Assembly: GCF_001997385.1 (NCBI RefSeq) | Contig: NZ_CP019633.1 | Span: 2,820,001 to 2,852,000 of the forward strand | Length of the DNA stretch: 32,000 nucleotides | Reading direction: 5' to 3' | DNA from: Sedimentisphaera cyanobacteriorum | GTDB taxonomy: Bacteria; Planctomycetota; Phycisphaerae; Sedimentisphaerales; Sedimentisphaeraceae | In this document: positions 1-32,000 of the stretch, in pieces | How the letters are laid out: every line of letters begins with the position of its first letter | Numbering within the stretch: position 1 is the stretch's first letter | The notes under the pieces: generated by a model | Databases searched by the model: none | Seen by the model: only the letters and a program-made list of their open reading frames with translations | What the model was told of the DNA's origin: nothing | Position numbers and translations under genes: made by a program

Positions 1-2
1 AA

Positions 3-1775
3 ATAGTTCCGTTCAGCGGGAAAACTCAGGAGAGATGGAGCTGGTGCGATGCGCTGTTTATGGCTCCGCCCGTGTGGGCGAAGATGGCGGATATTACAGG
101 CGATAAGAAGTACGCAGATTTTATGATTGAGGAGTGGAAATATACCACCGAAAAGCTCTTTGATGAGAAGGAAAATCTTTACTACCGAGACGCACGCTAC
201 TTCGACAAGAGGGAGAAAAACGGCGAGAAGGTTTTCTGGTCTCGCGGTAACGGCTGGGTAATGGGCGGCCTTGTGCGCACCATGGAATACCTCGGCAAAG
301 ACCACCCTCAGATAGGCTATTTCCAGAAAATATACAAACGTATGGCAGGGAAAATTGCATCAATCCAGCAGCCCGACGGCCTCTGGCACTCAAGCCTTCT
401 AGACCCTGAAACATACAGCAAGCCCGAATCCAGCGGCTCAGGCTTCTATATCTACGCCCTTGCTTGGGGCATTAACCGCGGACTTCTCGAGAGAGAAGAG
501 TACCTCCCGCATGTAATGAAAGGCTGGAATTCTCTCGCCAGCAATGTTCACTCAGACGGTATGCTCGGATACACCCAGCCGATAGGGGCAGACCCGAGAA
601 ACATCACCGAAGAGCAGACTGAAGTTTATGGAGTTGGCGCATTCCTGCTTGCCGGCTCTGAGGTTTATAAGCTTGCAATTGAGGATAAGCTTTCTGATGC
701 TAAAGAGCTTCGGGTTTCCAATTATGCCAATGTTGATGTGAGCTATGGAACTGTTTCTATCGATCCGGATAAATTAAGCGGAATAGACCTCAGCGAAGCG
801 GGCGTTATTTCAGCGGAAAACTATAAAATCTCTCAAACTCAGCTCGTGGATAATGACCTCGACGGGGATATGGATGAATTCCTCTTTCAGGCGAGTCTTG
901 AAGCCGGTGAAACCAAAAAATACTTCATCATTGAAGACGCCAAAATCACCCTTCCAAACCGGAGAACCTACTCCAGATACGTCCCTGAGAGGAAAGATGA
1001 TTATATGTGGGAGAATGATCTGATCGGTTTTCGGGCTTATGGGCTGAAGCTCGCTAAAGAAGGCGCAAACAGCGGCTTCGACTGCTGGCTCAAAGGCGTT
1101 GAATATCCAACAACAAACAATCGCTATTTCACCGCCCGGCACGGACGAACATACCACTCATATTTCGGCGAAGGGTACGACCCCTACCACGTGGGCTCAT
1201 CAGCCGGCTGCGGCGGGCTCTCGCTCTGGGAAAACGATAGCAGGGTTCATTCAAGCGTTTACGACGAATACAAACGAATTGCAAACGGGCCGATACGCAC
1301 AATTTTCGAGCTTACCTACGATGAATCGTGGAAGAGGAACGGAAAAGAACTGAAGGAAGTTAAAAGGTTTACAATTGATTTGAATTCTTGGTTTACCAAG
1401 GTTGAAAGCTCCTTCTCAGGCGAGGATGCAGGCTCTCATCAGTATGCTGTAGGGATTACCACCCACGACGGAAAGGCCTCAGCTGAACTTGGCGATAAAA
1501 GCATAATATGCTCGGAAATTATAGACGGCAATTATCTTGGCACCGGAGCTGTGCTTGCAAAACCTGAGCCTGAAAAAGCTATGGAAATCAGGGTTGACCA
1601 GCCGGACAAGAGCCATGCATTTATAATCACCGAGCCGACCAGTGAACCGATAGTTTACTACACCGGCTTCGGCTGGCAGAATCAGGGCATTGAAAACCAG
1701 AAGCAGTGGGAGGAAGAAATTTCTAACCTCAAACAGAGAGTAAAAACTCCTTTAAAAGTTCATATTCATAGATAA
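3..1775 (+). CDS. GH105/GH88-like unsaturated rhamnogalacturonyl/glucuronyl hydrolase (YteR-like) fused to a C-terminal DUF4861-like domain. The 5' end lies outside the window.
   Basis: The frame is open from base 3 (IVPFSGKTQERWSWCDALFMAPPVW...), so the ATG at 60 is internal. GH105/GH88-type motifs are present: WCDALFMAPP, FWSRGNGW, SGSGFYIYALAWG, GMLGYTQPIG. The last ~370 aa (from about RVSNYANVDVSYGTVSID) resemble DUF4861 proteins, which are usually separate genes in pectin loci. Confidence 0.8.
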   Translation: MVPFSGKTQERWSWCDALFMAPPVWAKMADITGDKKYADFMIEEWKYTTEKLFDEKENLYYRDARYFDKREKNGEKVFWSRGNGWVMGGLVRTMEYLGKDHPQIGYFQKIYKRMAGKIASIQQPDGLWHSSLLDPETYSKPESSGSGFYIYALAWGINRGLLEREEYLPHVMKGWNSLASNVHSDGMLGYTQPIGADPRNITEEQTEVYGVGAFLLAGSEVYKLAIEDKLSDAKELRVSNYANVDVSYGTVSIDPDKLSGIDLSEAGVISAENYKISQTQLVDNDLDGDMDEFLFQASLEAGETKKYFIIEDAKITLPNRRTYSRYVPERKDDYMWENDLIGFRAYGLKLAKEGANSGFDCWLKGVEYPTTNNRYFTARHGRTYHSYFGEGYDPYHVGSSAGCGGLSLWENDSRVHSSVYDEYKRIANGPIRTIFELTYDESWKRNGKELKEVKRFTIDLNSWFTKVESSFSGEDAGSHQYAVGITTHDGKASAELGDKSIICSEIIDGNYLGTGAVLAKPEPEKAMEIRVDQPDKSHAFIITEPTSEPIVYYTGFGWQNQGIENQKQWEEEISNLKQRVKTPLKVHIHR

Positions 1776-1898
1776 ATTAGCTTTCAACGATTGACAGATT
1801 CATTCAATAAAAAATTATGATGAAAAATTTGTAAAAATTTCATTGCTGGCGGTATTTACTTGTTAAACAAGAATCTGTCAAAACTGAAAGGAATATAG

Positions 1899-3440
1899 AT
1901 GAATAAGATATCGAGGAGAAAATTTCTTCAGCGAACCTCTGCGACTGTTGCAGCAGCAGCTGCTGCTAACTTCGGATATGCAATGCCGGAGAACAGGCCG
2001 AATATTGTTTTTCTTTTCGCAGACCAGCTGCGATACGCTTCCTGCGGATATGCCGGCGATGATAAAGCGCATACCCCAAATATAGATAAAATTGCAAGAG
2101 AAGGAGCTAATTACCGTCAGGCTGTCTCAAGTATGCCGGTTTGCTCGGCTTACAGGGCTTCCCTTTTCACAGGCAAATACACCTCCTCAACCGGTATGGT
2201 GATAAATGAGCTCCGGATGAACCCAAACCACAGATGTATTGGCCACGCAGCCACAGACGCCGGCTACAACACAGGATATATCGGCAAATGGCACTTGTAT
2301 GCCAACGAGCTTGGAGACCATTACAATCCTGACAATTCATTTGTCCCCCGCGGCAAACACAGGCTCGGCTTCGACGGCTATTGGGCTGCCTACAACTTCC
2401 ACCACGACTACTACGGCGGCGCCGCATATTACCATACTGAATCCAAGGAAAAGATTCATTACGAGAATAATAAATTCGAGCCGGACGCTCAAACGGATAT
2501 GGCTATCGACTACATCAAAAAGCAGTCCGGCAGCAGAAAGCCATTCTACCTCACCGTATCCTACGGAACTCCTCACGACCCATGGCGGCCAAACAACGTT
2601 CCGGATGAATATATGGATATGTATAAGGATGTCGAGTTTGACCCGCCAAAGAACTATTCTCAGAAGAAAGACCCATACGGAGACGGCTGGTCTAATGTTG
2701 ACCAAAACCCCGAAAAGCTGCAGAACTGGATGCGCTGCTATTATGCTATGACAGCCAACCTCGACTGGAACATCGGCAGGATTATGAGCTCTCTGAAAGA
2801 TCAGGGGCTGCTTGAAAATACCATTGTTGTATTCACAAGCGACCACGGCGAGATGTTCGGCGGACACGGACGTATGAAGAAGAATATATTCTACGAAGAG
2901 GCTGCACGCGTTCCGTTCCTGGTTTACTGGAAATGCCAAACAAAGCCTGTTGATACTGATGTTTGTATGAATACAGTTGACATTATGCCTACCGTTCTCG
3001 ACCTTGCCGGGCTCAAAACCGAGATCCCCGACGAGGTGGAGGGTGTGAGCCTTGCCAATGCCGCACTCGGGAAAAAATGCCCCGAAGAACCGGAAGCTGC
3101 ATTCCTTATGAACACTGGTGCCTGCGCAGTATGGGAAAACGGGCACGAATGGCGTGCAATGAGAAGCCCTAAATACACTTACGGTGTATTCAGGGGCGGA
3201 GGAAGAGACAATCTTCCGAGAAAGGAAGTGTTCTACGACAATAAGAAAGACCCTTATCAACAGAACAATCTTGTAAACGACCCTGCTCATAAGAATGAAG
3301 TTCAGAGATTCAGGGAAATGATGAGAGCTAAAATGATTGAGCTCAACGACGACTTCCCGGCATCATCGTGGTATAGGGAACACTGGACTCAAAACAGGAT
3401 CATCAAGGCCTCTGCGAGGGGCAAATTCAAGAGTATATAA
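1899..3440 (+). CDS. Sulfatase (arylsulfatase A / formylglycine-dependent family) with a Tat-type signal peptide
   Basis: N-terminus is MNKISRRKFLQRTSATVAAAAAANFGYA (twin-arginine signal). NIVFLFADQLR is followed by the active-site signature CSAYRASLFTG (Cys codon 2142-2144). Later sulfatase motifs are GKWHL and VVFTSDHGEMFG. Confidence 0.9.
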   Translation: MNKISRRKFLQRTSATVAAAAAANFGYAMPENRPNIVFLFADQLRYASCGYAGDDKAHTPNIDKIAREGANYRQAVSSMPVCSAYRASLFTGKYTSSTGMVINELRMNPNHRCIGHAATDAGYNTGYIGKWHLYANELGDHYNPDNSFVPRGKHRLGFDGYWAAYNFHHDYYGGAAYYHTESKEKIHYENNKFEPDAQTDMAIDYIKKQSGSRKPFYLTVSYGTPHDPWRPNNVPDEYMDMYKDVEFDPPKNYSQKKDPYGDGWSNVDQNPEKLQNWMRCYYAMTANLDWNIGRIMSSLKDQGLLENTIVVFTSDHGEMFGGHGRMKKNIFYEEAARVPFLVYWKCQTKPVDTDVCMNTVDIMPTVLDLAGLKTEIPDEVEGVSLANAALGKKCPEEPEAAFLMNTGACAVWENGHEWRAMRSPKYTYGVFRGGGRDNLPRKEVFYDNKKDPYQQNNLVNDPAHKNEVQRFREMMRAKMIELNDDFPASSWYREHWTQNRIIKASARGKFKSI

Positions 3441-3460
3441 TTTTCACAAAACTAACATAT

Positions 3461-3493
3461 AAAGCCCCGCCATTTGAACAGACGGGGCTTTTT
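3461..3493 (+). terminator. Rho-independent terminator after the sulfatase gene
   Basis: Stem GCCCCG (3464-3469) pairs with CGGGGC (3483-3488). A T5 run follows at 3489-3493, about 20 nt after the stop codon. Confidence 0.6.
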
Positions 3494-3538
3494 AATGTAC
3501 TAATAAAAACAATAAACCAGCAAGTATTTAGGACTTTT

Positions 3539-5155
3539 ATGAAACACAATTTCTTACACAAGTTTGCAGTTTTCGCATTTACTTTATTCATATCATTTAA
3601 TATCTTCGCAGATGACTTCCGCAAAACCTTTGTGAATCCGATTTATGAAGGGGCAGACCCTTTTGTTTATAAGCATACCGATGGGTTTTATTATTTCTGT
3701 CAGTCTGAGGGAGATAAGGGAATCGCAATTTGGAAATCCCGCAAGCTTACAGACAAAGGGGTTAAAAGGGTAGTCTGGAAGGCACCGGACACCGGCTGGA
3801 ACACAAGCGAAGTATGGGCGCCGGAGCTGCATTACCTGCAGGGTAAATGGTATATCTATTATGCCGCGGACAGCGGGAAAAACATCGACCATCGAACCGG
3901 AGTTCTCAGAAGCAAAACTCAAGACCCGCAGGGCGAATATGAGGATATGGGAGTTGTTTACACCGGCGATGAGATAGAAACAAAGAAAAACAACCGCTGG
4001 GCTATAGATGCCACTCCGCTTGAAATGAACGGAAAGCTGTATTTGATATGGTCAGGCTGGAAAGGATATGATGATGATATCCAGTCTCTTTATATTGCGG
4101 AGATGAAAAACCCGTGGACAGCAGCGACAAATCGCGTGAAGATGGCCGAAAACGACACTTATGTTTGGGAGAGGGTGTCGAATGACCCGCAGAAAAAAGG
4201 CCTGAACGAGGGCGCACAAATCCTGAAAAATAAGGATAAGATTTACGTTATATATTCCTGCAGCGGTTCTTGGGAGCCAACATACAAACTCGCTCAGCTA
4301 TCTATCAAAAAAGGGCAGGATCCGATGAATCCGGACAACTGGAAGAAGAAAGATAAGCCTGTCTTTCAGGGTACTGATGAAGTGTACGGAACAGGACACT
4401 GCTGCTTTACAAAATCCCCCGACGACACCGAGGACTGGATGATGTATCATTCAAAGATTTCCAAGAGGCATGGCTGGCAGCGAAATGTGCGGATTGAAAA
4501 ATTCGGCTGGAATCCAGACGGCTCTCCAGACTTCGGCAAACCCACTCCCCCAGGCACAGTGCTCCGAAAGCCTTCAGGCGAGATAATGCCCGAATTGGCA
4601 AGCCATTTTACAGATTCATTCAGCTCAGGCCGCTGGGACAACTGGGTTTACTACGGCTACAATCGGTTTATCGCAGTGCGAAGCGAAAAATTAGTTCTCG
4701 GGATCAATCCGGGCTGGGGCATAGCCAACAACTACCGAAGCGGAGAGAAGGCTGTAATGCGGGATATGCTCTGGGATGATTTTGTATATTACGCAAAAGT
4801 GAAGGTGGTGAAAGGCGGAAGAGATGCCGGCCTGATTTTCAGGGTTAATCATCCCGCTGTGGGTTACGATGCTATGAAAGGTTATTTTGCCGGCATAATC
4901 CCCCAGAATAATATGGCAATTCTCGGCAGGATGGACGGAAAAAACTGGCAAGAGCTCGCTCGAAAAAAGATCAGCCTGAAGCAGGGTGAAAACTATCACC
5001 TGAAAGTTATGGCGAAGGGTGAAGATATCAAGTTTTTCGTTAATAATGAAAAGCAGATTGAGGTTAAAGACAGCGACTATTCAAGCGGCTTTGCAGGCGT
5101 CCGTGTTATAGACAGTGAAGCTGAATTCGACAATATAAAAATCAGAAAGAGATAG
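3539..5155 (+). CDS. Glycoside hydrolase family 43 (arabinanase/xylosidase-type five-bladed propeller) with a C-terminal concanavalin-A/LamG-like beta-sandwich domain; secreted
   Basis: Signal peptide is MKHNFLHKFAVFAFTLFISFNIFA. GH43-like motifs are NPIYEGADPFVY, VWAPELHYLQGKWYIYYAADSG, WAIDATPLEMNGKLYLIWSGW, NEGAQILKNKDKIYVIYSCSGSW. The C-terminal ~170 aa (AGLIFRVNHP...GFAGVRVIDSEAEFDNIKI) look like a lectin/glucanase fold. Confidence 0.85.
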   Translation: MKHNFLHKFAVFAFTLFISFNIFADDFRKTFVNPIYEGADPFVYKHTDGFYYFCQSEGDKGIAIWKSRKLTDKGVKRVVWKAPDTGWNTSEVWAPELHYLQGKWYIYYAADSGKNIDHRTGVLRSKTQDPQGEYEDMGVVYTGDEIETKKNNRWAIDATPLEMNGKLYLIWSGWKGYDDDIQSLYIAEMKNPWTAATNRVKMAENDTYVWERVSNDPQKKGLNEGAQILKNKDKIYVIYSCSGSWEPTYKLAQLSIKKGQDPMNPDNWKKKDKPVFQGTDEVYGTGHCCFTKSPDDTEDWMMYHSKISKRHGWQRNVRIEKFGWNPDGSPDFGKPTPPGTVLRKPSGEIMPELASHFTDSFSSGRWDNWVYYGYNRFIAVRSEKLVLGINPGWGIANNYRSGEKAVMRDMLWDDFVYYAKVKVVKGGRDAGLIFRVNHPAVGYDAMKGYFAGIIPQNNMAILGRMDGKNWQELARKKISLKQGENYHLKVMAKGEDIKFFVNNEKQIEVKDSDYSSGFAGVRVIDSEAEFDNIKIRKR

Positions 5156-5254
5156 GATAATCGCAAGCTTTCTATTTTACTGAACAGTTTCTTTTATACC
5201 AGTATGCATTTTGTGCTGCTGTTCTATTCAACCTTTTTTTGCTTCGCCAAGTAA

Positions 5255-5318
5255 GTGGAATTTGCTTGAAGATGGGCAATAGCTGAGTCAAAAGCTTATA
5301 TTGCTATTCCACCTTTTT
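5255..5318 (+). terminator. Putative terminator-like nested hairpin plus T-run downstream of the GH43 gene
   Basis: GTGGAAT (5255-5261) pairs with ATTCCAC (5306-5312). An inner GCAATA/TATTGC helix is present, followed by C-TTTTT (5313-5318). Confidence 0.35.
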
Positions 5319-5458
5319 GGAGGAAGGCCTAGCCCCTATTTCAAGGATTAGCTAAGCGTATCCCTCCGCCTTTTACATTATTGACACAGTTCTGAGCTGT
5401 TTTCCCGCAGCCTCCAAGTTATATTTTTCGATATCTTTTGCTGGAGAAAATATATAGT

Positions 5459-5486
5459 TTGACAACCTCTTTCGGTTTCTTACAAT
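5459..5486 (+). promoter_or_regulatory. Sigma-70-like promoter candidate for the PEPCK gene
   Basis: TTGACA (5459-5464), a 16-nt spacer, then TACAAT (5481-5486), about 80 nt upstream of the ATG at 5568. Promoter consensus for this lineage is not known to me. Confidence 0.35.
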
Positions 5487-5567
5487 CTTTGAACGGTTGA
5501 ATCCGATGCGGTATCGGTGTGTCTTGAAAAACACTTTAGCAATTTCTTTACAGAAGGATTTCTATTT

Positions 5568-7409
5568 ATGGGAAATGACCTGGAATATCTTAAGGGTTGT
5601 ATGAGGCCGGAGCAGTATGAGAAGCTGGCGGCTTTGAACAACTCAAAATTAAACGAGTTCATCGCAGATTCCGTACAGCTTTGTACACCTGATGATGTAT
5701 ATCTCTGCGACGGCTCAAAAAACGAATACGATACAATTATGGCAGGAATGGTTAACGAAGGTCTTGCCACAGACCTCAAAGCACGTGAAAACTGCTTCCA
5801 TTTCCGTTCAGACCCGTCAGATGTTGCGCGCGTTGAAGGACGTACCTACATCGCTTGCGAAAATGAATCTGATGCCGGCCCAACTAACAACTGGATCTAC
5901 CCGGACAAGCTCAAAGGTACAATGAGAGATCTCTACAGCGGCTGCATGAAAGGCCGTACTCTCTACGTTATTCCTTTCTCTATGGGCCCGATTGGCTCTC
6001 CGATATCTAAGATTGGTTTCGAAATCACAGACAGCGGCTACGTTGTTTGCAATATGCACATTATGACAAGAGTTGGCGATAAAGTTCTCGAGGCCCTCGG
6101 ACAGGGCGACTTCGTTCCCTGCCTGCACTCTGTCGGCAAGCCGCTTGCTGAAGGCGAAAGCGATAACGGCATGTGGCCTTGCGCTCCTGTTGAGAAGAAA
6201 TACATTTCACACTTTACAGAAGAACAGAAGATCTGGTCGTTCGGCTCAGGCTATGGCGGAAACGCACTTCTCGGAAAGAAATGCCTTGCCCTGAGGATTG
6301 CCTCAGTTATGGCTAAGAAAGAAGGCTGGATGGCTGAGCATATGCTTATCCTCCGCCTAACAAATCCGGAAGGAAAGAAATTCCACATCGCTGCTGCATT
6401 CCCGAGTGCTTGCGGAAAAACAAACCTCGCAATGCTTCAGTCAACAGTAGAAGGCTGGAAGGTTGAATGCGTGGGCGATGATATTGCTTGGATGAAGATG
6501 GACGATAACGGCCAGCTTCGCGCAATCAATCCTGAGTCCGGCTTCTTCGGCGTAGCACCAGGAACAAACAGCAAAACCAACCCGATGGCTGTTAAGTCCT
6601 GCGAAAAGAATTCAATCTTCACCAACTGCGTTGTTACAGACGACAGCGATGTATGGTGGGAAGACGGCGACGGCGAATGCAAGCACGGCATCGACTGGAA
6701 AGGCAGAGAATGGACTCCTGAATCAGGCGAGAAGGGTGCACACCCGAACGCTCGTTTCACAGCTCCAGCGGCTCAGTGCCCAAATGTCTGTCCAGACTGG
6801 GAAGACCCTGCTGGCGTTCCTATCGATATCTTTATCTTCGGCGGTCGCAGAAGCGAGCTTGTTCCGCTGGTTACAGAAGCTATGGACTGGGATCACGGTG
6901 TTTACATGGGTGCTACAGCAGCATCTGAGAAAACTGCCGCTGCTCTCGATTCTGGCGTGGCTATACGCCGCGACCCATTCGCTATGCTTCCGTTCTGTGC
7001 ATACCACATGGCAGACTACTGGCAGCACTGGTTCGATATGGGCGATAAGCTCGGCGAAAATGCTCCGAAGATCTTCTATGTGAACTGGTTCCAGAAGAAC
7101 GAAAAGGGCAAATTCATCTGGCCTGGATTCGGCGAAAACAGCCGCGTTCTCAAGTGGATGTGTGAGCGTGTTGACGGCAAGGCCGGCGCTTATGACACTG
7201 CTATCGGCAAGATGCCTAAGAAGGAAGACCTCGATCTCAACGGCATCGATCTTACCGATGAAGAGATGGACAAGATCCTCAGTGTAGATACTGAAGGCTG
7301 GAAGAAAGAACTGCCTATCGTGAGAGAGTTCTTCGAAACTATGGGCGATAAACTTCCTGACCGTATGGTCGCTCAGGTTGACCGCCTCGAACAGCGTCTC
7401 AAGAGCTAA
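5568..7409 (+). CDS. pckG: Phosphoenolpyruvate carboxykinase (GTP)
   Basis: GTP-PEPCK signatures are present: FPSACGKTNLAML (kinase-1a/P-loop), GDDIAWMKMDDNGQLRAINPE, HPNARFTAPAAQCP, NWFQKNEKGKFIWPGFGEN. Start chosen at ATG 5568 (MGNDLEYLKG...), preceded by AAGGA. The track start at 5517 is a GTG that adds 17 unlikely residues. Confidence 0.95.
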   Translation: MGNDLEYLKGCMRPEQYEKLAALNNSKLNEFIADSVQLCTPDDVYLCDGSKNEYDTIMAGMVNEGLATDLKARENCFHFRSDPSDVARVEGRTYIACENESDAGPTNNWIYPDKLKGTMRDLYSGCMKGRTLYVIPFSMGPIGSPISKIGFEITDSGYVVCNMHIMTRVGDKVLEALGQGDFVPCLHSVGKPLAEGESDNGMWPCAPVEKKYISHFTEEQKIWSFGSGYGGNALLGKKCLALRIASVMAKKEGWMAEHMLILRLTNPEGKKFHIAAAFPSACGKTNLAMLQSTVEGWKVECVGDDIAWMKMDDNGQLRAINPESGFFGVAPGTNSKTNPMAVKSCEKNSIFTNCVVTDDSDVWWEDGDGECKHGIDWKGREWTPESGEKGAHPNARFTAPAAQCPNVCPDWEDPAGVPIDIFIFGGRRSELVPLVTEAMDWDHGVYMGATAASEKTAAALDSGVAIRRDPFAMLPFCAYHMADYWQHWFDMGDKLGENAPKIFYVNWFQKNEKGKFIWPGFGENSRVLKWMCERVDGKAGAYDTAIGKMPKKEDLDLNGIDLTDEEMDKILSVDTEGWKKELPIVREFFETMGDKLPDRMVAQVDRLEQRLKS

Positions 7410-7433
7410 GCTATAAAACTGCTTACAAATAAT

Positions 7434-7466
7434 AAGGCCGGTTCTTAATTGACCCGGCCTTTTTTA
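7434..7466 (+). terminator. Rho-independent terminator after pckG
   Basis: AAGGCCGG (7434-7441) pairs with CCGGCCTT (7454-7461) and runs into a T-run to 7466. Confidence 0.7.
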
Positions 7467-7493
7467 TTGCGCTGCTGAAGATGGATAATATAA

Positions 7494-7521
7494 TTGACCT
7501 GAAAGAATAAGATTATAAAAT
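7494..7521 (+). promoter_or_regulatory. Sigma-70-like promoter candidate for the DUF5060 gene
   Basis: TTGACC (7494-7499), a 16-nt spacer, then TAAAAT (7516-7521). An RBS GAGG sits just upstream of the ATG at 7564. Confidence 0.3.
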
Positions 7522-7563
7522 GGCTGCAAATTCGTAAAATTGTTAAAGTTTTGAGGTTGATTT

Positions 7564-9414
7564 ATGCTGTGTACAGGGAAGTTCAGATTATCTCCAATTG
7601 CTTTTTTGCTTATTTGCGGTTTCGTTTCAGCAAGCCCTGAATTAGCTGGCCCGTTCGACAGCCCCGAAAGGCTTATCCAGTGGCACAAAATCACACTCAC
7701 GCTTGAAGGACCACAGGCAAGCGAAAACGGAACGCCCAATCCTTTCACCGATTACAGAATGTACGTTGTTTTCAAGCACGAAAAAAGCGGGCTGAAATAC
7801 AGGGTGCCCGGGTATTTTGCTGCAGACGGAGACTCCGCAAACTCCTCAGCACAGAACGGTAATAAATGGTGTGCGCACCTGTGTCCGGATAAGCACGGTA
7901 AATGGACATACGAGATTTCATTCCGCAAGGGGAAAAATGCAGCGGTTTCGGAAAAACTGGAAGCTGGCAAACCTCTTGCCCCTTATCACGGAATTTCGGG
8001 AAGATTCAAAGTAGTTCCGTCGGATAAATCTGGCAGAGATTTCCGCGGTAAAGGCCGGCTTGAGTATGTGGGCAAAACATTTCTCAAGTTTGCAGGCTCA
8101 GGAGAATACTTCATCAAACAGGGCACAGACGCTCCCGAAAACTTTCTTGCATACGAAGATTTCGATGGCAATTTCAAAACAGACGGCCGGAAGGATCATT
8201 TGGTAAAAAGCTGGTCTGCCCATGCAAAAGATTGGGACTCGGGCGATCCGTACTGGCAGGACAAAAAGGGAACTGAAATAATCGGAGCGATAAACTATCT
8301 GGCAGGCGAAGGGCTAAACGCATTTTCATTTATTCCGATGAATATCAAAGGCGACGACAGAAACGTTTTTCCATACACCGATTACAACGAACGGTTCAGA
8401 ATGGACTGCTCAAAGCTTGCACAATGGGAGATAGTATTCGAATATGCCGATAAAAAGGGGATGTTCCTGCACTTTAAAACGCAGGAAACAGAGAATGAGC
8501 TGCTCCTTGACGGCGGCGATTTAGGCAAGCAGCGAAAGCTCTACTACCGCGAGCTTATAGCCAGATTCAGCCACCATCTGGCCATCAACTGGAATCTCGG
8601 CGAAGAGGTAAACAATGCTTCCACAAGCCAGAAAAAGAGCTGGGCAGAATACTTCTTCCAGAACGACCCGTACCATCATCACATCGTAATTCATAATATG
8701 GGAAATCCGCACCACGACCTTATGGGAGAAGGTTCGAGGCTTACGGGGATGTCCGTACAAACTAACAAGCCAGATTTCAGAAATGTTTACCCTCGAGTGA
8801 AGAGCTATATACAGAAGGCAAAGAAGGCAGGGAAGGTTTGGGCTGTTGCCTGCGATGAGCCTGGAGATGCCCAGCATGCCTTAAGGCCGGATAATGACGC
8901 GGGCAATTCGCACGATGATGCAAGGCGGAATGCGATTTGGGGCACGTTTATGGCCGGCGGCTGGGGCAATGAATGGTACTTCGGCTACAAACACGCACAT
9001 TCAGACCTCACCTGCGAGGATTTTCGCAGCAGAGACGCCTTTTGGAACTGCTGCCGGATTGCACTCGATTTTTTCAAAGGCGAAAACCGCTCAGGCCGAA
9101 TGGCTCTGCCGGTTGAGAATATGCAGTGCAGGGAGGATTTAGTTTCAAAGCCAAACAGATGCCTTTACGGTAAAGATAATGAAGGGAGAAACTGTCTTGT
9201 CGTGCAGGCATTAACTGAAAAAGAATTTGCAGTAAAAGCGCCGAGTGAAAAACTCTATAAAGCAGGCTGGTTGAACTCTAAAACCGGTGAATGGAAAATA
9301 CTCAGCGATATTGAGAAACATAAAGGCGGGATGCTCAAATTCAAATCTCCTTGGGGCATAGACGGGATCCTGCTTCTTTACGATTGGAGCCGCCGATTCC
9401 CTCAGAAGGAATGA
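7564..9414 (+). CDS. DUF5060-domain protein with a GH5/cellulase-like (DUF4038-type) TIM-barrel and a C-terminal beta-sandwich; secreted putative glycoside hydrolase
   Basis: N-terminal hydrophobic signal. The DUF5060-like block is ITLTLEGPQASENGTPNPFTDYRMYVVFKHEKSGLKYRVPGYFAADGD...NKWCAHLCPDKHGKWTYEISF. It is followed by a barrel-like region: GLNAFSFIPMN, GMFLHFKTQETENE, AINWNLGEE. Confidence 0.75.
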   Translation: MLCTGKFRLSPIAFLLICGFVSASPELAGPFDSPERLIQWHKITLTLEGPQASENGTPNPFTDYRMYVVFKHEKSGLKYRVPGYFAADGDSANSSAQNGNKWCAHLCPDKHGKWTYEISFRKGKNAAVSEKLEAGKPLAPYHGISGRFKVVPSDKSGRDFRGKGRLEYVGKTFLKFAGSGEYFIKQGTDAPENFLAYEDFDGNFKTDGRKDHLVKSWSAHAKDWDSGDPYWQDKKGTEIIGAINYLAGEGLNAFSFIPMNIKGDDRNVFPYTDYNERFRMDCSKLAQWEIVFEYADKKGMFLHFKTQETENELLLDGGDLGKQRKLYYRELIARFSHHLAINWNLGEEVNNASTSQKKSWAEYFFQNDPYHHHIVIHNMGNPHHDLMGEGSRLTGMSVQTNKPDFRNVYPRVKSYIQKAKKAGKVWAVACDEPGDAQHALRPDNDAGNSHDDARRNAIWGTFMAGGWGNEWYFGYKHAHSDLTCEDFRSRDAFWNCCRIALDFFKGENRSGRMALPVENMQCREDLVSKPNRCLYGKDNEGRNCLVVQALTEKEFAVKAPSEKLYKAGWLNSKTGEWKILSDIEKHKGGMLKFKSPWGIDGILLLYDWSRRFPQKE

Positions 9415-9503
9415 TCTTAATATGCCCATTAAGCGGACGCGGAAATAATCCGTAAATTTGCCGATTCATTTTTTCAAACGGCGAGGTCTGCGAAAGGAAC
9501 GAA

Positions 9504-9680
9504 TTTTTTCACAGGATTCACAGGATTTTGACGGGTTTTTTGGGCGGGTAATTTGTTTGAACCTCATGGGATTGGTTTAAACCACGAGGACACCAAGGGC
9601 ACGAAGGTTTGTTATAAATTGTTTTATATAAAGGCTTTACATCATAAAACATCTGTGCCCCTCCGTGTGCCTCCGTGGTT
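9504..9680. repeat. Composite intergenic repeat R1, copy 1 (9-nt tandem units plus a long imperfect hairpin around an AT-rich core)
   Basis: Contains CACAGGATT x2 and GGCGGGTAATTTGTTTGAACC. The arm AACCACGAGGACACCAAGGGCAC (9580-9603) pairs with GTGCCCCTCCGTGTGCCTCCGTGGTT (9655-9680). The core contains GTTATAAATTGTTTTAT and CATAAAACATCTGTGCC. Colinear blocks recur at 17288-17555. Confidence 0.8.
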
Positions 9681-9958
9681 AATATATTTTTTTACCACAA
9701 GAAATAGCGAGCTGCCCCGGCGATGCAAAGAGGACTCCGCTTTGCTGTAATATGAAGAATCTTTTCGCTGTGGAGAGATGATCGCTCGCGCAGGTTCGCC
9801 GCCCCTAGTCGCCAGCAAAACCCGCAGACAAATAATCCTTAGCGAGTTTCAGGGCAATATAGACAGCAATAAATTCTGCAAAGCATTTCAGCGTGATGAT
9901 TTGAATTCTGCCAAAAAATATTGTCGCACACCTTTATGTTTATCTGTTAAATAATAGC

Positions 9959-9986
9959 TTGATAAATATTTTTCATAGCTTATTAT
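9959..9986 (+). promoter_or_regulatory. Sigma-70-like promoter candidate for the NRPS-like gene
   Basis: TTGATA (9959-9964), a 16-nt spacer, then TATTAT (9981-9986), about 80 nt upstream of the ATG at 10067. Confidence 0.35.
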
Positions 9987-10066
9987 GGTTTTTGAAAAAA
10001 CGCAAAAATTAAATTTTCGAAATTCATTAATACGCTTTCAAACAATTGGCAAAAACGGAGTTTGTA

Positions 10067-12253
10067 ATGACAAATTTTGAAAGCTATGCAGAAGCACAGC
10101 AATCCTCACAAAAGTCAACCCTAAACGTTACCGAAAGGGTAACGGAAGCAGCAGGGCTGTTCCCTGATAAAACAGCAGTGAGCGACGAGAATCATTCGAT
10201 TATATTTTCAGAGCTGATATTGATTTCAGATGTCCTTGCTGAAAAGCTCCTTGCAAAAAACATCCAGCTTGAGCAGAAAGTTGGGATAAGCTGCGGAAAA
10301 AGCGTTGAGGCTGTCGTCTCTGCGTTTGCTGTGATGAAGGTTGGTGCGGCTTATGTGCCCCTTGATGCAGATTATCCGGACGAAAGGCTTATATACATAG
10401 CAGAAAATTCCTGTATGAATATTATATTCTGCGTTAAAGGCAATGCGCCAATGTGGGCTGAGGGGTTTGAAGTTATAGAGATAGATATTGAACAAATCCT
10501 CAAATCCGAACCTCCTGAAGAGCATATATCATTTAACTGTTCCCCAACAAGCCTTGCCTATTCAATGTACACCTCCGGCTCGACAGGCACACCCAAAGGT
10601 GTGGAAATAGAGCACAGAAATCTTAATCAGGAGATAGACTGGAATATAGAATTCCACAAACTTACCAGCAAAGACGTGGCAAGTCTTGTTTCGAGCTTCA
10701 GCTTTGATGTTTCAGTGTCTGAGATATGGAGCACTTTATCAGTTGGGGCGAGGCTTTGCATTGCTCCGCCTTCAGCAGTTTACGTGCCTCAAAATATGAT
10801 CGACTGGATGTGCCGAAAAGGTATAACCGTTGGCCTCGTTGGAACTCCCGTAGCAGAAAAGATTATTCGTATGCAGTGGCCTGATGAGTGTTCGCTTCGT
10901 ACTATGCGAACCATGGGCGACAGGCTCAGAGTAAGGCCTCTGCCGAATCTGCCGTTCAATCTGTACAATGAGTACGGCCCTACAGAATGCACAGTTACTG
11001 TTACAGCAGGGCTGGTCAGTTCGGAGGACGACGGCAAATACCCTCACATCGGAAGCGAAGTGGGCGACTGCGTGATACATATACTTGATGATGAGTTAAA
11101 CCCCGTAAAAGAAGGCGAAGAAGGCGAGCTCTGCATCAGCGGGGACTGCGTTGCAAGAGGGTATGCAGGTATGCCGGAGAAAACGGCCGAGGTATTCGTT
11201 CCCGACCCAATCATAAAGGGCAATCGGATGTACCGAACCGGCGATGTTGCAAAAAGACGGCCGGACGGGAATATCGATTATGTGGGAAGGCGGGATTTGC
11301 AGGTTCAGATCCGTGGGTTCAGGGTGGAGCTCAGCGAGATTGAAAAATTTGTGCTCGACAGCGAAAATGTAAACTCTGCTGCTGTGGTTGCTTCCGAAGA
11401 AGAGGATGGGATCAGGCTTTACTGCTTTGCTGAGCCGAAGGCAAAGCCGTTCAGCGTTGAATCACTTACTGATTTTCTCGCCTCAAAACTGCCCACCTAC
11501 ATGAGACCGAGCGGGTATTACGTTTTGGAGGAGATGCCGCTGAATGTAAACGGAAAAATTGACAGAAAGAAACTCTTCGCAGATGTTGTAGAAAACCGAA
11601 TTGAGGCGCATTCCAGAACAGATCAGATTGTAATGCCGCGAAACCCAATGGAAGAAGTGCTTTGGGAAACGTGGAAAAAAATCCTCCGAAGAGAAGACTT
11701 CGGAATATATGAAAACTTCTTCGACCTCGGCGGACATTCATTGATGGCTATTAAGATGGAAACGCTCCTAAGCAAACGCGGGCTTGCGCTCGACTTTGAA
11801 AAGGTGATTAAATATCCGGTGATCGCACAGCTGGCCGCCTTTCTGGAATTCAAGGTTGACGGGGCAGAAAATTCCGACGAAAAGTGCATTGTGTCGCTCA
11901 ACAAAGGCGAGAAAGGCAGGCCGCCGATTTATTTCCTGCATTCCACCAGCGGCGACATTCTGGCGTATGCAAATATAGTGCACGAACTCGGAGAAGACCA
12001 GCCCTGCTTCGGTTTTCAGTCTATTGGGCTTTGGCATATTGATCAGGCAGACAAAACAATCGAGCAGATGGCTGCCAGATATGTTAAGCTGCTCAATGAT
12101 ATCCAGCCGGAAGGAAAGTTTGCGCTTGTGGGGTGGTGCTTCGGCGGCTGGATCGCCTACGAGATGGCAAGAATATTCAAGAAGCAAGGCAGAAACGTGA
12201 GCATTTTAGCCCTCATAGACGCTCCCGCAAAACTTGCCGGCGGGAAAAAATGA
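10067..12253 (+). CDS. Stand-alone NRPS-like enzyme: adenylation domain, thiolation (PCP) domain, and the N-terminal two-thirds of a thioesterase domain (nucleophile and Asp)
   Basis: A-domain cores: MKVGAAYVPLD (A2), YTSGSTGTPKGV (A3), FDVSVSE (A4), NEYGPTE (A5), GELCISGDCVARGY (A6), YRTGD (A7), GRRDLQVQIRGFRVELSEIE (A8), NGKIDRKKL (A10). Carrier motif is FFDLGGHSLMAI (Ser codon 11738-11740). TE motif is GWCFGG (Cys codon 12137-12139), with Asp 27 residues later in LIDAP (12218-12220). No condensation domain is present. ATG 10067 with GGAG at 10056-10059 is preferred over the TTG at 10046. Confidence 0.9.
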   Translation: MTNFESYAEAQQSSQKSTLNVTERVTEAAGLFPDKTAVSDENHSIIFSELILISDVLAEKLLAKNIQLEQKVGISCGKSVEAVVSAFAVMKVGAAYVPLDADYPDERLIYIAENSCMNIIFCVKGNAPMWAEGFEVIEIDIEQILKSEPPEEHISFNCSPTSLAYSMYTSGSTGTPKGVEIEHRNLNQEIDWNIEFHKLTSKDVASLVSSFSFDVSVSEIWSTLSVGARLCIAPPSAVYVPQNMIDWMCRKGITVGLVGTPVAEKIIRMQWPDECSLRTMRTMGDRLRVRPLPNLPFNLYNEYGPTECTVTVTAGLVSSEDDGKYPHIGSEVGDCVIHILDDELNPVKEGEEGELCISGDCVARGYAGMPEKTAEVFVPDPIIKGNRMYRTGDVAKRRPDGNIDYVGRRDLQVQIRGFRVELSEIEKFVLDSENVNSAAVVASEEEDGIRLYCFAEPKAKPFSVESLTDFLASKLPTYMRPSGYYVLEEMPLNVNGKIDRKKLFADVVENRIEAHSRTDQIVMPRNPMEEVLWETWKKILRREDFGIYENFFDLGGHSLMAIKMETLLSKRGLALDFEKVIKYPVIAQLAAFLEFKVDGAENSDEKCIVSLNKGEKGRPPIYFLHSTSGDILAYANIVHELGEDQPCFGFQSIGLWHIDQADKTIEQMAARYVKLLNDIQPEGKFALVGWCFGGWIAYEMARIFKKQGRNVSILALIDAPAKLAGGKK

Positions 12254-12672
12254 GGCAGCATCTTACGGTTATAAAAAATCTTATCGCCCTCGGGCCAGCC
12301 GAGATGAGCAAAGAAATCATAGAGAGACTGAAAACTAAGGAATCAGACCTTGCAGATGATGTGATTGGCGCCCATTTCAACGAGCAGGACGAAGAATTCA
12401 AAAACAGATATGTTTCAAATCGAGCGGAAGTGTACGACTGTAATCTATCCGCCGCTTATGAGTATAAATCTGGAACTTATAAAGGCCAAGCCGTGCTGTT
12501 TAAGGCTATGGGCAGCGAACTTTGGAAACTCAGAGGCCCGAAACTCGGCTGGGAATTTGTGGTTGATGATTTGAAGCTCGAAGCTATACCGGGCGAACAT
12601 AAAGACCTGATGAAGGAAAATACGGAAATCGCTGTAAGACTCAGGAAAATGGTTGATCAGATTAAGGGCTGA
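12250..12672 (+). CDS. C-terminal third of the thioesterase domain (lid region plus catalytic His) as a separate ORF in the -1 frame
   Basis: ATG 12250-12252 overlaps the upstream TGA 12251-12253 (ATGA), immediately after the A6 run at 12245-12250. It contains the IPGEHKDLM His motif typical of type I TE domains (His codon 12598-12600). The portion of track ORF 12133..12672 upstream of 12250 is out-of-frame overlap with the first ORF. Confidence 0.7.
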   Translation: MRQHLTVIKNLIALGPAEMSKEIIERLKTKESDLADDVIGAHFNEQDEEFKNRYVSNRAEVYDCNLSAAYEYKSGTYKGQAVLFKAMGSELWKLRGPKLGWEFVVDDLKLEAIPGEHKDLMKENTEIAVRLRKMVDQIKG

Positions 12673-12705
12673 GAGCTCCTTCACGCAGCGTCCGAGGCCG
12701 GGTGA

Positions 12706-12872
12706 GTATGCACGGTTTGGCTCCTTATGCGAAAAAAGCCATCGCCACACAGCGGAGCAGCTCTTAGCTGCCCGCCAAAATCCTAATGGAAAAAGCAGCG
12801 TGGGTGAGAAGCGTACGCCTTGCGGCGTTACGCTTTGCGTCCCAGCATCTTCGCAAATCCAGTACTTCTGAT
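12706..12872. repeat. Element E, copy A (161-nt core, GTATGC on the left side only)
   Basis: GTATGC is at 12706-12711. The core at 12712-12872 is nearly identical to copies B and C except for a ~5-nt insertion near the right end. The left flank 12673-12705 is an RHS remnant (reverse strand LGRCVKEL) that abuts the TE stop codon. The right flank is unrelated sequence. Confidence 0.8.
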
Positions 12873-12933
12873 TTCGAATAAACTGCTATGGCTTAAAACC
12901 ACTAACAGTGTTTATTTTGATTCTCATTTGGTT

Positions 12934-13743
12934 TTATCTCAGCAATTTGCGGTTCGCTTCTTCTACCAGCAGTTTCATTTGCTTTATTGCAATCTCGTTT
13001 AGTCTTTCAAGTCTTTCATTTTGCGGCAGGCGTTCAGATATAAACAGAGCATTAAGATTTTCTAAATTTGCCAAACATACCAGCTGAATCACATTAGCAT
13101 TATCACGGATATCTCCCTTCTCATCCGGGTTGGCTTTCTGCCATTGTGCGGAGGTCATTCCGAAAAGGGCAACATTTAAAACATCTGCTTCGCTTGCATA
13201 TAGAAAAGAGGCCTGTTTCTTATCAATCTGCTGCGGTATCAGGTGCTCCTTAATCGCATCAGTATGTATGCGGTAGTTGATTTTAGTTAGGCTTCGTTTA
13301 ACCGACCAATCCAGCTCTTGCGTCTGGTTTTCTTTGAGCCGCTGAAATTCCTTCAGCAGATAAAATTTGAATTCTACCGACACCCAGGACGCAAATTCTA
13401 ACGCTATATCTGCGTGTGCAAATGTGCCGCCATATCTGCCCGGTTTGGACTGAAGGCCTATCGCATTTGTTGAATCTATCCATTTCTTGGGCGAAAGCAC
13501 GAAATGATTATAGCCGGCCTGATTCCTAAACTGGTCGAATTCGACCAGTTTGAAGTTTTGATTGTGGATTCGCTCCCACAGCCCAAGAAGCTCAATCGTA
13601 TTTTTGCTCCTCATCCAGTTTTTAATGATATCGGCTGGCGAGTCGGGGTTTTTGTATTTTGCAATATCTGTTATCGAGATGTAGTTCTCACGGTCAACAT
13701 TGTAAAGCATTATTTCACTGCCGGATACATTGATTTTCTTCAT
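12934..13743 (-). CDS. KilA-N domain-containing protein (DNA-binding, phage/mobile-element associated family)
   Basis: The translation closely matches my memory of the ~270-aa KilA-N family: ISITDIAKYKNPDSPADIIKNWMRSKNTIELLGLWE, GRYGGTFAHADIALEFASWVSVEFKFYLLKEFQRLKE, INYRIHTDAIKEHLIP. ATG is preceded by GGAGA. The gene is visibly AT-richer than the flanking genes. Confidence 0.85.
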   Translation of the reverse strand: MKKINVSGSEIMLYNVDRENYISITDIAKYKNPDSPADIIKNWMRSKNTIELLGLWERIHNQNFKLVEFDQFRNQAGYNHFVLSPKKWIDSTNAIGLQSKPGRYGGTFAHADIALEFASWVSVEFKFYLLKEFQRLKENQTQELDWSVKRSLTKINYRIHTDAIKEHLIPQQIDKKQASFLYASEADVLNVALFGMTSAQWQKANPDEKGDIRDNANVIQLVCLANLENLNALFISERLPQNERLERLNEIAIKQMKLLVEEANRKLLR

Positions 13744-13850
13744 AAATCATTCTCCATGCTTTTATTTTAAGCACGCTGAAACCTGCTATGAACCTCGTTC
13801 AAAAACCCGCTCAATATATAATATCGAAAAACAAAACGCAATGCAAAAAC

Positions 13851-14205
13851 ACCGCAATCAGCTCGCAAAACCCATTGCCGTAAACGTATTCATCCCCGCC
13901 GGCGAGCGTTTCGCCCGAATCGGTCGTGGTGAGCTACTTCACGCATCGTCCGAGGCCGGGTGAGTATGCACGGTTTGGCTCCTTATGCGAAAAAAGCCAT
14001 CGCCACACAGCGGAGCAGCTCTTAGCTGCCCGCCATAATCCTAATGGAAAAAGCAGCGTGGGTGAGAAGCGTACGCCTTGCGGCGTTACGCTGTGCGTCC
14101 CAGCATCTTCGCAAATCCGACTGATGTATGCCGGCGAGCCGGCCAAGCTTCCCACAATCCTGCGCCCCAACGCATCATATTTGTACTGAATCACTCATCC
14201 TCCAG
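13851..14205 (-). pseudogene. Degenerate RHS/YD-repeat fragment interrupted by element E copy B
   Basis: The reverse strand reads SGG*VIQYKYDALGRRIVGSLAGSPAY-[E]-SPGLGRCVK*LTTTDSGETLAGGDEYVYGNGFCELIAV. It has two in-frame stops and no start. It is homologous to the uninterrupted repeat at 16229-16390. Confidence 0.65.
13964..14131. repeat. Element E, copy B (156-nt core flanked by GTATGC direct repeats)
   Basis: GTATGC is at 13964-13969 and 14126-14131. The core is 13970-14125. Hairpins lie at 14069-14091 (GCGTACGCC-TTGC-GGCGtTACGC, a GCAA loop on the reverse strand) and 14012-14034. The terminal stem is CGGTTTG (13971-13977) with CAAAtCCG (14112-14119). Confidence 0.85.
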
Positions 14206-14412
14206 AAGATGCATTTTACTCTCTTTTATACATATCTCAACAGCTGCAATTTCATAATGAATATTAACAGCTGCTCCAATTTTTTCTTTCTTTACTCCAT
14301 TGCCTGCCGGGTTTCCAAATAAGTTCAAAACTTTCATTTTCTGACAAAGCTCTGAGCACCGGAAGAATAAAATCTTTTATTTTGTCTGCTGCTGATGGAA
14401 AAGATATCTCTT

Positions 14413-15204
14413 TTAGGCTATTTTTTGAGATAAAGCATCCCACTGGCTCTGTTTCAATTTGTCTTCATAGAATTCTCTGGTAAAAGATGTAGGCAGTTCT
14501 TCGGGGATTGCTGTACCTCTTCGCCTAAATGTGTTTTGAATCGCCTGAGCTAACAGTTTGCCGTCGAATTCAAATTTTCCGGCAAGCTGATACACATCGT
14601 AAAAATCTTTCATACGGCTGTTCGCAAACCCCAGAGTTACCATTGCTTCAATCTTTTCAGCTACTGCCAGCTCATACGAGTATGTCCTTAGCTTTGGTGC
14701 CGGCATATTAAGTATTGCAGGGAAAGCGGCCTGCTTTTCAGGCGGATAAACCTCATCACCAAACCCAATGTCTATCTGCATAAATTCTCCCGTACGCCCT
14801 ATTCTGTATTCAAGCTTAATCCTTACGCCGTCATACATATTATCTTCCCGAATTGCCTGCCCTCTCACAGATTCCGCTTTATATGTGATTCCGTCCTGCA
14901 CATCAGTTTCGATCCGGCAAATATTTCTGAAAACCTCCTCCAGCCGGGAAACATCAGGATTGCCAAACCCAAGCAAATCAAGATCTCTCGTTGGCCGGTA
15001 AGGATTATTCCCCCATACCCGAAAAAGCTGCGCTCCCTTGAGAACAAAATCGTTGGCATATTGAGAATTGCTCAATCGATAAAGAAAACGCTCTATTGCA
15101 TAATTTGTCAGCGTAAGGCCGCGATCTTCCCTTTGCATTTGCGAATAATTTTTTAGACGCTGTAAAATGGAATCAGCTATGTTTTTCTTTTCCCGATTGC
15201 TCAT
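14413..15204 (-). CDS. abiEii: AbiEii/AbiGii-family nucleotidyltransferase toxin (DUF1814), type IV toxin-antitoxin / abortive infection
   Basis: Typical AbiEii N-terminus: SILQRLKNYSQMQREDRGLTLTNYAIERFLYRLSNSQYANDFVLKGAQLF...RPTRDLDLLGFG. The ATG at 15204 overlaps the upstream stop as ATGA. Confidence 0.9.
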   Translation of the reverse strand: MSNREKKNIADSILQRLKNYSQMQREDRGLTLTNYAIERFLYRLSNSQYANDFVLKGAQLFRVWGNNPYRPTRDLDLLGFGNPDVSRLEEVFRNICRIETDVQDGITYKAESVRGQAIREDNMYDGVRIKLEYRIGRTGEFMQIDIGFGDEVYPPEKQAAFPAILNMPAPKLRTYSYELAVAEKIEAMVTLGFANSRMKDFYDVYQLAGKFEFDGKLLAQAIQNTFRRRGTAIPEELPTSFTREFYEDKLKQSQWDALSQKIA

Positions 15205-15809
15205 AATGCAGTAATGCTTTCAAGATATGGCTGAATCACATTGCTCACCCTGCACACTTTGGCGTATTTCCAAAGCTCATCCATTGTAAAATGCTTTTCC
15301 CGCCAGCCTTCTCTAAGGGCTTCCAGAGCTGTATCCAGCCCAATCTTGTTGCGATATTTAAAACAATCCGCCACCGTCTTTGCCGGCGAATAAACTCGCA
15401 CCTTAAGCTGATCTATCCGTTTCTCCTGTATTCCTTCGGTAAATGCCCTTTTCGAAAACCGCACATATCTCACCTTTGCAGAAGCTTTAATTTCGGGTTT
15501 GCGGGAACGATTTTCTATCGCAATCCAGACCTCAAATGGATTCTGTGTTGTAAATCCGTGAAGACGCAGGGCAGAAAGAAGGCAAATTACCCCTTTAGGC
15601 ACCTGTTTCGAAGCCTCAGCAATGCTCTGCATCGGCGAGTAATCATTGTTGGGCAGACTGTAGAGGCCGCGGGAAACCCTCTCCACAGTTCCTTGTACCG
15701 TAAGCTTTCGAAGATACTCCTTCGAGATGCCAAGCTCAACGATTTCTCCTGTTTTGAGCATTCCATACTGTCTGAGATGTTCAATTAGTTTTTGAGCCTT
15801 TATTCCCAT
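15201..15809 (-). CDS. abiEi: AbiEi-family antitoxin / transcriptional regulator (winged-helix N-terminus)
   Basis: Motifs: MLKTGEIVELGISKEYLRKLTVQGTVERVSRGLYSL, ICLLSALRLHGFTTQNPFEVWIAI, VYSPAKTVADCFKYRNKIGLDTALEALRE, IQPYLESI. Start chosen at ATG 15809 (MGIKAQKL...). The track start at 15860 lies inside the promoter palindrome. Confidence 0.85.
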   Translation of the reverse strand: MGIKAQKLIEHLRQYGMLKTGEIVELGISKEYLRKLTVQGTVERVSRGLYSLPNNDYSPMQSIAEASKQVPKGVICLLSALRLHGFTTQNPFEVWIAIENRSRKPEIKASAKVRYVRFSKRAFTEGIQEKRIDQLKVRVYSPAKTVADCFKYRNKIGLDTALEALREGWREKHFTMDELWKYAKVCRVSNVIQPYLESITAL

Positions 15810-15821
15810 TTGCAATACCTT

Positions 15822-15869
15822 GTTGACTAAATGTCCATATATATTAACATATATCAACACTTAGTCAAC
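15822..15869 (-). promoter_or_regulatory. Promoter embedded in a 9-bp inverted repeat; candidate AbiEi operator
   Basis: GTTGACTAA (15822-15830) and TTAGTCAAC (15861-15869) are perfect inverted repeats. On the reverse strand they frame TTGACT, 16 nt, then TAATAT, directly upstream of the abiEi ATG. Confidence 0.5.
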
Positions 15870-16545
15870 TTGATTTTGACATCCCCGCCGCGAGCGTTTC
15901 GCCCGAATCGGTCGTGGTGAGCTCCTTCACGCAGCGGCCGAGGCCGGGCGAGTATGCGCGATTTGGCTCCTTTTGCGAAAAAAGCCATCGCCACACAGCG
16001 GAGCAGCTCTTAGCTGCCCGCCAAAATCCTAATGGAAAAAGCAGCGTGGGTGAGAAGCGTACGCCTTGCGGCGTTACGCTGTGCGTCCCAGCATCTTCGC
16101 AAATCCGGCTTATGTATGCTGGCGAGCCGGCCAAGCATACCACACTGCCCAGCGCGTCGGTGAGGGCGTATTCCACGCCGCCAGAAGCATCGCAAACCGA
16201 AATCAGCTCAGCGAAACCATTGCCGTAAACGTATTCATCCCCGGCGGCGAGCGTTTCGCCCGAATCGGTGGTGGTTAGCTCCTTCACGCAGCGGCCGAGC
16301 GGGTCGTACAGGCAGAACGTTTCCTCGCCGCCCGAGCTTCTCACAACCCTGCGCCCCAACGCATGGTATTTGTATTCGATCACTTGTCCTCCCGATTCAA
16401 CTGAGACCAACGCACCTCCGGCAGAATATTCATACTTATTCCCGCCGTCATAAATCATATTGCCTGCATTATCATACTGGATTTCGGAATCGCTTTCAAG
16501 AGAATTCAACTCGGCGATTTCTGAAACGAGAGGGTTTTTAGCTGA
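15865..16545 (-). pseudogene. Orphan RHS/YD-repeat fragment (no N-terminus, no toxin tip) carrying element E copy C in frame
   Basis: The reverse strand reads YDNAGNMIYDGGNKYEYSAGG...VIEYKYHALGRRVVRSSGGEETFCLYDPLGRCVKELTTTDSGETLAAGDEYVYGNGFAELISV...YALTDALGSVVCLAGSPAY-[E]-SPGLGRCVKELTTTDSGETLAAG, then MSKSS*. The frame opens right after a stop near 16546 and has no credible start. The LGRCVKELTTTDSGETLAAG segment occurs twice. Confidence 0.65.
15952..16119. repeat. Element E, copy C (156-nt core flanked by GTATGC direct repeats)
   Basis: GTATGC is at 15952-15957 and 16114-16119. The core 15958-16113 is exactly 156 nt and differs from copy B by about six substitutions by eye. Confidence 0.85.
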
Positions 16546-16661
16546 TTAGATTTTCAGCCACTGAGAAACGCTAAGAAGCACTAAGGGGATAATTTTAGAC
16601 AGAATCTTTTTAGTTCCAGGCAATGATAAGGGGAAAGTTTTTCTCCTGCAGCTGCCGCTGC

Positions 16662-16698
16662 CTCTCCGCCTGCGGCGGACAGGCTCAATGTTAAACAT
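16662..16698. repeat. 37-nt direct repeat, left copy (contains the TCCGCC-TGC-GGCGGA hairpin)
   Basis: CTCTCCGCCTGCGGCGGACAGGCTCAATGTTAAACAT recurs at 17107-17144 with one extra T. Confidence 0.8.
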
Positions 16699-16703
16699 CC
16701 CCC

Positions 16704-16831
16704 GTACTACAGCGGAGTCCGCCTGCGGCGGACCCGCTAGGCATTCTTTTAGAATAGATTTTTCGCTTAACGCCGGCTCTTCACGTTTCGCTATCCTAGC
16801 GGGTCCGCCACGGCGAACACCGCTGTACGAC
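16704..16831. repeat. R2 hairpin element: ~37-nt imperfect inverted repeats around a ~53-nt spacer (MITE/REP-like)
   Basis: The 5' arm is GTACTACAGCGGAGTCCGCCTGCGGCGGACCCGCTAGG (16704-16741). The 3' arm is CCTAGCGGGTCCGCCACGGCGAACACCGCTGTACGAC (16795-16831). The spacer contains CTCTTCACGTTTCGCT, which is shared with the element at 30455-30569. Confidence 0.75.
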
Positions 16832-17106
16832 GCTGCTTTATTAAGCAGCGAACCGCTGGCTCAGTCCGTAAATGCTGCGGCCAGCCTATAGTAGATACTG
16901 GCTGTCCGCTTATTTCACTGCCTGCGGCGGGACGGAATAAGTGGGCAGCAAACAGAGCGGAAACGGAGGCGAGATTTTTTAGACGGGATTTATAGGAGTA
17001 ACATGAAAAATATTTGGTACTGAAAAGTTGGATAGAAGTTTTTTCAGCCGCTGATCTGCTCTGATTTTTCACTAATATATTATATCTTCTCCGATAACTC
17101 CGCTAA

Positions 17107-17144
17107 CTCTCCGCCTGCGGCGGACAGGCTCAATGTTTAACATT
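17107..17144. repeat. 37-nt direct repeat, right copy
   Basis: CTCTCCGCCTGCGGCGGACAGGCTCAATGTTTAACAT matches 16662-16698. Confidence 0.8.
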
Positions 17145-17287
17145 CCTTTTAAATCGGTGGTTAAATTATTCTTAATTGAGGCGGTCTTGCTCATCACCCG
17201 CCGGAGAGCTGCCCCGCAATTTGATATTCTCCGCCAATGCGGGGGCTGAAGTTTTTACACAGAGATATCGGAGGAAGCGGAGGGGAG

Positions 17288-17555
17288 TTTTTTTTAACAG
17301 GATTAACAGGATTGACAGGATAAATATTAAATAAGGAAAAGGCGGAGAGAAATCTTTTGGCGGGTAATTTGCTTGAACCGCGAAAGACGCGAAGGGCGCG
17401 AAGATTTTGTTATAAATTGTTTTATTGCAATCGCTTACATTCATAAAAACATCTGTGCCATCCGTGCCATCTGTGGATAAAAATTTTACTAAAAAAATAT
17501 CCCCTTCGTGTGTTTCGCGGGCTTCGCGGTAAAAAAACATAAAATCTGTGGATAA
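17288..17555. repeat. Composite intergenic repeat R1, copy 2 (same orientation as copy 1)
   Basis: Contains AACAGGATT/AACAGGATT/GACAGGAT and GGCGGGTAATTTGCTTGAACC. The arm AACCGCGAAAGACGCGAAGGGCGCGAAG (17376-17404) pairs with CCTTCGTGTGTTTCGCGGGCTTCGCGGT (about 17503-17530). The core contains GTTATAAATTGTTTTAT and CATAAAAACATCTGTGCC. Track ORF 17172..17579 is a translation of this repeat. Confidence 0.8.
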
Positions 17556-17705
17556 TAAACTTCGATTCGGAATAAACACGAGTCATCGTTTATGCGCTAA
17601 GGCCATCAATTAAAAACAAATTCTTATAGGGTGCTTCGCTATGATGTGAATTATATGATTCGGCTAAAACTGCGAAGTCAGCAGCATATAACTCAAGCAG
17701 ATTAT

Positions 17706-18632
17706 CTAAGCCCTCCGGCTCTCAAGGAAGGCCTGCATATCTCGAGGGATTTTTGCAGAGATCGCCCGTTTCTTCCCGCACGGAAGGATTAGCTCAAGTT
17801 TTTTGCTGTGCAGGGCGGTTCTTTTGAGTTCGGGGGACTCAAGAAGCCGGCCGCCGTAGAGCGGATCGTTTGCAAGCGGGCAGCCTATATGTTCAAGGTG
17901 AACGCGAATCTGATGCGTTCGGCCAGTGAATATCTCGATTTCGACAAGAGCAAAATCGCCCATCTGTTCAACAACTCTGTAAGCTGTTTTTGCGTCCCTT
18001 CCGTCCGGACGCACCGCCTGCTTGTGGATATTCTCATTTGGGTGGTCTCCGAGCGGGACGTCTATAATGCCCTCATCCTCAGCGAAATTCGAGCTTACAA
18101 TCGCATTGTAAATCTTGTGCGTTGTTCGCTTTTGGAACTGCTCGCAAAGGAAGGCGTTTGCTCGGGCGTGCTTGCTGAAGACAACAGCTCCTGAGGTGTC
18201 CTTGTCGAGCCTGTGCACAACATCAGGCGAGAATCTCCCTGCGGCATAATGATAAAGCCCGTTGAGAAGCGTGCCGTTCGGGTTGCCCCTGCCCGGATGA
18301 ACGATAGCGCCCGGGGCCTTGTTCACCGCTACCACATCCTCATCCTCATAAATGACCTCAAGCTCCATCGCCTCAGGTTCGATCTCTCGGGAGGGGAGGG
18401 TGAGCTTTATTAAATCGCCCGAACAGAGCTTGCGGGAGGGCTTGGCCTTTACGCCGTTCACGAGAATCTCCTGCTGACGGATTACCCGCTGCATCTTCTG
18501 CCGGCTGAGCTGCCCGAACCTGCTGCACAGGTAGCTGTCGAGACGCACGTCCTGCTTGCCTCCGCCGACTCTCATCTCAAGCTCTTCGCCGGGGATAAAC
18601 GGGATCTGTCTTTCTGATTCTGCCTGTGCCAA
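17706..18632 (-). CDS. rluD: RluA-family pseudouridine synthase, RluD-like (S4 domain plus catalytic domain)
   Basis: S4-like N-terminus is VRLDSYLCSRFGQLSRQKMQRVIRQQEILVNG. The catalytic motif is HRLDKDTSGAVVFSK, followed by TGRTHQIRVHL. The listed start at 18632 is TTG. An in-frame ATG at 18578 is an alternative. Confidence 0.85.
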   Translation of the reverse strand: MAQAESERQIPFIPGEELEMRVGGGKQDVRLDSYLCSRFGQLSRQKMQRVIRQQEILVNGVKAKPSRKLCSGDLIKLTLPSREIEPEAMELEVIYEDEDVVAVNKAPGAIVHPGRGNPNGTLLNGLYHYAAGRFSPDVVHRLDKDTSGAVVFSKHARANAFLCEQFQKRTTHKIYNAIVSSNFAEDEGIIDVPLGDHPNENIHKQAVRPDGRDAKTAYRVVEQMGDFALVEIEIFTGRTHQIRVHLEHIGCPLANDPLYGGRLLESPELKRTALHSKKLELILPCGKKRAISAKIPRDMQAFLESRRA

Positions 18633-18684
18633 AGTTAATAGTCTCTTCCGGGAATTATATAAAAGCCTTGCGGCGTGTGATAAT

Positions 18685-18900
18685 CTAACCTATATACAGC
18701 TCCACAGCCTCATGCTTGCTTCCCCAATCACTCGGCAGATTTAAGTTGTTAAAATTTTCTGAATTAACCAAAACAATTGAGGAAGGATAATAATGCCCGT
18801 CTTTAGGCGATTCTTTGAAGTAAACAGCTCTCATTTGATTGTCGCTGAAAGAAGGCGCGTCATCCAGAATTTCTGCCAGCTGTTTTATTTTGTTTTCCAT
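18685..18900 (-). CDS. Hypothetical small protein (71 aa)
   Basis: ATG 18900 is preceded by TTGAGGTTGATT, the same RBS context as the gene at 7564. I recognised no motif. The track start at 18912 is TTG. Confidence 0.4.
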   Translation of the reverse strand: MENKIKQLAEILDDAPSFSDNQMRAVYFKESPKDGHYYPSSIVLVNSENFNNLNLPSDWGSKHEAVELYIG

Positions 18901-19088
18901 AATCAACCTCAATTAGAAAATGAATATTTGCCTGCAAAATATTAAACCATAACAATTTATGCTGTCAATGGATTTACTGCACTTGTATTCGCCCCCAGTT
19001 AACGCCCGCAATTTGACAAATCAATCAGCTCGGCAAGCCGAACAGCTCGGCGTTTTTGCTGCTTTGCCGATGGTTTTGAAAAAACAAT

Positions 19089-19634
19089 TCACAGAAAAGC
19101 GATGCCTGCCAAGGCTCCGAGGAGAATGAAAATCGCAGGGTGGAGCTTTCGGAAGAATCTCAGCAGTGCAAACAGGGCGAAGAGGATTATGCAGCGGAAG
19201 TTTAGGATATCCCCGGATTGTGCTATTGGTCCGGCCAGCGCATTTGAAGCGATAAAGAAAACCGCTGCACCGATAAGCCCTATCACTGCCGGCCTTATTC
19301 GCTTCATTACTGCATTTACATATCTGTTGTCAGAATAGCTTGAGATTGAGCGTATAATTAGGATACTGATTATGTATGCAGGGGTTAAAAGTCCTGTCGA
19401 TGCTATAACCGCTCCCGGGAACGAGCCCACGGTATAGCCGATGTATGAGGCTAAATTTATTCCTATAGGGCCGGGAGTGGATTGGGAAACAGCTATCATA
19501 TCAACGAATTCGTGCTGGCTTATCCAGCCGCCTTCCACGAGAAAATCCTGAAGAATCGGCAGAGATGCAAGCCCGCCCCCGAAGGTGAAAAGCCCTGTTA
19601 TGAAAAATATAGTATAAAGGTTCAGATAAATCAT
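19089..19634 (-). CDS. Chromate transporter (CHR) family, short-chain, second half-protein
   Basis: Motifs GGGLASLPILQDFLVEGGWISQHEFVDMIAVSQSTPGPIGINLASYIGY. Multiple TM segments. The ATG overlaps the upstream stop as ATGA at 19631-19634. Confidence 0.85.
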   Translation of the reverse strand: MIYLNLYTIFFITGLFTFGGGLASLPILQDFLVEGGWISQHEFVDMIAVSQSTPGPIGINLASYIGYTVGSFPGAVIASTGLLTPAYIISILIIRSISSYSDNRYVNAVMKRIRPAVIGLIGAAVFFIASNALAGPIAQSGDILNFRCIILFALFALLRFFRKLHPAIFILLGALAGIAFL

Positions 19635-20185
19635 TCTCCGCCTTTCTGCCTTTCCCGCACTAACGCATAAAAGATAACCGCCGCCACAAACAGCACCGGC
19701 GAGATGATCTGCAGTGTTACAGCAGTAAAACCTATCGCGGCCAGCAGGCCGCCGGTATAATCCTTTATTGCTCTTCTGCCCATATTAACGAGCGTGTATA
19801 TTATCATTACAGCAACAGCAATACGCACTCCTGCAAACGCCTTCTGCACGTATATATAGTCTTGAAAGCCCGATAGAAACGCAGCTATCAGCGAGATGAT
19901 TATCACAGAAGGCCCAACTACGCCTATGCCTGCGAAGATTGTGCCGAGAACGCCTGCCTGACGGTATCCCACAAACGCCGCCACATTTATTGCGATAACG
20001 CCCGGGGTTGCCTGCCCGATTGCGTAGTAGTCGAGCATTTCCTCCTCGCTTACCCAGCCCCGCTTTCCAACTACCTCACGGCTGAGCATCGGCAGCATTG
20101 CATATCCCCCGCCCACAGTAAAGAGTCCCACACGGGCGAAAGAGATTAGAAGTTTGCCGAGTATATTCTTTTCCAAGGCATTCAC
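19631..20185 (-). CDS. Chromate transporter (CHR) family, short-chain, first half-protein
   Basis: Motifs GGGYAMLPMLSREVVGKRGWVSEEEMLDYYAIGQATPGVIAINVAAFVGY. A GTG start at 20185 sits one base after the ABC-F stop. Confidence 0.85.
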   Translation of the reverse strand: MNALEKNILGKLLISFARVGLFTVGGGYAMLPMLSREVVGKRGWVSEEEMLDYYAIGQATPGVIAINVAAFVGYRQAGVLGTIFAGIGVVGPSVIIISLIAAFLSGFQDYIYVQKAFAGVRIAVAVMIIYTLVNMGRRAIKDYTGGLLAAIGFTAVTLQIISPVLFVAAVIFYALVRERQKGGE

Positions 20186-20186
20186 C

Positions 20187-22148
20187 TTACCCTAATTTCC
20201 ATTCATACGCCTTGTAAAGCAGTTCCAGCTCGCTCTCGGCGATGTTTACCTGCTCCTGAAGTTCGCCCATTTTTTTGTGATCTTTGTAGTATTCTTCAAG
20301 GCCGAATTTATCTTTGAGCTCTTCGATAAGGGATTCCTTTTCCATAATAAAATCCTCAATATCCTCCGGCCTGTACTTGTTAAACGGTTTGAGCTCTTCG
20401 GGCGCGGTTTTCCTTTCTTTGTGCCTTTTGTTTTTGCGTACAGGCGTTTGCGATTTGGTGGATTCTTCGCTGTATTTTTTCTTCAGGGCATCCTGCGCGC
20501 GTCTGGCAGCGGTGTTGTAATATTCGGTGTAGAGCTTTTCACCCGGCCCGAAGAATTCGTGCCTGCCCATCTGTTTTCTGCCGCATTCATCAACCCCAAT
20601 CACCATCAGCAGGTCGCATATCTTATCGATGAAGTATCGGTCGTGGCTTACGAAAATTACCGTGCCTTCAAATTCCTGAAGGGCGGTTTCGAGGGCCTCC
20701 TTGCTGGCGATATCCAAGTGGTTTGTGGGCTCGTCGAGAACCAGCACATCCGGCCTTTCAAGCACCAGCCGGCAGAGCATAAGTCTGTTTCGCTCGCCTC
20801 CGGAGAGATTCTCAACCCTCTTGAAAACCTCGTCCCCGAAAAAGAGGAACGCCCCGAGAACATTTCTTGCCTGTTCGGGCTTGAGGTCTTTTCTCAGCCG
20901 GAGGATCTCATCGATTACGGATGATTCTGGCAAAAGCTCTTCTCCCTGCTGGTCTAAATAGCCCACATTCAGATTATTGCCGAATTTTATCTTGCCGGTA
21001 TCCTGAGCGATTTTGCCCAGAGCAATCTTCAAAAGCGTACTCTTGCCCGTCCCGTTTGGGCCGGTTACTGCGAGGCTCTGGCCGAGAGTGAGGTCGAAAT
21101 TGAGCTCTGAGAAGAGCTTTAGCTCTCCGTATGCCTTGCTCAGCGATCTGCACTTGAGCACGTTATGGCTGAAGTTTTTGATGTCTTCGAAGCTGAAGGA
21201 GAGCGTGCGGATTTTCTGCTGAGTTTCGAGAAAGTCCGGATTCTCCTCGAGAAGTCTTTCAAGGCGTTTGGCTCTGCCCCTCGCTACGCGCCTCATCCCC
21301 ACATCGTTGCGGTTGCGCGCGATGAAGTCCATTTCCTTATCCACCATCTTTTGGCGTTTTTCCTGCTCGCGTTCTCGGCGGATTCTGTCGTTCTCTTTGC
21401 TTTCGAGGAACTGGGAATAATTGCCTTTCCATAATGTGGCCTTCATATTCTCAAGCTCAGCGATCTTCACTGCCACCTTATCGAGCAGGAATCTGTCGTG
21501 GCTTATGATCAGAGCGGCGCCGGGATAGTTTTTGAGGAAATTTTCGAGCCATTCGGTTGCTGCAAGGTCGAGGTGGTTGGTCGGCTCATCCAGAAGCAGA
21601 AGGTCGCTGCCAGTTATCAGCACTGAGGCAAGTCCGAGGCGGGAGAGCTGCCCGCCGCTGAGCTGACAAACCTTGTTCCCGTACAGTTCCTCGCCCAGAC
21701 CTACGCCAGAGAGAATCATCTTAATCCTCGTGTCGATGTCGTATCCGCCGGCGAGTTCAAATTTCAGGCTGAGCTGTTCATATCTGGCCATAGCCTTCTC
21801 GAGCGATTGGCCGGATTTAGTTTCAAGCTCTGAGGCTGCCTGTTCCACCTGCTCTTCGAGCTCGTAGATGTGCGAGAGGTTTTCCTGCATTATATCTATT
21901 ACGGTTTTTTCCTTCTCGAAGAAAGGCTCCTGAGGCAGATACCCTATAGAATAATCCTTTCGGCTGAGGATTTCGCCGCCGTCGGGGGTTTCCTTCCCGA
22001 GGATCATCTTGAAAAGCGTTGTTTTTCCTGTGCCGTTGTTGCCGATAAGACCGATTTTTTCCTTGCGGTATATCTTCATATCGAGCCCTGAAAAGAGCTT
22101 GTTTGTTCCGAATGATTTCTCTATGTTTTTAAGCTGCAGAAGCGGCAT
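20187..22148 (-). CDS. ABC-F family ATPase (Uup/EttA-like translation factor type; no membrane domain)
   Basis: Two ABC cassettes are present: GLIGNNGTGKTT / LSGGQLSRLGLA / LLLLDEPTNHLD, and VTGPNGTGKST / LSGGERNRLMLC / VLVLDEPTNHLD. They are joined by a charged linker, and the C-terminal tail is coiled-coil-like. Confidence 0.9.
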   Translation of the reverse strand: MPLLQLKNIEKSFGTNKLFSGLDMKIYRKEKIGLIGNNGTGKTTLFKMILGKETPDGGEILSRKDYSIGYLPQEPFFEKEKTVIDIMQENLSHIYELEEQVEQAASELETKSGQSLEKAMARYEQLSLKFELAGGYDIDTRIKMILSGVGLGEELYGNKVCQLSGGQLSRLGLASVLITGSDLLLLDEPTNHLDLAATEWLENFLKNYPGAALIISHDRFLLDKVAVKIAELENMKATLWKGNYSQFLESKENDRIRREREQEKRQKMVDKEMDFIARNRNDVGMRRVARGRAKRLERLLEENPDFLETQQKIRTLSFSFEDIKNFSHNVLKCRSLSKAYGELKLFSELNFDLTLGQSLAVTGPNGTGKSTLLKIALGKIAQDTGKIKFGNNLNVGYLDQQGEELLPESSVIDEILRLRKDLKPEQARNVLGAFLFFGDEVFKRVENLSGGERNRLMLCRLVLERPDVLVLDEPTNHLDIASKEALETALQEFEGTVIFVSHDRYFIDKICDLLMVIGVDECGRKQMGRHEFFGPGEKLYTEYYNTAARRAQDALKKKYSEESTKSQTPVRKNKRHKERKTAPEELKPFNKYRPEDIEDFIMEKESLIEELKDKFGLEEYYKDHKKMGELQEQVNIAESELELLYKAYEWKLG

Positions 22149-22161
22149 TTAACCTCTCGAT

Positions 22162-23211
22162 TCAGTATATAAGCATCGCATCGCCGTAAGAGAAGAAGCG
22201 GTATCTTTTCTCTACGGCGTGTTTGTAGGCTGTCATAATCTTATCCATCCCCGCAAACGCCCCCACAAGCGCAAGCAGTGTGGAGCGGGGCAGATGGAAG
22301 TTTGTAATCATCGCATCAACTATATTAAATTTCACCCCGGGCACAATGAATAGCCTCGTTTCGCCCGAGCAGGCTTCGAGCTTTCCGCCTGCGGCAGCCG
22401 TCTCCAGCGTTCTAACGCTTGTAGTCCCCACGGCTATTATCCTGCCTCCGTTTTCTTTTGCGGCGTTTATCTTCTCAGCTGCATCTTTGCTTAGATTGTA
22501 TTTCTCGCTGTGTATCTCGTGGTTGGAGAGCTCGCTCGCTGTAACGGGCTTAAACGTTCCTGCGCCCACATGAAGCGTAACCCTTGAAGTATGAACGCCT
22601 TTCTTTTCGAGAGAGCTGAGGATCTGTTCGGTGAAATGCAGGCCTGCTGTAGGCGCTGCAACAGCCCCTTCCTTTTTCGCAAAAACTGTCTGATAGCGTT
22701 TTCTGTCCATCTCGGGGTTCTCGCCCCCGCCCGGGCGGGATATATATGGCGGCAGGGGGGCGTATCCTATGTTATCGAGCACTTCCTCTGCAGGCCGGTC
22801 GGTTTCGGGCTCTATAAACCAGCTCCCGTCGCCCATTCTGTGGCAGGCAAGAGCCTTCATATACACCTCTTTATCCCTGTTCAAGAGCAGAATTTTCTCA
22901 CCCGGCTTCACCTTCCTAGCGTTTCGAAGCATTATATGCCATGCATTTTCGCCTGCCTGCCCGAGATAAAGCCCTTCAAGCGAGGCTCCTGTCTCTCGTT
23001 TGGCAAAGAAGCGAGCCGAGAGAACCTTCGTGTCATTGAGTACGAGGCAGTCTCCTACGCGCAGATAATCGCCGATATCGCTGAAAAGCCTGTCATCGAG
23101 CGTCCCGTTTTGCTTATCCAAAACGAGAAGCCGAGAGCTGCTTCTTGCATCAGCAGGCTTTTGTGCGATCAGTTCTTCCGGCAGATAATATTCAAGGTCT
23201 TTTGTTTTCAT
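22162..23211 (-). CDS. queA: S-adenosylmethionine:tRNA ribosyltransferase-isomerase
   Basis: Motifs YYLPEELIAQKPADARSSSRLLVL, YQTVFAKKEGAVAAPTAGLHFT, AVGTTSVRTLE, RFFSYGDAMLI. Confidence 0.95.
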   Translation of the reverse strand: MKTKDLEYYLPEELIAQKPADARSSSRLLVLDKQNGTLDDRLFSDIGDYLRVGDCLVLNDTKVLSARFFAKRETGASLEGLYLGQAGENAWHIMLRNARKVKPGEKILLLNRDKEVYMKALACHRMGDGSWFIEPETDRPAEEVLDNIGYAPLPPYISRPGGGENPEMDRKRYQTVFAKKEGAVAAPTAGLHFTEQILSSLEKKGVHTSRVTLHVGAGTFKPVTASELSNHEIHSEKYNLSKDAAEKINAAKENGGRIIAVGTTSVRTLETAAAGGKLEACSGETRLFIVPGVKFNIVDAMITNFHLPRSTLLALVGAFAGMDKIMTAYKHAVEKRYRFFSYGDAMLIY

Positions 23212-23342
23212 TTGTATGCTTCCGAGAATTTAAAGAGCGGGTATTATAGTCTTGAGGGGCTGATTTATCCACCCCTTAAAGCAAAAACTCCCCAAAGCCT
23301 TTCAGCTCCGGGGAGTATGCGTGATATTTGCAGTTTTTAAGC

Positions 23343-24755
23343 TTAGTCTGCTCGAAGCTTCCTGTGAACGGCGTCTGCCATCAGCCGACCGGAATTTATC
23401 GCCTTCACAACAAGCGATGCGCCGGTTATGGTATCCCCTGAGGCGAATACGCTGTTCGAGCTGGTTTGGAAGTTATCCGTCTTTACGTTGCCCCGTTCGT
23501 CCAGCTCAAGCCCGAACTGATCCACGAGCCCGCTGTGGTCAACGTGCAGAAAACCCATCGCAAGCAGTATTAAATCAGCCTTCATTTCAAATTCTGATTT
23601 CTCTTCCATCTGCCATTTCCCGGCCTCGTCTTTCTTCCACTCAACGTTCGCGCACCGAAGGCCTGTAACTTTATGCCCGTCTCCGAGGATTTCCTTCGTG
23701 GCAACGCCCCACTTTCTCGAGCATCCTTCTTCCTGGCTTGTGGAGGTTCGCATAATCTGAGGCCAGAAAGGCCAAGGCTGATGCGCAGGCCTTGATTCAG
23801 ACGGCTTGGGCAGGATCTCAAACTGATGAACTTCCTTTGCTCCATGGCGGTTTGACGTGCCCACGCAGTCGCTTCCGGTATCCCCGCCGCCGATCACTAC
23901 GACCACTTTATCCTTCGCCGAAATAGCCTCTATTACAGGCTCCCCGCTGATAACCTTGTTCTGCTGGCTCAGCAGCTCCATAGCGAAGTGCACTCCGCCA
24001 AGCTGCCTTCCCGGAACTTTCAAATCACGAGGCACCCAGGCACCCATCGTAAGACACACTGCATCGTAATCCTTCTCAAGCTGTTCTGCTGTAATGTCTC
24101 TACCTGCATCAACGTTGGTTTTGATAATCACACCTTCTTCCAGAAGCTGATTTATCCTGCGGTCGATAACCCCTTTTTCGAGCTTGAAGTTTGGGATTCC
24201 GTATCGCAGCAGTCCGCCTAAAGCCGGCTCCTTCTCGAAAAGTGTTACGCTGTGCCCGGCTCTTGCAAGCTGCTGAGCGGCAGCGAGCCCCGCAGGCCCT
24301 GAGCCAACCACAGCAACCTTTCTGCCCGTTTTCTCTCGCGGAGGCAGAGGCCTTATCCAGCCCTTTTCAAAGCCGTGTTCAACAATCTGATACTCAATAT
24401 GCCGTATCGTTACCGGGTCATCCCGAAGACCGATTGTGCAGGCTGCCTCGCACGGGGCGGGGCATACAAGCCCTGTAAACTCAGGAAAATTGTTCGTGCT
24501 GTGCAGCACTCGGCAGGCCTCTTTCCAGTTTCCCTTGTAAACGTAATCGTTGAATTCAGGGATCCTGTTGCCCAGAGGGCAGCCGCAGCCGTGGCAGAAA
24601 GGAACGCCGCAGTCCATACATCTGGCTGCCTGATTTTTGAGCTCATCCGGCGTAAGCGGAACCATAATTTGATTGTAGTCTTTAACGCGCTCTTCAGCAG
24701 GGCGGTGCCCTTCTTCTTTGCGCTTATACTGCATAAATCCAGTTGGATTACCCAT
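23343..24755 (-). CDS. gltD: Glutamate synthase (NADPH) small subunit
   Basis: Motifs: MGNPTGFMQYKR..., Fe-S Cys clusters CMDCGVPFCH and CPAPCEAAC, and the dinucleotide fold VAVVGSGPAGLAAAQQLARAGH. Start set at ATG 24755, preceded by GGAGG. It overlaps the gltB stop (ATGGGTAA). The track start at 24803 lies inside gltB. Confidence 0.9.
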   Translation of the reverse strand: MGNPTGFMQYKRKEEGHRPAEERVKDYNQIMVPLTPDELKNQAARCMDCGVPFCHGCGCPLGNRIPEFNDYVYKGNWKEACRVLHSTNNFPEFTGLVCPAPCEAACTIGLRDDPVTIRHIEYQIVEHGFEKGWIRPLPPREKTGRKVAVVGSGPAGLAAAQQLARAGHSVTLFEKEPALGGLLRYGIPNFKLEKGVIDRRINQLLEEGVIIKTNVDAGRDITAEQLEKDYDAVCLTMGAWVPRDLKVPGRQLGGVHFAMELLSQQNKVISGEPVIEAISAKDKVVVVIGGGDTGSDCVGTSNRHGAKEVHQFEILPKPSESRPAHQPWPFWPQIMRTSTSQEEGCSRKWGVATKEILGDGHKVTGLRCANVEWKKDEAGKWQMEEKSEFEMKADLILLAMGFLHVDHSGLVDQFGLELDERGNVKTDNFQTSSNSVFASGDTITGASLVVKAINSGRLMADAVHRKLRAD

Positions 24756-27700
24756 TATACACCTCCTCAGTTGCAGGAGCGTTATCGTTTTGTCTTTGTT
24801 CACGTTCTCTGATTCTCTCGAGCGCCTTGCGGTAGTCCACAGGCATCACTTTCACAAACCTGCCCACCATATCGCGCCAAGATTTCAGAATCCACTCAGC
24901 CCTTTCCGAGCCGGTTTCCTCGTAATGCTTTGTGATCAGGTTGTAGAGCGTTTGCTTATCTTCCTGATGGTGCACAAATTCGATATCCACCATATCAAGG
25001 TTGCATCGGGTGTCGAAGAGCTGGGCTTCATCGAAAACGTATGCAATACCGCCGCTCATGCCCGCAGCGAAGTTGCAGCCTGTTTTCCCCAGCACTGCCA
25101 CCATCCCGTTTGTCATATACTCGCATCCGTGATCGCCCACGCCTTCAACCACCGCGGTTGCACCGCTGTTTCTCACGCAGAACCTCTCGCCGGCAACGCC
25201 GTTGATAAACACTTCTCCGGCGGTAGCTCCGTAGAGCAGCGTATTGCCCGCTATTATATTCTCGTGCGGGATAAACGGCGAGCCTTCAGGCGTTTTAACG
25301 ATAATCCTTCCGCCTGAGAGCCCTTTGCCGAGGTAGTCGTTTGCATCGCCTTCAAGCCTGAGCGTTATCCCCTTGGTTAAGAATGCCCCGAAGCTCTGTC
25401 CGCCCGAGCCGGAGATGTTGAAGGTTATGGTGTTGTCTTTTAAGCCTCCAAGCCCCCATTTCTTCACAACTCTATTACTGAGGATAGTTCCAAGCGTTCT
25501 GTTCTGCGTTACGGTTTTGCAGCTTTTAACCACAGGCTTGCCGGTTTCTATTGAATCCTTCACCATCTCAATCAGCTCCCAGTCGCTGTGGCCTTTGAGC
25601 TTGTCAGTCTGCCTTTTCGTGAGGCTTATGTCGGTGTTGAAAGGCTCTGCTTTGTAGAATATCTTCGATAGGTCCACACCCTTGGCCTTCCAGTGTTCGA
25701 CGGCCTCGTTCATTTCAAGAAGGTCGCACCGTCCTATCACCTCTTCAAGGGTCTTTGCCCCGAGCTTTGCGAGAATCTGCCTTACCTCTTCTGCAGCAAA
25801 CATCATATAGTTCACAAGATTCTCCGGCCTGCCTATAAAGCATTTTCTAAGCTCCGGGTCCTGCGTTGCTATTCCCGCAGGGCACGTTCCCAAATGGCAT
25901 TTCCTCATAACAAGGCAGCCGAGGCTGACAAGCGCGCTGGTGCCGAAGCCGTACTGGTCTGCGCCGAGCATCGCTGCTATCACTACATCCCTTCCGGTTC
26001 GAAGCTGCCCGTCAGTCTGCACTCTTATCCGGTCTCTAAGCCCGTTCAAAACGAGGGTCTGCTGGGTTTCGGCTAATCCGAGCTCCCATGGAGCGCCTGC
26101 GTACTTTATCGACGAGAGCGGAGTTGCTCCGGACCCGCCGTCCCCGCCGCTGATAAGCACCTCGTCTGCATTGCCCTTTGCAACGCCCGCTGCTACTGTA
26201 CCCACGCCCACTTCTGATACCAGCTTCACGGAGACCTTTGCTTCCGGGTTGCTGCATTTGAGGTCGTAGATGAGCTGGGCGAGGTCTTCGATTGAGTATA
26301 TATCGTGGTGCGGAGGGGGCGATATCAGCGACACCCCGGGCATCGAATTACGAAGCTTGGCTATCTCCTCGGTTACTTTTTTGCCGGGCAGGTGTCCGCC
26401 TTCGCCCGGCTTTGCACCCTGAGCCATCTTGATTTGTATTTCTTTTGCATGGGCGAGGTAGTTTATCGTAACGCCGAACCGCCCGCTGGCAACCTGCTTA
26501 ATCTTGCAGTTCTTATCGTCTCCGTTCTCATCGAGCTGGTATCGCTTTGGGTCTTCCCCGCCTTCGCCGGTGTTGCTCATTCCGCCTATTCTGTTCATCG
26601 CTATGGCGAGGCATTCATGCGCTTCTTTGCTTATAGACCCGTGGCTCATTGCTCCCGTGCAGAATCTGGCTGCGATTTTCTCCGCCGGCTCTACCTCGGA
26701 TATATCAATCGGCTCAGCCTTCTTGAATTTAAAAAGCGAGCGAATTGTGCAGAGATTGCGGTCGTTCTCGTTTACTTCCTTTGCAAAATCTTCATAAGCT
26801 TCCTTGTCATTGCTCATTACTGCATGCTGAAGCCTTGTAATAGCTTTTGGAGTCCAGCCGTGTTTCTCATCCTGAAGGCGGTAGTGATAGTCTCCGCCAA
26901 ATTCAATCTCCGGCTGGGACAGGTCTGGCTTAAAGGCCTTCCTGTGCTTTTCTATGGTTTCCCTGGCAATATGTTCCAGCCCCACACCTTCAATGCGTGA
27001 GTCTGTACCGCAGAAGTATTTATCCACCATCTCGCTGTTTAGCCCTACCGCTTCATAGAGCTGGGCAGACCTGTAGCTCCTTATCGTGGATATCCCCATC
27101 TTGCTCATTGTTTTGAGGATGCCTTTCTTAAAAGCGCTGATCAGGTTGTCCAGAAGCTGGCCTGTAGGGAGCTTCTCGGAGAATTCTCCCGTCCTGCTGA
27201 ACATCCCTACAGCCTCAATCATAAGATACGGGTTCACAGCATCCGCTCCGTAAGCGCTGAGCAGACAGAAATGATTCACTTCACGCGGCTCGCCGCTTTC
27301 AAGAACAATTGCCGCCTGACCGCGGAGCTTCCGCTTGAGCATCCCGTGATGCGCAGCGCTTACCGCAAGCAGAGCAGGAATCGGGGCGAGGCTCTCGCTT
27401 ACGCCCTTATCGCTTATTATGATAATCGAGGCATCCTCCTGCCTGATTGCGTTTTCTATATCGTCTATAAGCTTATCCAACGCTTCAGACAATGCTCTTC
27501 CCGGGTCTTCTGACTTCGCATCAAAAACTGCCTCCACAGTTGAGACAACAAAATCCTCTCTGCTCGCCTTTCGAAGCATATTCATATCATCGTTGGTAAC
27601 CAGAGGGTGAGGCAGGCGAACCTGCTTGCAGTGTTTCGGGTCTTCGCTGAGCAGATTCCTCTTTCGCCCGATATACTGCATCGTTGACATTACCAGCCCC

Positions 27701-29292
27701 TCACGCATTGGATCGATCGGCGGGTTGGTAACCTGAGCGAATCTCTGCTTGAAGTATGTAAACAGGCTCTTGGGCATATCCGAGAGAAACGAAAGGGCGG
27801 CATCGTTGCCCATAGAACCCACCGGCTCCTGGCCGTTCAGCGCCATCGGCTCGATTACCATCTTGAATTCTTCCTTAGTATAGCCGAAGCATCGGAGCTG
27901 CTGATAGGTGTCTTCCGGGTTCACCTCGGCAATCCCCGAACAGGCACTGAAAAGCCCGCGGAGTTCGATTCTGTTGTTTGCGAGCCATCTGCCGTACGGG
28001 TGCGCTCTGGATATGTTGCTCTTTATTTCGTTGTCTGTGATTATCCTCTTTTCTTCTGTGTCAACCAGGAACATCTTTCCGGGCTGAAGCCTTCCCTTGG
28101 TGCGAATCTTTTCCGGAGCGAATTCAATCACCCCAACCTCGCTCGCCATTATCACGGTGTTCTCTTCGGTTACCACATACCTGCACGGACGGAGCCCGTT
28201 TCTGTCGAGAGTCCCGCCGAGAACTTTACCGTCTGTAAATAGAATTGCAGCAGGACCGTCCCACGGCTCCATAATTGAGGCGTGGTATTCGTAAAACGCC
28301 CGCTTGTACGTGCTCATGTGATACTGCAGCCCGAATGCCTCAGGCACCATCATCATAAGCGAATGAGGCAGAGACCTGCCCGTTCTGCCCAGAAGCTCGA
28401 GACAGTTGTCGAAGGTCGCAGAGTCGCTGGCGTCTTCCTCCAAAACAGGGAACAGGTCTTTGATGTCCTCCCCGTAGTATTCCGATTCCATCGCATACTC
28501 ACGCGCCTTCATATTGTTCCGGTTTCCGTGGAGCGTGTTTATTTCGCCGTTGTGGCACATATACCGGAATGGCTGGGCGAGCGGCCAGCTCGGGAAGGTG
28601 TTGGTGCTGTATCTCTGATGAACCACAGCGATGGAAGTTTTCATCCGCTCATCGCTAAGCTCGGGGTAGTAGCTGAAGAGCTGATGAGCCATAAACATTC
28701 CCTTATAGCAGATCGTGCTGCACGAAAGACTGCATATATAGAAATCATTGCCTATATCCGCAAACCTGCTCTTTACAGAGTTCTCAGCTCTGCGTCTTGC
28801 AAGGTATAGCTTCCTTTCATACTCTTCACCAGAGTAATCGGCCTCGAGAAAAACCTGCATCACTTCAGGCTCTGCTGAAAGGGCGATATCTGCAAGTGAG
28901 TCCCTGCATACAGGAACATCCCTCCAGCCGGATATCTTTATACCGCAGGAATCAAGAGATTTCGAAAGTATCTCGCAGCATGCATTTCTCTTGGCTTCAT
29001 CTTTAGGCAGAAAAATCATTCCAGCTGCGAATCTGGATTCTTCTGCAATATTGAAGCCTGCGATTTCCTTGAAAAAGCCATACGGAATCTGCATAAGAAT
29101 ACCTGCCCCGTCCCCTGTAACCTCATCTGCCGCTGCTGCGCCGCGGTGATGGAGATTAAGCAGAATCTTCTTGGCATACTCTACTATCTTATGCTCTCGC
29201 TGGCCGTCTATATTGGCCACAGCCCCAACGCCGCAGTTCTCGTGCTCATGCCGGGCGGAGTAAAGGCCTTGGTCTTCAGGAAAGTTGTTCAT
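24748..29292 (-). CDS. gltB: Glutamate synthase large subunit
   Basis: A 1514-aa protein. The N-terminal amidotransferase has the processing site HENCGVGAV. FMN/Fe-S central and GXGXG C-terminal domains are recognisable, for example SGGDGGSGATP and GNTLLYGATAGEVFINGVAGERF. Confidence 0.95.
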   Translation of the reverse strand: MNNFPEDQGLYSARHEHENCGVGAVANIDGQREHKIVEYAKKILLNLHHRGAAAADEVTGDGAGILMQIPYGFFKEIAGFNIAEESRFAAGMIFLPKDEAKRNACCEILSKSLDSCGIKISGWRDVPVCRDSLADIALSAEPEVMQVFLEADYSGEEYERKLYLARRRAENSVKSRFADIGNDFYICSLSCSTICYKGMFMAHQLFSYYPELSDERMKTSIAVVHQRYSTNTFPSWPLAQPFRYMCHNGEINTLHGNRNNMKAREYAMESEYYGEDIKDLFPVLEEDASDSATFDNCLELLGRTGRSLPHSLMMMVPEAFGLQYHMSTYKRAFYEYHASIMEPWDGPAAILFTDGKVLGGTLDRNGLRPCRYVVTEENTVIMASEVGVIEFAPEKIRTKGRLQPGKMFLVDTEEKRIITDNEIKSNISRAHPYGRWLANNRIELRGLFSACSGIAEVNPEDTYQQLRCFGYTKEEFKMVIEPMALNGQEPVGSMGNDAALSFLSDMPKSLFTYFKQRFAQVTNPPIDPMREGLVMSTMQYIGRKRNLLSEDPKHCKQVRLPHPLVTNDDMNMLRKASREDFVVSTVEAVFDAKSEDPGRALSEALDKLIDDIENAIRQEDASIIIISDKGVSESLAPIPALLAVSAAHHGMLKRKLRGQAAIVLESGEPREVNHFCLLSAYGADAVNPYLMIEAVGMFSRTGEFSEKLPTGQLLDNLISAFKKGILKTMSKMGISTIRSYRSAQLYEAVGLNSEMVDKYFCGTDSRIEGVGLEHIARETIEKHRKAFKPDLSQPEIEFGGDYHYRLQDEKHGWTPKAITRLQHAVMSNDKEAYEDFAKEVNENDRNLCTIRSLFKFKKAEPIDISEVEPAEKIAARFCTGAMSHGSISKEAHECLAIAMNRIGGMSNTGEGGEDPKRYQLDENGDDKNCKIKQVASGRFGVTINYLAHAKEIQIKMAQGAKPGEGGHLPGKKVTEEIAKLRNSMPGVSLISPPPHHDIYSIEDLAQLIYDLKCSNPEAKVSVKLVSEVGVGTVAAGVAKGNADEVLISGGDGGSGATPLSSIKYAGAPWELGLAETQQTLVLNGLRDRIRVQTDGQLRTGRDVVIAAMLGADQYGFGTSALVSLGCLVMRKCHLGTCPAGIATQDPELRKCFIGRPENLVNYMMFAAEEVRQILAKLGAKTLEEVIGRCDLLEMNEAVEHWKAKGVDLSKIFYKAEPFNTDISLTKRQTDKLKGHSDWELIEMVKDSIETGKPVVKSCKTVTQNRTLGTILSNRVVKKWGLGGLKDNTITFNISGSGGQSFGAFLTKGITLRLEGDANDYLGKGLSGGRIIVKTPEGSPFIPHENIIAGNTLLYGATAGEVFINGVAGERFCVRNSGATAVVEGVGDHGCEYMTNGMVAVLGKTGCNFAAGMSGGIAYVFDEAQLFDTRCNLDMVDIEFVHHQEDKQTLYNLITKHYEETGSERAEWILKSWRDMVGRFVKVMPVDYRKALERIREREQRQNDNAPATEEVYNG

Positions 29293-29643
29293 TCTGTCCC
29301 CCGAAAATAAAGGTTAAAAGCAATTGGGATTTACATGGTTCTTCAAACCATCCCATCAGCGCATACAATTCCCGTGCCACCTAACTAACCTTACGCTGGT
29401 TAATGCTTGCCAGTTTTTGAATAAATTCCATTCAAAGAAGGCTTGAATCATCTCTATGCAGGCATCAATGCCTTTTTTAAGCCCTTATGAGTTCTCTGAG
29501 GCGTGAATTAGCGGTTCAAAAAACACAGTCCCTGCATTTGCTTTGAGTGCATAAGGGAAGACTGCTTGGCGGTTTTATACAAAAACGTAGATTGACCGCC
29601 CGATTGAGTTACAAAAATGTACCTGCCTACAATTTTGAAATGC

Positions 29644-29955
29644 TTAAGGTGTCTCGTTTTTGTTATTGGAGGTCTCGGATGTCTCAGAGCTCTCTTCACT
29701 GCCGGCCTGTACGCTCTGCCCATCTTTTTCTTCGAGCATTTTATTGATTCTGTCCCGCATCATTCTGAGGGCCTGCTCGCCGTGTTCTGAGGCTGCTGAT
29801 TTAACCGTTGATGATATGTTTTCAATGCTTTCTGTGAGGTTTTGGTTTTTCCCCTCCGCTGCGCCGTCCTTATCAAGGCTGTACACTGCTGTAAGGTAGC
29901 CTGCAATAAACATCGCAAGGCTCAGAAGCAGGGTTTTGATAATTTTGCCTTTCAT
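29644..29955 (-). CDS. Hypothetical small membrane-anchored or secreted protein with an acidic/Ser-rich tail
   Basis: ATG 29955 has a strong RBS (AGGAG). The N-terminus MKGKIIKTLLLSLAMFIAGYLTAV is signal-anchor-like. No motif recognised. Confidence 0.5.
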   Translation of the reverse strand: MKGKIIKTLLLSLAMFIAGYLTAVYSLDKDGAAEGKNQNLTESIENISSTVKSAASEHGEQALRMMRDRINKMLEEKDGQSVQAGSEESSETSETSNNKNETP

Positions 29956-30041
29956 ATTTGCTCCTATGCGCAAAGAAAAATGAGGACAGCTTACAGCTTA
30001 TCCTCTGAAATCTATCTTTACCCGTTTTAAGAAAAGATTGA

Positions 30042-30215
30042 TTAAAGTGCGCGGGTGGGCTTGCGCTTATTCCGGCGGCGGTTCTTCTCAGATGGTTTTT
30101 CGTAGTAGCTGTGGCGCTTCATATCACGGATGAGCCCCTCTTTTTCGCACATCTTCTTGAATCTCTTAACCATCTGCTGAACTGATTCGCCAGCCCTCGC
30201 TTTAACTTTGATCAT
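30042..30215 (-). CDS. rpsU: 30S ribosomal protein S21
   Basis: Hand translation of the reverse strand gives MIKVKARAGESVQQMVKRFKKMCEKEGLIRDMKRHSYYEKPSEKNRRRNKRKPTRAL*, 57 aa. That is too short for the 60-aa ORF track. It has the classic S21 pattern (RFKK.CEK.G...........YEKPSE+.R). Confidence 0.9.
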   Translation of the reverse strand: MIKVKARAGESVQQMVKRFKKMCEKEGLIRDMKRHSYYEKPSEKNRRRNKRKPTRAL

Positions 30216-30397
30216 ATAAATCTTTTCCTTTCAATCTAACGGAAATACTAAAAAATAAACTTCAGATATAAACTGAGAACGACGATTTATAAATCATATT
30301 CATAAAAAATCAAGCTTTTTCTGCTGCTCAGCGTAATTTTTTCACTAATCAATTGTTTTTGCCCCATTTTACGCAGCGAAAATATTTTTCATATTAC

Positions 30398-30426
30398 AGT
30401 ACCGCCCGCTGTGGCGGACCCGCTAA
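30398..30426. repeat. Solo arm related to the R2 inverted repeats
   Basis: AGTACCGCCCGCTGTGGCGGACCCGCTAA resembles the reverse complement of the 3' arm at 16795-16831. Confidence 0.6.
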
Positions 30427-30454
30427 TTATTCATTGCGAAATAATTTCACGCAC

Positions 30455-30569
30455 CACAGCGGAGCGACGCAAGTCGCCCGCTAAGCTTACGCTCCGAAAA
30501 GATTTCCCGTGTGCCGTCGGTTCTTCACGTTTCGCTTCGTTAGCGGGGCACTTGCGTGCCTCCGCTGTG
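30455..30569. repeat. R2 hairpin element, second copy (different arm sequence, same architecture and spacer motif)
   Basis: The 5' arm is CACAGCGGAGCGACGCAAGTCGCCCGCTAAGC (30455-30486). The 3' arm is CGTTAGCGGGGCACTTGCGTGCCTCCGCTGTG (30538-30569). The spacer contains GTTCTTCACGTTTCGCT. Confidence 0.75.
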
Positions 30570-30729
30570 TCCCCCCGGTTCTTCAGCCATTCCCTCCATT
30601 CTTCCGCTGTTCGTATCCATGAAATCCTCATATACTGGGGACTAATCACGACTGAGCACGAAAAAACACTTGAAGAGCCTCGCAAAATTAAAAAATCTCA
30701 TCTTTTCGCTGTTTTAACAGCTTTTAAAC

Positions 30730-30758
30730 TTGAAACTCGCCCCTGGATTTGCTAAATT
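30730..30758 (+). promoter_or_regulatory. Sigma-70-like promoter candidate for the secreted-protein genes
   Basis: TTGAAA (30730-30735), a 17-nt spacer, then TAAATT (30753-30758). This would give a leader of about 190 nt before the ATG at 30956. Confidence 0.3.
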
Positions 30759-30955
30759 AAATCCTGTAGTATTCTTTTCGCAAGCGTATTGCGGGAAGAA
30801 TGCTGAAATTGAGTATCCGGCTTTGAGCCCCTGCTTAGCTGCCTAACAGGGAATCGGGTTGTGATATTCGGTTTCAAATCTAAAACTTTATTTTTGTATC
30901 GGGGCACGGTGCCCCGGGAAAAAGAATTACTAATTTTTATGGAAAGGTTTTTCAA

Positions 30956-31738
30956 ATGAAAAATTGTTTCTTTGCATTGCTCGCAGTTGCTGCTGTTGCT
31001 ATGGCAGGGTCGGTTACATTCGATGCTGTTGATAACGGCGACGGCACTGCAACTATCAGCTACACAGCGGATGCTGCTGTAGTAGGGTTCGCTCTGGATG
31101 TTGATTCAGACGTGAGCGTAACTGACGTTACTATTCCTTCATTCTTCGATGTTTTCATGGACTACGCCAACGAAGAGGGCGAAAGCTATGTTTACGGCGA
31201 AGGCAGCCCGATCGCTTATCAGGACGCTGCAGGCACTAATGCTCTGCCATGCGTTTCTTTCTGCATAAGTGCCGGCGGTCTTGAAGACGACGAAACAGAC
31301 GTACCTTCTACTTCTGGCGACATCGTTGTAACTACAGGTGGCGCGGCAACCGTTACACTTGGCGAAAATGCTCTCCGCGGCGGCGTTGTTGATTATGATG
31401 GTGCTATGGACACTAACCTGCCCATCACTTTCGATATCACCGACGGCGGCGGCGAACCAATTTGCTACGGCGACATCTGGGACGGTGGCGAAGGCGCTCC
31501 TGGTTCAGACGGACAGATCGACACTGCAGATATGAACTATCTGATGCAGCAGCTTGGTATGGCTGGAGCACCTTATGTTATCGCTGACCCCGCAGCTCAA
31601 GGAATTGAAGCAGCCGATATGTGGGATGGATCTAATGGAGAGCCCGGACAGGATGGCCAAGTTGATACTGCTGATATGAACTATATGATGCAGCAGCTTG
31701 GTATGGCCGGCGCACCTTACGTTATCCCATGCGAGTAA
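30956..31738 (+). CDS. Secreted protein with a beta-rich N-terminal domain and two C-terminal dockerin-like (Ca-binding loop plus helix) repeats
   Basis: Signal peptide is MKNCFFALLAVAAVAMAGS. The two repeats are DIWDGGEGAPGSDGQIDTADMNYLMQQLGMAGAPYVI (31472-31582) and DMWDGSNGEPGQDGQVDTADMNYMMQQLGMAGAPYVI (31616-31726). Confidence 0.7.
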   Translation: MKNCFFALLAVAAVAMAGSVTFDAVDNGDGTATISYTADAAVVGFALDVDSDVSVTDVTIPSFFDVFMDYANEEGESYVYGEGSPIAYQDAAGTNALPCVSFCISAGGLEDDETDVPSTSGDIVVTTGGAATVTLGENALRGGVVDYDGAMDTNLPITFDITDGGGEPICYGDIWDGGEGAPGSDGQIDTADMNYLMQQLGMAGAPYVIADPAAQGIEAADMWDGSNGEPGQDGQVDTADMNYMMQQLGMAGAPYVIPCE

Positions 31739-31788
31739 CTAAGGTTTATTAACTATTAACTAAAAGTTTTATATTAGGAGTTTCTAAA

Positions 31789-32000
31789 ATGAAAAAATTT
31801 GTATTATTGTCTGCAATTCTCGTTGCAACTGTGGCTTTCGGTGCTGCGAGCTGGGATATTACAGGCGGCTCTTGGAATGAAAGCCTTCAGGCATGGGATA
31901 TTGTTCAGGGTGCAACAGTTACACTGACTTTGTCTGATGATGCTACTATTAATGGTGGCGGAATGTCTTTTGTTGGTACAATAGAAGACGGCGACTATGT
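31789..32000 (+). CDS. Secreted hypothetical protein, 3'-truncated by the window end
   Basis: ATG 31789 is preceded by AGGAG (31776-31780). The translation is MKKFVLLSAILVATVAFGAASWDITGGSWNESLQAWDIVQGATVTLTLSDDATINGGGMSFVGTIEDGDY... It is open to the window end and is absent from the ORF track because it has no stop. Confidence 0.55.
   Translation, partial: MKKFVLLSAILVATVAFGAASWDITGGSWNESLQAWDIVQGATVTLTLSDDATINGGGMSFVGTIEDGDY

What the first reader, a model, noticed from the sequence alone, without database searches (positions are those of the whole stretch)
12131..12672. Thioesterase domain split between catalytic Asp and His by a frame change at an A6 run (ATGA overlap)
**Seen.**
- ORF1 ends ...ILALIDAPAKLAGGKK* with GGG AAA AAA TGA (stop 12251-12253).
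- An ATG at 12250-12252 in the -1 frame opens a 140-aa ORF that carries the rest of the TE fold, including IPGEHKDLM (His codon 12598-12600).
- The nucleophile (12137-12139) and the Asp (12218-12220, 27 residues later, the usual TE spacing) are in ORF1.
- One extra A in the run 12245-12250 would give a single continuous A-T-TE protein reading ...GGKKMRQHL...

**Known.** The TE catalytic triad needs all three residues. Homopolymer indels are common sequencing errors. Lys-tRNA slippage on A-runs next to a stop codon is a known route to -1 frameshifting.

**Inference.** There are four alternatives:
1. assembly error
2. a recent inactivating or phase-variable indel
3. P-site -1 slippage on AAA AAA before UGA, where re-pairing is perfect and the next codon is then AUG
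4. a genuinely split, translationally coupled TE

The site is not a canonical X XXY YYZ heptamer in the zero frame.
Basis: partly seen in the sequence, partly recalled or inferred. Interest (0 to 1): 0.65.

Follow-up and report, generated by a model that had tools for sequence, protein, structure and literature searches.

The report
One-base deletion breaks an NRPS thioesterase
A small peptide-synthetase gene is cut in two by the loss of a single base inside its release (thioesterase) domain; every relative has the gene in one piece, so this is an ordinary recent gene-breaking mutation or a sequencing slip, not a special decoding trick.

Summary
ORF1 (10067-12253) encodes adenylation, carrier and the N-half of a thioesterase (TE). 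It ends GGG AAA AAA TGA. A 140-aa ORF in the -1 frame (12250-12672) carries the TE lid, the last two strands and the catalytic His. Adding one base gives an 868-aa protein that matches the Pfam TE profile in one stretch.

The closest orthologue (Sedimentisphaera salicampi, 82% identity) is a single ungapped 868-aa ORF. It reads AAG AAA CTG CGT at the junction and has no A-run. More distant relatives (48% and 36%), and a tandem paralogue of the former, are also continuous.

No stand-alone homologue of the C-half turned up among 1.84 billion representative proteins. There is no canonical heptamer, no downstream RNA structure and no Rfam match. dN/dS in ORF2 (0.14) is like that upstream (0.11), with no further lesions. 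The break is therefore young, or exists only in the assembly.

The relatives have Leu (CTG, TTG, CTA) at the break. The lost base may therefore be a C or T rather than an A of the run, and the deletion itself would then have created both the TGA and the overlapping ATG.

Verdict: unprogrammed one-base deletion. Real young pseudogene about 0.6, assembly error about 0.3, slippage or split enzyme below 0.1. Low interest. One side note: the TE nucleophile is a rare Cys (GWCFGG), as in AB3403.

The parts
9959..9986 (+). Promoter-like site (TTGATA, 16-nt spacer, TATTAT) about 80 nt upstream of the ORF1 start
   Evidence: 10 of 12 matches. This is a consensus match only; the number of sites in the region is not above the shuffled expectation.
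10067..12253 (+). ORF1, 728 aa: adenylation domain (about 10145-11557), carrier domain (about 11666-11845) and the N-half of the thioesterase (from about 11924). It ends at a premature TGA.
   Evidence: Matches: PF00501 at 3.9e-63, PF13193, PF00550, PF00975 profile positions 2-105 only, and TIGR01733 at 353 bits (cut-off 317). Core motifs are intact: YTSGSTGTPKG, NEYGPTE, YRTGD, GRRDLQVQIRGFRVE, NGKIDRK, GGHS.
12137..12139 (+). Codon of the TE nucleophile. It is Cys (TGC) in GWCFGG, residue 691 of the repaired protein.
   Evidence: GWCFGG is shared with P0002, P0003, P0006 and PDB 4zxh.
12218..12220 (+). Codon of the catalytic Asp (residue 718, LALIDAPA), just after strand beta6
   Evidence: It lies 27 residues after the nucleophile and aligns with the ID motif in 4zxh and in Pks13 TE.
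12245..12253 (+). Break point: A6 run (12245-12250), ORF1 stop TGA (12251-12253) and overlapping ORF2 ATG (12250-12252). One base is missing relative to the orthologue.
   Evidence: window GGG AAA AAA -TG AGG against S. salicampi TCT AAG AAA CTG CGT; relatives have Leu CTG, TTG or CTA at this codon.
12250..12672 (+). ORF2, 140 aa, -1 frame: TE lid helices, strands beta7 and beta8, and the catalytic His
   Evidence: It is 78% identical to residues 730-868 of the orthologue, with omega 0.14. Its only full-length matches elsewhere lie at the C-termini of long synthetases.
12598..12600 (+). Codon of the catalytic His (residue 845, IPGEHKDLM)
   Evidence: H845 nearly invariant; aligned with PGDH of 4zxh.

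Best explanation
A single base has recently been lost from an otherwise intact, selectively maintained stand-alone NRPS gene with adenylation, carrier and thioesterase domains (A-T-TE). The base lost is either one A of an A7 run or, more parsimoniously, the first base of a Leu codon (C/T)TG that followed AAA AAA.

The loss shifts the reading frame 11 codons after the catalytic Asp, at the start of the TE lid. The main product therefore stops at a TGA that the deletion itself created. That product lacks the lid, strands beta7 and beta8, and the catalytic His. An enzyme in that state could load its carrier domain but could not release product, so the gene is a young pseudogene.

The ATG of the 140-aa downstream ORF is likewise made by the deletion and has no designed role.

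**Shown:** the one-base gap, the single-ORF orthologues, the position of the break in the fold, and purifying selection on both parts.

**Inferred:** that the deletion exists in the organism and not only in the assembly, and that the truncated product is inactive.
For: -: the DNA alignment shows exactly one missing base relative to S. salicampi (AAG AAA CTG CGT), and the orthologue has no A-run.
- the orthologue is 868 aa, the same length as the repaired window protein. The two align without gaps at 82% identity.
- P0003, P0006 and a tandem paralogue on L014 all have a continuous TE.
- the repaired protein matches PF00975 in a single stretch.
- omega is 0.108 (0.081-0.140) upstream and 0.143 (0.077-0.250) in ORF2. 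There are no further stops or indels, so the lesion is young.
- the relatives have Leu codons at the break. One deletion therefore explains both the TGA and the ATG.
- 22 other homopolymers of 6 nt or more inside confident coding regions of this window keep their frame. The assembly is therefore not generally indel-prone, which favours a real mutation over an error.
- the gene is an accessory one, not syntenic with the orthologue and next to a defence island. Such a gene is plausibly dispensable.
- and PMC11298585: the break lies in the loop after beta6, at the start of the lid.
Against: - No reads or second assembly of this organism could be examined. Two metagenome scans and the 5.8-billion-protein search found no conspecific copy. 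A consensus error therefore cannot be excluded.
- The break lies next to a homopolymer, which is where consensus errors concentrate.
- ORF2 shows no decay at all. This fits an assembly artefact, or a lesion that is rescued in some way, as well as it fits a very young mutation.
Confidence: 0.58

Rival explanations
1. Assembly or consensus error. The organism has an intact 868-aa gene, with either A7 giving Lys-Lys-Met or A6 plus C/T giving Lys-Lys-Leu, and one base was dropped next to or within the homopolymer during sequencing or polishing.
For: - The break is at an A6 run.
- ORF2 is under the same purifying selection as the rest and has no second lesion.
- Every relative is intact.
- The source is a single 2.95-Mb contig, typical of long-read assemblies, whose residual errors are homopolymer indels (general knowledge).
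Against: - 22 other homopolymers of 6 nt or more in confident coding regions of the window are all in frame, and no other broken gene was seen in about 24.6 kb of coding sequence.
- If the true codon is CTG or TTG as in the relatives, the dropped base is not part of the homopolymer.
Confidence: 0.3
2. The deletion is real, but it is partly bypassed. Either P-site tRNA-Lys slips -1 on AAA AAA while the ribosome waits at UGA, or RNA polymerase adds an A on the run. Either route would yield some full-length A-T-TE reading ...GGKKMRQH...
For: - Re-pairing of tRNA-Lys on AAAAAA is perfect for a P-site slip, and a stop codon in the A site slows decoding (established knowledge of shifty sites).
- ORF2 is still intact.
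Against: - The orthologue needs no frameshift and has no slippery run, so nothing is conserved.
- The site is G AAA AAA, not X XXY YYZ.
- The RNA downstream folds no better than shuffled sequence (z -0.62 and +0.28).
- There is no Rfam match.
- Six A's are far shorter than the tracts known to give useful transcriptional slippage (general knowledge).
- Any bypass would be incidental and of low efficiency.
Confidence: 0.07
3. A genuinely split thioesterase. ORF1 and ORF2 would be translated separately, coupled through the ATGA overlap, and the two pieces would assemble into an active TE.
For: - The ATG overlaps the stop (ATGA), a common coupling arrangement.
- The break lies in a low-confidence loop between beta6 and the lid. 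That is a position where a fold might tolerate a nick.
Against: - No relative is split.
- Among 1.84 billion representatives, the only 140-aa stand-alone protein covering the whole of ORF2 is the window's own. All other full-coverage matches lie at the C-termini of proteins of 597-2946 aa.
- The upstream sequence GGCGGGAAAAAATG has no clear ribosome-binding site.
- The ATGA is explained by the deletion itself.
Confidence: 0.03

Closest known systems
Frameshifted pseudogene, or apparent frameshift, of the kind flagged in bacterial genome annotation
   Same: A single one-base indel splits a gene whose orthologues are single ORFs. Repairing one base restores a full-length, ungapped alignment.
   Different: Nothing distinguishes it from that class. 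The lesion is very young, with no decay downstream, so it cannot be told apart from a consensus error without the reads.
AB3403 (ABBFA_003403) of Acinetobacter baumannii, a C-A-T-TE NRPS, PDB 4zxh and 4zxi
   Same: It is the best solved-structure match for the TE (E 6.9e-19). It has the same GWCFGG nucleophile elbow with Cys, and its Asp follows beta6. PMC11298585 notes that AB3403 is the only other structurally characterised NRPS TE with this combination.
   Different: AB3403 has an N-terminal condensation domain and a continuous TE. The window gene has no C domain, and its TE is interrupted. The products of both are unknown.
Programmed -1 frameshift sites such as E. coli dnaX (A AAA AAG) and the IS element orfAB sites
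   Same: A lysine-codon A-run, with the downstream part of the protein in the -1 frame.
   Different: There is no canonical heptamer and no stimulatory structure. An upstream Shine-Dalgarno-like stimulator was not specifically scanned for. The site is not conserved in orthologues, which are unshifted, and the upstream product on its own would be a crippled enzyme, not a functional isoform.
Cys-dependent NRPS thioesterases: ObiF1, SulM, MacB-TE
   Same: They use a Cys in place of Ser as the acyl-enzyme nucleophile (PMC11298585, PMC13288461).
   Different: In ObiF1 and SulM the catalytic Asp follows beta7. Here it follows beta6, as in most TEs. No link to beta-lactone, beta-lactam or macrocycle chemistry was tested.

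Membership tests
Type I NRPS/PKS thioesterase domain (Pfam PF00975, alpha/beta-hydrolase) | Profile match across the whole domain above the curated cut-off | tested here: met
   the repaired protein scores 74.9 bits (cut-off 26.4), residues 620-856 against profile positions 2-219 of 226. The N-half alone scores 68.3 bits.
Type I NRPS/PKS thioesterase domain (Pfam PF00975, alpha/beta-hydrolase) | Catalytic triad: nucleophile in a GxS/CxG elbow after beta5, Asp after beta6, His after beta8 | tested here: met
   Cys691 (GWCFGG), Asp718 and His845 align with the relatives and with 4zxh. Their positions relative to the strands come from the model of the orthologue.
Type I NRPS/PKS thioesterase domain (Pfam PF00975, alpha/beta-hydrolase) | The domain is encoded as one continuous polypeptide | tested here: not met
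   Frame break after residue 728. All relatives are continuous.
Programmed -1 ribosomal frameshifting | Slippery heptamer X XXY YYZ in the zero frame | tested here: not met
   The zero frame reads GGG AAA AAA TGA. The heptamer is G AAA AAA, so only the hexamer is slippery.
Programmed -1 ribosomal frameshifting | Stimulatory RNA structure a few nucleotides downstream, or another stimulator | tested here: not met
   folds of 12251-12330 and 12254-12300 give z-scores of -0.62 and +0.28 against shuffles; no Rfam match in 9300-13200.
Programmed -1 ribosomal frameshifting | The frameshift and the slip site are conserved in orthologues | tested here: not met
   S. salicampi reads AAG AAA CTG in one frame. 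P0003 and its paralogue also read through in one frame, with no A-run.
Programmed -1 ribosomal frameshifting | A trans-frame protein is produced | not testable with these tools
   This needs proteomics or a reporter assay.
Phase-variable homopolymer (contingency) locus | A long tract whose length varies between isolates or reads | tested here: inconclusive
   The tract is only 6 nt and is absent from the orthologue. No second isolate or read set was available.
Naturally split, translationally coupled gene pair | The split is conserved in relatives, or stand-alone homologues of the halves exist | tested here: not met
   relatives are continuous; apart from the window's own, no stand-alone protein covers all of ORF2.
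Frameshifted pseudogene or apparent frameshift | Orthologues are single ORFs, and one indel restores a full-length collinear alignment | tested here: met
   adding one base gives 868 aa and an ungapped alignment at 82% identity.
Frameshifted pseudogene or apparent frameshift | The indel is confirmed in the organism's DNA | not testable with these tools
   No reads are available, and the window's own genome record could not be retrieved.

The most novel reading that the evidence does not exclude
The deletion is real, and the organism still makes some full-length A-T-TE. This would happen through -1 P-site slippage of tRNA-Lys on AAA AAA stalled at UGA, or through transcriptional A-insertion. 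It would be a newly arisen, non-conserved example of a frameshift mutation rescued by recoding in a planctomycete secondary-metabolite gene.
Probability: 0.06. Interest if true: 0.4.

Novelty: already known. Interest (0 to 1): 0.1.

Why it matters
It matters little beyond annotation. The two ORFs should be annotated as one frameshifted A-T-TE gene (pseudo, or to be corrected), not as a truncated NRPS plus a hypothetical protein. Anyone mining this genome for biosynthetic genes should know that the release domain is broken as assembled.

The one point of modest wider interest is separate from the split. This small family of stand-alone A-T-TE enzymes in Sedimentisphaerales carries the rare Cys-nucleophile TE of the AB3403 type, and the chemistry of that type is still unknown.

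Tried and rejected
1. Looked for an independent copy from the same species, to settle error against mutation.
   - The 5.8-billion-protein search returned only the window's own 728-aa product at about 100% identity.
   - The exact look-up of that product found nothing.
   - The genome-contig scan returned only distant relatives, and neither the source genome nor S. salicampi.
   - Two metagenome pattern scans returned nothing: one across the junction with a variable gap, one of a stretch of ORF2 conserved between the two species.
2. Looked for frameshift stimulators. RNA folds were no better than shuffles and there was no Rfam match.
3. Looked for a promoter for ORF2. There are only weak consensus matches, at the chance level.
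4. Looked for a natural split-TE family using ORF2 alone against 1.84 billion representatives. None was found. The short hits cover only query residues from about 44-62 onward (one 231-aa protein covers 8-136, at 84-214 of its own length), and none starts at the split point.
5. Tried to read the genome paper for the sequencing method (Spring et al. 2018, doi 10.1111/1462-2920.14253). It is not held. PMC11266412 gave no relevant detail.
6. Checked whether the first ORF of the window (GH88 + DUF4861) was a second frameshift. It is not. The frame is open to the window edge.
7. NCBIfam gave no specific family beyond the generic adenylation domain. No substrate or product prediction was attempted.
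Full report
**1. The observation**

The sequence reads ...GCC GGC GGG AAA AAA TGA GGC AGC....
- ORF1 runs from the ATG at 10067 (an in-frame TTG lies at 10046) to the TGA at 12251-12253. It ends ...ILALIDAPAKLAGGKK*.
- The A6 run is 12245-12250.
- An ATG at 12250-12252 in the -1 frame opens a 140-aa ORF to 12672. This ORF contains IPGEHKDLM.
- Pfam finds AMP-binding, AMP-binding_C, PP-binding and the first 105 positions of the Thioesterase profile in ORF1. It finds nothing in ORF2 alone.
- With one base added after the run, the 868-aa product matches the Thioesterase profile as a single stretch. Residues 620-856 match profile positions 2-219 of 226, E 1.4e-20.

The split of one domain over two frames is therefore real in this sequence. 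The nucleophile codon 12137-12139 is TGC, so the elbow is GWCFGG with a Cys. The Asp (12218-12220) lies 27 residues later, and the His is at 12598-12600.

**2. What the relatives show**

A search with the repaired protein returned three relevant groups of hits.
- The window's own 728-aa product, from a 2.95-Mb contig.
- An 868-aa protein of Sedimentisphaera salicampi (P0002), at 82% identity and 100% coverage.
- Single-ORF A-T-TE proteins at 48% (P0003, 857 aa) and 36% (P0006, 870 aa).

P0002 and the repaired window protein have the same length and align without any gap.

At the DNA level the window lacks exactly one base. The window reads GGG AAA AAA -TG AGG CAG, and S. salicampi reads TCT AAG AAA CTG CGT CAG. 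The orthologue therefore has neither a frame change nor an A-run.

The contig that carries P0003 holds two tandem A-T-TE paralogues followed by a phosphopantetheinyl transferase. Both TE domains are continuous.

At the codon where the window breaks, the three nearest sequences have Leu (CTG, TTG, CTA). The simplest history is loss of the first base of a (C/T)TG codon that followed AAA AAA. That single event creates both the TGA stop and the overlapping ATG. An A7-to-A6 change would need an additional Leu-to-Met substitution. It cannot be excluded, because Met occurs at this position in a distant relative.

**3. Age of the lesion**

Nei-Gojobori estimates against S. salicampi:

| Region | Codons | dN/dS | Bootstrap interval | dS |
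|---|---|---|---|---|
| Upstream of the break | 728 | 0.108 | 0.081-0.140 | 0.97 |
| ORF2 | 139 | 0.143 | 0.077-0.250 | 0.85 |

Sliding 139-codon blocks upstream range from 0.04 to 0.23. ORF2 has no further stop or indel. The C-half has therefore been under purifying selection for nearly all of the divergence. The break is either very recent or not present in the organism.

**4. Where the break falls in the fold**

An AlphaFold2 model of the orthologue (same numbering, mean pLDDT 78.9) places the elements as follows.
- Strand beta6: residues 711-717.
- Low-confidence loop: the segment below pLDDT 50 is 723-731.
- Lid helices: 728-799.
- Strands beta7 and beta8: 805-814 and 833-841.
- The catalytic His: residue 845.

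The break after residue 728 separates two parts. One holds the core sheet with the nucleophile and the Asp. The other holds the lid, the last two strands and the His. This agrees with the general description of NRPS TE domains in PMC11298585, where the lid lies between beta6 and beta7 and the Asp usually follows beta6. ORF1 alone would therefore give a protein that can adenylate and load its carrier domain but cannot catalyse release (inference).

**5. Tests of the programmed readings**

*-1 frameshifting*
- The zero-frame heptamer is G AAA AAA, not X XXY YYZ.
- The RNA downstream folds no better than shuffled sequence (z -0.62 and +0.28).
- Rfam has no match in 9300-13200.
- The site is not conserved.
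- A low-level P-site slip of tRNA-Lys at AAA AAA UGA remains chemically possible. If it occurs, it would be incidental.

*Split enzyme*
- ORF2 was searched against 1.84 billion representative proteins.
- The only stand-alone 140-aa protein covering all of ORF2 was the window's own.
- All other full-coverage matches lie at the C-termini of proteins of 597-2946 aa.
- There is no clear ribosome-binding site before the ATG, and no promoter signal above chance.

*Phase variation*
- Six A's make a short tract, and the orthologue lacks it.

**6. Error or mutation?**

This cannot be settled without reads. No second copy of the species was found in the protein collection, the genome collection or two metagenome scans.

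In favour of a real mutation:
- Within the window, 23 homopolymers of 6 nt or more lie in confident coding regions, and only this one coincides with a broken frame.
- No other broken gene was seen in about 24.6 kb of coding sequence. The assembly is therefore not generally indel-prone.
- The gene is accessory. Homology to the S. salicampi locus is limited to 9995-12682, and the flanks differ.
- It sits between CAZyme genes and a small defence island, made up of a KilA-N protein matching PADLOC PDC-S22, AbiEi/AbiEii and an RHS fragment.

On these grounds I put a real, young inactivating deletion at about 0.6 and a consensus error at about 0.3. Either way the feature is not programmed (about 0.9).

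**7. Comparison with what is known, and verdict**

This is an ordinary frameshifted gene, or an apparent frameshift. It fails the defining tests both for programmed frameshifting and for a conserved split gene.

The TE itself belongs to PF00975. It is closest to the TE of A. baumannii AB3403 (PDB 4zxh, E 6.9e-19). The two share GWCFGG with a Cys nucleophile and an Asp after beta6 (PMC11298585). Cys-dependent TEs are described as rare (PMC11298585, PMC13288461).

That side observation is the only mildly interesting point. Interest 0.1; novelty: already known.

Noticed in passing
window 12131-12148 (GWCFGG); also P0002, P0003, P0006, L014:3-1439: The TE nucleophile is Cys, not Ser. It is conserved in the close A-T-TE relatives and in AB3403 (PDB 4zxh), which is the best solved-structure match. 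PMC11298585 notes that AB3403 is the only other structurally characterised NRPS TE with a Cys nucleophile and the Asp after beta6. The product and chemistry of this family are unknown.
   Followed up: partly
window 9995-12682 against L001 9929-12617: The A-T-TE gene is not syntenic with its 82% orthologue. In S. salicampi it lies between a TonB/ExbB/ExbD/TPR cluster and an amino-acid permease. In the window it follows a 650-bp AT-rich non-coding stretch (9415-10066) and precedes a defence island. Homology stops about 70 nt upstream of the gene and about 10 nt downstream of it, which suggests a mobile or repeatedly relocated single-gene cassette.
   Followed up: partly
L014:3-4694: On the contig that carries the 48% relative, two A-T-TE paralogues lie in tandem and are followed by a 4'-phosphopantetheinyl transferase. 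No PPTase lies next to the window gene or next to the S. salicampi gene.
   Followed up: partly
window 12934-15860 (- strand): This is a small defence island. It holds a KilA-N domain protein (12934-13743) that matches the PADLOC candidate system PDC-S22 at E 3.5e-126. Next to it is a complete AbiEii/AbiEi toxin-antitoxin pair (14413-15204 and 15201-15860, overlapping by 4 nt).
   Followed up: partly
window 15865-17579 (- strand): A 213-aa ORF with a single RHS repeat match has no long RHS core upstream of it. Beside it are two small ORFs (16791-17072 and 17172-17579) that match no Pfam or PADLOC family. This looks like an orphan RHS tip/immunity cassette remnant.
   Followed up: no
window 19089-20185 (- strand): Two half-size chromate-transporter genes (19631-20185 and 19089-19634) overlap by ATGA. 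Each matches the PF02417 profile nearly end to end, so this is a natural two-gene arrangement. It makes a useful contrast with the broken TE, where each half matches only part of the profile.
   Followed up: partly

What the first reader, a model, noticed from the sequence alone, without database searches (positions are those of the whole stretch)
12673..16545. RHS-fragment/element-delimited cassette array carrying AbiE and KilA-N instead of toxin tips
**Seen.** Reading the reverse strand, the order is:
1. orphan YD-repeat fragment with element E (16545-15881)
2. a 1.7-kb cassette with a complete abiEi-abiEii operon and its own promoter (15880-14206)
3. degenerate YD fragment with E (14205-13851)
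4. a 1.0-kb cassette with a KilA-N gene (13850-12873)
5. E plus an RHS remnant (12872-12673)

Other points seen:
- The segment LGRCVKELTTTDSGETLAAG is repeated at each junction.
- The cassettes enter the repeat at different points, after ...LAAG in one case and after ...ELIAV in the other.
- Both cassettes are visibly AT-richer than their surroundings.
- There is no full-length rhs gene, no PxxxxDPxGL toxin demarcation, and no recombinase in the window.

**Known.** rhs loci accumulate orphan C-terminal tips plus immunity genes by recombination between core repeats. AbiE is an abortive-infection TA system. KilA-N proteins are common in mobile and defence contexts.

**Inference.** Repeated RHS/E segments here may act as recombination substrates that capture or shuffle defence-type cargo. 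That use of RHS repeats is not the classical toxin-tip replacement, so this could be an undescribed cassette-exchange hot spot.
Basis: partly seen in the sequence, partly recalled or inferred. Interest (0 to 1): 0.7.

Follow-up and report, generated by a model that had tools for sequence, protein, structure and literature searches.

The report
Shuffled rhs-fragment array carrying defence genes
A planctomycete chromosome holds a decayed rhs toxin "orphan" array whose repeated rhs gene ends now separate an AbiE toxin-antitoxin operon and a KilA-N candidate phage-defence gene, and relatives show these modules being lost, reordered and exchanged; this is an unusual variant of a known kind of locus, not a new kind.

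Summary
On the minus strand of this Sedimentisphaera cyanobacteriorum window, three direct copies of an rhs core 3' fragment (56-57% GC) bracket an abiEi-abiEii cassette and a KilA-N cassette (41-42% GC).

Corrections:
- "Element E" is not a foreign element. Its ends (GSPAYIS / NRAYSPGLGR) are the canonical C-terminal end of an rhs core. Only a 139-nt middle piece (M) is aberrant and unexplained.
- abiEii carries a -1 frameshift (263 aa, against 313 aa in the orthologue).
- The third copy starts at 12860, not 12872.

Comparative evidence supports the recombination idea. Sister species S. salicampi has a homologous array at a different locus.
- One strain keeps a canonical SPDPLG motif, toxin tip and candidate immunity gene. 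The other strain lacks that module; it is bounded by 139-nt, 99% identical rhs repeats.
- The second strain has an extra two-gene module.
- The order of KilA-N and AbiE is inverted between the species.
- Synonymous divergence of array parts (dS 0.16-0.35) is well below that of seven housekeeping genes (0.68-0.77).

No full-length parent rhs and no recombinase were found.

Verdict: a real rhs orphan (C-terminal displacement) array colonised by defence-type genes. It is a new variant of a known kind, of moderate interest.

The parts
15878..16520 (-). F1: head rhs core 3' fragment. It contains YD repeats 'pre-a-b-c', then the core end GSPAYIS-M-NRAYSPGLGR, then a second copy of segment 'a' (LGRCVKELTTTDSGETLAAG). 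It is annotated as the 214-aa hypothetical protein L21SP3_02237.
   Evidence: Pfam RHS_repeat and TIGR01643 hits. It is 86-88% nt identical to the S. salicampi head fragments, starting at the same base. It is collinear with P0001.
15968..16106 (-). M copy 1: an aberrant 139-nt middle piece of the core end that replaces 106 nt of canonical coding sequence.
   Evidence: It has an 8-nt terminal inverted repeat and predicted hairpins, and differs at 2/139 positions from the other copies.
15813..15878 (-). abiE promoter/operator region: a TTGACT-16-TAATAT promoter-like site and a 33-nt imperfect inverted repeat.
   Evidence: (I1). The palindrome is conserved in S. salicampi.
15201..15809 (-). abiEi antitoxin/regulator gene (202 aa). 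Its stop overlaps the abiEii start (ATGA).
   Evidence: Pfam AbiEi_4; PADLOC AbiEi, E 3e-84. It falls in the same 90% cluster as the S. salicampi proteins.
14413..15204 (-). abiEii nucleotidyltransferase toxin gene, truncated by a -1 frameshift in a T-run. The remainder of the gene continues in another frame to 14264.
   Evidence: Pfam AbiEii, E 8e-45. PADLOC model matched over 2-254 of 299, against 2-298 for the S. salicampi orthologue. The indel is seen in the alignment.
14214..14290 (-). X: linker repeat at the 3' end of the AbiE cassette. It covers the abiEii stop, an RBS-like GGAG and an ATGTATAAAAGAG start.
   Evidence: It is repeated in S. salicampi L005 at 11521-11594 and 12024-12100, where it heads other genes.
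13851..14213 (-). F2: degenerate rhs fragment (pre'-core end with M-a-b) with two in-frame stops. M copy 2 lies at 14118-13980.
   Evidence: The X|F2 junction is identical to the one in S. salicampi L006.
12861..13850 (-). KilA-N cassette. The gene is at 13743-12934 (269 aa), with promoter-like sites upstream.
   Evidence: Pfam KilA-N. PADLOC PDC-S22, E 2e-126, full length. It is 57% identical to proteins of Streptococcus satellite phages. A 107-nt remnant is present in the S. salicampi arrays.
12673..12860 (-). F3: M copy 3 (12860-12722), then NRAYSPGLGRCVKEL. It abuts the stop codon of the convergent NRPS-like gene.

Best explanation
The locus is a decayed rhs 'orphan module' array, the product of C-terminal displacement in a polymorphic-toxin locus, in Sedimentisphaera cyanobacteriorum.

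Short, GC-rich, directly repeated pieces of the 3' end of an rhs core gene remain as pseudogene fragments F1-F3. Between them sit AT-rich, self-contained accessory modules instead of toxin tips and immunity genes: an abiEi-abiEii type IV toxin-antitoxin/abortive-infection operon and a KilA-N (PDC-S22) gene.

The repeated rhs fragments, together with a second linker repeat X, provide homology for recombination. That recombination deletes, duplicates, reorders and, after DNA uptake, imports modules. The array therefore behaves as a small variable island.

**Shown:**
- the repeat anatomy;
- that E is the rhs core end;
- a homologous array in S. salicampi that has a canonical tip;
- strain-level module gain or loss bounded by repeats;
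- inverted module order and a different chromosomal site between species;
- low synonymous divergence of array parts.

**Inferred:**
- that the events were RecA-type homologous recombination plus some microhomology-mediated deletions;
- that modules were transferred between lineages after speciation;
- that the cargo acts in phage defence or in stabilising the array.

The E-'a' junction (..SPGLGR|CVKEL..) is best explained by a deletion between the two LGR-encoding 11-mers (CTCGGCCGCTG), which removed a tip, an immunity gene and the start of the next fragment.
For: **Repeats and gene content.**

**E is the rhs core end.** P0001, from the same genome, reads ..LGSVVCLAGSPAYIS[36 aa with YDAYGN..PFGFAG]NRAYSPGLGRWLSPDP and matches TIGR03696. 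The S. salicampi L006 gene 5985-7205 has the same layout, followed by an SPDPLG motif and a tip of about 215 aa, and then by a 238-aa ORF with hydrophobic stretches.

**A homologous array in S. salicampi.** It lies between a sigma54 activator gene and rmuC.
- The AbiE cassette with both junctions is 91-92% nt identical (window 15908-14137 = L006 9900-11674).
- A KilA-N remnant (window 13160-13054) sits upstream of AbiE there.

**Strain differences in S. salicampi.**
- L005 lacks L006 ~6219-7985 (core end + tip + 238-aa gene). This stretch is bounded by 139-nt repeats that are 99.3% identical.
- L005 has an extra 1.65-kb module of two genes, inserted exactly at the X|F junction.

**Different chromosomal site.** Downstream of rluD, S. 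salicampi has no array; synteny ends at window 17682.

**Synonymous divergence.**

| Sequence | dS |
|---|---|
| gltB, gltD, queA, abcF, chrA x2, rluD | 0.68-0.77 |
| abiEi | 0.16-0.18 |
| abiEii | 0.35 |
| rhs fragment | 0.34 |

**GC contrast.**

**Literature.** rhs orphan arrays and C-terminal displacement are established (PMC3150448 and others listed; the listing was seen, the papers were not read).
Against: - No full-length rhs gene was found in the window or in the held S. salicampi loci.
- In an exhaustive search of 1.84 billion representatives, only orphans of 63-158 aa are more than 50% identical to the fragment. Long RHS proteins are at most 39% identical. The array therefore cannot currently work as a toxin-switching system.
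- The window array has no DPxGL motif, no toxin tip and no immunity gene.
- Both AbiE junctions are identical in the two species, so repeated independent capture of cargo is not shown.
- abiEii is frameshifted and F2 carries stop codons. This fits decay as well as it fits active use.
- The aberrant piece M is not explained by this model.
- Only three genomes could be compared. The rest of the window's own genome could not be read.
Confidence: 0.7

Rival explanations
1. Static graveyard. An old rhs locus decayed, and AbiE and KilA-N were inserted by unrelated events such as prophage or satellite remnants. The repeats are leftovers, and there is no continuing exchange or role as recombination substrates.
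For: - The AbiE junctions are identical in both species.
- abiEii is frameshifted.
- F2 has in-frame stops.
- S. salicampi keeps only a remnant of KilA-N.
- The closest AbiEii homologues outside the genus (64-66% identity) are not next to RHS fragments.
- KilA-N relatives are carried by phage satellites.
Against: - Two ~99% identical S. salicampi strains differ by two whole modules, exactly at the repeats.
- Module order and chromosomal site differ between species.
- Array dS is 2-4.5 times below background.
- The rhs fragment has dN/dS of 0.31, so it has not been decaying neutrally since the species split.
Confidence: 0.17
2. E, or its middle piece M, is an independent structured or mobile element: a MITE-like insertion, a recombination site analogous to attC, or a small RNA gene. 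It targets the rhs core end and defines the cassette boundaries.
For: - M differs at 2/139 positions between copies, against 9/74 in the adjoining rhs nucleotides (Fisher p = 0.0015).
- An 8-nt terminal inverted repeat (TTTGCGAA/TTCGCAAA) lies within 6 nt of both ends; 10 of 20,000 shuffles reach this.
- Fold z-score is -2.7 / -3.4, against +0.4 for the canonical segment.
- The left end of copy 3 coincides with the left end of M.
Against: - No Rfam family matches.
- No copy exists elsewhere in the window or in about 110 kb of related loci.
- Its 23-25-mers are absent from three public collections.
- The S. salicampi arrays are just as modular without M.
- Cassette junctions fall at varying distances from M and lie in rhs sequence.
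- The window has no recombinase or transposase.
- M replaces 106 nt rather than simply inserting, and it has marginal similarity to the replaced segment (p ~0.045).
- With three near-identical copies, no covariation test is possible.
Confidence: 0.1
3. Assembly artefact. Reads from a single rhs gene were mis-joined into an apparent repeat array.
For: Repeats of 190-260 nt can confuse assemblers. Two nearby genes carry homopolymer-type frameshifts.
Against: - The copies differ from one another, each has a unique junction, and flank identity is 83-94%.
- The same a|AbiE and X|F junctions occur in two independent S. salicampi assemblies.
- The record is a single 2.95-Mb contig.
Confidence: 0.02

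Closest known systems
rhs orphan arrays formed by C-terminal displacement (Enterobacteriaceae, Serratia, bee-gut symbionts; PMC3150448, PMC7043789 and PMC5727410 as listed)
   Same: - Direct repeats of the GC-rich 3' end of the rhs core separate AT-rich modules.
- Module content varies between strains by recombination in the core repeats.
- One S. salicampi strain has the canonical core end, DPLG motif, tip and a candidate immunity gene.
   Different: - No full-length main rhs gene was found upstream or elsewhere.
- In the window, the modules are stand-alone defence/TA genes with their own promoters, not tips fused in frame to the core fragment.
- The core end carries an aberrant 139-nt piece and joins back to an upstream YD repeat instead of to DPxGL.
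- The host is a planctomycete (Phycisphaerae).
Variable 'genomic armoury' hotspots and GMT islands that co-locate antibacterial effectors with anti-phage systems (bioRxiv 10.64898/2026.08.01.741415, read; 10.1101/2023.03.28.534373, listed)
   Same: Offensive toxin modules and anti-phage or TA modules share one strain-variable locus and are shuffled.
   Different: Those hotspots are defined by conserved flanking genes or by mobile-element proteins. Here the boundaries are rhs core fragments, and no mobility gene is present.
AbiE type IV toxin-antitoxin / abortive infection system
   Same: - An AbiEi and AbiEii gene pair with a 4-nt overlap.
- A palindromic promoter region.
- Strong PADLOC and Pfam matches.
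   Different: The toxin gene is truncated by a frameshift in this genome. Activity was not tested.
Chromosomal integron cassette arrays with TA cassettes
   Same: A direct-repeat-delimited array of promoter-containing accessory cassettes. A TA module could stabilise the array against repeat-mediated deletion (inference from general knowledge).
   Different: There is no IntI and no attC-type site. The junctions are imprecise and lie in rhs coding sequence.

Membership tests
rhs orphan / C-terminal displacement array | Directly repeated fragments of the 3' end of an rhs (YD-repeat) core | tested here: met
rhs orphan / C-terminal displacement array | Core end with a PxxxxDPxGL demarcation followed by a variable toxin tip | tested here: not met
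   Absent from all three window copies; LGR is followed by CVKEL.. instead. It is present in the homologous array of S. salicampi L006 (..LGRWLSPDPLG + tip) and in P0001 of the same genome.
rhs orphan / C-terminal displacement array | Cognate immunity gene after each tip | tested here: not met
   None in the window. There is only a candidate 238-aa ORF after the S. salicampi tip, with no family assignment.
rhs orphan / C-terminal displacement array | Full-length main rhs gene sharing the core sequence | tested here: not met
   None in the window or in loci L005/L006. The only relatives above 50% identity among 1.84 billion representatives are orphans of 63-158 aa. The rest of the genome could not be read.
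rhs orphan / C-terminal displacement array | Strain-variable module content bounded by the core repeats | tested here: met
   S. salicampi L005 against L006; module order between species.
AbiE type IV TA system | AbiEi regulator plus AbiEii nucleotidyltransferase in one operon | tested here: met
   abiEii is truncated by a frameshift.
AbiE type IV TA system | Toxicity, neutralisation and phage protection | not testable with these tools
   Needs an experiment.
PADLOC PDC-S22 (KilA-N candidate defence gene) | Full-length match to the family model | tested here: met
   E 2.2e-126, residues 2-266 against model positions 5-271 of 281. The defence function of the family is itself only predicted.
Integron cassette array | IntI integrase and attC sites with R''/R' core sites at the cassette ends | tested here: not met
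   No integrase in the window. The junctions are variable and lie within rhs sequence.
MITE (for the piece M) | Terminal inverted repeats, target-site duplication and many dispersed copies | tested here: inconclusive
   An 8-nt terminal inverted repeat is present. There is no clear target-site duplication. Copies are found only inside rhs core ends in the sequence available. A genome-wide copy count could not be made.
Known structured RNA family (Rfam) | Covariance-model match | tested here: not met

The most novel reading that the evidence does not exclude
In Sedimentisphaera, which has no detectable parent rhs gene, short rhs core-end fragments have been exapted as portable homology arms. 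They let stand-alone defence genes (AbiE, PDC-S22/KilA-N, DUF3800 and others) move between loci and between species by homologous recombination alone. This would amount to a recombinase-free cassette system. The 139-nt palindrome-ended piece M would then be a new structured element, either recombination-stimulating or RNA-encoding, that spreads among these fragments.
Probability: 0.12. Interest if true: 0.7.

Novelty: new variant of a known kind. Interest (0 to 1): 0.42.

Why it matters
rhs orphan arrays are usually viewed only as stores of silent toxin tips and immunity genes. This array shows the same repeat architecture holding a toxin-antitoxin/abortive-infection operon and a candidate single-gene defence system, in a little-studied phylum. 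There is evidence of module loss, reordering and transfer between species.

If this is general, rhs fragments could mark variable regions where unrecognised defence genes are found. They would also add a recombinase-free route for moving such genes.

The finding also cautions against reading every conserved repeat in such arrays as a separate 'element': most of E is simply the rhs core end.

Tried and rejected
- **Rfam.** Scans at gathering and permissive thresholds found nothing relevant. No tRNA or tmRNA attachment site was found.
- **Exact M 23/25-mers.** No match in genome contigs, metagenome contigs or viral contigs.
- **The search for related loci with the rhs alignment.** No confirmed relatives in genome contigs or metagenome contigs.
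- **Exact look-ups of window proteins and P0001 in the contig index.** All failed. The window's own genome is apparently not readable there, so the second rhs locus (AQQ09696) could not be inspected.
- **DGR idea** (template and variable repeat). Rejected on reading the alignment: differences between the 'a-b' copies are not adenine-specific, and there is no reverse transcriptase.
- **Group II intron domain V or another ribozyme for the GNRA hairpin.** Rejected: no Rfam hit, and the bulge is on the wrong strand (judged from memory of the consensus).
- **Integron.** Rejected: no IntI and no attC.
- **M as a frame-shifted canonical core end.** HMM scans of all three frames gave nothing. DNA similarity to the canonical segment is only marginal (p ~0.045).
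- **nhmmer with the three M copies** against all held loci found no further copy.
- **The AbiE clade in general.** The nearest AbiEii homologues outside the genus are not associated with RHS fragments.

Full report
**Source and setting.** The window is from the chromosome of Sedimentisphaera cyanobacteriorum (Planctomycetota, Phycisphaerae). Its RluD is 100% identical to AQQ10406 on a 2,951,611-bp contig. The cassette genes are AQQ10401 (KilA-N), AQQ10403 (AbiEii), AQQ10404 (AbiEi) and AQQ10405 (RHS fragment). The array lies between rluD (17706-18632, minus strand), followed by about 1 kb of REP-like palindromes, and the stop codon of a convergent, frameshifted NRPS-like A-T-TE gene (10046-12672, plus strand).

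**Observation.**
- The repeat finder gives three direct copies. A 39-nt core occurs exactly three times, against none expected.
- Pfam and PADLOC identify an RHS-repeat ORF, AbiEi, AbiEii and a KilA-N protein.
- The fragments have 56-57% GC, the cassettes 41-42% and the window 48%.
- The window has no DPxGL motif, no long rhs gene and no recombinase.

Three details need correcting.
- The third copy starts at 12860.
- abiEii has lost one T in a T-run. It ends after 263 aa, where the S. salicampi orthologue has 313 aa.
- 'E' needs re-interpretation, as follows.

**What E is.** The only close protein relative of the fragment is P0001 (AQQ09696), a 158-aa RHS core-domain orphan elsewhere in the same genome. 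It reads ..LGSVVCLAGSPAYIS-PVRYDAYGN..PFGFAGM..ICLTP-NRAYSPGLGRWLSPDP.. and matches TIGR03696. The window copies share GSPAYIS and NRAYSPGLGR but differ in two respects.
- (i) The 36-codon middle is replaced by a 139-nt piece, M.
- (ii) LGR is followed by CVKELTTTDSGETLAAG, the sequence that follows YDPLGR one repeat upstream, and not by WLSPDP.

E is therefore the C-terminal end of the rhs core. The E-'a' junction is most simply a deletion between the two LGR-encoding 11-mers that removed a tip, an immunity gene and the start of the next fragment. This step is inferred.

**M remains unexplained.**
- It differs at 2/139 positions between copies, against 9/74 positions (the nine judged synonymous by eye from the alignment) in the adjoining rhs nucleotides (Fisher p = 0.0015).
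- It has an 8-nt terminal inverted repeat, reached by 10 of 20,000 shuffles.
- It folds better than shuffles (z -2.7 / -3.4), whereas the canonical segment does not (z +0.4).
- It has no Rfam match and no copy in any other sequence I could search.
- Its similarity to the segment it replaces is only marginal (p ~0.045).

**Comparative evidence.** The sister species S. salicampi has no array after rluD; synteny ends at window 17682. The AbiEi 90% cluster led to two S. salicampi strains, L005 (CP021023.1) and L006 (NHPQ01000032.1). Both carry a homologous array between a sigma54-activator gene and rmuC.

| Genome | Module order |
|---|---|
| L006 | head rhs fragment with canonical core end, SPDPLG and a ~215-aa tip (406-aa ORF); 238-aa ORF with hydrophobic stretches; rhs fragment ending ..CVKEL; 107-nt KilA-N remnant; DUF3800 gene; 174-aa gene; 30 nt of 'a'; abiEi-abiEii-X; rhs fragment; rmuC |
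| L005 | as L006, but without the core end + tip + 238-aa module, and with an extra 147-aa + 379-aa module |

- These maps rest.
- The module missing from L005 is bounded in L006 by 139-nt repeats that are 99.3% identical.
- The extra L005 module is inserted exactly at the X|fragment junction. It contains a second copy of X.
- The AbiE cassette with both of its junctions is conserved between species (window 15908-14137 = L006 9900-11674, 91%).
- KilA-N lies upstream of AbiE in S. salicampi and downstream in the window.

**Age of the array.** Nei-Gojobori dS between the two species is 0.68-0.77 for gltB, gltD, queA, abcF, both chrA genes and rluD. It is 0.16-0.18 for abiEi, 0.35 for abiEii and 0.34 for the rhs fragment, whose dN/dS is 0.31. 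The array parts are therefore younger than the species split. Together with the different chromosomal site, this points to transfer between lineages, or from a common donor, after speciation.

**Cargo.**
- The KilA-N protein matches PADLOC candidate PDC-S22 over its full length (E 2e-126). It is 57% identical to proteins of Streptococcus satellite phages and Staphylococcus phage EW, so it is a widely mobile single gene.
- AbiE matches strongly.
- The closest AbiEii homologues outside the genus (64-66% identity) are not beside RHS fragments. The association with rhs is therefore lineage-specific.

**Parent rhs.** An exhaustive phmmer search of 1.84 billion representatives found more than 50% identity only to orphans of 63-158 aa. 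Long RHS proteins are at most 39% identical. No full-length parent was seen, but the rest of the two genomes could not be scanned.

**Interpretation.** The best-supported reading (0.7) is a decayed rhs orphan array colonised by defence/TA modules and reshuffled through its direct repeats.

Rivals:
- a static graveyard (0.17);
- E/M as an independent cassette-delimiting element (0.10);
- an assembly artefact (0.02).

**What is known.** Co-location of antibacterial effectors with anti-phage systems in variable hotspots is already described, and rhs orphan arrays are well established. A search combining Rhs, orphan and AbiE returned four papers, none of which appeared from its title and abstract to describe this arrangement. 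I rate this a new variant of a known kind, of moderate interest.

Noticed in passing
window 10046-12672 (+): An NRPS-like adenylation-thiolation-thioesterase gene is split into two overlapping ORFs (10046-12253 and 12133-12672) by a frameshift within the thioesterase domain. The array abuts its stop codon directly.
   Followed up: partly
window 16650-17150 and ~30400-30560; L006 ~5800; L007 14270-14540: A family of REP-like palindromic intergenic elements (core GTCCGCCGCAGGCGGA) fills the ~1 kb between rluD and the array. It also occurs in S. salicampi intergenic regions.
   Followed up: partly
window 14214-14290; L005 11521-11594 and 12024-12100: A ~75-nt linker 'X' (abiEii stop, GGAG, ATGTATAAAAGAG start) is a second recombination repeat. 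In S. salicampi it supplies the MY(K/N)(R/K)E N-terminus of a 147-aa hydrophobic ORF, a 379-aa ORF and an rhs-fragment ORF.
   Followed up: partly
window 12722-12860, 13980-14118, 15968-16106: The 139-nt piece M has an 8-nt terminal inverted repeat and three hairpins. It is far more conserved between copies than the rhs sequence around it, and it is absent from S. salicampi arrays and from all collections searched.
   Followed up: partly
window 17682 / L001 4181: Synteny with S. salicampi breaks immediately after the rluD stop codon. S. salicampi continues with a sigma54 activator and a GSIII glutamine synthetase, whereas the window continues with REP-like elements, the array, and NRPS/PEPCK/CAZyme genes.
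   Followed up: partly
L005 14930 onwards vs L006 13282 onwards: The two S. salicampi strains also differ downstream of rmuC: sulfatase and Laminin_G_3 genes in one, acetyltransferase, lysine 2,3-aminomutase and valS in the other. The whole neighbourhood is a variable region.
   Followed up: no
same genome, outside the window (AQQ09696; AQQ09789-09790): A second rhs orphan (P0001) with a canonical core end lies about 700 genes from the window array. It is about 94 genes from the orthologues of the genes that flank the S. salicampi array, so rhs fragments occupy at least two loci in this genome.
   Followed up: partly
L006 8246-9691 / L005 8246-9691: The S. salicampi arrays carry a DUF3800 gene and a 174-aa gene with no PADLOC match. 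They sit between a KilA-N remnant and the AbiE cassette and are possible uncharacterised defence cargo.
   Followed up: no

Follow-up and report, generated by a model that had tools for sequence, protein, structure and literature searches.

The locus examined here raises the question of what a hairpin-rich segment is doing inside a decayed rhs (YD-repeat) fragment of Sedimentisphaera cyanobacteriorum, and why it is there three times. We analysed the whole 32-kb stretch of DNA around it (the window), in which no full-length rhs gene was found, only fragments, and for which no close full-length paralogue was found in the protein database. A first-pass annotation had described a 156-nt core, flanked by GTATGC hexamers and set in frame into YD-repeat sequence, and had read it as a MITE-like or Rickettsia-type palindromic element or a non-coding RNA. 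Three near-identical copies were indeed recovered, at 12712-12872, 13970-14125 and 15958-16113, and the hexamers are present at 13964-13969/14126-14131 (copy B) and 15952-15957/16114-16119 (copy C). The core is in frame with the minus-strand YD-repeat ORFs, as had been described, but comparison with a paralogue, P0002, reduced its truly foreign part to a discrete non-RHS stretch of 141 nt (47 codons), here called X. Coordinates are collected in Table 1.

Table 1. Positions in the window of X, of the rhs pieces that adjoin it and of the defence cassettes between the rhs blocks. The RHS sense is the minus strand.
Feature	Position	Strand	Remarks
Orphan rhs head, YD repeats	16120..16520	(-)	No ATG, stop just upstream; part of AQQ10405.1 (214 aa) with X copy C
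LAGSPAYIS, counterpart in copy C	16108-16134	(-)	Missing from copy A
X copy C	15967..16107	(-)	2/141 positions differ from copy B
PNRAYSPGLGR, counterpart in copy C	15934-15966	(-)	Divergent synonymous patch between copies
AbiEi/AbiEii cassette	14413..15860 (AbiEi 15201-15860, AbiEii 14413-15204)	(-)	Toxin-antitoxin/defence; between blocks C and B
LAGSPAYIS, native RHS piece	14120..14146	(-)	Upstream of X copy B; includes the left GCATAC; residues identical in P0002
X copy B	13979..14119	(-)	RICEDAGTHSVTPQGVRFSPTLLFPLGLWRAAKSCSAVWRWLFSHKE in the RHS frame; boundaries from alignment to P0002
PNRAYSPGLGR, native Rhs core-end piece	13946..13978	(-)	Downstream of X copy B; includes the right GCATAC; same 11 residues in P0002
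rhs tail of block B (CVK*LTTTDSGETLAGGDEYVYGNGFCELIAV)	13851..13945	(-)	In-frame TAG stop
KilA-N domain protein	12934..13743	(-)	PADLOC PDC-S22 candidate defence gene, E 2e-126; between blocks B and A
X copy A	12721..12861	(-)	Side upstream in the RHS sense is cassette DNA, not RHS
PNRAYSPGLGR, counterpart in copy A	12688-12720	(-)	Divergent synonymous patch between copies

A protein database search with the RHS part of the ORF returned two relatives only, the fragments P0002 and P0003. The former (AQQ09696.1) is an rhs fragment of the same genome, lying ~700 genes away, and it provides the comparison on which the reading of X turns. P0002 reads ...GGVEYALTDALGSVVCLAGSPAYIS-PVRYDAYGNAGDDTPDMPFGFAGMKSEPAADICLT-PNRAYSPGLGR-WLSPDPTQ..., and copy C reads ...GGVEYALTDALGSVVCLAGSPAYIS-RICEDAGTHSVTPQGVRFSPTLLFPLGFWRAAKSCSAVWRWLFSQKE-PNRAYSPGLGR-CVKELTTT...; the shorter upstream stretch that the two have in common is VEYALTDALGSVVCLAGSPAYIS. 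Between LAGSPAYIS and PNRAYSPGLGR, P0002 carries 35 canonical Rhs-core codons (PVRYDAYGN...ICLT), where the window carries 47 foreign ones. Residues 77-127 of P0002 match TIGR03696 Rhs_assc_core (E 8e-9), whereas the X block gave no match to this model in its three sense frames (NCBIfam, Pfam). The view that the segment is distinct from RHS coding sequence was upheld on these grounds, since canonical Rhs_assc_core sequence occupies the same place in the paralogue and no Pfam or NCBIfam model matched X in any frame.

The same comparison demonstrates that X is a replacement of 105 nt and not an insertion, because 35 host codons present in P0002 are absent here. The simple in-frame insertion proposed earlier is incompatible with this result: the host sequence is not continuous once X is taken out, and the 35 canonical codons are gone. 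The empty site that had been proposed, GSPAYSPGLGRC, was not found; the P0002 site is instead filled with canonical sequence. Nor are the GTATGC hexamers a target-site duplication, because both, read as GCATAC in the RHS sense, encode Ala-Tyr of native RHS (SPAYIS and PNRAYSPG), and P0002 likewise encodes AYIS and PNRAY. Copy A, to which the proposed bounding by two hexamers does not extend, has the hexamer on one side only, with cassette DNA on the other.

Nor do the three copies amount to independent occurrences of an element. RHS sequence is common to copies B and C on either side and extends to copy A on one, and all three belong to a single 262-nt repeat family, the rhs block that carries X being about 200-260 nt long and blocks B and C having further RHS homology on both sides. 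Every accessible copy of X therefore lies only within duplicated RHS blocks, a circumstance that the annotation itself had named as refuting its reading. The head of block B derives from block C by a deletion that joined YKYDALGRR to ...LAGSPAYIS at the ALG motif, and past X every block loops from ...YSPGLGR back into the internal repeat ...CVKELTTTDSGE. Because of this ALG fusion and this looping back, we regard blocks A, B and C as mosaics that arose when short YD motifs recombined with one another. Copy A has its left breakpoint within 0-8 nt of the left boundary of X, a position that hints that this boundary is prone to recombination.

Read in the RHS sense from 16520 down to 12670, the island consists of the rhs head, X copy C, an rhs tail, AbiEi/AbiEii, a short rhs head, X copy B, an rhs tail with its TAG, the KilA-N protein, X copy A and a last short rhs tail, which adjoins the stop codon of a convergent thioesterase ORF. 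The rhs head contains an uninterrupted YD repeat at 16229-16390 and is homologous to P0003, a fragment from S. salicampi. Blocks A, B and C, taken with this head, constitute direct repeats of promoter-less core fragments, as in an orphan rhs array. The neighbours of the island are housekeeping and CAZyme genes (thioesterase/NRPS-like, PEPCK, sulfatase, GH43, RluD, gltB and others). AbiEi and AbiEii were confirmed as anti-phage genes, and their cassette has its own palindromic promoter region at 15822-15869; each of the cassettes has a promoter-like region of its own, and one copy of X lies upstream of each. The cassette junctions fall at differing RHS positions. A travelling unit made of the KilA-N gene and X was considered and rejected, as close KilA-N homologues lie between hsdM and hsdS in 2 of 3 contexts and none lies near RHS or X.

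A homologous island in S. salicampi (locus L001) has the same cassette-and-rhs architecture without X. It occupies a different chromosomal neighbourhood and begins from the same rhs head (AELNSLESDSEIQYD...), and its 5.2-kb stack comprises a KilA-N remnant, a DUF3800 gene, a 174-aa ORF, an rhs-tail remnant, AbiEi/AbiEii, a 147-aa ORF and a 379-aa ORF, closed by a second rhs fragment. RHS direct repeats of 134 nt, 99% identical, flank this stack, and its RHS/KilA-N junction is a microhomology deletion. The AbiE cassette of the window is 92% identical to L001 12031-13722, including an identical rhs-tail junction, and the first five codons of the 379-aa gene persist in the window at 14225-14240. 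From the L001 stack and this remnant of the 379-aa gene, we deduce that the cyclic order RHS / AbiE / RHS / KilA-N / RHS is common to both species. X itself is absent from L001.

Searches for relatives of X were conducted at the level of nucleic acid, profile and peptide. Rfam gave no match at gathering score across the window and none overlapping X at E<=10 (12600-16450). The three sense frames of X against Pfam and NCBIfam, and the three antisense frames against Pfam, likewise gave no match at E<=10. The X peptide in the RHS frame was sought by word search in 5.8 billion proteins, which returned nothing beyond the window's own ORFs, and by exhaustive phmmer, in the same frame, against 1.84 billion representatives, which returned those ORFs and four spurious matches; the latter were dismissed as relatives, being tandem-repeat proteins with summed scores (MBG-domain 'AGTYTITPQGV' repeats and W-rich repeats). 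The only database proteins that carry the translation of X are the window's own WP_123785192.1 (86 aa, copy B) and AQQ10405.1 (copy C), which share a 2.95-Mb contig. Exact 23-mers of X had zero matches in a collection of one genome per GTDB species (S. cyanobacteriorum itself not included), a 21-mer and six peptide patterns found no relative of X in JGI metagenomes, and none was found among IMG/VR viral contigs, plasmids and phages. The remaining 31 kb of the window hold no further copy.

Several more specific identities were tried and rejected. The peptides of the three sense frames showed no significant similarity to the replaced RHS segment, and the DNA showed none to RHS on either strand, so that X is not recognisable as diverged or frame-shifted RHS. 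X shares an 11-mer and a 32-nt alignment with the local palindromic repeats R1 and R2, but the R2 score is no outlier among 330 tiled windows; moreover, each of R1 and R2 forms one long hairpin, unlike X. No tRNA or tmRNA was found. The attC core sites RYYYAAC/GTTRRRY of integrons number 0 on either strand of 12600-16600, with 0.9 expected by chance.

The secondary structure reported for the segment was reproduced. All copies have the GCAA-capped hairpin of 14069-14091, with a 10-bp stem and a GNRA (GCAA) loop; the hairpin at 14012-14034 is present, and so is the pairing of the ends, CGGTTTG with CAAAtCCG. Terminal inverted repeats are imperfect and of 6-8 bp only (CGGTTTG/CAAAtCCG and TGCGAA/TTCGCA), and the CAAACCG arm lies in native Pro-Asn-Arg codons. 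The fold z of a 168-nt stretch was -3.7 in sense and -2.8 in antisense, and that of the 141-nt core about -3 and -4. Among 182 other 141-nt local strand-windows, 2.2% reach z -2.8 and 0.5% reach -3.5, and four adjoining RHS windows scored between -1.3 and +1.0; the fold of X thus beats about 98% of local windows, and G-U pairs favour the sense strand. RNAalifold on the three copies gave 50 pairs with 0 compensatory changes, none being possible at ~98% identity, and the predicted fold places the three substitutions in X in loops or at the end of a helix.

A comparison of copies B and C gave 2 differences in the 141 nt of X against 9 in the 103 nt of its flanks (p 0.01), which makes X ~6-fold less diverged. 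The excess of differences is confined to 13 nt and 33 nt beside X, which are the pieces homologous to P0002 (..AYIS and PNRAYSPGLGR); beyond these pieces, identity returns to a high level. The three blocks together have 12 variable sites, of which 11 are at third codon positions in the RHS frame (p 5e-5). Changes in the flanks comprise eight synonymous ones and one nonsense change, and the changes in X (n=3) are all third-position (p 0.04) and all non-synonymous (H/Q, L/F, H/Q; p 0.018 against the flanks). All three copies keep the RHS frame open through 47 codons, as an RPE-type in-frame element would, and one antisense frame is likewise open and uses the same third positions, so that the bias is silent on strand. 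The GC content of X equals that of its RHS flanks, but its GC1/2/3 values are flat (0.53/0.60/0.55 vs 0.60/0.49/0.71 in the rhs head), with no coding-type periodicity. Its peptide is Trp- and Cys-rich, unlike YD repeats, and the present ORFs are without a start, block B also having a stop.

With about even confidence, we read X as foreign DNA that on a single occasion took the place of part of an orphan rhs fragment and was triplicated with it, the fragment acting as homology arm in a small stack of defence cassettes. A lineage-specific piece of non-RHS DNA, 141 nt long, would have replaced, once and in frame, 35 Rhs core-end codons in a fragment that was already orphaned, and the cassettes would have been stacked by homologous, Campbell-type or unequal recombination between short YD motifs (...ALGR... 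and ...LGR/CVKEL). X would then be present three times because the X-bearing rhs block serves as the repeated spacer, or homology arm, between stacked cassettes. X would need no function of its own, hitch-hiking within the recombination handle, and its uniformity would mean that the three blocks were copied recently or evolve in concert. The additional, almost purely synonymous differences in the adjoining rhs pieces are probably due to gene conversion from X-less paralogues such as P0002, the tracts being confined to short pieces because conversion could not cross the X/Y heterology or the LGR/CVKEL junction. As to its source, X may be filler DNA, or else what the loss of a cassette or of a palindromic element left behind as a scar; by a hand estimate, 47 stop-free in-frame codons would arise by chance in random filler with a probability of roughly 5%. 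Points that sit uneasily with this explanation are that X is open and in frame, that its changes are confined to third positions, that its fold is strong and its divergence low, and that the breakpoint of copy A lies at its boundary.

It seems unlikely that X is what remains of a small, non-autonomous mobile element of palindromic type (MITE-, PATE- or RPE-like) that landed in the Rhs core end before the triplication, at the cost of 105 nt of target, and has copies elsewhere in the genome. Such a remnant would account for the size of 141-156 nt, the several hairpins and the weak inverted ends, for an open in-frame sequence of the kind known from RPEs (PMC10969869), and for a discrete unit with sharp boundaries against P0002 and in copy A; the genus also holds other palindromic repeat families. 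Against it, GTATGC is native and there is no target-site duplication, host codons are missing and not just interrupted, one arm of the supposed terminal stem lies in native PNR codons, the peptide occurs in no other protein, the similarity to R2 is not outlying, and no copy was found in L001, in the other 31 kb of the window, in other species, in metagenomes or in viral contigs. We consider it similarly improbable that X is a functional structured nucleic acid under nucleotide-level constraint, acting as an RNA made with the cassettes or as an ssDNA or cruciform signal for recombination or cassette capture. The fold z of -3 to -4, which places X in the top 0.5-2% of local windows, the 10-bp GNRA (GCAA) stem, the sense-specific G-U pairs, the 6-fold lower divergence than the flanks (p 0.01), the position of substitutions in loops or at a helix end and the copy upstream of each cassette are all consistent with such a role. 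Recent copying, however, explains the low divergence equally well; zero compensatory pairs were seen, and none could arise among three near-identical copies; Rfam holds no relative and attC core sites are lacking; the cassettes have their own promoter-like regions, and the homologous S. salicampi island works without X. That X is a new kind of hairpin-rich in-frame element of rhs 'handle' fragments, constrained at the nucleotide level as such an RNA or DNA signal and near invariant while its coding flanks drift synonymously, is a claim that we likewise find doubtful.

A coding origin appears distinctly improbable: X would be a genuine but highly divergent Rhs core-end allele from an unsampled rhs gene, translated in its donor. 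Its in-frame, stop-free sequence, the finding that all but one of the 12 variable sites, the three in X among them, are at third positions (p 5e-5), a GC content equal to that of the RHS flanks and a faint similarity to the peptide it replaced, collinear along DA, G, P.GF and KS, speak for this origin. That similarity is not significant in any frame, however; neither Rhs_assc_core nor any other model matches, and the 1.84 billion representative proteins contain no homologue. The flat GC1/2/3 profile, the Trp/Cys-rich peptide, the start-less ORFs and the stop in block B also argue against it, as does the finding that the changes in X are non-synonymous in 3 of 3 cases, whereas the eight missense-free flank changes are all synonymous (p 0.018). 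The mobile and RNA readings of the first-pass annotation, for their part, are not supported, given the replacement of 35 codons, the native hexamers, the lack of an Rfam match and a peptide found in no other protein. A single replacement, copied along with its rhs block as the cassettes were stacked, is the account that we favour.

The locus as a whole is best read as a decayed orphan-rhs array, and its closest counterpart among known systems is provided by the orphan rhs and cdiA-CT 'silent cassette' arrays (Poole et al. 2011, PMC3150448). As in those arrays, promoter-less core fragments stand in direct repeat and retain varying lengths of core, and related strains differ in how the modules are arranged; the driver proposed for this is recombination at motifs conserved in the core. 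The window departs from this pattern in that no full-length rhs gene leads its array; that its modules are self-contained defence genes (AbiE and KilA-N/PDC-S22, with DUF3800 in S. salicampi) and not Rhs-CT toxin/immunity pairs; that its fragments end in a YD repeat (LGR/CVKEL) and not in PxxxxDPxGL followed by a variable toxin domain and an immunity gene; and that the core end here carries the foreign X.

Other repeat systems resemble X or its setting in part. Rickettsia palindromic elements are in-frame, intragenic, MITE-like repeats (reviewed in PMC10969869), and like them X is about 150 nt long, forms hairpins, preserves the frame of an ORF and encodes a peptide unrelated to the host protein. 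RPEs, however, are simple insertions, present by the dozen in unrelated genes that all receive the same peptide, whereas X stands in for 35 lost host codons, its peptide was seen in no other protein and its copies belong to one duplicated context. X shares with bacterial MITEs (Correia/NEMIS, ERIC) its small size, its structure and its weak inverted ends, and differs from them in having no target-site duplication, no demonstrated dispersed copies and no known parent IS, one of its 'inverted ends' lying in host codons. The island also recalls integron cassettes, as a small array in one orientation that includes a toxin-antitoxin pair and has a structured repeat of similar size (about 60-140 nt) in between. 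In contrast to integrons, there are no attC cores and no integrase domain among the 20 largest ORFs of the window, the junctions do not fall at a fixed point of the repeat, and the S. salicampi array lacks the repeat.

Taken together, these results make X a cautionary case, in which comparison with a paralogue disposes of what had looked like an in-frame insertion flanked by a target-site duplication. The replacement of 105 nt, the native origin of GTATGC and the duplication of the block are established, as are the X-less counterpart of the architecture in S. salicampi and the absence of relatives from the collections searched, and nothing shows that X is a jumping element or an RNA gene. It is an orphan sequence, unusually well folded and conserved for its context, and would matter in its own right only if more copies or a transcript were to emerge. 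The wider meaning lies in the array: in two Sedimentisphaera species, parentless rhs fragments constitute the repeated homology between stacked anti-phage cassettes, so that the 'orphan module' logic known from polymorphic-toxin loci applies to defence genes as well.

Homologous stacks of defence genes, with rhs fragments between them and at their edges, occupy positions 12670-16520 of the S. cyanobacteriorum window and positions 10011-15614 of a locus in S. salicampi (L001, CP021023.1). The chromosomal sites of the two stacks differ, and no parent rhs gene was found near either of them. A 134-nt RHS direct repeat bounds the S. salicampi stack on each side, and the two copies share 99% identity. 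Within the same locus, 74-nt direct repeats lie on both sides of a 147-aa gene and include a shared start (MY[KN]..).

The two species differ upstream of the rhs head, the orphan YD-repeat fragment of the island. The S. salicampi sequence reads GTGGCTGAAC-AAATCGCCGAG (L001 9995-10011), which forms the start of an annotated 94-aa ORF, MAEQIAEL....; in the window (16521-16563) both halves are present, but approximately 32 extra nt containing a stop separate them. The S. cyanobacteriorum rhs head has thus lost its start codon context. Just upstream of abiEi, a palindrome at 15822-15869 (TTGACTAAGTG ... CATTTAGTCAA) overlaps a promoter-like TTGACT-16-TAATAT. This palindrome is kept in S. salicampi, and it is probably an AbiEi autoregulatory operator.

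Beside the island, the NRPS-like ORF (A-PCP-TE) and the ORF following it overlap by 120 nt, and the Thioesterase Pfam match of the former ends at profile position 105/226, which together suggest that the thioesterase domain is split by a frameshift. At its stop codon, the second ORF directly adjoins the rhs island.

Nested palindromes that are GC-rich and REP-like form repeat families in the intergenic DNA (window 16655-16960, 17100-17146 and 30405-30575; L001 9898-9930). Both long hairpins share stems (CACAGCGGAG/CCCGCTA) and a conserved loop (..TTCTTCACGTTTCGCT..), S. salicampi has a relative of the 47-nt repeat, and a further stretch is also strongly structured. Rfam gave no match for any of these repeats or structured stretches.

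Features of the window and their DNA fold z-scores
Feature	Position	Strand	z
First long hairpin, ~120 nt	~16708-16826		-6.6 to -8.2
Second long hairpin, ~120 nt	~30455-30569		-3.4 to -4.2
47-nt repeat (CCGC..CTCCGCCTGCGGCGGACAGGCTCAATGTT)	16655 and 17100		
Structured stretch	16901-17041		-6.3
KilA-N protein (PADLOC PDC-S22)	12934-13743	-	
NRPS-like ORF (A-PCP-TE)	10046-12253	+	
ORF following NRPS-like ORF	12133-12672	+	

The KilA-N protein has more than 8000 homologues at ~70-78% identity, in hosts including Desulfobacterales, Bacteroidota, Cloacimonadota and Victivallales. Restriction-modification genes lie near the homologue in two of the three contexts checked (L003-L005), in both of which KilA-N directly follows hsdM; in one of these, represented by two near-identical assemblies, hsdS lies downstream. 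The KilA-N protein appears to be a highly mobile defence cassette consisting of a single gene.
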